Both the position numbers and the translations under genes were made by a program. A DNA stretch of 64,000 nucleotides from Octopus vulgaris. Lineage: Eukaryota. Shown in pieces: positions 1 to 64,000 of this stretch (its first letter is position 1; each line of letters opens with the position of its first letter). The stretch covers positions 53,754,001-53,818,000 of the forward strand of contig OX597817.1 in the NCBI GenBank assembly GCA_951406725.2, written 5' to 3'. Below the pieces are notes generated by a model, which was given only the letters and a program-made list of their open reading frames with translations, was not told where the DNA came from and did not search any database.

Positions 1-205
1 GCACGCCGGGCGAAATGCTTAGCAGTATTTCGTCTGCCGCTACGTTCTGAGTTCAAATTCCGCCGAGGTCGACTTTGCCTTTCATCCTTTTGGGGTCGAT
101 AAATTAAGTACCAGTTACGCACTGGGGTCGATATAATCGACTTAATCCTTTGTCTGTCCTTGTTTGTCCTCTCTGTGTTTAGCCCCTTGTGGGTAGTAAA
201 GAAAT
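1..205 (+). mobile_element. tRNA-derived SINE, family A (cut by window edge)
   Basis: B-box GTTCAAATTCC; body shared with many copies, ending gtagtaaagaaata. Confidence 0.85.
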
Positions 206-242
206 ATCCATTATATTTCCCGAGTCTGCTTTGTCGTTACAG

Positions 243-432
243 GAAACCTCAGTCCCTACCTCACTTCCTATCTAAAATATCGGACACAAGACAAAAGCAT
301 CCGCAATGTGGACAGCATATGGATCTATACCCTGACTGTTGTGGGTCAGGGTTGTGGTATGTTGAATGGAGGATTACTTGAGAGGAAGTTAGGGCCCCGG
401 GTGGCCACTTTGATTGGAGGATGGATAATGAG
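243..432 (+). CDS. MFS transporter exon 1 in window ([14 protein letters not shown]...[15 protein letters not shown])
   Basis: ttacAG acceptor at 241-242, GTGAGT donor at 433; open frame with TM2-TM3 motif. Confidence 0.88.
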
Positions 433-509
433 GTGAGTAAATCCCTTTTTTATTGCATATCGTTATAGACCCCTAACAGGATTCCATCAACATCTCTCTC
501 TCCCTTTAG

Positions 510-559
<50 letters not shown>

Positions 560-2146
560 GTCTGTCTGTCTGTCTGTCTATCCACCCATCCGTCCGTCTG
601 ACTGACTGTCTGTTTATCCATCCAGCCATCCGTCCGTCTGCCTGCCTGTCCAACCATCCATCCATACATACATACATACATACATACATACATACATACA
701 TACATCCATCCATTAATCCATCTATCTGTCTGCCTGACTGTCCATCCATCCATCAATCTATGTATTAATCTATCTATATATTTGCCTGTCAATCTGCTTC
801 TCTCTCTTTATTTTTCTCTCTTACTCTCACTTTATATATATATACACGGACACACACACATAAATAAGGAAAAACCCGGCAAAATCCAGTACGCAGTTAC
901 AATCTGTCTATACACACACACGCGCGCGCACACACACGCACGCGCACACACGTTATGTGCAAAATGTCGTTTATTTCGTTCTTCTCCAATTCTCTTGCAG
1001 TGCTGGTGTCTGTTTCACTTCCCTTTCAATAAAACATTCTTTCCTCGCTGTTCTGGCCACATACGGTTTCGTCAATGGATTGGGGATAGGAATTGCTTAC
1101 GGTATCCCAATTGCAACAGCCATGAAGGTGAGTTCAAATCCTTTCAAAGCACTTTCTCAACCATTGCATCAACCGTTGACAAGGCCAACGCTGGCTGGAA
1201 TCGCATGATCTGTTTGTCTCGGTGGCGGTAGCGATGGCAGTTGATTTACCGTCCCTAACGATATACACAAGAGTGCTTATATGCACCAAAAGTCCGCATG
1301 GGAGTTTCTCTCACAGTAACAATCACAGTTTTATGTGTTCTAACACAAGATCCACTTTTAAGTGGGGATAGGTATTACCTTTTAGTATTAACAGTGCTTC
1401 GGTCGCTATCAATTATAATCTTGTAGAAATTGGTTTTCAAATCTTGGTTACCACAGATAAACAAATATTGGTATCGAATTGTGTAGAAATATTCTAGATT
1501 CTGTCCTATATACATTTAAGGGCGGCGAGCTGGCAGAAACGTTAGTGCGCCGGGCGAAATGCTTAGCGGTATTTCATCTGTCGTTACGTTCTGAGTTCAA
1601 ATTCTGCCGAGGTCGACTTTGCCTTTCATCCTTACGGGGTCGATAAATTAAGTACCAGTTACGCACTGGAGTCGATGTAATCGACTTAATACCTATGTCT
1701 GTCCTTGTTTGTCCCCTCTATGTTTAACCCCTTGTGGCCAACAAAGAAATATATACACTTAGGCCAGATTGGGAGTAGGCTGGGTAGGGCAAATACAACT
1801 TCATTATATGTTACTGGCTTTTACTGATCATCCGTTCCAACTTACGAAGGATTGGCAAATGGGATGAACAGGGATGCCGATGTATGAATCACCGGAGGAA
1901 GCCGTTGTCGTCATCGCTGTTTGTGTGTCTGTGTGGTTAAGTCGTAGTCAGTTTTAATGGTAATGTAATATAGATTGTTGACGGTTGATGGTATGTTTAT
2001 AATAAAGAGTTCTCGTGCACTCATCTGACACTTGTGGGTGGAAGGAAGAGACGGGCGTTACGGTTTCTTATGTGTCAGCCTCAAAAAAACTGTTACAGGA
2101 ATGTCATTACACACATATACACACATGCAATATACACATACATATA

Positions 2147-2195
<49 letters not shown>

Positions 2196-2942
2196 ATGTA
2201 TGCATGCATGTATGTATGCATGAATGTATGTATGTATGTATGCATGTATGTATGTATGCATGAATGTATGTATGCATGAATGTATGTATGCATGTATGCA
2301 TGTATGCATGCATGTATGTATGCATGCATGTATGTATGCATGAATGTATATATGTATGTATGCATGAATGTATGCATGTATGTATGTATGTATGTATGTA
2401 TGTATGTATGTATGTATGTATGTATGTATGTATGTATGTATGTATGTATGTATGTATGTATGTATGTATGTATGCATGCATGTATGTATGTATGTATGCA
2501 TGCATGCATGTATGTATGTATGCATGTATACATGCATGTATGAATGAATGTATGTTTTGTTTTATGCATGTATTCTCATATATATAGTTGTGTGGTGGCG
2601 TAATGGTCCAGTGGTTAGGGCAGCGGACTCGCGGATGTAGGATCGCGGTTTCGATTCCCAGACCGGGCGTTGTGAGTGTTTATTGAGTGAAAACACCTGA
2701 AGCTCCACGATCTCCAGCAGGGGGTGGTGGCAACCTCTGCTGTACTCTTTCGCTACAACTTTCTCTCACTCTTTCTTAGCCAGCGGGGTGGCGTCATTTG
2801 ATGGCTAAAGCAATGCGAAGCGCATTGTGACCAGCGATGCGTAGCAACATCTGATAGCCTGGTCGGTCACGGTGGTGGTCACATATAGTTGTATATCTAG
2901 ACATGCTCATATATACTTAAATGATACTGAAAAGATTTACAG

Positions 2943-2986
<44 letters not shown>

Positions 2987-3257
2987 AATCCAAACATGAA
3001 AACACAAAGAGAAAACACAACAGCGCGAGGACGTGGAACAAGCATAATGTTATTGGATGCTCAGGAAAGGAAAGAAAGAAGGAGGATTTAACGTTTCGAG
3101 CGGAGTTCTTCGTCAGAAACATAGAGAAGGGAAAGATCCAAGGAAGGGAAGACGGAGGAAAAAATCGCCAACGGTACATTATATATATATATATAATGTG
3201 ACCGCGTGTGTACCGTTGGCGATTTTTTCCTCCGTCTTCCCTTCCTTGGATCTTTCC

Positions 3258-3313
<56 letters not shown>

Positions 3314-3834
3314 ATTAATAATAAATATTAGGGAATAAATCCAAACTTACAGGGAAAAATTAGATTTAGGATTGAATCCAATTTTATATATATATGTATG
3401 TATGTGTATATATGTATACAAAATATGGTGGTCTAGTTCACAGGTGATCTAAACGATTAGGTACGCTAGGTAAGTGCCGTAACGGATCACTAAGGCTCCA
3501 CGGTTGTAGCCGAGACGGTAGTTATGGAGCCATTGCAGATTTCCTATATATCGGATATATAATTGTGAAAGAGGACAACGGACGTTAAGGCAAGGCAAAC
3601 ATCTCAAGTCATATACGTTATTAGTACTGGAAAAAAAATTCGAATCCTTACAGTTGTTTCTGGGATATCCCAGAGTATGGAACATTCCGTCATCGGAGAC
3701 AAATAGGGAAAATGAGAAGGGTATAGATTAATGAAATGATGACATAGAGGACAGGAGAAAAGGAATAAGGAGATGAAGAAAGAGAAGAAAAGAGAAGCAT
3801 AAAAGTTCATAGTTCAGCTTTCTGATCGTGTAGA

Positions 3835-3892
<58 letters not shown>

Positions 3893-4180
3893 GTATGTAC
3901 TTACGTATGTATAATTGTATATATTAATGGATGCGTTTCATACATAATTGTACATGAAAAACGCTGAAACATTTCTTAGATTATTAACCCCATTTCTTCT
4001 TCTTTTTCTTCTTCTTCTTATTATTATTCAGGTCACTGTCTGGAATCGAACTAGAAATCTTGGGGATAGTAGCCCACGGGCATATGGCGTAGTGGTTAAG
4101 AGTGCGGGCTACTAAACCCCAAGATTTCGAGATCGATTCCAGGCAGTGACCTGAATAACAACAGCAACAACAACAACAAC

Positions 4181-4236
<56 letters not shown>

Positions 4237-4870
4237 TAACAATAATATCGAAAAATACTTAGGCATGAGAAGCCAGGTTTGAAATTTCCCCAAGACACCT
4301 GATGAAGGCTGGATGGTATATCAGCCGAAACGTATTAACAACAAAGATGAGGACAAATATACGTCAAATGTAAATAATGTAAATAATGTACATAATTCCT
4401 CATCTATCTCTTAAATATAGAACTGTGTGGTCTAAATTTGTAGTTTTAAAGTCAGATCATTGAGACTACTTCAACTAAAAATCTAATTTCTTCAAACTAA
4501 AAATCTAAATTTGTCAATTGCTATCGCATAAAACAATTCTTTCTCCGAACAGTTCATCTTTCATTTTTAGTCAAACTATATACAGCATGTTTCAGTATCC
4601 AAACTTTACACTAAGGAAGCCAGTACATCTCACAATGCAACATAAGGCCGTCTTATTCTAAATATTCTCTGTATTTTCGTCTCTTTTATGTTTTCGTTAT
4701 AATTTTGTCCACAATCGCAGGAGTAGCTGTGTGGTAAGTAGTTTGCTTACCAGCCACATGGTTCCGGGTTCATTCCTACTGCGTGGCACCTTTGGCAAGT
4801 GTCTTCTGCTATAGCCTCGGGCCGACCAAAGCCTTGTGAGTGAATTTAGACGGAAACTGAAAGAAGCCTG

Positions 4871-4926
<56 letters not shown>

Positions 4927-7900
4927 TTATGTGTGTGTGTGTTTGTGTGTCTGTGTTTGCCCCCTCCAACATCGCTTGACAACCGATGCTGGTGTGTTTA
5001 CGTCCCCGTAACTAAGCATTTCGGCAAAAGAGACCGATAAAATAAGTACTAAGCTTCCAAAGAATAAGTCCTGCAGTCGATTTGCTCGACTAAAGGCGGT
5101 GCTCCAGCATGGCCACAGTCAAATGACTGAAACAAGTAAAAGTAGGTCATTAATGTAAGAACTTGCAAGGTTATATAGCTTTACCACACAACGGTTCTTG
5201 GTGGAATATTTCCAATTAAAGACTCATGGTTCCAACAGCATTGTGGAGCATCGACGTCAGTGACTTTAGATCTCCATTTATTTCTTTTCTTTTTTTCTTA
5301 TATTTGTTTCAGTCAATTGACTGCGGCCATGCTGGACCACCACCTTTAGTCGACCCCAGGAATTATTCTTTGTAAGCCTAGTACTTATTCTATCGGTCTC
5401 TCTTGCCGAACCGCTAGCTGACAGGGACGTAAACACACCAGCAACGGTTGTCAAGCGATGTTGTGGGGAGGGACAAACACAGATACACAAACATATAAAT
5501 ACACACACACACACACAAACATATAGATACACACACAAACACACATCATTGCCATATTGGCATATCCGGCAACATATCCGGCAACATTAATTCCCTCACG
5601 GCCCAATGCGCGCACTTTAGCCCGAACTCTGCACCTCTCATGTTTGGCTTTGAGGTGACGGTGCAAGGCCGTTCTCGCTGCCAAAATGTGAGATGCGGAG
5701 CCCAACCTCAACGCCTCTTCTAGGTCCTTAACTAGTTGCCCTTCTATTCTGGCCTTATCTAGTCTTAGCTGACGGCTAAACCTAATAGACTCAAAACGAA
5801 TGGCTCTCTTCAAGGCAAACCACCATCGGTTATTAACCACCGCGCCGGTTAACGCCCTCTGTACTAATTCCCCAATCCGGCTACGGTATGCCTCGCAAGT
5901 CAAAATAGACTTGTTCAGCTTCCAGTAGCCGTATCCTCTCTTAACTACTATCTATGTCCAGCCTACACTTAACCATTCTATGGTCAGTGTAAGCTACTTG
6001 GACAAGCTGTGGACAGCTAAAACTAGACTTATCTCTATTTCTTATCACTATCCTATCTAAATAGGACTTGAACCCCCCGTCGCCACTCATCCAGGTCCAC
6101 TCTGGGACGATCGGATGGTCAAGTCTGTAACGATCTGCCAGCTGAAACCGCTTGAGCAGATCAACGAGACGTGAGTTTACTTTCCTATAGATCGAGCCAA
6201 CGCTATCGATGCGCATATCAACAATAGCGTTAAAGTCTCCTAACACCACTAATGTCTTCGACGTTACGAGAAAGTTCTCTAGGCGCCGATAAAAAGCAGT
6301 ATGAAATCCTCTAGCACAAGGGGCATAGATCCCGATCAACCTGAAGGCCTTACTGCTGTATGTCACATCAAGGTCGCCCAGCCCACCTTCTGGGTCTACA
6401 TAGACTGTACTTGTCTGCAGAGCCAAGCCTTTTTGAACCAGTACTACTACACCCCCTCGCCCTCCGGTCCGGCTAGGAGACATGATTTTCTCATAGCCAT
6501 TCAGTGGGAGCGAGAAAACTTGTAGACTGTCCAGCTTGGTCTCTGTAGCAACCGTCACATGCATATCGTGTGATCTGAGGTCGTCGAGGAAACAAGCTTG
6601 CCTCCACTTCGAGCACAGACCACGCACCTTCAAACACCCAAGGTTAAGTGCAGTCATTTAAAACAAAAGAAAAGCAAGGGTTCTACTTACTCTTTGACCT
6701 TTTCTTTTATTTGTGATGCTGGGGCTGACCTCACCACACGTGAGGCAGTCCTTTCCTCCTACTCCTTTAAAAACTCCTTCAAATACCGCGGAAGGTCCGA
6801 GATATTCGTGATGGTTCTCGGATGCCGACCCTTCATTTCATTATATAGTTTTTCTGGTATCCAGGCACATCTCTCTTCTGTGCCTTGGGGTTGCTGCAAC
6901 AGCTCCACGGTGTGGTGCTTCTTTAATGTGTCCATAATATATTTATCCCTGGTATCAAATTTTACCAGGATTTTTGTTCCGTCTTTGTTCTTTTTTATTT
7001 TCTCTTCTGGGACAGTGGAGCGGGATCTTTTTTTTCTGTGGTGTGCTGTTTTTCTTCTTTTTTTGTGGGAGATATGGATGGGGAAGGTGCATGTGTTCTC
7101 TTTTTTCTGGGTGTCTTGAACTCACCCTCGGTCACCTCCATGGTGTCTTCCAGAGGAGTTGTTACTTCAGAGGGGGTGGGTGCATTTGTTTCTGTCGGGA
7201 CCGGTGTGTGCATGGCCTGGGGTTTTTGGGTGTTTTGTTTGGGAGCAGGCGCCACAGATGGTGGAGTGGGAGTATTTGTTTCTGTGGGGGCTAATTTGTG
7301 TGCGGGTTTGGGGGCTTTTTCTGTAGTTGAAGGGCCTGATGTCTGCACACTTATTTTATTTTTTTTTCCATATTTCACAATCTACGCGAATGTGGCCTTT
7401 TTTGCCACATTCGAAACACGTGGGTTTTTTGCCCTCTACTTGAATCTTGAGGGCAATATCTTCCCCCAAGGGCACTCTTTCTAGCAGCATTTCGATGTTT
7501 TCTTGTGTTCCCTGAATAATCGCAGAGATGATCTGCCCTTGCCAATTTTATGGGGCAGTGCATGTGATTTGGAGGAAGGTGATTTTGTCCGTCCTGTTAT
7601 ACAACAGGGCGGCCATCACCTCCCTTGCCTCAATTTCTGGTGGTAATTTGTTTAATCTAACGCGTGCTGTTCTTCTTCGTTTTCAGAGGACTAATTGAGT
7701 GCTCTTGGGCTTTTCGGCCGTCTCAAATCTGGACTTTATTGTTCCATATGCCCGGCCCCTCGCTATGTATTTTATATCTTTCCATATAGGGGCCAGGCAT
7801 TTTTCTATTTCGCACTTTTCGAAGTGCTTGAATATTTTCGATGAAGGGCAGTACGTTTTGAAAACGACTGTCCTTCTCTTCATATGTTTAACACTAGGGG

Positions 7901-10900
7901 AGGGTGAGATCTTTATATCCCCACCCTCCTCTTTCATTCTCTCAAAAAGCTCGGAGAGCTTCTCCGTTTCTATTACAACATATTTACAAGATACAGCGGC
8001 TACTGCCGCGAACTTTTTTGCTGGCTCATGCAGCTGGTTTGTTTCTTGAATTATTTCGACCGACATATTCGTTCGAAATAAATTATACACAATCTAATCC
8101 CAGAAAAAGGGAAACCTATAATTTTTTACTTTTTTTTTTCTCTCAACGAGGACAATAGTTCAAATCCCACGACCGCTGGGGGGCGAGACGTAGCAACAAA
8201 GCCTACAACGTTCGAAATTAAATTTTTCACACAGTGATAAATATACAGTTTCCCAAAAACGGGAAACCTATAATATTTTTTTCCTCACAACGAGGACAAC
8301 AGTTCAAATCTCACCCACGCTAGGGGCGAATGCCACAAAAGAGCCTACAACGGCTAAAATTTAATTTTTCATGCAATAATAAAGTGCTTATCCCCCAAAA
8401 CGGGAAAACTATAATATTTTTCCCTCTTAATGAGGATAACAGTTCAAATCCAACTCCCGCGGGGGGGCGGGGTGACACGACAATAAAGCCTACAACGGCT
8501 TTAATAAGTTCAATATCAATAATATTAACAAGTTCAATATTAATAATTTCAGTATTTCAACAATTACTTTCTCCCGTCACCGGGAAAAAGCACAAAAGTT
8601 TTCAAAGTTCAACAATGTTCAACAGTTCGAAAATATTCAACAATAAACAACAATTCCAATAGAAACATTTTCCCGTTGCTCATACCCGAACGATTATTTC
8701 AGTTTCCCGTCCTTTATGGCCAGCTATTATGTTCTGTTCTATGAAGATCATATTTTCCAGTGTGAGTAAAGTAAAATGGTCTTTTTGAAGGACCTGCTAA
8801 AAATAATAGCTAATTTCTCGACTATTCATTGTTCACACTTCCTATAACTCTTCTGTGTTTTTTTTTTCTCATGTCCTTTTTCACTCTGATAACTAAAGCA
8901 AAGAAATAAAAATTTAATATCCGAAAAGTAAAAAAGAGAAAAGCTAATGTTCACATAGGAGAGACAAAGCATAGTTCTGTAAGGTAGGAGTGTTAACTAA
9001 AAGCTCATTAACAAAGAACTGTGATGGACCGGTGCTGGCTGCCGTCTCAGGATCTAACAAGGACCAAACATATTGAATAATTATGAGCTGGTACTCAATA
9101 AACCAGTAGTACCACTTTTGGTGCAAACGTTTTAGGTTGACTGTTCTTGCTATACGCAAAAACCATACCGTTGAATAACACAAACCGTAATGTACATATT
9201 GTACACGGAAAGGAGAGGAAACAATAAAATAATTCTAATTCTGGAAATAAACAAAAGTTTTCCCACAAATATGAAAAGGAAGAAATTTAGCATAGAAACA
9301 AATCTACATACACGAATAAGCAACATCAGTTCTGCACAAACTGGAGATACAGAAAGGGGCGGGGGCACATGTTGGCGTTATAGAAACTCGGGATCTTTTC
9401 GGTTTGACCGGCAGTTTTTAAAAATAATTTCCACGTAACTAAACACTTTTAAACTTCGTATACTGGTAGAATGTGTTTATAAAACATCTTTTTCTCTTGG
9501 CTTTATTGAGAAAATTCTATAGTTTGTAAGATATTTGGTGTTTGTTTTTCTTCAATTTCTGCAATTTCAACCAATCAATGACGTCTATTGAAATGAAAAC
9601 ATTCTGTGCCGTATGAAAATGTCCCTCGTTTAAGAAATAGATTGGGTTTATTTACATTTATGAAGAAAAAAAAGATACCCTTCCTCCCACCCCTAACTCT
9701 AACCCTAAATAAACCCAACTAACCATACACCTAACCCTAATCCTAAAACAGATTGAAATGCAATAGATCGATACTAGGGTCATAATTACGGGTGACAATT
9801 TCATATGACACCGCTAGAAAAAACTGCCGTTCAAACCGAAAAGATCCGAAACTCGAATGAAATTGATCGGAACATCATGAGGATGATGATGATGATGTGT
9901 ATAATAATAATAATAATAATAATGATAAATACCCTCATGTAGTACCAGGCAGTGGCTCTCATGGCTTCTGATCTTAACTGATTGGAAGTGTTATCATGTA
10001 CATTGTTTTGTCATGGTATTTTGTCAGCAAATATTCTGCTCAATTCCACAGATTTGCTTGTCAGTTGCTTGACCTTAACCAGTTGAGCATGTCCCTTAGT
10101 GGCTGACAATGTGTACATCTCTGATCACGAGCAGTAGTGAGGGGGGCTGTGGCATCATAGCCATGTGTTGAGAGGAATTCTTTTGGGTTTGAATAGTTCA
10201 CCTCTGGAAACATTGGTGTTTCGTTCAGCAACCTTAAACAACCCTTATTCAGGGACTAAACAAGTGTCATCTTAGTCTGCTGACACTTTCCATCATACCT
10301 AGCAAAATATAATGAGAGTTACCATTAAAAAAATAAAATAATAATAATAATAAGGCCAGCAATTTTGGCAAAGGAACTAAGTCGGATACGTCGACCCTAG
10401 TATCCAACTGGTACTTATTTAATCGACCCTGAAAGAATGTTTGGCAGAATTTGAACTCAGAACGTAAAGACGAACGAAATACCTTTGACGAAGGTTGTGG
10501 ATCGATCTGTTCAAGTTGTTGCATGTCAGTGCACCACCAATTAAACACACGATAAAACTCAATCTCTTGTATAGTACCTTCGTAGTTTTATCAGATTCGG
10601 GATGAATTCTATATTTCTTGATCCGATTTGATCCATATCTCCATCCCTTGGCCTGACCAATTTTATTTGTGCAGCTTCTGGACTTACACTTCCTGGCATC
10701 ATCCTTTGTAAGGGATCTCACCTCTACCTGGCGGCATTCGTTTGAAGCGCTCTTCGGTATTCTCTGCTGAGTTACTTGCTCTGTTTTCCGGTTTTTTTAT
10801 TCCAATCTCTCTCTATATAAAGCTGAAGTTGTCTGTGTATGGCAGGTTTGGTAGCCTTCAAATAACACTTTCTCCTTCGAGACCCTGCGGCGCAAGTTGA

Positions 10901-12054
10901 CCAAAATTGAGAGTATGATAGAAGAAGGCTTGCTCTTCCTTCCGTAGAAGAAAAAATTCAAATCGGACCATGTTAACACCAAAAATTATTTACATAAAAA
11001 AGGTGCTTTTGTTTTTCTATGAAAATCCCTATTTTTTACGATTTTTAGACTGTGTCGCCATTCTTTGGTGTATTTCAACCAGAAAATTGTTCACTTGAAG
11101 AGAATAATAAGCTACATAATGAAAATTTATACTTTTCAAAAATTCCAATTCTAAAGGGACGAAACAAACCCGAGCAACGCCGGGTGATACTGCTAGTCAT
11201 TTTATAAGTTACACTTTTCAGATTAGTTTCTTGTCGGATAGATTCTGAAATATTTAATTCGAAATTTCGGTCAAACTTGTAAGGAGGCTCTTAGCATATT
11301 TTAATTCTTCAGGAATTAATTTCATTTCTTCCTCCTGTTACACGGCGTTTGCAAACGCACTGTCTTTGGACTCGTTAATTGCGGTGTCTTCATTTCTATT
11401 GGTGTTGCTGCTAAGGGTGGTGGCGGTGACGGTGGCGACGGAGGAGGATTTTCGGGTGTATTTTATCTTCTACATGTTTCAGTAAATGTTTTTAGTCGAA
11501 TGAAGCGACTCCAGGTCTTGTTTCTTTTAAGCCTAGTACTTACTCTGTCGGTCAGTTTGGTCGAACCGTTAAGTTACGGGGACGTAAGGAAACCAACAAA
11601 AAGGTGGTAGTCGGAGCACTGGGAATAGTGAGTAAAAACCTTGAGAAGGGAATAGGAACAAATAGGGGCTGCAATAAGGGTGGAGCACTTGCAGAAAACA
11701 GCACTGCTTGGAACCGCTCGAATACTCCGGAAGATGCTCGAAAAATAAGGGGTGTTACCTTAGTTCACTGGTAGTGAACGGCTGACACTGTAGTACATCT
11801 CCAGCGTAAGAAGCTGTGCAAAGGCAATAATAATAATAATAGATGGGCTACTCAACCTGAAGAAAATTCTAACTGGGCCCCACCTGCAAGGTCATGTGCT
11901 GTTTATCATGATATGAGATCACCATGTCGCGCACATATGGTTGTGATGCATGTGCCTGGTGTACCCTTATCAGACGGGTAGTCATGATGGGTATATTGGG
12001 CTTCGTATATTTTACCCCAGTGTCACTTTGATGGCATGCACTGCTCTCTCACTC

Positions 12055-12108
<54 letters not shown>

Positions 12109-12311
12109 TCTATCTATTTAAGGCACAAGGCTTGAAATTTCGTGGTAGGGGGCTAGTTGATTACACTGACTCCAGTACTCGACTGGTACTTTATTTCATC
12201 GACCTCGAAAGGCAACAGGCACAGTCGACCTCGGCAGAATTTAAACTCAGAACGAAAGACGGACGATATGTCTTACAATTCTGTCAGTTAACCGTCTTTA
12301 TAATGATGATG

Positions 12312-12387
<76 letters not shown>

Positions 12388-13267
12388 GGATGATGATGAT
12401 GATGATGATAGTTGTGGTGAAGACGCTAATAATGATCACTGTGGTGGAGGTGGGGTGGTTACGATGATGATAATGATGATAATAAAGGACGAACTCGTAA
12501 AGGACTTTAGTTTGACGTCAGCTGGGGACGAAGGCAGATCTAGTTACGCAACAGCACCACCGCAACCACTGTCGCCTCTGCTACAACCACCAATAACACC
12601 ACCACCTTCACCAATGATGACAGCTATTTAAAGACGAACAAAAAGAAAATAGAAGTGAAGGTAAACTGACCGAGTTAGTTTGTGGAAATTGAATATCTCT
12701 GTATTAGGTAACAACAACAACTACTACTACTACTACTGCTGCTGCTTCTGCTGCTGCTGCTACTACTACTACTACTACTACTACTACTGCTACTACTTCA
12801 CCCTCACCAACACCACCGTATTTATTCGGATGCAACAATCAGAAGGCATGCATTAACACCATCTCCACCATCTCAAACCGCTAGAGTTCAATTGGTGCCT
12901 GTTTTATCGAATCCGAAGGGATGAAGGGCAAAGTCGACTTCGGCGGAATTTGAACTCAGAACGTAAAGACGGACGAAATGTGACAAACTATATATATGTG
13001 TATGTGTGTGTGTGAAGGCGCATGACTTAGTTGTTAAGGTGTTGAACTTATGATTGTAAGAATGTGGTTTCGATTCTTGGACTGGGCGACGAGTTGTGTT
13101 CTTGAGCAAAACACTTCATTTCATATTGCTGTTGCTTTAGTCCACTCAGCTGGCCAAAATGAGTAATCTTGCGACTGACCGGCGTCCAGTCCGGGGAGGA
13201 ATATATTTATGCCAATAAAACCCGGGAAACCGGCCCTATGCTCCTTACAGAGTACTGAGGACTCACC

Positions 13268-13328
<61 letters not shown>

Positions 13329-16300
13329 AGCCCGCCCCCCACACACGTAGACATGTATCACTTTTACTCTTTTACTTGTTTCATTCATTTGACTTCGGCC
13401 ATGTTGGAGCACCGCCTTTAGTCGAGCAAATCGACTCCGAAACTTATTCTTTGTATGCCTAGTACTTATTCTGTCGGTTGCTTTTGCTGAACCGCTAAGT
13501 TATGGGAACGTAAGCACACCAGTATCGGTTGTCAAGCAATGGTGGGAGGGCAAGCACAGACACACAAATACATACATATACATATATAGGACACACAGAT
13601 ACACACACACGTATATATACATATATACGACGGGCTTCTTTCAGTTTCAGTCTACCAAATCCACTCATAAGGCTTTGGTCGGCTCGAGGCTATAGTAGAC
13701 GACACTTGCCCAAGGTACTACGCCGTGGGACTGAACCCGGAACCATGTTGTTGGGTGCACAATAAACTGCGGAAATCAGAACGATGACTTGCATATTCAG
13801 TCTTTACACGTTGGGGCTAATTCGAACGTGAATACGACAATCGCTGTTGTAGTTCAGCTGACCTGTGATCAGAAGTATTCTGGTCGTGATCACTCCGTTT
13901 TCACAATTAATATTCGTAGCCACTTTAACATGGCTGTCCATTCGAGCAGACTCTCCTGCGATTTTTTAATCCCAAGAGGACTTCTCCTTTAGCTGGCTAA
14001 CGATACACAGCTGTATCCGATGAAATTGCGAGCAGGGGAGCGAACCCCTACCATCTCCTAGCGACAAGACCAGTAAACCAGTCCTGGTTTCGGGCTATTT
14101 CTGTCACTTCTTAGGACTGGACACCTCGTGGTTTGCTGTAACACTTTCGAATCCATAATAAACGTATTGTAGAACAATCAGGATAGTAAATGGCTATTGT
14201 AACACCTTGTGGTTCGTTTGTATTAAGTAATATTCAGAAAATTCTGCCGTGTCCCAATAGATTTCTTTTCTTACTTAATATCACATTTCTAATGATTCTC
14301 CGACAACAGGAATTTTGTTGTCTCCGACTGAAGGCCGTCCTGTTGAATGGTTTCTACGTAGATTACATTCAAACTCTGTTACGGTACATAAAAACGCATT
14401 ATTATATAAGTCCACCATTGTCCTCGTAATCTTCACAAAGCTGCTACGAGAAAAGAGGTAACAGTTCTAATAATACGCCACGACAATGTACAAAATTGTA
14501 TTCAAACTTTGTATTCATTCACATCTTAAACGTAACAGTACTTACTGAGTTACGTTCTTTGGTTAGTGATTAAATATATGTGCCGAGGCCATGCTGGAGC
14601 ATCTATCTATCGATTTAGTTTACTGTACCGTTAAGGTAAGATCGAGAAACAAGGTACTCAATCTAGTGAGAAACAAATATTTCATGTGCACAGTTCCAGG
14701 ATACGAACTACTAATAGTTTAGTTCTATATTTGAGAGATGACGAATTATGTACATTATTTACATTTGACGGATATTTGTTCCCATCTTTGTTGTTAACAC
14801 GTTTCGGCTGATATACCCTCCATCGAAAAATACCTTAGGAATGAGAACCCAGGTTCGAAATTTCCCCAAGGCACATGATGAAGGCTGGAGTGTACATCAG
14901 CCGGAACGTTGTGTTAACAACAAAGATGAGGACAAATATCCGTCAAATGTAAATAATGTAAATAATGTACTAATATTTTCTTGTGAAAATACGTGTCTAG
15001 ACAGGTTTTTATCCCATCACGCCCTGTGTCTCTTTTTCTGAACAGCTATGTTGCGGGGATGTAAACATACCTACACAGGTTGTCAAGTAGTGGTGGTAGA
15101 CAAACACACACACTCACACAGGATTCTTTCAGTTTCCGTCCAACAAATCCACTCATAAGACTTTTGTCGGTTCGAGTCTATAGTAGAATGCAGTTAAATT
15201 ATTAATCAATATCATCGCCATGTTCTAACTCGACGAGCTAGCAAAATGGGCAAAATGCATACCGACATTTCGTCCGTATTTACGTTGTGAGTTCAAATTC
15301 CACCGAGGTCGACTTTACCTTTCATCCTTTTGGGGTCGATAAAATAAGTACCAGGTGAGCTTTGCGTACCAGTGCATAACTGGTACTTAATTTATCGACC
15401 CCGAAAGGATGAAAGGCAAAGTCGACCTCGGCGGAATTTGAACTCGGAACGTAACGACAGACGAAATCCCTATTTCTTTACTACCAGAAGGGGCTAAACA
15501 CAGAGAGGACAAACAAGGACAGACAAAGGATTAAGTCGATTACATTGACCCCAGTGCGTAACTGGTACTTAATTTATCGACCCCGAAAGGATGAAAGGCA
15601 AAGTCGACCTCGGCAGAATTTGAACTCAGAACGTAACGGCAGACGAAATACGGCTACGCATTTCGCCCGGCGTGCTAACGTTTCTGCCAGCTCGCCGCCT
15701 TATTGCTAAGTCATATATAAGCCATCAAAGCAGCTAAAATTCTTTCTAGAATTTTCGAAGTCATTCACACGAGATAAAATCTGGGTCATGCATGACGTCA
15801 TTGTGTCGTTCGTAATTCAGAACGAGGCTGACTTAATTAAAGATGGCTTCTTAATATCGACACTAGAATTTAATATATGACACAATGGGGCGTCGAGAAG
15901 ATATTGATTTTACACAACTCTGGTCTGATTATAAGGGACGAAATATGGGGAACACCCTGTTCATTAAGTTCTTTCATTAGTTTATTCGGAAATAACAAGT
16001 CTACAAGTCATAGAAAAAAATGTCATTATGTCTAGATTTGTGCAAAGTTGTGTGCGTGTGTGTTAGATGACTCGATTAAGAAGAAATAGCAGCTAAATCT
16101 ACGTCAAATCACAGATTACTCTCTTAATAAGATGTCTAGTTTGATAGTGTAGTCGTCGACACACTGTGTATGGTAAAAAGAAAAATGTTGGTGCTGGAAT
16201 GCTTTGGTGATTGGTATTGTGGAATAGAAAGGCGACGAGCTGGCAGAAACGTTAGCACGCCGGACGAAGTGCGTAGCCGTATTTGGTCTGCCGTTACGTT

Positions 16301-16699
16301 CTGAGTTCAAATTCCTTCGAGGTCGACTTTGCCTTTTATCCTTTCGGGGTCGATAAATTAAGTACCAGTTACGCACTGGGGTCGGTGTAATCGGCTTAAT
16401 CCGTTTGTCTGTCTTTGTTTGTCCCCTCTGTGTTTAGCCCCTTGTGGGTAGTAAAGAAATAAGTATTGTGGAATAGAATTGACATCAGGTTATACAACAG
16501 CAGCAGTAACAAGAGCAGCAGCAGTAGCAGCAGCAACAACAACAACAGCTATTCATCAACTCAGTTGGTAAAGAGTTATTCTTGTTTAGGGTTGGGGTTT
16601 GTGGTCAGAGTTAACAGCGTTTCATCACACACACGCGCGCGCGCGCGCACATGCACACATACGCACACACTCACGCATACACACATGTATGGATACATA

Positions 16700-16750
<51 letters not shown>

Positions 16751-19700
16751 GATAATAATTTGAGGGAATGTTATTCCAAACTTGCAGGGAAAAATTCAGT
16801 TTAGAAATACTAAATCAAGTTTCACAAAATATAATATATATATAATTAGAAATTTATATATTATTTTTTATCTTATATTTAATATTTCTATTATATGTAA
16901 TTTTCTAGATGGTGTAATTTAATTTTTCATTTTGAATTGATAAAAGGTGGGTTTTTTCTCTAATTTATATATATATATGTATGTATATATTAGAGGAAAA
17001 AGGCCCAAAACACCAAGACAGGACGAGTATCTCAAATCATTTAGAATATAAAATTAGAGTATGGTGAATCTGAGGTAATTAACCAATTAGTTAATTAATC
17101 AATTAATTAATTATTGGATGTCTTACAGCTGTTTCTGCGATATTCCAAATGATAGGTTAGCATCGTCATACACTGGATATTCCGTCATTAGAGACAGGGT
17201 GAGTATGTATGAAAGTTCTAGGCAGGGAATTCATAGTTTACAAAGCAATAAAATAGTAGATAGAAGAAGAGTAAAGCAGTTGATAGAAGAATAACGAGTA
17301 AAGAATAAAGAGATTAATAGAATAAAGAGTAAAGAATAAAGAGATAGAAGAATAAAGAGTAAAGAGATAGAAGAATAAAGAGTAAAGAGAAAGGAGAATA
17401 AAGAGTAAAGAGAAAGGAGAATAAAGAGTAAAGCAGTCGAAAGAAGAACACAGAGAGGAGAATAAAGTTCACAGCTCATCTTTTTCCAGAGGGTATGGAC
17501 GTTGGTCCGTACTTCCGTGAAGGTACAAGTCCTTAAGTATAATCACAGGTAAATCCAGGTAATATTTTGGAAGAATTTTGACTGTTGGGTTCATGTTGAA
17601 GGAATAAATCAATTGATCTATTCTTTCAACATTTAATCTCCGACATTTGATCTTCAACACTTGATCTATTCTTTCAACATGAATGCAACATTCAAAATAC
17701 TTCCAAAATACTGCTGAAGGGACCCCAGCTATTCTGTTATTTTCCTGACAACCTCTGTTACTCCTAATTGATTAAAGGTATATGTATCAAAGGACCCCAG
17801 CCATTTTTACGGATGGGTTTGTATCAAGAAGGAACCATCGATGTACAACACATCTGGCTGTTTTATCTTCGAGTCGAAAATCTTTGCTTTGACTGACCGG
17901 CCTCTTCTATATTTCATTCTGTGTATGCTTTAAGGGTGACCTTTAAAGATACTTAAAGGGTGATCTCCTCTATAAAATAATTCTTTTAAGACCGCTGAAG
18001 CTTTCTCGCACGACAGCAGAAGCGAAGTATATATAATAATGCGGTCAACGGTGTGTATAACCAAATTTCCTGGAGCCAAAATTGAGAAGTGTATAGGCGT
18101 AGAAAACCTGAGTTTCCTGTCTGCATCTATTTTAATCCTTAAGGTCGGCTGAAGCTTATTGACACAACATGCTTTTTTCCGCTGAGGACGAGTGTAGCCT
18201 ATTGACACACTGCTAAATTGTGAAGAAGACGGGTGTATATAAGCCACATTTGCGTTATAAACTGATTATCATCCATTTCCCCCCATATTTTTTGCGTCTT
18301 ACACGAAAAGACTTGCTATTTATACCCGGCCTTAAAGCGTTAAAGGCATAATAACGATACAAAAGTACAACTAACCATCAGGAACCTACACCATATACCC
18401 TATCCTGTCTTGTATTTTGTCAACACCTTATCCAGGTATATAAACATTAATTCTTTTATATAATAATGCGGAAAGATTACGAAAGAGTTAATTTATTTTC
18501 CCACTGACTCAATTAAAATTCAAAGCTATCAAACGATTTCGGAATAGTTTAATATTTAATGGTGCTACCTGTTAATTTAGTGGCGTGAATGTATAATTAA
18601 TGAATATCGAACAGATATCTCTTTCTTGTGTATAACACATAAATATTTCGTTGCATCTAAACTCGTGTAAAGTTTAGCTCTAATGTCTAATCGTGAGAAT
18701 TTTGTTGGTGAGTTAAATACTATAAGATATTGATGAAAACTGAAAGTAAAACAACAACAAGAGCAATAATTTGCTGAACATGAAATATTTATAGAATCAA
18801 AATGTCGCATATATAGAGTTACTTCAAAAATTTACTTAATTGTCTCAACTTATTGGCACGTGTTGATGTTTATACTCGGTGTCTTTCATGTTAGTGACGC
18901 TCCAGTATTTTCATGCTTACGTTATCCCATATTTTTAGGAATAACATTGTTCTGCTTCCCAAATACTGTCACATTTTGATGCTAACGATGTCCCATATAC
19001 TAATACTTCCTTATATTGGTTTCAAATTTTTGCACAAGGCCAGCAACCGCAGCGAAGTGGGTAAGTCGATTACATCGACCTCAGTACACAACTGGTACTT
19101 ATTCTATCGACCCCCGAGATTATGAGAAGCAAAGTGTTAATTCATTGTAAAAACAAGGCGGCGAGCTTGGCAGAAACGTTAGCACGCCGGGCGAAATTTT
19201 GCTGTTTTTTTTTGTTTTTTTTTGCATCAGCCAATATTCCATTGTTATGAAACGAATTCGAATCCCTCCGTGACAGCTGAAACCGTTTTTTCGCTACAAC
19301 TAAAAAAAACAAAAACAATTGCAGTGTGGAAGGTGTTTATAAGCCATTTAAGAAACACACAAAAACCGTTAGATTCATTTCAACATTTAAATTTAATTTG
19401 TCAAAATATTTTCGTCGCTTTGAGACCGCGACCTGTTCACTGACAAATTTCTGTGCTGCGTCAAAATTTTGATGCAGCACAGAATTTTGTCAGTGAACAG
19501 GTCGCGGTGGTGGTGGTGGTGGTAGCGCTGGTGGACACAAACACACATAATGGGCTTCTTTCAGTTTCCGCCTACCGAATCCACTTACAAGGCTTTGGTC
19601 AAACCGAGGCTATAGTAGAAGACACTTGCCCAAGTTGTCACAGAGTTGTATCGAACCCGGAATCATGTGGATGGCAAGCAAACGTCTTACCGCTCAACCA

Positions 19701-22700
19701 TTCCTGCGTTGCCTTTCATTCTTTCGGGGGTCGATAAATAAAGTACCAGTTTCGCACTGGGGTCGATGTAATCGACTTAATCCCTTTGTCTGTCCTTGCT
19801 TGTCCTCTCTATGTTTAGCCCCTTGTGGGTAGTAAAGAAATATATTTATAATTCTCGTCTCATTTCGGTGGAATTCAATATTTTTGTTATTTCTTTTTTT
19901 CTTCTCTTTTCTTGCATTCTTTCAGTGGAATGATTCGAAGCGAGGTATTACAAGTGGGTTTGTGGTTTCTGGTTTCGCCGCTGGGGCATTCATCCTCAAC
20001 CAAGCTATAACTGCCATTCTGAACCCAAACAACGACTCTCCTACATTAGAGAGTAGCAGTGGAGAAAGGTAAGGCAACTCAGTTTTATTTATTTTTTAAT
20101 GGAGTCATATATTATGATGGAGTCATATAATTATTGCAGCTTTTTTTCAATAAATTTTATTCAACACAAAATTTAAACAAAACGCCAAACAGAAATTGAA
20201 GTAGATGGTGAATATGCTACGGAACAATCATTTGAAGATGTTTTTGTTTGTCTGTGCATGTGTATGAATGTATGTACTTATATATATGTATTATATATAT
20301 GTATTATATATGTGTGTATATCTTATATGTACATATGTGTATGTGAGTGTGTGTGTGTGTGTAAGTTTATATTAACCGATTCCTGTATTTTTTTATTTAG
20401 ATATTTCCAGCAGACCGATATCCTCGACCGTGTACCGGCCATCTTTTGGATGTTGGGCTCCGTTTATGCTTCCATGCAGCTGATCGGGGTTTTGCTGTTA
20501 AAAAGACCGAAACTTAAAAAAAAGGTCAGTTCCTTTATTAGAAGAAACGTACAAGAATTCTTAAATTTCAAATATAACCTCTTCGCCTTTCTACCTCCCC
20601 TCTCTTTCTCTTTCCCTCCTCTACCTCTCCCTCTCTTCTCTCTCACTCCCCTCTCTCCCACCCCTCTCTAAATTCCTATCTCTCCTCTCCCCCCTCTCCC
20701 TTACCCTCTCTCTCCCCCCTCCCTTCCCCCTTCTCCCCTATCTCTCTCCCCCTCTGTCCTCTCTCACCTCTCTCCCTCCTATCCCCTCTTTCCCTTCTCT
20801 CCCTCCTCTCCCTCTCTCCCCTCTCGCTGTCCTTCCTCTCCCTTCCTCCCTCTGGATGCAAATGTGTCTATGACTATGTAGTTAGGAGATGTTTTGGCAC
20901 AGCCGTTTTGGCGCTGCTTACTTGGCACCGCCTATTTGGCGTCACTGATTCATCACTGACTTATTTGACGTCAGACGTTTGAATGTTTCCCTCATTCTTT
21001 CCTTCCCTCTTTCTTTTTATCTTTCTCTGTGTCTATGTGTGTGTGAGCATCTAGTTATGCTTGTGCGTACGAAGAGAGAGAAAGTGTTTATGCTAATCAT
21101 TTTAAATTAATAAATCGTAATCTCTCTCTACGTCATGGCGTTGATCTGGCAGAACCGTTACCACACGCCGGACAAAATACTTCTTTCTCTTTTATTTCTC
21201 ATTTACTTGTTTCGGTCATTTGACTGCGGCCATGCTGGAACACCGCCTTTAGTCGAGCAAATCGACCCCAGGACTTATTCTTTGGAAGCCTAGTACTTAT
21301 TCTATCGATCCTTTTGCTGTACCGCTAAGTTACGAGGACGTAAACACACCAGCATCGGTTGTCAAGCGATGTTGGGAGTACAAACACAGACACACAAACA
21401 TATACACACACATACATATATACATATATACGACCGGCTTCTTTCAGTTTCCTTCAACCACATTCACAGACAAGGCTTTGGTCGGCCCGAGGCTATAGTA
21501 GAATACACTTGCCCAAGGTGCCACGCAGTGGGAATGAACCCAGAACCATGAGGTTTGTAAACAAGCTACTTACCACACAGCCACTCCTGCGCCTACTTAG
21601 CGACATTCCGTCTGTCTTTATGTGTATTGGTTAGGCAAACGTTGAAGAATGTCACAGATAGACGACTGAAATCAATAAACTTTCTTAAATTGATGAAGTA
21701 ATTAAAGACATCAATTTTTGTTTAATAAGAATTAATCAGAAGAGAACGGGTGACATTGATAACCATTTTAAGGGACTCTTGACTGTCGGGAGGAAAGAAG
21801 GAAGATATATTTAGACAGAAAGCCTTTTACGATTATTTGTAATTGAATGGAATCCATTCAAAGTAACCAATGTTTCTCTAGCACCCAATAATAGAAACGG
21901 TTCCTGATAGATTACCGAGCAGGTACTCATTCAAAAGAAGAGGAAACAAATGTTTAAGGTGATGTACTGTGAGACTGGTGGAGGCACATGGCCTAGTGGC
22001 TAGAGCAGCGGACTCGCAGTTGAGGGATCGCGGGTTCGAATCTCAAACCGGACGATGTGTGTGTTTATGAGCGGAATACCTAAGTTCCATGCGGCCCCGG
22101 CAGAAGGTAACGGCGAACTTCTGCTAACTCTTTCGCCACAACTTTCTCTCACTCTTTCCTCCTGCATCTTGCAGCTCACCTGCGACGGACCGGCGTCCCA
22201 TCCGGGTGGGGAACCTATACGCCAAGGAAACCGGGAACCCGGCCCTTATGAGCCAGGCGTGGATCGAGAAGAAACAAACAAAACAAACAAACAGTGAGAC
22301 TAAATCCAGAGTAATGTTGCAAAGCGAACAATTTAACCACACACATTTCTGCAATAGCTATTGTCCCAATTTCAGTAACTAGTTGTCAAAATATCGAATC
22401 GTATCAAAGTCCTGCATCCTCTGCCATTATTTCGGCAGTCGTACAAGTAATACAACAGAATTCACTGTCAATACTACACAATATTGTGATTGTATTTTGT
22501 TAAACAAAACAAAGGACAATAGAAGAGCATTTGCTTAACATGCGTGGGGGGCACGGCTTGCCGAATGGACAGGGTACTGTAATAAGACAACGGAAAAACG
22601 CTAGTTAGGTCTCCCGTTTCTTCTTTTCTCTCTTTCCATGTATGTATGTATGTATGTATGTATGTATGTATGTATGTATGTATGTATGTATGTATGTATG

Positions 22701-23042
22701 TATGCGTGTATGTATGTCTGTATGTCTGTATGTATGTATGTATGTGTGTGTGTATGTATGTATGTATGTATGTATGTATGTATGTATGTATGTATGTATG
22801 TATTTCAGGGTTTATAAAATTGTGTATAGATAAATATATTAGTCCATTCAATTCTAACATGGCTTGATTTTCAAACTTCGTTTTCGTAAATTTTGCTATT
22901 TTACTATATCAAATATTACATTGTAAGGCGGCGAGCAGGCAGAATCGTTATCACGCCGAGCAAAATGCTTAGCGGCATTTCGTCCGTTTTTACGCTCTGA
23001 TTTAAAATTTCACCGAGGTGGACTTTACCTTTCATCCTTTAG

Positions 23043-23097
<55 letters not shown>

Positions 23098-23516
23098 TAG
23101 GAATGGTATTATTAAAATACCATCACGTGTGGTAAGCGAATTATCAGCCGTACAGACAAATTAATAAAATATATACATACAATTTTAGATAAGTACAAAT
23201 ATACACAAGGGTACTACATGAATACCTATATCGCTAATGATAGAAATCAAAAACTACTTCTGTACCACCGAATAGTCACAAATGTATTACAGACATGATG
23301 GGAAAAAATATCAGTGAACAATAATAATGTCTTACCTCAAATGGGTCAGAACAAGTAAATGCTGGTCAACCTGGTACCAGTTTCGAAATTTAGCGCCAAA
23401 TAGGTGCCTGATTTCTCATCAGCCAAAGTCCGCCAACTAAATTACTACTAACATTCTCCCCCATATATCTATATATATCTATATATATATATATATATAT
23501 ACATATATATATTCCT

Positions 23517-23603
<87 letters not shown>

Positions 23604-23986
23604 CTTTATATTTTAGTTAACAAGGATACCGTTGGTTTCGTGCTGAAAATTCTCAGCAATTATCAGATTTGCCACATAGAACGTAGTTACTCATCTCCAT
23701 CTTGCATGCGAATACAACGAAGCTACATGATATTATTCCAAAATCCCGCACAGTCTCGTGTAAATTTGCTGCATTTTAATCCAAGACGGAGACGAGTTCT
23801 AATTCCCATGTGTCAGTCCTGATAGTTTCTGACAATTCCAGGCATGAAACCAATGGTAGCCTTGTTAACCCACAAATAAAGAATATTTATCCACCAATGC
23901 GGCGTTGAAAACTCGTTCGCACTGTTCAACATTACCGTATGTATATATATATATATATATATAGACAAATTGATAGATAGATAGAT

Positions 23987-24057
<71 letters not shown>

Positions 24058-25431
24058 CAGACATCTATGTTCGCAACATGTTACTCATATATTTATTCAT
24101 TTATTTGTTCAGGAACAAATTATCACAGTGAGTATGACAGTTTCACTGGCGGAACGTCAAAGTCATCTTCAACGGAAGCAAAGGGCGTCGAGTCGTCTGG
24201 AGGCAATCAACGCCATGAATAAGCTGGATGATAGCATCGAGAGGAGAGTGTCAGAGTTAAGTGTTGCTAATTCCGATGGATCCTATGAAGTGCTGCCAGC
24301 TACGACGATCAACATTTCGAAAGAAGGAACTTACGAAAACGTTTCGTCTTCTCGACGAAATTCTCTCGATTCAGACGACGACAACAATTACAACACGGTC
24401 CACTCTACATATTCCACGACCACCATAGTTCCGTATGAGTTGCAGTCGGAACATGACAACCCGTCGTTCGTTCCCGACTACGAGGTGGACTGCAGCATGG
24501 CGGATTTGGATGGTAATAAACGTGGCGTGGGTGATGGCGGCGATAATTCTGATGACGATGATTTTAATGACGGTGGAACTTTCGGAAACCTACGATCATC
24601 GCCGACTATTTCTAGGAAGCCGAAGAAGAAGAAATCTGTTTGTATCAACGAAGCGTCTGATGAGAATAATCCTGAAACGACATCAGTTACTACTGAGAAT
24701 ATTAACACTAGCAACTCCATTACAACGCATGATACTTTAGCAAATAATATTAATACTAATACAACAGAGACTGATGGTGACCCCATCGATATGGTGCCAA
24801 TGGGCAAAAAACGACGCTTCAGCGGTGTTGCTGAAAAAGACATTGAAACAATGAGCTCCGGTGTTGCACCTCATAAAGTCCACTTTGATATTTCGGCCGA
24901 CCAAAGACGGAGACCCTCAACAGCCGAGAGGTTGGTGCTGGAATTCAGAAGGCTCAGTCGACGACTAAGTGTTCCGGAATTTGTTTTCAGAAATATTTTC
25001 GGAAAGTGAGTAATTCTTCTTTCTCTTTAAAAAGTATCTAGCTAATGTCGTAATTTTTGCTGCTGCTGCTACTGCTTCTGTTGATCTTCTTGTCAGTCTC
25101 TTCCTCTTCTTTTATTTTCCTCCTCCTCTTCTTCTTCTTCTTCTTCTTCTTCTTCTTCTTCTTCTTCTTCTTCTTCTTCTTCTTCTTCTTCTTCTTCTTC
25201 TTCTTCTTCTTCTTCTTCTTCTTCTTCTTCTCGTCCTCCTCCTGCTTGACGACGATCAATACGTCCAGACACTAGAAGCTTGATCGTGGGAACACTGCAT
25301 TTAAATGCTCTAAAAGCCAGTACAAACCAATGTGAAAATTGATGAAATGCTATTCTACTAGATATTGAAACGCTCGTAACCTTTAACATATCCATGTAAT
25401 ACCATCATCTTCATTCTTTTGTTTGTTTACC

Positions 25432-25512
<81 letters not shown>

Positions 25513-25965
25513 TGCATGTATATGTACATATACATACACATACACACAAACACACACACACGTGTTTTTATTGTTATCATACAATAGATAGATTACAGTA
25601 TCGTTTTTATTTATTAAAAGTGACCTTGGCATGATAGTGTTTAGTATTGCGTTGAAACAGTCGCAATAAAGTTATGTAAATAAGTATGCAGTTACAAATT
25701 TAAATAAGCTTGGGGAACAAATGCAATCATTAATGGCTGAAAATACTAAGATAAACACCTCATTGAGAAGTCACCTGCTAAAATGAAACCTATGGTCTAG
25801 AAAGAAAACAATCTGTTTTCCAAAGAAAATATTACCTTGATGGCAAGGTCGTCCTCGTCGTGTTTGTTGCTGTTGCAGTTGTAACAATTAGAATTCAACT
25901 TTTTCAGAACACAAACGTGTCCAGTTCTGACACACGCTTTCTGAATCAAAACCCTGATCAAACAT

Positions 25966-26018
<53 letters not shown>

Positions 26019-29000
26019 TTAATTACTAGATTGATCAATAAATAAAATAACCTATTTCGCAGGAACTTGTCCCTACCACTTCAATGCTATGATATTGATA
26101 CACTTTTTTCCTCCACCAAATCGATTGTCAGTGATTGGCAAAGCAAGCGATGTATTTTGACAATTAAACCTTTTCTCTTTCACTCACTTTTCCTTCTTTA
26201 TCATTGAAAAAGCAAAAAGAAATAAGCTGAAGTTTTTGATTGCTAGTCACTAGACGGAGAAAGTAACAAGCAGACGACTCTTCCTTACGTTTGCAGCCGA
26301 CATTTTGTCTCCCTTTTCAATGTAGAAAAATGTGCAAATTACTATCGTGTTTCTTGTTTGCCTGGTCTCTTGTTCACTTGTGTGATTACCATTGTTTCCA
26401 CGATTCCATCTCTCTAATGGTTTCTGCAATTGTCAAATTAACTTGCTTTTACATTCTCTCTTCCTTCACCTATTTTCCATTCCCGCTCTCTTCCTCTTCT
26501 TCTCCCTCTTACTATTCTCTCTTGCCCGCACTCCTCTCTCTATTTCTCTTTCTCGCTTTGTCCACAAAATTATCTTTATTTATCTGCCTATCTCTCCTTT
26601 CTTCCGCCAGCCTCTCTAGTCATCTATTTATACATGTCTCCCTAACCCTATTTATCCAGTAACTGGCGACATTGCAGAATCATAACAGTGTCGGATAATA
26701 TACCACGCAATATTTAATCTGACTCTCTACGCTCTGAGATCAAATCCTGCTGAGGTCAACTTTGGCTTTCCTCAGCTCCAATGCACTCAATCGTCGTCTT
26801 CCACTTATTTTCACGATCTTTATGTAAATATGTTCCTTAGATATTTTTATGCGTTTCAGTTCCAAGGCTGTGACCATGCTGGGGCAACGCCAGTGTTATC
26901 ACCTTTTCAATGGCCATTTTTATGTGACTGACTTTTGGTGAAGGAGGGAGCTCGATATTGCTACCCCCTTTTGACTTTCTTGCCGTGATGTAGATTTACC
27001 TGGGACCTTGGACCACAGGAGGTTAAGTTGTTTCTTGTAAAAATCTACCCCTACTCCATGTAGACCTCTCAGCTGTTTTGATCAGATATTAAATAGCCGT
27101 GGGCTCTTGAATCCCGAGCTCTTGCAGTACATGGTCCTCGCTCTAGACAGGGTAACTGGGACCATTGGATCCATGTAGTGACGATCAGTTCGGGGTCTGG
27201 TATAGATTAGTTATTTGCTGGTATAGGTTACTCAAAGAAAAATGGGGAGGCGGCTATGATTGCCAAACGACACATTTAAACACGAACTGATGTTGGACAA
27301 CAGAATATCTTCGTATCATTACAGTTCATATATCAAAGAGTGTTATTGTCTGAGTTTCTATTTTATTCCTCAATCTAACTATTAGAAGAAATTGAATTTG
27401 CCTCACCAGTTTTTACTTGGGCGAATTCCTTCCACTCTATTGTTTTCTTTAAATCAGTGTGCTGAGAATATGTAACAGAAATTTTACCAATATTGGGGAT
27501 GTAGGAATTTACACGGATGAATGTCAACTGGAATTATACAGTTATAATCTTTAATTACGTGGCAAGGCAGATGTTCATATGCATATTATTTTTTTTAGTG
27601 TTTTCCATATTCGATATTGTGAGTAGCAAACTGAGGAATTGATAAGTTCTTGTTCCACCTGACAGTCTCTAAGCAGGTACCATAGAGAAGAACGGGTTCT
27701 TTCTGGAAATATGAAATTAAGGATTATTTCCTTGGCTAAAAATACTAAATTTAGATCTATTTTGTTGTTTTGAGACGATAAAAGTACTACCTACCCAGTC
27801 TCGCTTCTAACCCGAGCATACATTCTACAATGGTCTGAATAATACAATGAATGTTTAACAAAGATCTCGTTTGAGTTCACAGAAATTTATGTAGACTTGA
27901 GTCGTGATTCGTGTTAATCGATTGAAGAATATATGACAAATGCAGTCGAAAAGTATTTTTCAAAATAACATAACATGGTGAACGATGATTAATTTGGTGA
28001 GTTATACGTTTGAAATATGGTGACTTTTCGTCTGTCTTTACGTTCTGAGTTCAAATTCCACCAAGGTCGACTTTGCCTTTCATCCTTTCGAGGTCGATAA
28101 ATTAAGCACCAGTTACGTAGTGGGGTCGATCTTGTCCACAGGTCACCTCCCCAAAAATTTCGGGCTTTGTGCCTAGAGTAGAAATGAATATGGTGACTAC
28201 GGGATGTTGTTTGATGATTCGTGAGTTTTCACTTTTGTGATCATAACTCACAGACAATATTGATGCGGAAAACTGGTTCATCTTGATTTCAAAATCACAA
28301 TTAGTCCTTTCTGAATTGGAGAGACTCTATATATCTGGCCTTATTTCATATCGAAGCACAACGTTCATTTTTCATCTGGCTCAGGACTGACCTGTTTAAA
28401 CAACTGCATCACATTCACAGCCACCCCTCCCACTAGACAATTACCCCACCACCAAGCACAGCCATCACCACAACCAGCAACAATAGAATGAGCGACACTA
28501 ATGAGCTAAAGGAGATTTTTATGGTCATTTGACCTCCAAGAAATGTAGAATGCAATCTTTAATGTGTTATCATGTCTGAATGAAAGACATGAATAATATA
28601 GAAACTCAGACAATAACGTTCTTTGATATATGAACTGTAATGATACGAAGAAATTCTGTTGCCCTACATCAGTGAGTTCGTGTTTAAATATGTCGTTTGG
28701 CAATCCTAGCCGACTCCCCATTTTTCTTAGAGTAACTTTTACCAATAAATAAATAATCTATGCCAGTCCCCGAACTGATCGTCACTACATGGATCCAATG
28801 GTCCCAGCTACCCTGTCTAGAGCGAGGACCATGTACTGCAAGAGCTCGGGATTCAAGGCCCCACGGCTATTTAATATCTGATCAATATTTAATAACGTAT
28901 TTCTTTATTGCCCACAAGGGGCTAACATAGCGGGTACAAACAAGGACAGACAAAGGGATTAAGTCGATAAGATGCACAACTGGTACTTAATTTATCGACC

Positions 29001-32000
29001 CCGAAAGGATGAAAGGCAAAGTCGACCTCGGAGGAATTTGAACTTAGAACGTAAAGATAGACGAAATATCGCTAAGAATTTCGCCCGGCGTGCTGACGAT
29101 TCTGCCAGTTCGCCGTCTTTAATATCTGATCATATTAAACAACAATGGCAGCAGCAACAATAGCATCTCCAAAGATCCAACGATGGAGCCTTTACATGGT
29201 CACTGAATGTGCTAGAAATAGCGGTCAAGTTCCCCTTTGGTCTGAAAAAAAAAAAAAGAAAACTCGTGGAGAATGTAGACCCTTTAATAGTAATTGGAAA
29301 AGATGTGATGGACACGATTGGAATGTTTTGATTAAATGTTTCTGTTTCGTAATGACTGACTCGAGATTAAACAACAACAAAAACATCAAAAATACTTTAG
29401 TTTGTTATGTTCGATCCTATTCCTGCCTACACCGAATATAACTGCACTACGAATTCTTGTTACTAAATTTACTAAAATCCATGGTGACCATTTCGAACAG
29501 ATGTTTGAGTCTATTCAAAAGTATGGAAGCCTCACTGAAATATTTCTCAATATATTTACAGATCAAACAGTCGTCGAGAGAGGATAATGCGGCCTTTACG
29601 GTTATTTAAAACAAAGACATTCTACAAATTATGGTTTATTTTCGTACTTAATGGACAGGGGATTGCCTTTATGTTAACTCTTTGGAAGGTAAGTCTTGTG
29701 GCAAAATTTATTTTACTGAACAATGAAAAATACGATTCCTTTCTAATCAGATTGAAACGGTTTATAACACTCACTTGCATCGTGATATTACGAGTCGAAG
29801 GCGGAGTTTATATGTGGTAGCTTAGCCTGCTAGAAATAGCTGCGAAATTACTTGAAAAATGCATTCTTAAAAAAAGGAGACACTAGATGATATAAATATA
29901 TATACAAATGTATGTATGCTTGTATGTGTATATAACGATGTGTATGTGTGACTCCATCTAAGAATATCTGAAGAAGGAATTTTATTCTGAAATATTATCA
30001 GACTATGGATGACTAAATTACAAAAGGAATATATCCCATTGTTTATATTATAGTGCATTGTTGTACCATTCAAAACTTTTCATTCTTTATAATCAATAGA
30101 CAATGCTTCAAGCGAACTACAATACTCTCGTATGTATGTATGAATAAAACTCTGTTTTTCTTACAGGCTTACGGTCAAACGTTCATCAACGATGACTTCT
30201 TCCTGTCAACAGTCGGCGCATGCTCATCACTGTTCAACGCGTTTGGAAGAATCACGTGGGGTATTGTGGCAGACAAGTTTACCTTCAGAGTAAGTGTTTT
30301 GCCGGTATTTACTTATTTTATCCCTTTAGTTTTGTAGGGATCACAGTCGTTGTTGTTGTTGATGGTGGTGTTGGTGTTGTTTTTCTTTTAACCATTCAAC
30401 TTATTCCTCACATTACTCCCCGTATGGTTCCAAATTGTGACTTTCTGTTTAGAACTACGTCCCTTTGTTCCATAGTGACTTCTTTCTGCGTTCCTTAAAC
30501 ATGTCCTTGTCGCAAAACCTTTTGTAGAGGAACGTCGGGGACGTATTCACTGTTATCACTATAATAATGAGCGCCCCATCCCTCCCTCTAACAGGTCTGC
30601 ATCATCAATAAACAAGGTAAATCTTGTGTTAACCATTATTTTAGCGTTTTGCAACATTTTGTTAGTAGCAGGTTAGTGAAAATTTTATTCGACTAAGATC
30701 GGGTCTCAACTGAGTTTATTGCATGCATGTAGAGGTATTGAAAACATTCATGTTTATCTACACACACTTGTATACACTCACACATATACACACATATAAC
30801 TACATATATTCATAAAAGTAAACACATACATATATACTAAATATTTACGTAACCATAAAATACACAGAACATTAAAAATGAAAAGAAACAACTGTCGTAA
30901 CTCGACAGCTGTTTCAGGAAATTTGGATTTACGTAATAATGGTAATGATCATAATTTGCAGATTGAATGTGCAAAACGTTTTGGATATGCAACTAGTAAA
31001 TAGTTGTAGGGAGATTTTAAGATAAGCCTGGCTCCCTTCATCAAGAGAAAATTTACATAATTCAGCTGCTTTAAGCACAAAATTACAATTAAAGTCAACG
31101 TTCATGGATTTCCACATAACGTAGAGGTCAATAGTAAAATATGTTTCTCGTTACGAAAGTTCATGTTACAGCAAAATTTTCAGGAGTGCAAAGATTCCAT
31201 AATGTGGGGGACACCTCTATTTAAACGTTATTGATAGTAGTGACCTCTGGTGCTGTACACATTCTGTAACATCCCAGGAGTGTTCAAAGACAACAAGCTT
31301 TTACCTTGTAATGTTATCTTCTTGGTAACACAATTTGTCAGCAGCAGAAGCATCTCGATGGTGAAATAGTTTCGTCGCCTGTGAAGACTGACGCAGATTG
31401 GCTTTAAATGGTATTATCGTTTAATTATAAAGGCATAGAGGAGGTTAGTTGACTGCAATTATCGATGAGGTGGGGTGGCAGTGATAGAGCGATAGTGGTG
31501 GTGGTTGGGGGGGTTGGAGTGGTAGTGGTGGTGGTGGTTGGAGTGGTAGTGGTGGTGGTGGTTGGGGGCGATGGTGGTGGTGGTGGTGGTTTGGGTGGTG
31601 GTGGTGGTGGTGGTGTGGGTGGTGGTGGTGGTGGTGGTGGTGTGGGTGGTGGTGGCGGGGTTGGGGAGACACGCAGACAGTAATCTTTGGGATGGGGTGG
31701 ATATGAGGACTGGTGGTACAAGAAATAGATCCATCGTGGACAGCTGGGGAGACTAAGTAACGCTGTAAACAGCCAAGTTTAATGGGGCGGAGAAGGTCAC
31801 TGGGGACAATAGCGAAAGACACCACCAAGCTTTCAAAATATAATCCAGCAGAAAGACAGAAGTCGAGATAGTATTCGTATACTTACTTTAGTAAACGTAA
31901 AAAAAAACAGAAATAAAAATAGGCAGTAGTGAAGGAAAGACATTAGCTGCTCTGCAGACAACTCCGGGAACGTTTCAGTGTTATTAGACCTCATCAGTGA

Positions 32001-33274
32001 AGCAGTTTCACTGTACTTACTGAAGTAGCGACGAGTGTTTCATTAAAGAGATGTACAAACGTCAAAATTAGCATCATCAATTGAATAAATCACTTCGATT
32101 TATTATTCAGAGACGCTGTCTGTGTAGAAAACAATTTTAACTCAGTGGTCAGTGCTATGACTATCATCATCTAATTAAAGACACTCTCTGTTGACATCGA
32201 AATCATGTTCTTGAATCTTTACTGGTCAGCACATTTTGGGAAATACATACGCAAAGGAGGTATTCCAAAATACCGACGTCCTGGGAATGAAGGAATAACT
32301 GCCGTGATCACTATTGCAGGCCTAAAGGATTGGCTTGGACCCAAGGGTTTATGAAACGAAGAGAAAAGAGCGGGTCAGATTTGTTTAAGAGTGACATAAG
32401 CCATTACAATAGGCTATTATAGTAATGGCAGAACAGACAGACAGTAAAGAAAGCGCACCAAATGGACCAGAGGGTGGGTGTGTGTGTGTCTGTGAATGAT
32501 TTTACGTGATCAAACCGGTATATTTCACTGTTTACATGTCTATGTCCTTCTAGGTATCTATGATGAGCTTGTCCACCTTGTTCGCTGTCTTCACGCTCAC
32601 CCTCAACGTCACGGAGTTGTTGGGTAAACCTTTGTTCTTCATATGGATGTGTTTTATTAATTTCGGTTTCGCCGGAAACTATGCCCTGTTACCATTCGCC
32701 AGTTCGAGAGCTGTCGCCCACATATGTGTAGCTGCTCCAGGAGCAGTTTTCTCAGCCATGGTAAGTGATCACTACTCATACTACATCACATACGAAGAGC
32801 CTAGAACATCAGACATCACAAATAATAACTGACACCACCCCCTTCTGCTACTACATCCCATACTAGAATTCTGGAATTCCTGACAGAGGCCGGGAAATAA
32901 AACTTTATAGTTACAGAAGTAGTTGTTTAATAATACGAGTAGAAATTAATATTATTAAATAATATTATTAAATAATATCAATTCCAACAAGTAGTCAGCA
33001 TACTTAAAAATGTCCGAGGCGACGAGCTGGCAGAAACGTTAGCACGCCGGGCGAAATGCTTAGCAGTATTTCGTCTGTCTTTATGTTCTGAGTTCAAATT
33101 CCCCCGAGGTCGACTTTGCTTTCAACCTTTCGGGGTCGATAAATTAAGTAGCTGTTACGTACTGGGGCCGATCTAATTGACTAGGCCCTCCCCAAAACAC
33201 TTCGGGCCATGTGATTAGAGTAGAAAAGAATAAAATTTCCTTCTTTGCTGTAACAGCAGCAGCAGCAGCAGCAA

Positions 33275-33319
<45 letters not shown>

Positions 33320-33335
33320 CAGCAGCAGCAGTAGC

Positions 33336-33381
<46 letters not shown>

Positions 33382-33735
33382 ATGAAGTGCTAGGGTTGAT
33401 TCGCTCGACTAAATTACTTCAAGGGCAGTGCCCCAGTATGGCCGGAGTCTAATGACTGAAACAAGTACACGAAAAAACATACAAGACTATATATGTATAT
33501 CGGATATATCAAACACGCACATGCACACACTCGCACATGCGCACACACGTACACACACACACATACACACATTGTATTGCATTTAAATGGAAAACGTATT
33601 AATAACTGCGAAGCAATCATTAGCTCGACTGTAAGTGATCTTCATTTGAAGCTCATTAGCAAACAATAACGATCATACTCATTACTGGGGCGACATCAGT
33701 GTCAGATACATGTGTGTAACTCTGTGTGTGTGTGT

Positions 33736-33774
<39 letters not shown>

Positions 33775-33842
33775 GGTGTGTGTGTGTGTGCATATATATA
33801 TATATATAAATATATAAAAGAGACCGAAATGTCAGTACGCCG

Positions 33843-33912
<70 letters not shown>

Positions 33913-34394
33913 AAAAATGTCAATGTAGAAAATGATAAAATAATTTTATAAAAAACATTTCAGTACCGGTTTCAGTCATTGAGATTTTTTCAACTGTGAG
34001 TATAGAAAACAATTAAATTTTGGAAAAAATTAAAAGAAAAGCTTTTTAAAAGAATATTTGCATAGTGTTCAAATACAAGTGACATTCTCCTTGTTTCTGC
34101 CTGTTTCTGTCTCTCTTGTTTACTCTTGTAGGTTCAACGACTTCGAACAAGAGAGGTAGAAACAAGGAAAATGCCCCTTGTATTTGAACACTATGCAAAT
34201 ATTCCTTTAAAATCTTTTCTTTTAATTTTTCCAAAATTTAATTGTTTTCCATACTTACAGTTGAAAAAGTTTCAATGACTGAAACCGGTACTGAAATGTT
34301 TTTTATAAAATTATTTTAGCATTTTCTATTTTGACTTTTTTTTCCATATATATCAACTTGTGTGTTCCTTTTCAACCTTCTACACACACATATA

Positions 34395-34480
<86 letters not shown>

Positions 34481-35274
34481 TGCATGTATCAATTGTTAGA
34501 TATCTTCTTCTTATTCTTATTCTTCTCCTCATCCTCATCCAATCCTCCTTCACCATCCCTTTCATTTCTCACTTATTTTTCTCCTTTCCTCTTCCTCAGA
34601 CTGTTTCCAGTGCCATCGGAGCTGTTCTCACCGTAGAACTCAAAGAAACAATTGGTTGGGATGGAATGTTCTTTCTAACTGGAGGTCTCTCAATTATCGG
34701 TATGTACTCATGAACCCCTTCCCCCTTATCACTTACATGCATAAATAAATACATAAGCATATGTATGCATGTATGTATGTATGTATGTATGTATGTATGC
34801 ATGTATGTATGTATGTATGCATGTATGTATGTATGTATGTCTTGTTGAAACTGTTAATATTAGTTTCAAAATTTGACACAAAGCCAGTAATTTCGGAGGA
34901 AGGGTTTGTCGAATACATCAACTCCAATGTTCAACTGGTACTTGTTTTACTGACCCCGAAAGGGTGAAAGATAAAGCCGACCTCTGTAAAAATTGAACTC
35001 AGAACGTTAAGACCAATGAAATGCCAGTAAGCGTTTTTGCCTGGCGAGCAAACGATCCTTCCAGGTTCCTGCTTACTAAAGCTACTAATATCCTTTTCTA
35101 CTCTAGGCACAAGGCCCGAAATTTTGGGGGAGGGGGCCACGTTTCTCCAGTCCACTCAGCTGGCAAAAATGAGTTACCCTGCGACGGACAAGGGTCCCGT
35201 ACAGGTGGGGAATATATACGCCACTGAAACCAGAAAACCGGCCCTTATGAGCCTGGCATGGCTCGAGAAGGAAC

Positions 35275-35331
<57 letters not shown>

Positions 35332-35599
35332 GTATACCCGCACGCATACACCTGGATACACATATACACACATATAACATATTAAAAAAAAATTGTCACT
35401 CCGTCGGTTACTACGAGGGTTTCAGATGATCCAATCAACGGAACAGCATGTGGCTGAGCACTCCACAGACACGTGTATACTTAACATAGTTCTCAGGGAG
35501 ATTCAGTGTGGCCCAGAATGTGACAAGGCTGGCCCCTTTTTGAAATACAGGTACAACTTATTTTTGCACATATATATTATGTATGTGTGCATGTGTGTG

Positions 35600-35674
<75 letters not shown>

Positions 35675-37191
35675 GTATGACTATATATATACGTTATTCC
35701 ACTCACACAACTCTCACGCGTGTGTGTATGTGTGGCTGGCTAAGATGTGTGTGTAACAATATTAGCGGTGCTTCTTTGTATTTTAATGTCTTGAAAACAA
35801 GCGACAATTGTTAAGTAAAGAGATAAGACATTATTCTCTTGTTGATATTTCTAGCAACAATAGACACCCCCCACACACACACGCACACGTACACACACAC
35901 ACGTACACACACACACATACACACATACAAACACAAAAACACAGAGATACATACGCATAAGGTACATCCAATTTATCAACTATAACAAGCATGATGTAAT
36001 TCCTGAACCCTGTCCCGACCAGATTCAATATACTGGGTTGTCCGGAAAGTTCATGCCGACTTTTAAAAGAAAGAAAAAGGTCAATAAATACTTGCCATTA
36101 CATTTTTAATCAACCAAATATGAACCGTTTTGTTGCACAATGCGCCTTCATCTTTCCTTTAACTTGAAAACATCCTCTTCACAGGATTGAGGTGGTTTCA
36201 TGGCAAAGAATTCATCGGCCAAGTTCTAAAATAAGTCGAAAGGTAAGCTACTATAAATCGGCATGAACTTTCCGGACAACCCAATAAAACATCAGGGTTA
36301 ACTGCTGTTATTGTTCGTTTCAGGTCCCTCGCTTCTTTCGTTCATTTTTGCCTTTCATCCATTCCGTGGGTCGATAAACTAAAGTAACAGCTTAAGTTTT
36401 GGGGTCGGTGGTACTGAGTGAAATGCCAGGAAGCGTTTTTGCCTGGCGAGCAAACGATCCTTCCAGGTTGCTGCTTACTAAAGCTACTAATTTTATAAAA
36501 ATTTCCTTGAAAATTCTGCTCTCAATTTTCTGATTGACCTCAATCAGAATCCTTTATTTTGTAAACACTTGTTATGTTTTGGTGGCATTTTTGTTTGTTA
36601 GTTTAACGAAACTAGAACAACAGTGTTCCTTTTAGCTAAACGTCAGACCGAAAAAACTGTTTAGAAGTGAACAATATTTAAACTGCTATGTTATTTATTT
36701 CTTTATTGCCCACAAGGGGCTAAACATAGAGGGGACAAACAAGGACAGACAATCGGAGTAAGTCGATTATATCGACCCCAGTGCGTAAGTGGTACTTATT
36801 TAATCGACCCCGAAAGGATGAAAGGCAAAGTCGATCTCGGCGGAATTTGAACTCAGGTCGACTTTGCCTTTCATCTTTTCGGGGTCGATTAAATAAGTAC
36901 CAGTTACGCACTGAGGTCGATATAATCGACTTAATCCGTTTGTCTGTCATTGATTGTCCTCTCTGTGTTTAGCCCCTTGTGGGTAGTAAAGAAATAGGTA
37001 TTTCGTTTGCCGCTACGTTCTGAGTTCAAATTCCGCCGTGCGCGAGTGTATATGTGTGTACATATCTATCATTATAAGTCTAAATCATTTACAAACTACC
37101 CTTACAATATTTTTCACATTTTCTTTTAATTGCAGTGATTCTTATAGCGTTCACATTTGACGCCGAGACGCCATCAGGCGACAAAATTTAG
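243..37191 (+). CDS. Multi-exon MFS transporter, oxalate:formate antiporter-like (OFA/MCT-related); 5' exon(s) lie upstream of the window. join(243..432,1001..1127,19926..20068,20401..20524,24113..25005,29562..29688,30167..30289,32554..32760,34600..34699,37136..37191)
   Basis: Ten GT-AG exons with compatible phases give one open frame of ~695 codons ending [14 protein letters not shown] motifs: [51 protein letters not shown]; multiple hydrophobic helices. Confidence 0.9.
505..780. repeat. Compound microsatellite (TATC)n/(TGTC)n/(CATA)n
   Basis: direct reading. Confidence 0.95.
1001..1127 (+). CDS. MFS transporter exon 2 ([42 protein letters not shown])
   Basis: polypyrimidine + ttgcAG acceptor, GTGAGT donor at 1128; phase 2 to 0 fits neighbours. 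Confidence 0.9.
1520..1751 (+). mobile_element. SINE family A, full length
   Basis: GGCGGCGAGCTGGCAGAA head, B-box, imperfect TSD tatatacat(t/c). Confidence 0.88.
2140..2555. repeat. (TG)n/(TATG)n microsatellite with TGCA/TGAA variants
   Basis: direct reading; source of several spurious ORFs. Confidence 0.95.
2594..2875 (+). mobile_element. tRNA-derived SINE, family B
   Basis: A-box-like TGGTCCAGTGG, B-box-like TTCGATTCC; shared actttctctcactctttc body. Confidence 0.8.
3087..3119 (-). ncRNA. Minimal hammerhead-like motif
   Basis: uuu CUGACGA a GAAC ucc GCUC GAAA CG UU aaa. Confidence 0.6.
3646..3699 (-). ncRNA. Hammerhead-like motif, CCGAUGA core variant
   Basis: ucu CCGAUGA cGGAAUGUUCC..GGGAUAUCCCa GAAA CAACUG UA agg. 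Confidence 0.5.
4078..4425 (+). mobile_element. Composite element: tRNA-like head + (AAC/AAT)n + hammerhead-bearing tail
   Basis: A-box TGGCGTAGTGG 4085-4095, B-box-like 4131-4140, CTGATGA at 4299, GGCTG/CAGCC stem, GAAA at 4327; tail repeated at 14721-14970. Confidence 0.65.
4716..5143 (+). mobile_element. tRNA-derived SINE, family C, with internal (TA)n(TG)n
   Basis: head gcaggagtagctgtgtggtaag...ggttccgggttc; tail ...gtcaaatgactgaaacaagtaaaag; many copies in window. Confidence 0.85.
5280..5545 (-). mobile_element. SINE family C, 3' half
   Basis: reverse complement of the family C tail. Confidence 0.8.
5587..6657 (-). pseudogene. LINE ORF2 N-terminus: APE-like endonuclease, frameshifted near 5940 and truncated
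   Basis: VRGL, ATETKL, IYAP, LGDFN, SYLDRI, TDH motifs, then GYWKLN in another frame. Confidence 0.88.
6687..8066 (-). pseudogene. LINE ORF1 (gag-like), disrupted by several frameshifts/stops
   Basis: [14 protein letters not shown] (CX2CX4HX4C) at 7377-7418, followed by P/T/K-rich region; ends 30 nt before the ORF2 ATG. Confidence 0.78.
8108..8500. repeat. Three diverged ~140-150-bp tandem monomers in the LINE 5' UTR
   Basis: gggaaa(c)ctataat...gagga(c/t)aa.agttcaaatc...gcctacaacg at ~8109, 8261, 8402. Confidence 0.85.
9391..9847. mobile_element. Non-autonomous DNA transposon (MITE), 29-bp TIRs, 8-bp TSD (Merlin- or hAT-like)
   Basis: TIR GGATCTTTTCGGTTTGA(C/A)CGGCAGTTTTT; TSD GAAACTCG at 9383-9390 and 9848-9855. 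Confidence 0.9.
10806..11196 (+). mobile_element. Non-autonomous Helitron
   Basis: A|TC start, subterminal hairpin acccgagcaacgccgggt, CTAG|T end. Confidence 0.78.
11604..11840 (+). mobile_element. 3' end of an RLE-type (R4/Dong-like) LINE
   Basis: [15 protein letters not shown].../[20 protein letters not shown], then short UTR and (AAT)n tail. Confidence 0.75.
13365..13750 (-). mobile_element. SINE family C
   Basis: reverse complement of 4716-5143. Confidence 0.82.
14721..14970. mobile_element. Inverted pair of the hammerhead-bearing tail seen at 4247-4425
   Basis: minus partial copy 14721-14822 abuts plus copy 14822-14970; gcac ATGATGA a GGCTG..CAGCC GGAA CG TT gtgt. Confidence 0.72.
15232..15700. 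mobile_element. Cluster of SINE A copies (one +, two -)
   Basis: + copy 15232-15360, - copies ~15370-15468 and 15470-15700. Confidence 0.85.
16231..16461 (+). mobile_element. SINE family A, full length with 16-bp TSD
   Basis: TSD gtattgtggaatagaa at 16214-16229 and 16463-16478. Confidence 0.9.
17119..17196 (-). ncRNA. Hammerhead-like motif with G5A change (probably inactive), related to 3646-3699
   Basis: ugucu CUAAUGA ...stem II... GAAA CAGCUG UA agaca. Confidence 0.55.
17255..17468. repeat. Purine-rich minisatellite (~21-23-bp gaataaagagtaaagaga.. units)
   Basis: direct reading. Confidence 0.8.
19395..19449 (-). ncRNA. Hammerhead-like motif with G3:C8 core
   Basis: aauuuguca GUGAACA g GUCGC ggucucaaa GCGAC GAAA AUAU UU ugacaaauu (9-bp stem I). 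Confidence 0.68.
19926..20068 (+). CDS. MFS transporter exon 3 ([26 protein letters not shown]...)
   Basis: ttcAG acceptor, GTAAGG donor at 20069; follows an 18.8-kb intron. Confidence 0.9.
20401..20524 (+). CDS. MFS transporter exon 4 ([41 protein letters not shown])
   Basis: tttAG acceptor, GTCAGT donor at 20525; TM6-like helix. Confidence 0.9.
20590..20852. repeat. Polypyrimidine/polypurine low-complexity tract
   Basis: ~260 nt almost entirely C/T on +. Confidence 0.9.
21190..21595 (-). mobile_element. SINE family C, full length
   Basis: reverse complement of family C. Confidence 0.85.
21979..22275 (+). mobile_element. SINE family B
   Basis: tRNA-like head with GGTTCGAATC B-box, (aaac)n tail, gtgagact flanks. 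Confidence 0.85.
23372..23425 (-). ncRNA. Minimal type-I hammerhead-like motif with canonical core
   Basis: ugg CUGAUGA GAAAU ... AUUUC GAAA CUGG UA cca; element lies between (TA)n arrays at ~23046-23092 and ~23463-23512. Confidence 0.75.
24113..25005 (+). CDS. MFS transporter exon 5, large hydrophilic central cytoplasmic loop (~297 aa)
   Basis: ttcAG acceptor at 24111-24112, 893-nt open frame, GTGAGT donor at 25006; phase 0 to 2 bridges exons 4 and 6 exactly. Confidence 0.85.
25128..25231. repeat. (TTC)n trinucleotide array
   Basis: direct reading. Confidence 0.95.
27078..28885. mobile_element. ~1.8-kb segment bounded by ~290-bp inverted repeats (foldback-like)
   Basis: 27078-27368 is the near reverse complement of 28591-28885; no TSD or ORF found. 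Confidence 0.65.
28895..29117 (-). mobile_element. SINE family A
   Basis: reverse-complement copy; flanked by repeated tttaatatctgatca. Confidence 0.85.
29562..29688 (+). CDS. MFS transporter exon 6 ([42 protein letters not shown])
   Basis: tacAG acceptor, GTAAGT donor at 29689; F.LW TM7 motif. Confidence 0.9.
30167..30289 (+). CDS. MFS transporter exon 7 ([41 protein letters not shown])
   Basis: tacAG acceptor, GTAAGT donor at 30290; N..GR..WG..AD motif. Confidence 0.92.
30901..31047 (-). ncRNA. Hammerhead-like motif with long stem-II insertion
   Basis: cuc UUGAUGA AGGGAG ..~110 nt.. UUUCCU GAAA CAGCUG UC gag. Confidence 0.45.
31494..31666. repeat. (GGT)n-rich G-tract
   Basis: direct reading. 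Confidence 0.9.
32554..32760 (+). CDS. MFS transporter exon 8 ([13 protein letters not shown]...GAVFSAM)
   Basis: ttctAG acceptor, GTAAGT donor at 32761; 69 codons, hydrophobic. Confidence 0.88.
33912..34345. mobile_element. (TA)n-embedded inverted-repeat element, each ~170-bp arm carrying a U3:A8 hammerhead-like motif
   Basis: arms 33912-34080 and 34176-34345; motif cag UUGAAAA AGUU ucaau GACU GAAA CCGG UA cug at 34258-34293 (+) and 33961-33996 (-). Confidence 0.72.
34600..34699 (+). CDS. MFS transporter exon 9 ([33 protein letters not shown])
   Basis: long polypyrimidine tract + tcAG, GTATGT donor at 34700. Confidence 0.88.
36033..36284 (-). mobile_element. Internally deleted mariner element (252 bp)
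   Basis: ~30-bp TIR (T/C)TGGGTTGTCCGGAAAGTTCATGCCGA, TA on both sides; minus strand reads DEFFAMKPP...[18 protein letters not shown], like a mariner transposase C-terminus. Confidence 0.9.
36697..36996. repeat. Head-to-head inverted SINE A pair (~140-bp arms)
   Basis: 36697-36838 pairs with 36856-36996. Confidence 0.85.
37136..37191 (+). CDS. MFS transporter last coding exon ([18 protein letters not shown])
   Basis: ttgcAG acceptor, phase 1 matches exon 9, TAG at 37189-37191. Confidence 0.85.
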
Positions 37192-37662
37192 CTGCGGGTT
37201 CAATACTCGACGACGTAAACCCCCTAAATTTCAACTGCTGAGCCACGAGACGCGAACGTCACAGAAATATCAAGTTTAACTTCATCCGTGTGCAAACCCA
37301 GAACATATTTAAACCTGTATGTGATAGGAATTGGACTCCATCTCATGAATGTTCATAATATTCTTCAAAACGATAGTCTTTCTGGCTTACCTGACAAAGT
37401 AAATGAATATATATATACATACATACATATATATATATATATGTATATATATACGTATATATTATATAGATCCATTGTAAATATTAGAATATACATATAT
37501 TTATATTGATATATATTTATGTATATTTCTGCGTATAAATATATACACACACGCACAAGCATACGCACATACATACATGCACATATACACGAACTGTTTT
37601 TCGTATCTGTGTATACATATGTAAACGCACTCATAAATATATACATATACATTCATACATAC

Positions 37663-37721
<59 letters not shown>

Positions 37722-37726
<5 letters not shown>

Positions 37727-38456
37727 TAGAGAAAAATCACTATTATGTAATTCAAACAATGATAGGTATAAAACATATCATATAGAAAAAATAAAATATA
37801 TCATAAAATATTTATCTAGACCACAAAAATTACATTACAATAAATAAACAGTATATAAGTATAATAAACAGTACATAAGTAAAAAGACTCTTATAATTGG
37901 ACTCTTATATTTTTTCCAGTAAAGATATACTATAGTTTGTTTAAATAATTCTCAATGCTAAAATATATCTTCACAGATAAAATGCATATTTCTATATATT
38001 TACTCTATTTTTTTACCTTAGTTTTTTAACGTGATAAATGTATTATAAACACCTGGTCCTACTTTTTAAGCTGCAACTTTAGTTAACGGAGTTTCTTCTA
38101 TAAGAAGAATCATGTTTTTATTTATTTAAGAAATATTGTTTAATTCTGTTTGATTATTTATTAAAAATATGTATTTATTTAACTATTATTGTTATTATTG
38201 TTGACCTGAGGAGTGACTATCCTTTTAAATTGAATTGTTTTTGGATCGATTAAATTTAAATTTAATTAAAATTCGAATTGAAGTTATAGCCACGAAAGCT
38301 ACGTAGTCTTTTTACTTATTATATACTGTTTATTTATTATTACGTACTTTCTGTGATCTAGATAAATATTTCATTATATATTTTATTTTTTCTGTACGAT
38401 ATGTTTTATGTCTATCATTGTTTGAATTACATAATCGTGATTTTTCTCTAATTTAT
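37722..38456. mobile_element. (TA)n-embedded AT-rich inverted-repeat element with a hammerhead-like motif at 38203-38308 (+)
   Basis: arms ~37722-37890 and ~38303-38456; gac CUGAGGA GUGACUAU..AUAGCCAC GAAA gcuacg UA guc. Confidence 0.6.
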
Positions 38457-38534
38457 ATATATTATATATTTATATTGTGAAATTTGATTTAATACTAAAT
38501 TGAATTTTTCCCTGTAAGTTTGGAATTATACTCC

Positions 38535-38592
<58 letters not shown>

Positions 38593-39084
38593 TAGACATA
38601 CATGCATATGCATATACATTCATAGATACATATATATATATACGCACACACATACATACATATTACATACATACACACAAACATATATGTGTGTATGTGT
38701 GTTATTGTTTCGCTTAGTTGTAGCGATACTAATAACCTGGTGTTAGAACTCAGTATACATTTTCCTCAGAACAAAGAGTCAGTCGAGTACAGAGCAATAA
38801 GAAAGAAAATTAAAATGATAAAAGAAAAGAAATTATGCCATGAACTTCATAACCTTGCAGCTGTTTCAGCTATGAAGTGCAATGCACTCATATTTGAATA
38901 TTTTGGCGTTACCTTATAGTTTTATTGGTGCTTCAAACATGAAGCGCAAAAATACATACATATTCAGTTGAGAGAGCATTGCTCCGTATAGAAAAAACAG
39001 ATGTAAGATAGAGAAGTTACTTATATTTATACATATTTCATTGTCGAACTGTATATATCTGGCTATGCAGTATAACTGATCATT

Positions 39085-39145
39085 ATGTTACCGATGGTTT
39101 CATACAGAATATTGCTCATGGCAATATTCACTGCTCCTCAGATAT
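39085..39145 (-). ncRNA. Hammerhead-like motif
   Basis: CUGAGGA gcag u GAAUAUUGC cauga GCAAUAUUC uguau GAAA CC auc GG UA; stem I imperfect. Confidence 0.5.
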
Positions 39146-40198
39146 GCTGAAGCCGTTGATAACATTCTCCTCAGTTACATACCATAATCAGAAATATACT
39201 GCCCGACAATAAAAAGATATAACTGCCTTATTTCTATTTTAGAAGGTGCTTTCTTTCTTATTTATGGACAACTATTTAATTATAAATATATATATATATA
39301 ATTTGGGAAAACGAATTTCCAAATTAATCAGGTACAACCCTTCAGAATTACATGTATCTGCATATCGTACCTTGGGGTATTCTTTATCATATATTTATAT
39401 ATTTATCTAGAAATATACAAAGTATCTTGTTATATTTCACATTTAAACACACAGGCATTTTTATTCTGATGTATAATCTTATATTTTATATTTTGTATTT
39501 GACATATACTTGACTTTATAAGGTTGATATATATATATACCAATTCATATTTATAATGTACAATTTATAAGTTTTAATTCTTAATATTACATAGTATAAT
39601 TTTTATTTTGAATTTTGAATTTTTGATTTTTAATTTTTAATGTTCAATGTTTAATTTATTGCTTAATTTATTTTTTTAAAGGGATGTAAAATTAGATTAA
39701 CAATACTTTGAAAAAGAACCTGAAGATGTGTTGGAACAATTGCAAACCTGATGATTGCATATAGATATTTATATATGTGTACATTTGTGTGTATGTATAT
39801 ATATTGTAATCTTCCAATACTGAAACACGTGTAGTTCCGTCATAATGAATTTAAGTGTTAACTGAAGTAGAAGATAATTAAGGGAGTATAGTATATACCC
39901 TGCTGATATACTGATTATATCTTTTAAAGTATGATTTCGTGATGTGCAAATGGATACCATGAGTTTACTTTCAGATATACGCATTAGGGTTCTTTTTTGC
40001 ATTATCTGAAATAGAATTCCCGCATATCAATTAATCCCCCAAAACTGAATTATATATATATGTATGAATGAATGTATGTATGTATGTATGTATGTATGTA
40101 TGTATGTATGTATGTATGTATGTATGTATGTATGTATGTATATATATATATATATATGTACATTACCATTTAATTGAACGCGACGCGTCCATTTCCAA

Positions 40199-40234
<36 letters not shown>

Positions 40235-40660
40235 TTATGTATCTTAGATTTTACCTGTGTCAGGTAGTAAATTGTGTGTGTGTTTATGTAAGCCCCCCCC
40301 CCCCCAGGACTTATTCTTTGTAAGCCTAGTACTTATTCTATCGGTCTCTTTTGCAGCACCGACGTAGACACGCCACCATCGGTTGTCAAGCGATGGTGGG
40401 GGTCAAACACATACACATAAACATACATACACACGTACATACATACATCATATATATATATATATATATACGGTGGGCTTCTTTCAATTTTCCGTCGGCC
40501 CGAGGCTATAATAGAAGACACTTGCCCAAGGTGTCACGCAATGAGACTGAACCTGGAACCATGTGGTTGGTAAGCAAGCTACTTACCACACAACCACTCC
40601 TGCTACCATTATATATATATATATACATACATGTATGTGTGGAGGCGCAATGTTATCACC

Positions 40661-40944
40661 GTGACCGACCAGGCTATCAGATGTTGCTACACATCGCTGG
40701 TCACAATTGTTTTAGCCTTCAAATGACGCCACCCCGCTGGCTAAGTGAGCAGGCCAACAGAAGAAAGAGTAAGAGAAAGTTGTGGCGAAAGAGTACAGCA
40801 GGGATCGCCACCGCCTCCTGCCGGAGACTCGTGGAGCTTTAGGTGTTTTCGCTCAATAAACACTCCCAACATCCGGTCTGGGAATCGAAACCGCGATCCT
40901 ACGACCGTGAGTCCGCTTCCCTAACCACTGAGCCATTGCGCCTC

Positions 40945-40947
<3 letters not shown>
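40661..40947 (-). mobile_element. SINE family B
   Basis: reverse complement of 2594-2875. Confidence 0.82.
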
Positions 40948-41023
<76 letters not shown>

Positions 41024-41066
41024 ATATATACATACATACATATTATATATATATATATACATACAG

Positions 41067-41130
<64 letters not shown>

Positions 41131-41750
41131 GACGGGTTTCTTTCAATTTCTGTCTACCAAATCTACCGACAAGACTTTGATCGGCCCGAGGTTATAGCAG
41201 AAGACACTTGCCCAAGGTGTTACGCAGTGGGACTGAACCCGGAGCCATGTGGCTGCGGAGCCCACCGCTATAGGTGCAATAGTTAGAGATTAGATTAAAG
41301 ATGAGCAATTAGTTATGGAATAAGTACTTGGTATGTATAGTAGATAATTGAAGCACGAAGTTGGATAATCTTTAAAAAGTGAGGTAGCATTGATCCTATT
41401 CAGGTTTTAGTTAATTATGTCGGACTTTTGTGTAGAAATTTTGGGAATGCTTTATTAAAAGTGTGAACTGCCGATTAATAAAATCGTTATACATATTAAT
41501 TAAGTTGGGCGTACCATTGAGTATTTCCAGCGTATTCATCAAGCACAAATTAAAACTACCACAACATCTGCATGTAAGGAAGATCATTAGCTTTCATGGA
41601 CAGTGAAATGGAGTAGTCTGTATGTCCTACAGATGAACTTGGCCAAAGAAGTGCTGTTTTCTTTTCTTTTATGCATACACACACAATACAAACACACATA
41701 TATACATATACATATAATTACATATATATATTATATACTTTATATATATA

Positions 41751-41811
<61 letters not shown>

Positions 41812-41855
41812 ATATATATATGTGTGTGTATGTGTGTATGTTTGTATATATATAT

Positions 41856-42356
41856 ATAACTTATAAAACAAGGGCAAAAGAAAACATTCTAATGCCAAAT
41901 ATGCCGAAAATAGACAAATTGTCAATAACTATTATAATTTATCACTATAAACACGCGTCTCGAAGTAAGCCAACAGAAATTTCTAAAACATTTCGTTATT
42001 ACCGTATCGGTCCCAATTTCAGAGTTAATTCATAAGAACTTTCTCCTCGTCAGCGATAAATACGTAAGACATAAATGAAATACTTACTTATACTTACTCA
42101 TGAAATACCCATAATTGGGTATGAGTAAGTATTTAATTTATGTCTTACGTATTTATCGCTGACGAGGAGAAAGTTCTTAAGAATTAACTCTGAAATTGGG
42201 ACAAATACGGTAATAACGGAACTTTTTAGAAATTTCTGTCGGCTTACTTCGAGACGCGTGTTTATAGTGATAAATTATAATGGTTATTGACAATTTGTCT
42301 ATTTTCGGCATATTTGGCATTAGAAGTTTTTCTTTTGCCCTTGTTTTATAAGTTAT
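41856..42356. repeat. ~500-bp near-perfect palindrome with degenerate hammerhead-like motifs in both arms
   Basis: 41856-42089 pairs with 42122-42356; uaucg CUGACGA GGAG..CUCU GAAA uugggac cgaua. Confidence 0.88.
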
Positions 42357-42916
42357 TTATAAATTTAACCTTTAAAGGTATTTTTTAATATGCTGGCCAT
42401 TGATAAAAAATTTTTTTCGAAAAATTTTATCCTATATTAGAAGTATATATATATACATACATATATATATACGACAAGAGATAATTTATGCCTCTTTTTA
42501 TGGAGACAAAAGGGTTTATATGACTGCAAAAAAAAGTGCTCAAATGTAATTGAGACAGAGATAAAAAAAACATTGGTCAGAGACCAGACATCGAATTTAA
42601 GTCAGCAACTTTATACATGACACCACGTTTTTTAATTTAGAGGAGTTAAAAAAATTATTATTTTAGTCGATTGAAATTTTTATTTAGGTTTTTAGTTGCA
42701 TCACACGCTTTAGAATTTTTAGTCGATTCTTGATAGGCCGCTCCGTATATTTGTATTTTTATTTGAATGTATATTTTTAATCTTCTGTGTTTTTAATATA
42801 TATATTCTCTTTATATGTTAGAGGCCATGGTAATATATATACATGATCAAATGTTAGGAGGCCTGGTGTTACATAAATTCGTTGACTCGAATTTGATGTT
42901 TGTCCTCTGATCAATG

Positions 42917-42960
<44 letters not shown>

Positions 42961-44688
42961 TATATTTACTTCTGCATGTGTAATAAACATATACACAGAT
43001 ACATATATATGTATACTGACATGAAGCCAAATACCTTCAATATATACATATAAGTATGTATATTTGTGTATGTGTATGCATGTATGTATATAAGTGTGTG
43101 TGTATGCAGCTTATAAAACCTTAATAGACTTCAGAGGGTATTAATCTAGACCCTATGTAATTCTATAACTTCGAAATATATTTAAAAATTCTTATAAAGC
43201 CACTACAATGCAAATCGAAGACAACGGAATCACCAAAGAAAAAAAAATGGATAAAGATTTACTCATTTACTTTGTTTCAATATTTCGGGTCAATACATCC
43301 CTTCTCGAGGGAAAACTGAAAGATACATTCAAACCTGGTCCCCATTCGTATATGAGAATGAGATGCTGGGTGCAACATGCGCAGATTGGATTCAATGTTT
43401 TATTTGTTAGTTAGCGTTGCACAGTTCTTGTCTGTTGTTGACAATCGTAGATTATATATTATAAATTTTAACCACATTGAAGTCGGCGAGCTGGCAGAAT
43501 CGTTAGGAAGCCCGTCTCTACGTTCTGAGTTCAAATTCTGCCGAGGTCGACTCTGCTTTTCATACTTTCGGGGTCGGTAAAATAAGTACCAGTGAGAGCT
43601 GAGGACCGATGCAATCAATTTACTCCCTCCCCCTAAAATTACTGGCCTTGAGCCAAAATTTGAAACCGATGTTAGCCTCACTATTCCTTAAACTTTCAGT
43701 GTTCCATTCTATGACCTTGATCGTCACTACGACGTCATGATATTTCCCCAGTTGTTCTTTAACCGAGAAAGCAATTCTATGAGTTTTGTTTTAACGCAGA
43801 TGTCCAGTTCACAAATGGTTCTCTGTCTAAGGTACAACACATTATAGATCTTACATGGTAATACATATAATAATAAATAAATGCGCCCTTTTAAAGCCTA
43901 GCCAGGCTCATGGGCCCGGTTTCGTGGTTTTTATGACGTATGTGTTGCACAGCTGGCTGGGACGCCAGTCCATCGCAGCATTACTTATTTTTGCCAGCTG
44001 AGGGGACTGGAGCAACGTGAATTGAAGTGTTTTGCTCAAGAACACAACGCGTCGCCCGGTCCAGGAATCGAAACCACAATCTAACGATCATGATGCTGAC
44101 ACCCTTGCCACTAAGCACGCGCCTCCACGGTAATACATATAGACCCGCAAGAATATCTCCACAATGTTGCGATAGCAGGTGACCTGTTTGTACGCGTTGT
44201 TACTGTATGGTGACCAATCTGGGGGTCGGTATTTTTGTGTGGTGGGGGGGGGGGCACGAGAAGCGACCAATACGGTAGATTGTCTCAGTTATCAAAAAAT
44301 ACGACCGGTTTCATAAAATGATTATTGTTGGACGTTAAACTTTTCTTTTTTCTTTTGAACTTTATCAGATCGGTGTCTGGCAAAAATTGATGTGTAGTAT
44401 CTTATGGAATTGTTTGATGATGGTGATTCTCTTACTTGCTTTTTACTTCATCTATGATTATTTGGAGGATTTCGTAGCAGATTAAGGTTGCTATGACTCC
44501 GGGCCGTACGGGTTACACGTGACACGTAACGAAGTGATCATTGATTTCCAGTAGAAGTTGGTATTATTGAATCTCTCCTTTGCAATTTTGAATCGTGTGT
44601 GTGTGAAAGAGAGAGGGAGGGAGGGAGGGAGAGAGATAAATAGATAGCTAGACAGATAGATAGCTAGCTAGCTAGCTAGCTAGCTAGC

Positions 44689-44741
<53 letters not shown>

Positions 44742-44830
44742 GGATGGATACTTGAATGGATGGATGGATGGATGGATAGATAGATAGATAGATAGATGGA
44801 TGGATACTTGAATGGATGGATGGATGGATG

Positions 44831-44977
<147 letters not shown>

Positions 44978-45990
44978 GGATAGATAGATTGATAGATAGA
45001 CAGACAGAGAGAGAGGTGGGGAAGAGAGGATGAGGGAGAGAGAGAGAGAGAGAGCGACCCGGTGATGTCGGAATGCTGTATTTTGGAGACTATGTACTCG
45101 TCGTTGCCAATGTGTCCGCCATATTTGGTAACTGCCTTCTCGGAACAGAAAAAATAATCATGTTCTCTCCATTTGGAAGAGAGAATTATACTGAGCACCT
45201 CTTACCTCTTCTTTCTTCTTTGGATAAAACCAATTCCACCATCCATTCCCATCTGAAACGCTCGTCTATCGGGTCACGAATACAGAATGCCCGGTCATAA
45301 ACCTTTCAAAATGTATGACCAAAGTTCTATCTTAGCGTACTAAATTAATTAATATCTCAGAATTTCCTTTTTCATTGAATTCTTTATAAATATACTTTAC
45401 ACATGGAGCATTTCTTATTTCAGCATTAATTTTTATATGCATTTATATTTATATATATTTTGAAAACCCCCAATTATCAGCATATTTCCTCTCAGAATTT
45501 TAAATATTCTTCAAAGGTTTCGAGGGAATGTCTGGCTGAGAGCAGATTTCTTTGTTTCTGATCTGGAACTTAGCTTTATTTAACCTCGATAATCCCAAGA
45601 AATTAAGAAATAATCTCAGCTAGTGTCTTAGTTGATTGTCATATCACTTACACAACACATACGAAAACAGTGAAAACCACGTTATATTGAGCAAAAATAC
45701 TTTTTTTATTCGTAGCAATGTGGAGAACTTTCTCTGCAGAATATTAAAGTTAATAATGATACCTCATGTTGTTATTGTTGTTGTTATTAATGCTGTTATT
45801 GTTGCTTAGCAACAAGTCAGGCCATATTTTGCAGACCTGTCCCATGTCTTTTTTTTTTTTTCAGGCACTGTGCATCTAAAATAATGTTTATTAGTGTTTC
45901 CTCCTTTTTGTAAAAGCAACAGAGTTTAGATAAAAACAGATTCGGTGTTATTTCAAGCGCAAGCATAACTGTTGCTCCCGTGACCAGCTG

Positions 45991-46021
<31 letters not shown>

Positions 46022-46333
46022 CATACATACATACATACATACATACATACACACGTACATACATACATACGTACATACCTCTGTAAAACAAAACATACAA
46101 ATCTGCATATATATATATATATAATATATATATATATCACCACTGTTCTGAGCTGAAACTAGAGAAAAAAAAAATATATATATATAAATTACAAAATACA
46201 AATTTATATCTTGAGATCGCTAGTGATAACAATACTCAAAATATATAACGGACTGGAATTGTAGTGCTCAAATGAGCTGTATACACTTATTAATCCGAGG
46301 GGAAGCAATGTGAGCAGCAACTAAAGGAACATT

Positions 46334-46387
<54 letters not shown>

Positions 46388-46411
46388 AATGTTCCTTTAG
46401 TTACCGCTCAA

Positions 46412-46480
<69 letters not shown>

Positions 46481-46511
46481 CAAAATAAGCAACAAAGATA
46501 TCCAGTTGTAA

Positions 46512-46598
46512 TGCAGTATGATCGTTTCATTTAGCTCCATTTAATTGAACAATGCAATCATTACATCAACTTAAAATGCAGAGCAATCTTCAGCTGCA
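46512..46598 (-). ncRNA. Hammerhead-like motif between (TA)n arrays
   Basis: ugcag CUGAAGA uuGCUCU..GGAGCuaaau GAAA CGAUCA UA cugca. Confidence 0.55.
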
Positions 46599-46649
46599 CA
46601 AAGACATAGAATTTAATAAAAATTAGAACATATATATATATATATATAT

Positions 46650-46699
46650 TTTGTCAGTGAACAGGTCGCGGATTTTAGCGACGAAAATATTTTGACAAA
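46650..46699 (+). ncRNA. Hammerhead-like motif with G3:C8 core (second copy)
   Basis: uuuguca GUGAACA g GUCGC ggauuuua GCGAC GAAA AUAU UU ugacaaa. Confidence 0.68.
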
Positions 46700-46859
46700 T
46701 TAAACTTAAATGTTGGAGTGAATCGAACGGCTTTTGTGTGTTTCTTAAATGGCTTATAAACACCTTCCACGCTGCAATTGTTTTCGTTTCAGCACACGAT
46801 CTCAGATCAAATTACTTGCTATGCGAGTACATCTCCGTAATATATATATATATATATAT

Positions 46860-47335
46860 ACACCGGAGTAAGCATATGAATGTGAAACCAGGTGGAATAA
46901 ATGAGTACTCAAACACCAGAGGTAGAGTAATATGCTTTATTGAAAGAAGCAGAAATATCACAAAAGCTGTTACGCAGAGTTTCACGTTTCCGTTCGTCGT
47001 ACAGTTTTGTATTTTGGAAACTGCTCGTCGTTGCCATTGTGTCCGCCATATTTGGTAACTGCCTTCACGGAACAGAAAATATAATCATGTTCTCTCCATT
47101 TGGAAGAGAGAATTATACTGAGCACCTCTTACCTCCTCTTTCTTCTTTGGATAAAACCAGTTCCACCATCCATTCCCATCTGAAACGCACGTCTATCGGG
47201 CCACGAATACAGAATGGCAGACACAATGTCATCAACGAGCACATAGTCTCCAAAACACAGAACTGTCAGACGAACGGGAATGTGAAACTCTGAGTAACAG
47301 TTTTTGTGATGTTTCTGCTGCTTTTAATAAAGTAT
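46860..47335. mobile_element. Inverted-repeat element with hammerhead-like motifs at 46965-47004 (-) and 47261-47302 (+); interior duplicated at ~45075-45290
   Basis: aacugu CAGACGA ACG ggaa UGU GAAA CUCUGAG UA acaguu. Confidence 0.6.
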
Positions 47336-47510
47336 ACATACATAATACACGTACACATTCATAAATGCATACGTACGTACGTACATACATACATACATAC
47401 ATACATACATACATACATACATACATACATACATACATACATACACACATACATACATACACACATATATAATACACACATACACATACATACATACATA
47501 CATACATACA

Positions 47511-47544
<34 letters not shown>

Positions 47545-48136
47545 ATACATACATACATACATACACACATACATACATACATACATACATACATACACAC
47601 ACACATACATACATACATATATAATGCACACATACATACATACATATATCTAAAACTTTCGAGAAGTTTATCCTTTACATATATATATGAGCATATCTAA
47701 ATATGCAACAATATGCATGAGAATACAATACATAAAACGAAACATACATACATACATACATACATACATACATACATACATACATACATACATGCATGCA
47801 TGCATACATACATACATACATACATACATACATACATACATACATACATACATACATACATACATACATGCATACATACATACATACAGACATGCATACA
47901 TACATACATACAGACAGACATGCATACATACATACATACATACATACATACATACATACATACATACATACATACATACATACATACATACATACATACG
48001 TATGTACGTACAAAGTATAAACAAAAATACCTTGTTGATGTTGAAATTCCAATGAAACCGGTTCTTTCTCTATTGGCAAGGAATCTTGAAATAAACTGAA
48101 TAATGGCATACATACATACATACATACATACATACA

Positions 48137-48170
<34 letters not shown>

Positions 48171-48206
48171 CATACATACATACCTACATAGATAAACTGT
48201 ACTGGA

Positions 48207-48520
48207 ATGTGTATAGAGAATCACCGTGTTATTGAGTACACACACAATCGTCAACACAAGGAATACTGGTGGAATATTCCTATCAAAATTTCCGCCAAGT
48301 TTAAGCACCAAAGGCCGGGTATTGCTGTTTGGAACAAACAAGAAAAAGAAGTGTGTATTATCATAATGGTCAGCTGTCCTGCGGATGTGAATATCTCTTT
48401 GGAAATCCAAGAGAAAGCGGATAACTATGAAGAATTTCTTCGTAACCTCCAGCTTCTAAGATCCGGATTATAAATTGACATTTATATCAATAATTATCGG
48501 TGTACGTGGCTTTGCGAGTA
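48207..48520 (+). pseudogene. RLE-type LINE endonuclease-domain relic
   Basis: WWNIPI..RPGIAVWNKQEK..SCPADVNI..EKADNY..IIIG resembles the PD-D RLE domain. Confidence 0.65.
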
Positions 48521-48658
48521 AATGTCAAGACACACACATACACACATATACGAGTATATACACATATACACACTCACATGCACATATATGTATATATATA
48601 TATATATATATACACCCACAGACATGTATATGTATATATACACACATGTATATATACA

Positions 48659-48719
<61 letters not shown>

Positions 48720-49005
48720 ATATATAATTAATAAGGGTGAGAGAATTAGGTACTAATTTAATAGTATACCTATTCAACACCAAGTGGCCCAGTGCCCCGA
48801 GAAACCTGGATTATTATAATATTTTATAATATATTATAATATTTTATACAAAAATAAATATAAGAGAGTGGTCACTATGTGGCTCACTCTAGCACTAGTA
48901 AATCCAAAAAGTTTCAACCACAAAAATACATGTTTCCCATGAAAGTCAGTACGATTGTTAGCTCACACGAACAGGGCAAATAAAAAATAACAAAAATACA
49001 GATTA

Positions 49006-49086
49006 TTTTGGGACAATTGTTTCGCTATTAATGAATTAAATGTAATTTTACTCACAAAAAACTCACTTGTAGCTCCCCAGCCAAAA
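49006..49086 (-). ncRNA. Hammerhead-like motif with A6G change
   Basis: uuuugg CUGGGGA GCUA..UAGC GAAA CAAUUG UC ccaaaa; flank repeated inverted at ~62715-62895. Confidence 0.62.
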
Positions 49087-49329
49087 CTATCTGGATGAAA
49101 TCCACTCAATCACACGCCAGATTTTACCATAACGATAAATACATTTTTATATATATAAAATTTTGATTTGAAAACCCCACTAGAATGGGAGAAAACGCTA
49201 ATGATCTAAGTGATATGATATATACGTAAAAAATGTAATATATAAATAAATATCTGTAAATATAAACCATCCGATCTTCTGATTACCTCATTTCTTCTAA
49301 TATATATATATATACATATATATATATGT

Positions 49330-49378
<49 letters not shown>

Positions 49379-50177
49379 CTGTGTGTGTGTCTGAGTGTCT
49401 GTGTCTGTCCACCATCACTGCTTGGCGACCGGTTCAGCTGTATTTACGTCCCCGTTATCTAGCGGTTCGGCAAAAGAAACTAATAAAATAAATACTAGGG
49501 TTAACAAAAGTAAGTCCTGAGGTCTATTGGCTCGACTAAAAAATAAACCTTTAAGGTGGTGCTCCAGCATGGCCGCAATCAAACGACTAAAAAATAACAG
49601 AATAAAAGAATATATATCTATGATATTGGAATAATGTACTTTGTCTTCCTATTATGTGAACATTACTGTATTGTACTCTAAGGACCTGAACGAGGACCAC
49701 AATCCAGAGCTGTGGGTCGATAGCTAATTGTATCTGTGAAGAGGACATGACCAAATATATAGAGAACAATAGCGTAATGTATTATGACACTTGTGACATT
49801 CCTGAGAAAATGCTGGGTCAAACTGAGGTGTGTGTGTCTGTGTGTGTGTGTTTGTGTGTGTGTGCGTATGTGTCTGTATAAGGTTGGGCCGTGTCACATA
49901 ATGTTTGCACCTTCTTCACTTGGTAAACAAAGAACTTAAAGAACGAAAGTGTGTCAATTTGGATGAGATGTATGCATATAATATACATATATATATAAAC
50001 ATACATACACATACACACACACATACACACACACACACACACACGCACGCACGCACGCACTCACTCACGTACACACATGCGCACTTGGCTGTGAATACTA
50101 AAGCGGTTATTCAGAGACCCGGAGTTTTGTGTCAAACTACTTTACAGACTTTGCTATCAAACATTAAGTTCCCAAGT

Positions 50178-50245
<68 letters not shown>

Positions 50246-50989
50246 GCAGCAGCAGCAGCAACAACAACGACAACAACAACAGCAACAACAACAACAACAA
50301 CAACAATAATAATAATAATAACTATCATCATAATAATCATAATCATAATATAATCCCTATTCTGGGACCTTTTGAGCGGGATGGGCTACTCGACCAGAAG
50401 AAAATTCTAACTGGGCTGACGATATGTGCATCACTGATCATGAGCAGAAGTAGCGGGGGAGCATCATAGCCGTGTGTTGAGAGGTTTTCTTTGGGGTTTG
50501 AATAATTCACCTCTGGAAACATGGGTGGTTCGTTCAAAATTCTTAAACAACCCGTATTCAGGTAAATTAGTGGTCATCTTTTACAATTGCCATATGTAGG
50601 AAATCCCAAAACATAAGGTAGCTGCAACATGGGCGATTTCTGTTACCGACAGAAAACTGTGAGGAGGTTTTAGTCAATGAAACCTATTTTTAAAATGATT
50701 GTGAAACGCGGCTGCTTTTCAAAAAGGGATACTCTCTGTCGAACAGAGTTTGAAGTGTTAATATTGGTTTCAAATTTTGGCACATGGCCAGGAACTTCTG
50801 GTGAGGGGTTAAGTCAATTACGTCAACCCCAGGTACTTATTTTATCGACTCTGAAAGGATGAGAGGTAAAGTCGACCTCGGCGGAATTTGAACTCAGACC
50901 CTAAAGACAAACGAAACGCCACTAAGCGTTCTAACGACTCTGTCAGTTTGCCGCCTTGATAGAGCTTAATATTCTCGTAGAAAATTTCT

Positions 50990-52050
50990 TTGAAAAGCAG
51001 TCAGAACCTTATCACATCTTTATTGACTTTGAAACAGCTTTTGATTATGTGTGACACGAATGACTATGGTTTATGTGCATATATAATCACAGCCTATGAA
51101 GACGGCGAACTGGCAGAAACGTTAGCACACCGGGCGAAATGCTTAGCAGTATTTCGTCTGCCATTACGTTCTGAGTTCAAATTCTCCCGAGGTCGACTTT
51201 GCCTTTCATCCTTTCGGGGTCGATAAATTAAATACCAGTTACGCACTGGGGTCAATGTAATCGATTTAGTCCATTTGTCTGTCCTTGTTTGTCTCCTCTA
51301 TGTTTAGCCCCTTGTGGGCAATAAAGAAATAAGAAACGTTAGCACGCCGGGCGAAATGCGTAGCGGTATTTCGTCTGCCGTTATGTTCTGAGTTCAAATT
51401 CCGCCGAGGTCGACTTTGCCTTTCATCCTTTCGGGGTCGATAAATTAAGTACCAGTTACGCACTGGGGTCTATATAATCGACTTAATCCGTTTGTCTGTC
51501 CTTGTTTGTCCCCTCTGTGTTTAGCCCCTTGTGGGTAGTAAAGAAATATATATAACACAGCCTACAAATAGTAAATGTTATAATTCGTTAGATAAACTTG
51601 CAAATTTTCTGGTTTGGATTTGAGACTCACCAAATGACTTGTTTTATAACGACAGTAGGTATGATGTGTTCTTTTACCAAGCCTTTTAACCAGGTCTCCA
51701 CAGTGCGTAAGGAAAGATAGGTCTTGAGTTTTTCGAAGGAAACATTGGGTACGATGTAGCAAAGTCAATATTCACTGTTTGACCGATCATATTGATTTCA
51801 TTGAATGTAATGAAGATCTTAGAGGTCTAATAACAGGTCTTGATATAACAGTAAAACGATATGGACAGAAATAAGTGCTGAAAAATAGCAAAACTATTTC
51901 AGGGAACGTAAATAGTCAATTCATTTGAAAACACTTCAACAAGCTGATGGATTCAAATATTTCGAAAAAAGAGAGACGTACGATATTACATCAAAGAAAG
52001 AACAAAAGTGTTAGGTTGTTGCAGGTGTAACGGCTTTAAAGAATTAGACA
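50990..52050 (+). pseudogene. Degraded RTE-like reverse transcriptase relic interrupted by a SINE dimer
   Basis: HIFIDFETAFDYV*HE*LW at ~51010-51070; later decayed DHIDFI..YG.EISAEK..DGFKY. Confidence 0.5.
51101..51548 (+). mobile_element. Tandem SINE A dimer with TSD
   Basis: two copies; flanking atataa(t)cacagccta on both sides. Confidence 0.88.
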
Positions 52051-52287
52051 CTGCTTGGAGAATAAAATGATTACAGTGACAACGTTTTTAAAGAATTAAA
52101 GAAAGATTCGAGAATGTCTCTAAACCTCACTGTTTCGTGTTGATTCTTACGTCATAATAGATATTTTTTGTTTCGGAAAATCGGATGGCGTTACCAACTT
52201 ACATTCTAACAGAGTTCCTTAGATTTCTTTAAATATTGACTTCAATTGATAGTCACTTTTGGTTCGATTCCTATTTTCACTAAAATC

Positions 52288-53550
52288 ATGAAGCATATAT
52301 TGGATGCGTTACTTTGCTGGGAGAAAGGTGATTACACCGGTCTGTTTGACTTAATGCGAATATTGAGCCAAAAATTGGACACAGTCATTGATAATTTACA
52401 AATGGATGTCACGAGGGATGTGTTTTCCAACCAAACCATTTTCATGGAAAACGAATTTGATAGCGTTGAATTGCAAGATCTGTTTATCGCTTTGAAGATC
52501 GTAATGTACTGTAACCCGGCTTCTGAATCTGACGAGGAACTAGCAGTGTTAGCTTCTGCCAATAACAACGGAGATGTTTCAACAAACAGCCAGTCAATCT
52601 TTCCAGTTGATATGAAGGGACCGCTTGCAAGTGAGCAAAACGACGATGGTAACGTGGACTATTTCAACAAAGTCTTGCTGGGTGACAGCCAAAATGTTTG
52701 TGGACTAGTTTATCACGATAACCAAACACTGCTAAATATGTTGGAAAACACAATCACTGCAAACTTGACCCGCAGGAAACATGCCTTCTGGCACACTTTG
52801 AAGAATTTCTACCAAGCTGAACACCATGTCCATTGGAGCAACGCCAAACCAGCACTTCTTCATCCGATAATGGCATCCAAAAACGGAAAGGAAAAATGGC
52901 CTGCAATAAAGAAGTTAGCTGAAAGACTTACCTCCCTTTGTTTCAAAGCTGAAGCTATAATTTTATTGAATAAAGCAAAAAGGAGCGCAAGTAAGTTCAA
53001 AGAAATCGATCTAAAAATGCTTAAACTCTTTGAGAATAGCAGTCACAACAAGGAACAGTTCAGAAAACTCACTGAAATTTGGAAAGCGAAAACAAATGCT
53101 GAAGAAGTGACGTCATTTTTTATTCTCAATTCTAAGAAACTTTATTACGAATCGAATCGATGGTCCTGTTTCGCTTCTCATATGAACAGTTACATTTCTA
53201 CAAGCAGATGCAGTGGGCGTATAAATCTGGAGACGAAACCCACCGGCAAGAAAGAGGATTCCAAATGGCTTGTTAACATAACCGAAAATCCCACCAAAAA
53301 TTCCGTGATTCACGATACATTTGACAAACAGTCGGCATCTCTGAAAAAAATGAATTTTCAGAACTGCAATCTTTCAAAACAGTTACACTCGAAACCCATC
53401 ATGTCTCGAAGTCAGCCATTAAGTCAGAACCGTACAAAGGAAGACATTTTCCCTCTCTGCTCCGTTTTGAATCGAAGACTTCAACGAAACGAAAAAGATA
53501 AAGAAATAAGAATGCAAACCGGAAGCTGGAGATTCTTCCCAGAAGTATAA
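52288..53550 (+). CDS. Intronless uncharacterized protein, ~420 aa
   Basis: 1263-nt complex-sequence ORF in DNA where other long ORFs are microsatellite artefacts; ATG context aaaATCATG; AATAAA at 53659-53664; no domain recognised. Confidence 0.65.
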   Translation: MKHILDALLCWEKGDYTGLFDLMRILSQKLDTVIDNLQMDVTRDVFSNQTIFMENEFDSVELQDLFIALKIVMYCNPASESDEELAVLASANNNGDVSTNSQSIFPVDMKGPLASEQNDDGNVDYFNKVLLGDSQNVCGLVYHDNQTLLNMLENTITANLTRRKHAFWHTLKNFYQAEHHVHWSNAKPALLHPIMASKNGKEKWPAIKKLAERLTSLCFKAEAIILLNKAKRSASKFKEIDLKMLKLFENSSHNKEQFRKLTEIWKAKTNAEEVTSFFILNSKKLYYESNRWSCFASHMNSYISTSRCSGRINLETKPTGKKEDSKWLVNITENPTKNSVIHDTFDKQSASLKKMNFQNCNLSKQLHSKPIMSRSQPLSQNRTKEDIFPLCSVLNRRLQRNEKDKEIRMQTGSWRFFPEV

Positions 53551-54175
53551 ATTGGTTTTCTTTCTCCATGTCAAAGGTGGAATTAATTTTGTCATTGTTC
53601 CGTTCTTTGTATTGTATGTTTGAGGTGAGAAGACAGTGCAACAAGAAAACGAATATTAAATAAAAACAAAATATTGAGAAGAACATCGTAAGTTAGAGAG
53701 ATACGAAAACTAATATTGTTAGTATTTTCCCACTTGTTAATTAATTTTAAGTGATGAAGTATCTTGTGTTGTTGCATCATGGTATTTAGTTATGGCGCTT
53801 TACGTTCTGAATTTGATTCACGCCAAGGTGAACTCTGCGGTTCATCATTCTGAGAACGATAAAATAAAGTACCGGTCGAATGTTGAGATCAATTTAATCG
53901 ATCGTTTTCTGACCTCAAAATGAAGGCGTTGTGTCTTATGTAAGAAATGAAAATGGGTGACGAGAACAAACTGAAGCTACTATAAAAAAATGTTTAAGAC
54001 ATACTGAGAAACAAACATTCTACACAAATATATGCGTCCACATACATACATACATACATACATACATACATACATACATACATACATACATACATACATA
54101 CATACATACGTACGTACATACATGTGTTAGTAGGTGTGTGGTTATAAGTATGTATAAATGTTGTGAGTGTGTGTG

Positions 54176-54294
<119 letters not shown>

Positions 54295-54574
54295 AGAGAG
54301 AGAGAGAAGTTGAAATTTCACAGATTACAACCAGTAGTTTTATGTTCCAAACAATCGGCTATTATTGCTGTTGTAGCTATTTTTCTGTCTGTCTGTGTGT
54401 CTTTCTCTCTCTCACTCTTTCTTTCTCTTTCTCTCACACACACACTTTTTTCTCTCTCTCTCTCTGTCTTTCTTTTTCTCTCATTCCCTCTCTCTCTCTC
54501 TTTGTTATACTTGTCCAAGCTGAGCAGCAGAGCTAGTACTTCTCGGGTGTCGTTTTCGTAATGTTGTATTGTGC

Positions 54575-54622
<48 letters not shown>

Positions 54623-54959
54623 GTTACGTGGAGATTATTTCTTTCTGTGCTATGTGAGGGTTGGTGACAGCTGAACTTCGTGACGACAACAAACGAAGTC
54701 ATCCGTATCAAGATGGATTTTCCTACTTAATGTATTTTTCTTTCATTTTGCTTGTGGCACAATCATTAGCACACCAGGTATTTCGTTCGTCTTCACATTC
54801 TGAGTTCAAATTCTGCCGTTGTCGACTTTACCTTTCATCCCTCCGGAATCAGTGAAATAAATACCAGCTGATCCCTGGGGGTCGATTTAATCAACTTACT
54901 CCCTTCTCCGAAATTGCTGTCCTTGTGCTAAAATTTAAATCGTTATAGGTTTACATAAA

Positions 54960-55131
54960 GTAGGAGTGGCTGCGTGGTAAGTAGCTTGCTTACAAACCAC
55001 ATGGTTCCGGGTTCAGTCCCACTACGTGGCACCTTGAGCAAGTGTCTTCTACTATAGCCTCGAGCTGACCAAAGCCTTGTGAGTGGATTAGGTAGACGGA
55101 AACTGAAAGAAGCCCGTCGTATATATGTATA

Positions 55132-55167
<36 letters not shown>

Positions 55168-55410
55168 TGTATGTATGTATGTATGTATGTATGAATGTTT
55201 GTGTGTCTGTGCTTGTCCCCCCATGTCACTTGACAACCAATGCTGGTGTGGTTACGTCCCCGTAACTTAGCGCTTCGGCAAAAGAGACAGATAGAAAAAA
55301 GTACTAGGCTTACAATGAATAAGTCCAGGGGTCGATTTGCTCGATTAAAGGCGGTGCTCCAGCATGGCCACAGTCAAATGACTGAAAAGAGTAGAAGAGT
55401 AAAAGAGTAT
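54960..55410 (+). mobile_element. SINE family C, full length
   Basis: head, internal (TA)/(TATG)n, tail. Confidence 0.85.
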
Positions 55411-55949
55411 ATATATCGGTTTAACTGCCGTAGGTTGTATTTATAGTTTAGTGTATCACACACACAGGTCAGTGATTGGTTGCCCCCGATAGGTTTTGTT
55501 GGTATAGTTTCGGATAAATTTAGATTGACATTTCTCGTTTCTTTTGTTGGCCAAAAGTGGTCCCTGTGAATGCTCGAAGCATCTTTGCGTTCCTTTTATG
55601 CGCTTCATCTGACTTCTGCGTGTGATCTGAATGCTGTAACAATGCTGTTTGTAATTGTAGCTTCTAGTCTTTCTGTTTCCTATTCTTTCTTCTTCTTTTT
55701 TTTTCCTTTTTATTCTATTTACTCGTTTCAGGCATTTGACTGCGGCCATGCTGATGAACCGCCTTAAAGAGTGTTAGTCGAAGAAATCGACCCCAGGACT
55801 CATTCTTTGTAAGCCTAGTAGTGCTTATTCTATCGGTCTCTATTGCCGAACGGGTAAGATACGGGAACATAAACACACCAGCATCGGTTGTCAAGCGATG
55901 GCGGAGTGACACACACATACACACACACACATACACACGCACGCACACG

Positions 55950-55983
<34 letters not shown>

Positions 55984-56202
55984 TATATACATACATATTT
56001 ACATATTATCCTGCATATTCCATCGTGTTCCTTTCTGTTGAAGTGCGTAGGCTCGAAACGTAAAAGACTTTATCACCTTCCCGAGCGTCAAACTAATACA
56101 CCTGCTAGTTGTTCATACACCTGTCTTCGTCTTTTGTTTTTCTGTAAATTTCAGCTATACATATATATGTATATATATGTATACTATGCATGTATGTATG
56201 TA

Positions 56203-56310
<108 letters not shown>

Positions 56311-57934
56311 CATACATACATACATACGACGGGCTTCTTCCAGTTTCCGTCTACCAAATCCACTTACAAGGCTTTGGTCGGCCCGAGGCTATAGTAGAAG
56401 ACACTTGCCCAAGCTGCCACGCAGTGGAACTGAACCCGAAACCATGTAGTTGTGAAGCAAGCTTCTTACCACACAGCCACTCCTGCGCCTATTTTATTTT
56501 ATTATTATAAGATTTTATGTTGACCTTCAGTACGGTGTCTGGTGTTGGCTGGATTCTTATTCGTTACCTTCAGTCAATTCATATGACCGCAGAAAGAGAC
56601 TACCATTCGCAAAATGGTTGAACTTCAAAGTAGAACCTTGTATATCCACTCCCGTAGATCCGGCTTGTTGTGCTCAAGCTCCTGGTCTCTTTGGTTTGGG
56701 AAACCCGACAGGGTTTTGCAGGTCTCCGACTCCGCCACTCTTCGTGGTTTGTGCTCACACTACATCTTGCTTCTCACTAACCTCATGTGTCCTATACCAC
56801 TGTGTATCACGATTATCGTCCCCGAGTAGCAACTGCTTACCCCCTAGAAAGTAGAAAAAATAGCCAATATTTCCTTCAAACTTATTGCATTTATTCAAAT
56901 CCTAAAGAATCCCTCTCAACATATGACTATCATGTTCCCCCACTACTCCTGCTCATCATCAGAGATGCACATATTTTTAACCACTAAAGGACATATGCAT
57001 GTGGTTACGGTCGAGTGGTTAAGTAAATCTGTAATATTAAGTAGAATATTTGCTCAAACGATATTTCTGCTTCAGCAGCGCAGCGCTAAATATCTCTGAA
57101 ATGTAATGGAAAATAGGTCAGTTTCAAAACATTGATGTCCAGGTCACAAAACCAAAGTTTGAAGGGAATTATATAGCCATTGCTCTTGATTTCTAGATAG
57201 AAACAAATAGGAAATAACACTTGCTGACCGAAGACAAAAAAAAAAGTAAAAATTAAAATTGTGTTATACAGTGTAATTAATGTTACGTGTCCCTTTATTA
57301 TTATCATTATTATTATAGAAGCAAAGCTCAGGTTCGGTCTTATTCCTGGCAGCATTTATGTAGGTAGCAGGTTACTACCTGTAACCTTAGGTTTACCACA
57401 AGTTTTCAGCAGTCTTTCGAGTGCTTAGAACCCTCCTGATAATCTTTGCTGTCCATAAGAGGCAAATTTTCTGCAGGAGCTCTATTAGGCATTCTATTCC
57501 AATCTCCTTCAGCCATTTGTTTATATCTTGGCTTACTGTTCCCAACGTACCAATTCGCATGCTCTAAATTCTTTCTATTTCAAATCTTAAAGGATTATAT
57601 TTTCTTTCTTTTTCTCCCTCTTATTTTACGATCCTGGAATCAAACGGACATCATGGGTCATTTATTATTATTATTATTATTGTTGTTGTTGTTATTATTA
57701 TTAAAGCAGCGAACTGGCAGAATTCTTAGCGTATCGGACAAAATGCTTATCGGCATATTTTTCGGTTCTTTGTGTCCTGAGTTCAAATATCGCTGAGGTC
57801 AACTTTGCCTTTCATCCTTTCGATGGTGATGAAATAAGTACCAGTTGAACACTGGGGTCGATGTAATCGACTAGGCCCCTTACCAAAATTTCGGACCTTG
57901 TGCCTATAGTATAAAAGATTTTTATTGCTGTTGT

Positions 57935-58028
57935 CTTCTTCTTCTTCTTCATCTTCTTCTTCTTCTTCTTCTTCTTCTTCTTCTTCTTCTTCTTCTTCTT
58001 CTTCTTCTTCTTCTTCTTCTTCTTCTTC
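57935..58028. repeat. (TTC)n array
   Basis: direct reading. Confidence 0.95.
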
Positions 58029-58822
58029 CAATCATGACTCACGCCATTAGCCACAAAGAATAATCTCTAATTCGAGCCAACTCTAAGCTACTAAGAATGC
58101 GTGTGGCAACTTGAAGATCCACCCACCACATGCGATAGACTGGCGGTTGCACGGGCGCGAAAGCTACGTTGTTATCTTCATTCTGTAAACGGTGGCTTTT
58201 AACGGGTGGAGAGCTGAACCATTCTGGGGTACAGAGGATTCGCAATTTAGACTAGGGTCTGAAAGTTTACCACACCATAGTGGGTTACACCATGGTTCCT
58301 CTGCTTTGTGGCAGAAGTAGGAAGAAAGAGTGAGAGAAAGTTGTGGTGAAAGAGTACAGCGAGGTTCACCACCCATCCCCGCCGGAGCTTCGTAGAGCTT
58401 AGGTGTTTTTGCTCAATAAACACTCACAATGCCCGGTCTGGGAATCGAAACTGCGTTCTTACGACCACGAGTCCGCTGCCCTAACCACTGGGCCATTGCG
58501 CTCCACCCATGCTGTTGTTGTTGTCGTCGTCGTTCTCCATGTGAACTACATTGAGGGTACACCACGTGTCTGTGGGATGCCCAGCTGCTTGCACGTTAAT
58601 TTCACGTGCAGTTTGTTCCGTTAATTGGATCACCTGGATCGCTGATGAAAACGATACAGAGCCAGGCCATTATTTTCTTTTCATATCCTTTCATTTAATA
58701 ATACCTGCCAAGTGTCAGCCAAGCATCTATATCAGGTTTTATCATGTAATGGTGATTATTCTACAACAGAATGTAGGGGTCAAAAGGCATAAAATTAATT
58801 TCGATTCAGTTCGTAGAAACCT

Positions 58823-59123
58823 GTGGAGGTACATGGCCCAGTGGTTAGAGCAGCAGACTCGCGGTCGAGGGATCGCGGGTTCGAATCTCAGACCGGGCGA
58901 TGTGTGTGTTTATGAGCGGATCACCTAAGCTCCACGCAGCTCTGGTAGAAGGTAATGGCGAACTTCTGCTGACTCTTTCGCCACAACTTTCTCTCACTCT
59001 TTCCTCCTGTATCTTGCAGCACACCTGCGACGGACCGGCGTCCCGTCCAGGTGGGGAACCTATACGCCAAGGAAACCGGGAAACCGGCCCTTATGAGCCA
59101 GGCATGGCTCGAGAAGGAACAAA
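58823..59123 (+). mobile_element. SINE family B
   Basis: near-identical to 21979-22275. Confidence 0.87.
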
Positions 59124-59579
59124 CATGTAGAAACGTAGAATGAAATAAGAAGAAATAATTAATTGCGACTGAAAGAATATCAATACCAAAAGTTAATCCT
59201 GATCTCCATCTTAGCGTGGAGGTTGTGTTAGAACACACAATACTGTGCCATTTACTCCGAGAGTAACTCTTATAAGGACCATCTGTCAACGATATGATTT
59301 CGAGTGTTTTTATGCACCACGTGCCATTATGAGATTCTCTCTCATGGTAAATAACACAGTATTCTCTGTTCCAACACAACCTCCACGTTAAGTTGTAGAC
59401 CAGGATTAACTTTTAAATAATAAGGTATAAACGCGATAGATAAAAGGAAGGAATTCAGTTTTCATTATTCGGTATTATAAAGACAAATTCTACGTAAAAT
59501 GTGAACCATGGATGATGTTTTAAAAAATATTACAAATGCTGAATTTACCAGGGATTTTTCCAAGGAACTCATTTATGCC

Positions 59580-59830
59580 TTAGTTTATGACTCCAAGCAC
59601 ACCACTTCCAACTGGGGTTCTTTTGAGTCTTCAATTGTCACATTCCTATGTCTATGTACTTTGTAAATTTGTCAAATTCTTTAGCAAATAGATTTTTGTC
59701 AGGTGATATAATCATAGCAATGAGTAGGCCTATTATTTTTTTTTTACTTTTAACGATAATATCAGACCGGTTGGTGTTTATACTGCTGTTTGTGCACATT
59801 ATAAAATACTGACAGAGGATTCTGTTCTGC
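59580..59830 (-). pseudogene. RLE-type LINE endonuclease-domain relic
   Basis: [31 protein letters not shown] resembles NRPDIVV..D..P.D.N...KE.EK..KY. Confidence 0.6.
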
Positions 59831-59989
59831 CCCATGATGTTAGCATAGTATCCAGTCAGTGTATTTTCCAAGTGTATTTTGGGTAAGTGTCTTCTACTAT
59901 GGCCTCGGGCAAACAAAGCCTTGTGAGCGGATTTGATGAACGGAAACCGAAAGAAGCCGGTCGTGTGTGTATATATATATATATGTATG

Positions 59990-60082
<93 letters not shown>

Positions 60083-60155
60083 GTGTATATGTATATATAT
60101 ATGATATATTTATATATATGTCTCACACTCTCTCTCACTCTATCTATCTATCTAT

Positions 60156-60231
<76 letters not shown>

Positions 60232-60304
60232 GTGTATATGTATATATATATGATATATTTATATATATGTCTCACACTCTCTCTCACTCTATCTATCTAT
60301 CTAT

Positions 60305-60349
<45 letters not shown>

Positions 60350-61352
60350 CATTTGTGTCTGTGTTTGTCCACCCGCCATCGCTTGACAACCGATGCTTGT
60401 GAGTTTACGTTCCTGTGACTTAGCCGTTGGACAGAAGAAACCGATAGAATAAGTACTAATCTTACAAAGTCCTGGGGTCAATTTCTTCGACTGTAACCCT
60501 TTAAAGACGTTGCTGCAACATGGCCGCAGTCAAATGGCTGAAACAAGTAAAAGAATAAAAGAAACGAATTTAAGAAATACAGTACGTACTATAGAAGAGT
60601 GAGATTACTATCAAAGCTGAATTAAAAATAAGATAATAAATATAAATACACAAATCATATCAGATCTGCAACTTAATAAACTGAGACATAAATGAACTAA
60701 AGAAATTAGACATTAAAAAGGTCAGTAACCACAAGGTATTTTAACGTTACTGGCAATCCACATTTTCTGGTCTGTAACAAGCATATGGAGGTGGGTGACA
60801 CATCTTATAATAATTCTGCATGTCGTTACGTTACTTAGCCCGTCGGTAACGCTTACACGTAATTAGAGAAAAAGAGGGAGAGAGATAAAGAGGATAAGGC
60901 GAAGAGTGAGGCAGAAAGAGAGAGAAAGAAAAAGTGGGAGAGAGAAAATACAGTGAGAGATAAAGAGGGAAAGAGAAAAGAGGGAGAGAGAAAAGACGGA
61001 AAGAGAAGCGTCCATGACATGTAGTAGGGGGAATGTAATATTTATTACGTGGTTTGAAAAGTTAGTTGAAGGTAGTGATATAGAGGAGAGTTAGGAATAT
61101 AATTTTAGCAGAGGGGTGATGTTCTGATGGTTAGAGTAAAGACAGGCAGAGAGTGAGGGGAGTGAGAGAAAGAGAGAGAGGGGGAAAGAGAGAGAAAGAG
61201 GGGAAGAGAGTGAGAGAGAGAGAGATTATGGTGATGGTGGTGACGATGGTGAGTGCATAGTGTAAAGGAAATTTTGTAATTGAACTAAGTTTTTATATTA
61301 CCTATCATTTAACGCATGCGCATCCCAAACATGTTTCACTTTAGAAAAAAAC

Positions 61353-61592
61353 CAGTTTCCCATTCGTCTGTCATATGCAATGACTATCAGTAAATCACAA
61401 GGGCAGATATTTGATGAAGTGGGGCTGTTCTTGCCTGAACCAGTATTCAGCCATGCTCAGCAATATGTTGGATTCTCAAAGGCTCGCAAATGATCTGATG
61501 TGGGAGTTAAGGTTATCAACACTGACAAACGAGGGAAAAGAAGAGGGAGAACTTACACAGAGGACATAGTCTGCAAAGAAATATTGGACTGA
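61353..61592 (+). pseudogene. Helitron RepHel PIF1-like helicase C-terminal fragment
   Basis: QFPIRLSYAMTISKSQGQIFDEVGLFLPEPVFSHAQQYVGFSK...TEDIVCKEILD*, one internal stop. Confidence 0.85.
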
Positions 61593-62179
61593 AAGTTGTA
61601 CGCATATTGAAATGTATTGACTCTGACCCATCGCCTTGGCTTATAAAATATCAATGATATGGTTATCTGAGTATGCCATGTTGCATTAAATTTTTAAACC
61701 CATGAAACTGTGACCCTATTTTTTACATATAGAATAATTTTTTTTAGTATAAATTTTTTGTTTTCTAGATATGAAATTGTGACCATGCAAATTTTAAAAT
61801 GTAATTTTTACTGCTTTTGGGGAAAATGGAAAAATAAGATTAAATAATAAGAGTGTTGTGTATTAAGTCTAAAAAATTGTGCATAAAGTATATTAAGTGT
61901 ATATCCAAAGTGCATTAAGTAATCATCGTACTCCAATTTCCTTTACTTTTCAATGAATAGCAGACAAACGACAATCTTTTGATACAGACACAGGCTTCGC
62001 TTTCAGGCTTTTTGGATAAAGTTTTCAGGAATAACCAAAAGGTTTACTATTAATTTCGTGAAATATTCACGGGTCCTTCTTGTATATATAAAGGTGTTTA
62101 AAAAACATACGGAGGTGTCTAACAAATTTATATAAAGGTGTGTAACAAAAATTTATATCAAGGTGTGTAACAAACATAT

Positions 62180-62452
62180 GTGGAAGTACATGGCCTAGTG
62201 GTTAGAGCAGCCGACTCGCGGTCGAGGGATCTCAGGTTCGAATCTCAGACCGGACGATGTGTGTGTTTATGAGCGAAGGTAATGGCGAACTTCTGCTGAC
62301 TCTTTCGTCACAACTTTCTCTCACTCTTTCCTCCTACATCTAGCAGCTCACCTGCGACGGATCGGCGTGCCGTCCAGGTGGGAACTTATACGCCAATGAA
62401 ACCGGGAAACCGGTCCTTATGAGCCAGGCATGGCTCGAGAAGGAACAAACAA
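62180..62452 (+). mobile_element. SINE family B inserted in a ~26-30-bp minisatellite
   Basis: flanking aacaaacatatg on both sides; aggtgtgtaacaaa units around it. Confidence 0.82.
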
Positions 62453-62683
62453 CAACAACAACAAACATATGGAGGTGCGTAACGAATTTATATAAAAATG
62501 TGCAACAAACAAATATATTTTAACATATGATTGTGCAAAATCTTTCACAAAGCTGTGTAACAAATATATTCATGTGTATGAAGAAATAAATACCGATGTA
62601 ACAAATATATACATAGGTGAGTAATGAACAGGTAAAAATTAGTAATAAACATATACGGGTGCGTAATATATATATAGCCAACC

Positions 62684-62721
<38 letters not shown>

Positions 62722-63430
62722 AGGTTTGGAGATGATGTATAGGTATTATATATTAGAAGAAATGAGGTACTCAGAAGATCGGTTGGTTTATATTTACAGA
62801 TATTTATTTGTATATTACATTTTTTATATATATATATCATATCACTTCGATCATTAGCGCTTTCTCCCATTCTAGTGGGGTTTTCAAATCAAACTAAGTT
62901 CAAACTAAGTGAATGATCCACAAGCACTCAAGCTGAGTCCTCAACTCTTTCCATTTGCCAAAGGGATTGAAAGACACCAGCAGGCCTCAAGAGACACATT
63001 CGTGTCCATCACACACACACACACATGCAAAAAATGAATACATTTGTGTAGTAGGTATCCATACAATTTTGTGAGAACAACTGCCCTGCTGTTTAATAAA
63101 TGTACTCATGGATGAGTGACATATAGACATTTATAGATGAGTAAAGACCATATACAGTTGAATATCGAACGCATGCATAGGAATTTAACAACCAAATGCA
63201 TGTGTGTAACAAACACACACAGTCATGTGACAAGTAGGCAACTTTCTAACAAATATATACAGGTGAGTAATAAACAAATACAGGTGTGAAGCAAACATAC
63301 TGTTGGGTGAGATATAAAGGTACATATATGTGTGTGTATAAAATGTGTATGTGTATGTATGTATGCTTGAATGTATGTATGTATGTAGAGAGAGAGTGTG
63401 TGTGTATATTTGTGTGTGTGTGTGTGTGTT

Positions 63431-63523
63431 GGCGGATTTCAGGAAGCATGGAAGTTCTGAAGGATGTAATGTCTGGACAGCTAACGACTGTCGCAGGTAG
63501 TTTGTTCCATGCCTCAACAATTC
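63431..63523 (-). pseudogene. CR1-like LINE ORF2 C-terminal relic
   Basis: RIVEAWNKLPATVVSCPDITSFR matches the R....WN.LP..VV......F motif. Confidence 0.65.
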
Positions 63524-63951
63524 TTAAATATAAGGAAAGTAGAAAACAGATGCAATTCAAAGATCTCAACAGCTGTTTCGACAGCATTTCATTGTAGCAT
63601 TCTTAGATGACATCATGGGAAGAACACGCCATCATCAGGCATCAGGTAAATATTAAAGAGGTAAGATAGAAATAGAAGATGACCAGTCCACCAAATATCA
63701 TGGTGAAACAAGTGGTATGTATACGCCTATGTTCATATATGTGTGTGCATATATATATACAGTATACTACCAACAAACGACCATGCTGGGGCACCGCCTT
63801 GAACAATTTATAGTCGAATGTATCGACCCCAGTACTCTTTTTTAAGCCTGGTACTTATTCAATCGGTTCTTCTGCTGAACCGCTAAGTTACGGGGACATA
63901 AGCACACCAACACCGGTTGTCAAGCAGAGAAGGTGGAGGAGGACAAACACA

Positions 63952-64000
<49 letters not shown>

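Follow-up and report, generated by a model that had tools for sequence, protein, structure and literature searches.

A 64,000-nt stretch of the Octopus vulgaris genome (contig OX597817.1, positions 53,754,001 to 53,818,000; referred to below as the window) contains two hammerhead-like motifs that read GUGAACA where the hammerhead consensus has CUGANGA, and the question is whether this double change at core positions 3 and 8, from a C:G to a G:C pair, belongs to a ribozyme whose fold is selected. A sequence-only reading had placed the motifs at 19395-19449 on the minus strand (copy 1) and at 46650-46699 on the plus strand (copy 2), and inspection of the sequence confirmed both, each with the GUGAACA core, stem II (GUCGC/GCGAC) and the GAAA-AUAU-UU segment. 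Stem I is indeed 9 bp long in copy 1 and 7 bp in copy 2, and loop II differs (9 nt versus 8 nt). The 7-bp stem I is typical of a young subfamily, to which copy 2 belongs, and 9 bp is peculiar to copy 1, a member of an older subfamily. In copy 2, sequence and folding place stem I at 46650-46656/46693-46699 and stem II at 46665-46669/46678-46682, with G3 at 46657, C8 at 46662, A9 at 46663, an inserted G at 46664, G12 to A15.1 at 46683-46686, U16.1 at 46691 and U17 at 46692, and the predicted cut lies between 46692 and 46693. In copy 1, G3, C8 and U17 are at 19440, 19435 and 19404, and the cut is predicted between 19404 and 19403.

Both ends of the motif lie in stem I, and stems I and II flank the core in the type I arrangement. 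The core residues U4, G5, A6, A9, G12, A13 and A14 and the pairs A15.1:U16.1 and G10.1:C11.1 are all present, the NUH site is UUU, and both copies carry the extra G between A9 and G10.1. The stretch from A15.1 to U16.1, AAUAUU, is palindromic, as needed for a stem III formed by a dimer. The literal consensus of C3 plus G8 (CUGANGA) is absent, and the expectation that standard searches would miss the motif was borne out: Rfam models searched at E ≤ 10 against the 210-nt element (46636-46845) gave three matches, no hammerhead among them, and a search of the whole window at E ≤ 1 gave no hammerhead among the 150 of 225 matches listed, among which microRNA models hitting microsatellites and hairpins predominated. 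A descriptor with G3:C8 matched twice in the window and never in 300 dinucleotide shuffles of it. The folding z-score was -3.4 for each motif, but since the antisense strands scored similarly (-2.5 and -3.4), it is no guide to the strand; the opposite-strand reading was dropped because no hammerhead core is found there.

Over 141 nt, well past the motif ends, the two copies agree at 91.5% of positions and thus derive from one repeat. Since this repeat comes from one retroelement, the G3/C8 state common to both is inheritance and alone no sign of selection. Both motifs form the 5' part of a terminal repeat (pLTR) of about 205 nt, and the motif is almost certainly the pLTR hammerhead of a Penelope-like element (PLE). 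Copy 2 sits in a solo pLTR of the young subfamily (46650-46838, plus strand), which is clipped at stem I at its 5' end and lies in an (AT)n tract. This pLTR contains the first 30 codons of the element's open reading frame (46749-46838, with a MAYKHLP start, 92 nt downstream of G3) and an optional tail of about 55 nt (46782-46838), located between the preferred 3' ends at +132 to +135 and +187 to +189. Copy 1 sits in a solo pLTR of the older subfamily (19307-19462, minus strand) that ends near the tail start, and its best other copies are 93-99% identical. Beside it lies an inverted, truncated partner at about 19474-19508 on the plus strand, which holds only the 5' half of the motif, i.e. the leader, the 5' strand of stem I, GUGAACAG and the 5' strand of stem II. 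With copy 1 this partner forms an 84-nt palindrome (19425-19508), and in a read-through RNA it would pair with the 5' half of copy 1 and make it inaccessible. Elsewhere in the window, 42153-42213 (plus) and 41999-42059 (minus) form an inverted pair of hammerhead-like motifs with a canonical core (CUGACGA), probably a repeat of another PLE family, and further hammerhead-like candidates lie at 23422 and 63638, both on the minus strand. Two interspersed repeats are abundant in the window as well (15288-15601, 19550-19800, 54962-55115, 56314-56487 and many others); one of them has a long hairpin, and we take both to resemble octopus SINEs. Long inverted repeats occur at 3115-3272 and 46931-47336.

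The assignment to a PLE is based on the genomic copies. The 181 nt from 46650 recur at 100% identity at no fewer than 40 places (all of the 40 scored out of 759 candidates), several of which are accompanied by an inverted partner whose end falls at +127 to +135. Eight of 30 repeat loci extend further upstream, one reaching the end of a GIY-YIG frame; conversely, each of the 30 endonuclease-end loci analysed (30 of 40 listed, from 507 candidates) is followed by a pLTR of like orientation, at least about 0.8 kb beyond the query. The element frame contains DKSG, GGAIG and YVDD motifs and a CQSNCAVC linker ahead of the GIY-YIG domain, which was matched by Pfam (E = 1.6e-5), while no reverse transcriptase (RT) family exceeded the cut-off. 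Locus L092 has an open frame of 1,025 codons with the YVDD and GGAIG motifs, in the order RT and then C-terminal GIY-YIG, and L175 shows the complete arrangement, with pLTRs at 1235-1423 and 5496-5682 flanking the reading frame. This frame begins inside the pLTR, 92 nt after G3, and continues into the RT-endonuclease (RT-EN) frame in L175 and L176, two near-full-length copies that are both interrupted by stops. A candidate splice acceptor at +145 was rejected, as the stretch is coding. The anatomy of the element, with pLTRs, an inverted 5'-truncated partner, an optional tail and (TA)n targets, and the linker criterion of PMC8557442 would make it a C-terminal EN+ PLE of the Neptune/Nematis type. 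The PLE that carries the G3:C8 motif is recently active. Loci L113 and L114 contain pLTR pieces in tandem, up to seven or more in an array, spaced by about 170-190 nt with (TA)n between them, a setting where hammerhead dimers could form.

The ends of the copies indicate which RNA is reverse transcribed. To select 30 copies (of 40 listed, from 879 candidates) we used only sequence that lies past the predicted cut; they represent 25 sites, five being inverted pairs. Of these, 28 begin between -19 and +3, two further upstream and none at the predicted cut (+44). Since most begin about 15 nt before stem I and none at the cut, uncut RNA is the usual template. In most genomic copies the motif is complete and the copy starts a short way upstream. 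Among 87 distinct leader-bearing copies, which are not all independent, 24 run on into the upstream element and 33 stop at an AG at -15/-14; 22 of these 33 carry a preceding G at a position that is T or C in the element, compared to 13.5% G in the flanks. Copying of the cap, or untemplated addition at the template end, would leave such an extra G, and we infer that the RNA starts at -15, about 15 nt before stem I. The upstream element at this common 5' end (L175:1205-1222) also resembles a branch point with a splice acceptor. Of 148 3' ends, roughly classed, 61 cluster near +133 and 69 near +188. In the life cycle that we propose, transcription would start about 15 nt before stem I, the uncut RNA would serve as template, and reverse transcription would start at the two tail sites, so that the 5' repeat would yield solo copies of about 150 or 205 nt and the 3' repeat longer, 5'-truncated copies.

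A template that is usually uncut would also be expected if the fold were kept purely as structure, for protein binding or folding or as a translation or promoter-proximal element, with cleavage irrelevant. We regard this as rather unlikely, but it has several observations on its side: in the green anole, catalytic mutants of a PLE left in vitro insertion unchanged, as described in PMC11167929, Naiad PLEs spread without canonical hammerheads according to PMC8557442, and a sister family in the octopus genome with a C at position 9 is highly active (3,803 matches; frames of 1,310-1,312 codons).

This sister family is the nearest relative of the G3:C8 family, with 57% protein identity and open frames of 1,310-1,312 codons (L271-L275). 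Its motif, ACCA CUGAUGC G GUCAC/GUGAC GAAA GAAC UU UGG, is present in both pLTRs of all five full-length copies (in L271 at 1150-1195 and 5745-5790), carries a C at position 9, where A is conserved (CUGAUGC-G), and lies about 140 nt ahead of the start codon; downstream, the pLTRs align with those of the G3:C8 family. At the equivalent site it has C3:G8, together with U17, and among the first 100 of its 3,803 matches a hand count found 91 that read CUGAUGC and none with G3:C8. A metagenome relative (L276) has C9 too, combined with U3:A8, and C9 in these two is a sign that the clade tolerates core damage.

More distant relatives were sought in 42 metagenome loci, of which 24 extend to the end of the reading frame, with a scan that required GAAA and gave no score bonus to the 3:8 pair. 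It found eight hammerheads on the sense strand, each 98-182 nt past the end of the frame match, six with C3:G8, two with U3:A8 and none unpaired at 3:8, against three matches in three control orientations (antisense and reversed), none of which was paired at 3:8. In the octopus element the corresponding gap between stop codon and hammerhead is about 1 kb and rich in microsatellites. Sixteen of the 24 loci that span the frame end gave no motif; five of these 16 have less than 110 nt downstream and four are near-identical versions of a single element. By eye, L279 contains a CUGAAGA-G hammerhead about 110-165 nt after the end of the frame match (4710), with 15.1:16.1 swapped to U:A around the palindrome UAGCUA, which the scan missed because it demanded GAAA. 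Four near-identical contigs (L285-L288) have, again by eye, a hammerhead-like motif with A for G12 about 150-185 nt after the frame match. In viral contigs, none of 120 loci (of about 600 stretches) had a G3:C8 motif with both stems of at least 4 bp.

Across all 10 families, N17 is U or A, and the base inserted between 9 and 10.1 is G in nine, including eight of the nine relatives of the G3:C8 family. In a tree of 20 rows, none of them a named Neptune or Nematis reference and with 24 of the 42 metagenome loci left out as short or redundant, the G3:C8 family groups with its sister at 100/99. Because the sister has C3:G8 and the neighbours have C3:G8 or U3:A8, G3:C8 is by parsimony a derived compensatory swap. 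In an 11-row alignment, seven chosen pairs were paired in 93.5% of cases, compared to 66% in shuffles and 30-43% in a slid register, figures that are not probabilities since the rows are related and were chosen by a stem scan. At 3:8 all 11 rows form a Watson-Crick pair (CG in seven, GC in two, UA in two), where the rows stand for about six independent lineages, the two GC rows are the G3:C8 family itself, and L281 is out of register. The hammerhead reading and the 3:8 pair hold. The earlier claim that the double change argues for selection survives in altered form: as an argument from two copies it fails on common descent, and with three pair types at 3:8 the cross-family comparison supports selection. 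The comparison also speaks against a fold kept purely as structure, as G12, the U-turn and the NUH site are all kept across proteins that are 33-57% identical, and a mere binding site would not obviously require them. In addition, the 3:8 pair is described in PMC3884650 as a trait of the active core conformation.

Conservation of G3 and C8 among the copies of the family, a check proposed with the original reading, was likewise found. The genome contains 6,609 exact matches to the half-core with G3:C8, and 65 of 65 pLTRs in 60 loci that were picked by protein, and not by motif, read GUGAACAG. The genome counts used fixed flanks and took in G3:C8, C3, and non-C3 with non-C8, leaving out A3 or U3 with C8; matches include inverted arms and both repeats and are not insertion counts. 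C3 occurs in 22 matches, all of them with C8 and none with G8, so that a canonical-core subfamily inside the family was rejected. Another 430 matches have neither C3 nor C8, and the first 100 of these comprise, by hand count, 45 G·U, 31 G·G, 17 G·A, 4 U·G, 2 A:U and 1 A·A. Variants with G8 (35 in the first 100 of the 430 rows, four of them with U3; also L191) far exceed those with C3 (22 in all), despite the same kind of transversion being required for both. A single ancestral G3·G8 subfamily was considered and rejected, as the eight G3·G8 copies examined have no clear common haplotype.

Two loop II sequences distinguish the older and the younger subfamily. In contigs of four runs that are possibly RNA, variants of at least 3% occurred in loop II (five places) and downstream and none in the core, and the single stem II variant at this threshold retains a G·U pair. 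In four other runs, with a 2% threshold, there was no variant at positions 3-9, and changes occurred also at G12 and at that end of stem II which contains a CpG (up to about 5% in three large runs, with 14% at 11.1 in a small run) and as A to G at position 1.3 of stem I (2-7%, retaining G·U), the inserted G and position 1.2 varying in the small run only. This within-family constancy is mostly inheritance and decay and is no proof of selection. In L331 and L333, two copies of the family, both strands of stem II have changed in a compensating manner (GUCUC/GAGAC), which could reflect selection or hairpin-templated repair. L318, L323, L330, L336, L341 and L342 belong to another repeat with a mostly canonical core and a GUCU(A/G) stem II, L318 combining G3 with G8. 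A pattern designed to reveal additional families matched 25 times, versus 5 in the control, and the matches resolved to mutant copies of the G3:C8 family, a canonical-core family and noise.

The counts within the family leave room for an inactive hammerhead that drifts within a successful master element, in which chance complementary changes at 3 and 8 hitch-hiked. One origin accounts for all 6,609 matches, the route from C:G to G:C passes through an inactive single mutant, and G3·G8 copies (31 in the first 100 of 430, by hand count) outnumber the 22 C3·C8 copies. We consider this scenario quite improbable nevertheless, since the G3:C8 family and its sister differ in stems I and III, in loop II and in one stem II pair, with paired changes compensating, whereas U4, G5 and A6 and G12, A13, A14, A15.1 and U16.1 are unchanged between the two families, and the eight G3·G8 copies, having no clear common haplotype, look like later decay. 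Replication as a non-autonomous retrozyme or SINE, by way of circular monomers released through self-cleavage, is very improbable indeed: most copies are short (about 150-205 nt) with fixed ends, and L113 and L114 contain tandem arrays of pLTR pieces, but the same sequence is the pLTR of an autonomous element and carries its start codon, the copy ends are away from the cut site (0 of 30 start there), and the copies are dispersed, with no tandem monomers bounded by the cleavage site.

We read the motif as a minimal type I PLE-pLTR hammerhead with a swapped 3:8 pair that probably cleaves itself slowly, and only as a dimer or with protein. That it cleaves, and that cleavage is what is selected, seems fairly likely. 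The leader is predicted to fold stems I and II, with pairing probabilities of 1.00 for G10.1-C11.1 and 0.90-0.94 for 2.1-1.1. The modelled monomer is without stem III (probability of A15.1-U16.1, 0.000), and G3 is predicted to pair with U17 over the cut site (about 0.65). When two monomers were folded together with RNAcofold, the lowest-energy structure lacked the dimer stem III, a result that is uninformative for the tertiary fold. The absent monomer stem III, the G3·U17 wobble and the copy ends argue against strong cleavage activity. A G between positions 9 and 10.1 is harmful in one viroid hammerhead, and this inserted G is nonetheless the norm in the clade of the octopus motif.

In the mechanism that we propose, the palindrome AAUAUU would form stem III between two copies, or protein would help, and the G3·U17 wobble would have to open. 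Cleavage after U17 would then be slow and partial and occur in a minority of transcripts, where it would remove a 58-nt leader or split tandem units or read-through RNA. It might act as RNA processing, or as a switch between RNA used as template and RNA that is translated or degraded. U17 instead of C17 would have admitted G3 without a G3-C17 trap. According to PMC3884650, which gives this as data not shown, G17 is more favourable than C17 to the function of G3-C8; having no C17, the clade would have been in a position to accept G3. The G3·U17 wobble of the octopus motif is the analogue of the inactive C3-G17 trap described in the same paper. As a lead only, RNA viruses offer examples of cap-independent translation driven by the cleavage of a ribozyme (PMC13725137). 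That the octopus motif might be the first natural active G3:C8 hammerhead, fixed in a flourishing retrotransposon of a marine PLE clade with C:G, U:A and G:C at 3:8, and that its fold would be selected even though the RNA being copied is capped and uncut, so as to cut the capped leader off a minority of transcripts and thereby lead to cap-independent translation or decay, is a tentative and doubtful proposal.

The G3:C8 family and its C3:G8/C9 sister are matched natural constructs in the same genome, and the clade-wide covariation of an active-site pair argues for selection on the fold. Standard descriptors and Rfam miss G3:C8, so PLEs reported without hammerheads may hide such cores.

The system to which the motif belongs is a known one. 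The pLTRs of PLEs carry minimal hammerheads with an insertion between 9 and 10.1, a palindromic loop 3 and a low, multimer-dependent activity, as described in PMC4209133, and the octopus motif agrees with these in its type I arrangement, its presence in both pLTRs, the extra base at 9/10.1, G10.1-C11.1, the palindromic stem III/loop 3, the mostly truncated and dispersed copies and the inverted pairs. It differs in the 3:8 pair, for among the 56 motifs in Fig. S3 of that paper G3 occurs in none, U3:A8 in two and U3·G8 in one. It also differs in its inserted base, which is G, whereas the published consensus has H and G occurs in 1 of the 56, and in its stem I of 7 bp versus 4-5 bp in the schistosome motifs of that paper. 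Natural hammerheads with U3:A8 have been reported (PMC3088659; schistosome Cercyon PLEs in PMC4209133), and natural covariation of the 3:8 tertiary pair is common to these and to the octopus motif; yet U3:A8 keeps a pyrimidine at 3 and a purine at 8 and is reached by two transitions, while G3:C8 needs two transversions and, unlike U3:A8, places a C at the general-acid position 8. The literature searched contained no natural G3:C8 hammerhead, and since the PLE hammerhead-dimer alignment of Lunse et al. may contain such rows, we describe the motif as a new core variant of the known PLE hammerhead system whose novelty is not certain.

With the Neptune/Nematis-type PLEs of PMC8557442 the octopus element shares RT, the CX2-5CxxC linker, GIY-YIG, pLTRs, tail and (TA)n targets, and inverted 5'-truncated partners are common to both. 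The closest functional comparison is PAc, a Poseidon element of the green anole (PMC11167929), which likewise has its hammerhead at the start of the pLTR and reading frame, AT-rich targets and an uncut template, and whose internal priming sites and tail are matched by the two octopus 3' ends that bound the tail at the start of the reading frame. The elements differ in the start codon (92 nt after G3 in octopus, in stem II in PAc), in the tail (about 55 nt versus 30-40), and in the linker, which is CxxxCxxC in the octopus protein and absent from Poseidon. According to the same paper, cleavage of the anole RNA requires protein, uncut RNA is the main template, and cleavage is dispensable in this one in vitro PLE system; C3G and G8C each abolish cleavage and the double mutant partly restores it. 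The engineered C3G/G8C double mutant of PAc has the 3:8 state that is wild type in octopus, where the textbook mutant used to rescue the hammerhead 3:8 tertiary pair is found as a natural sequence.
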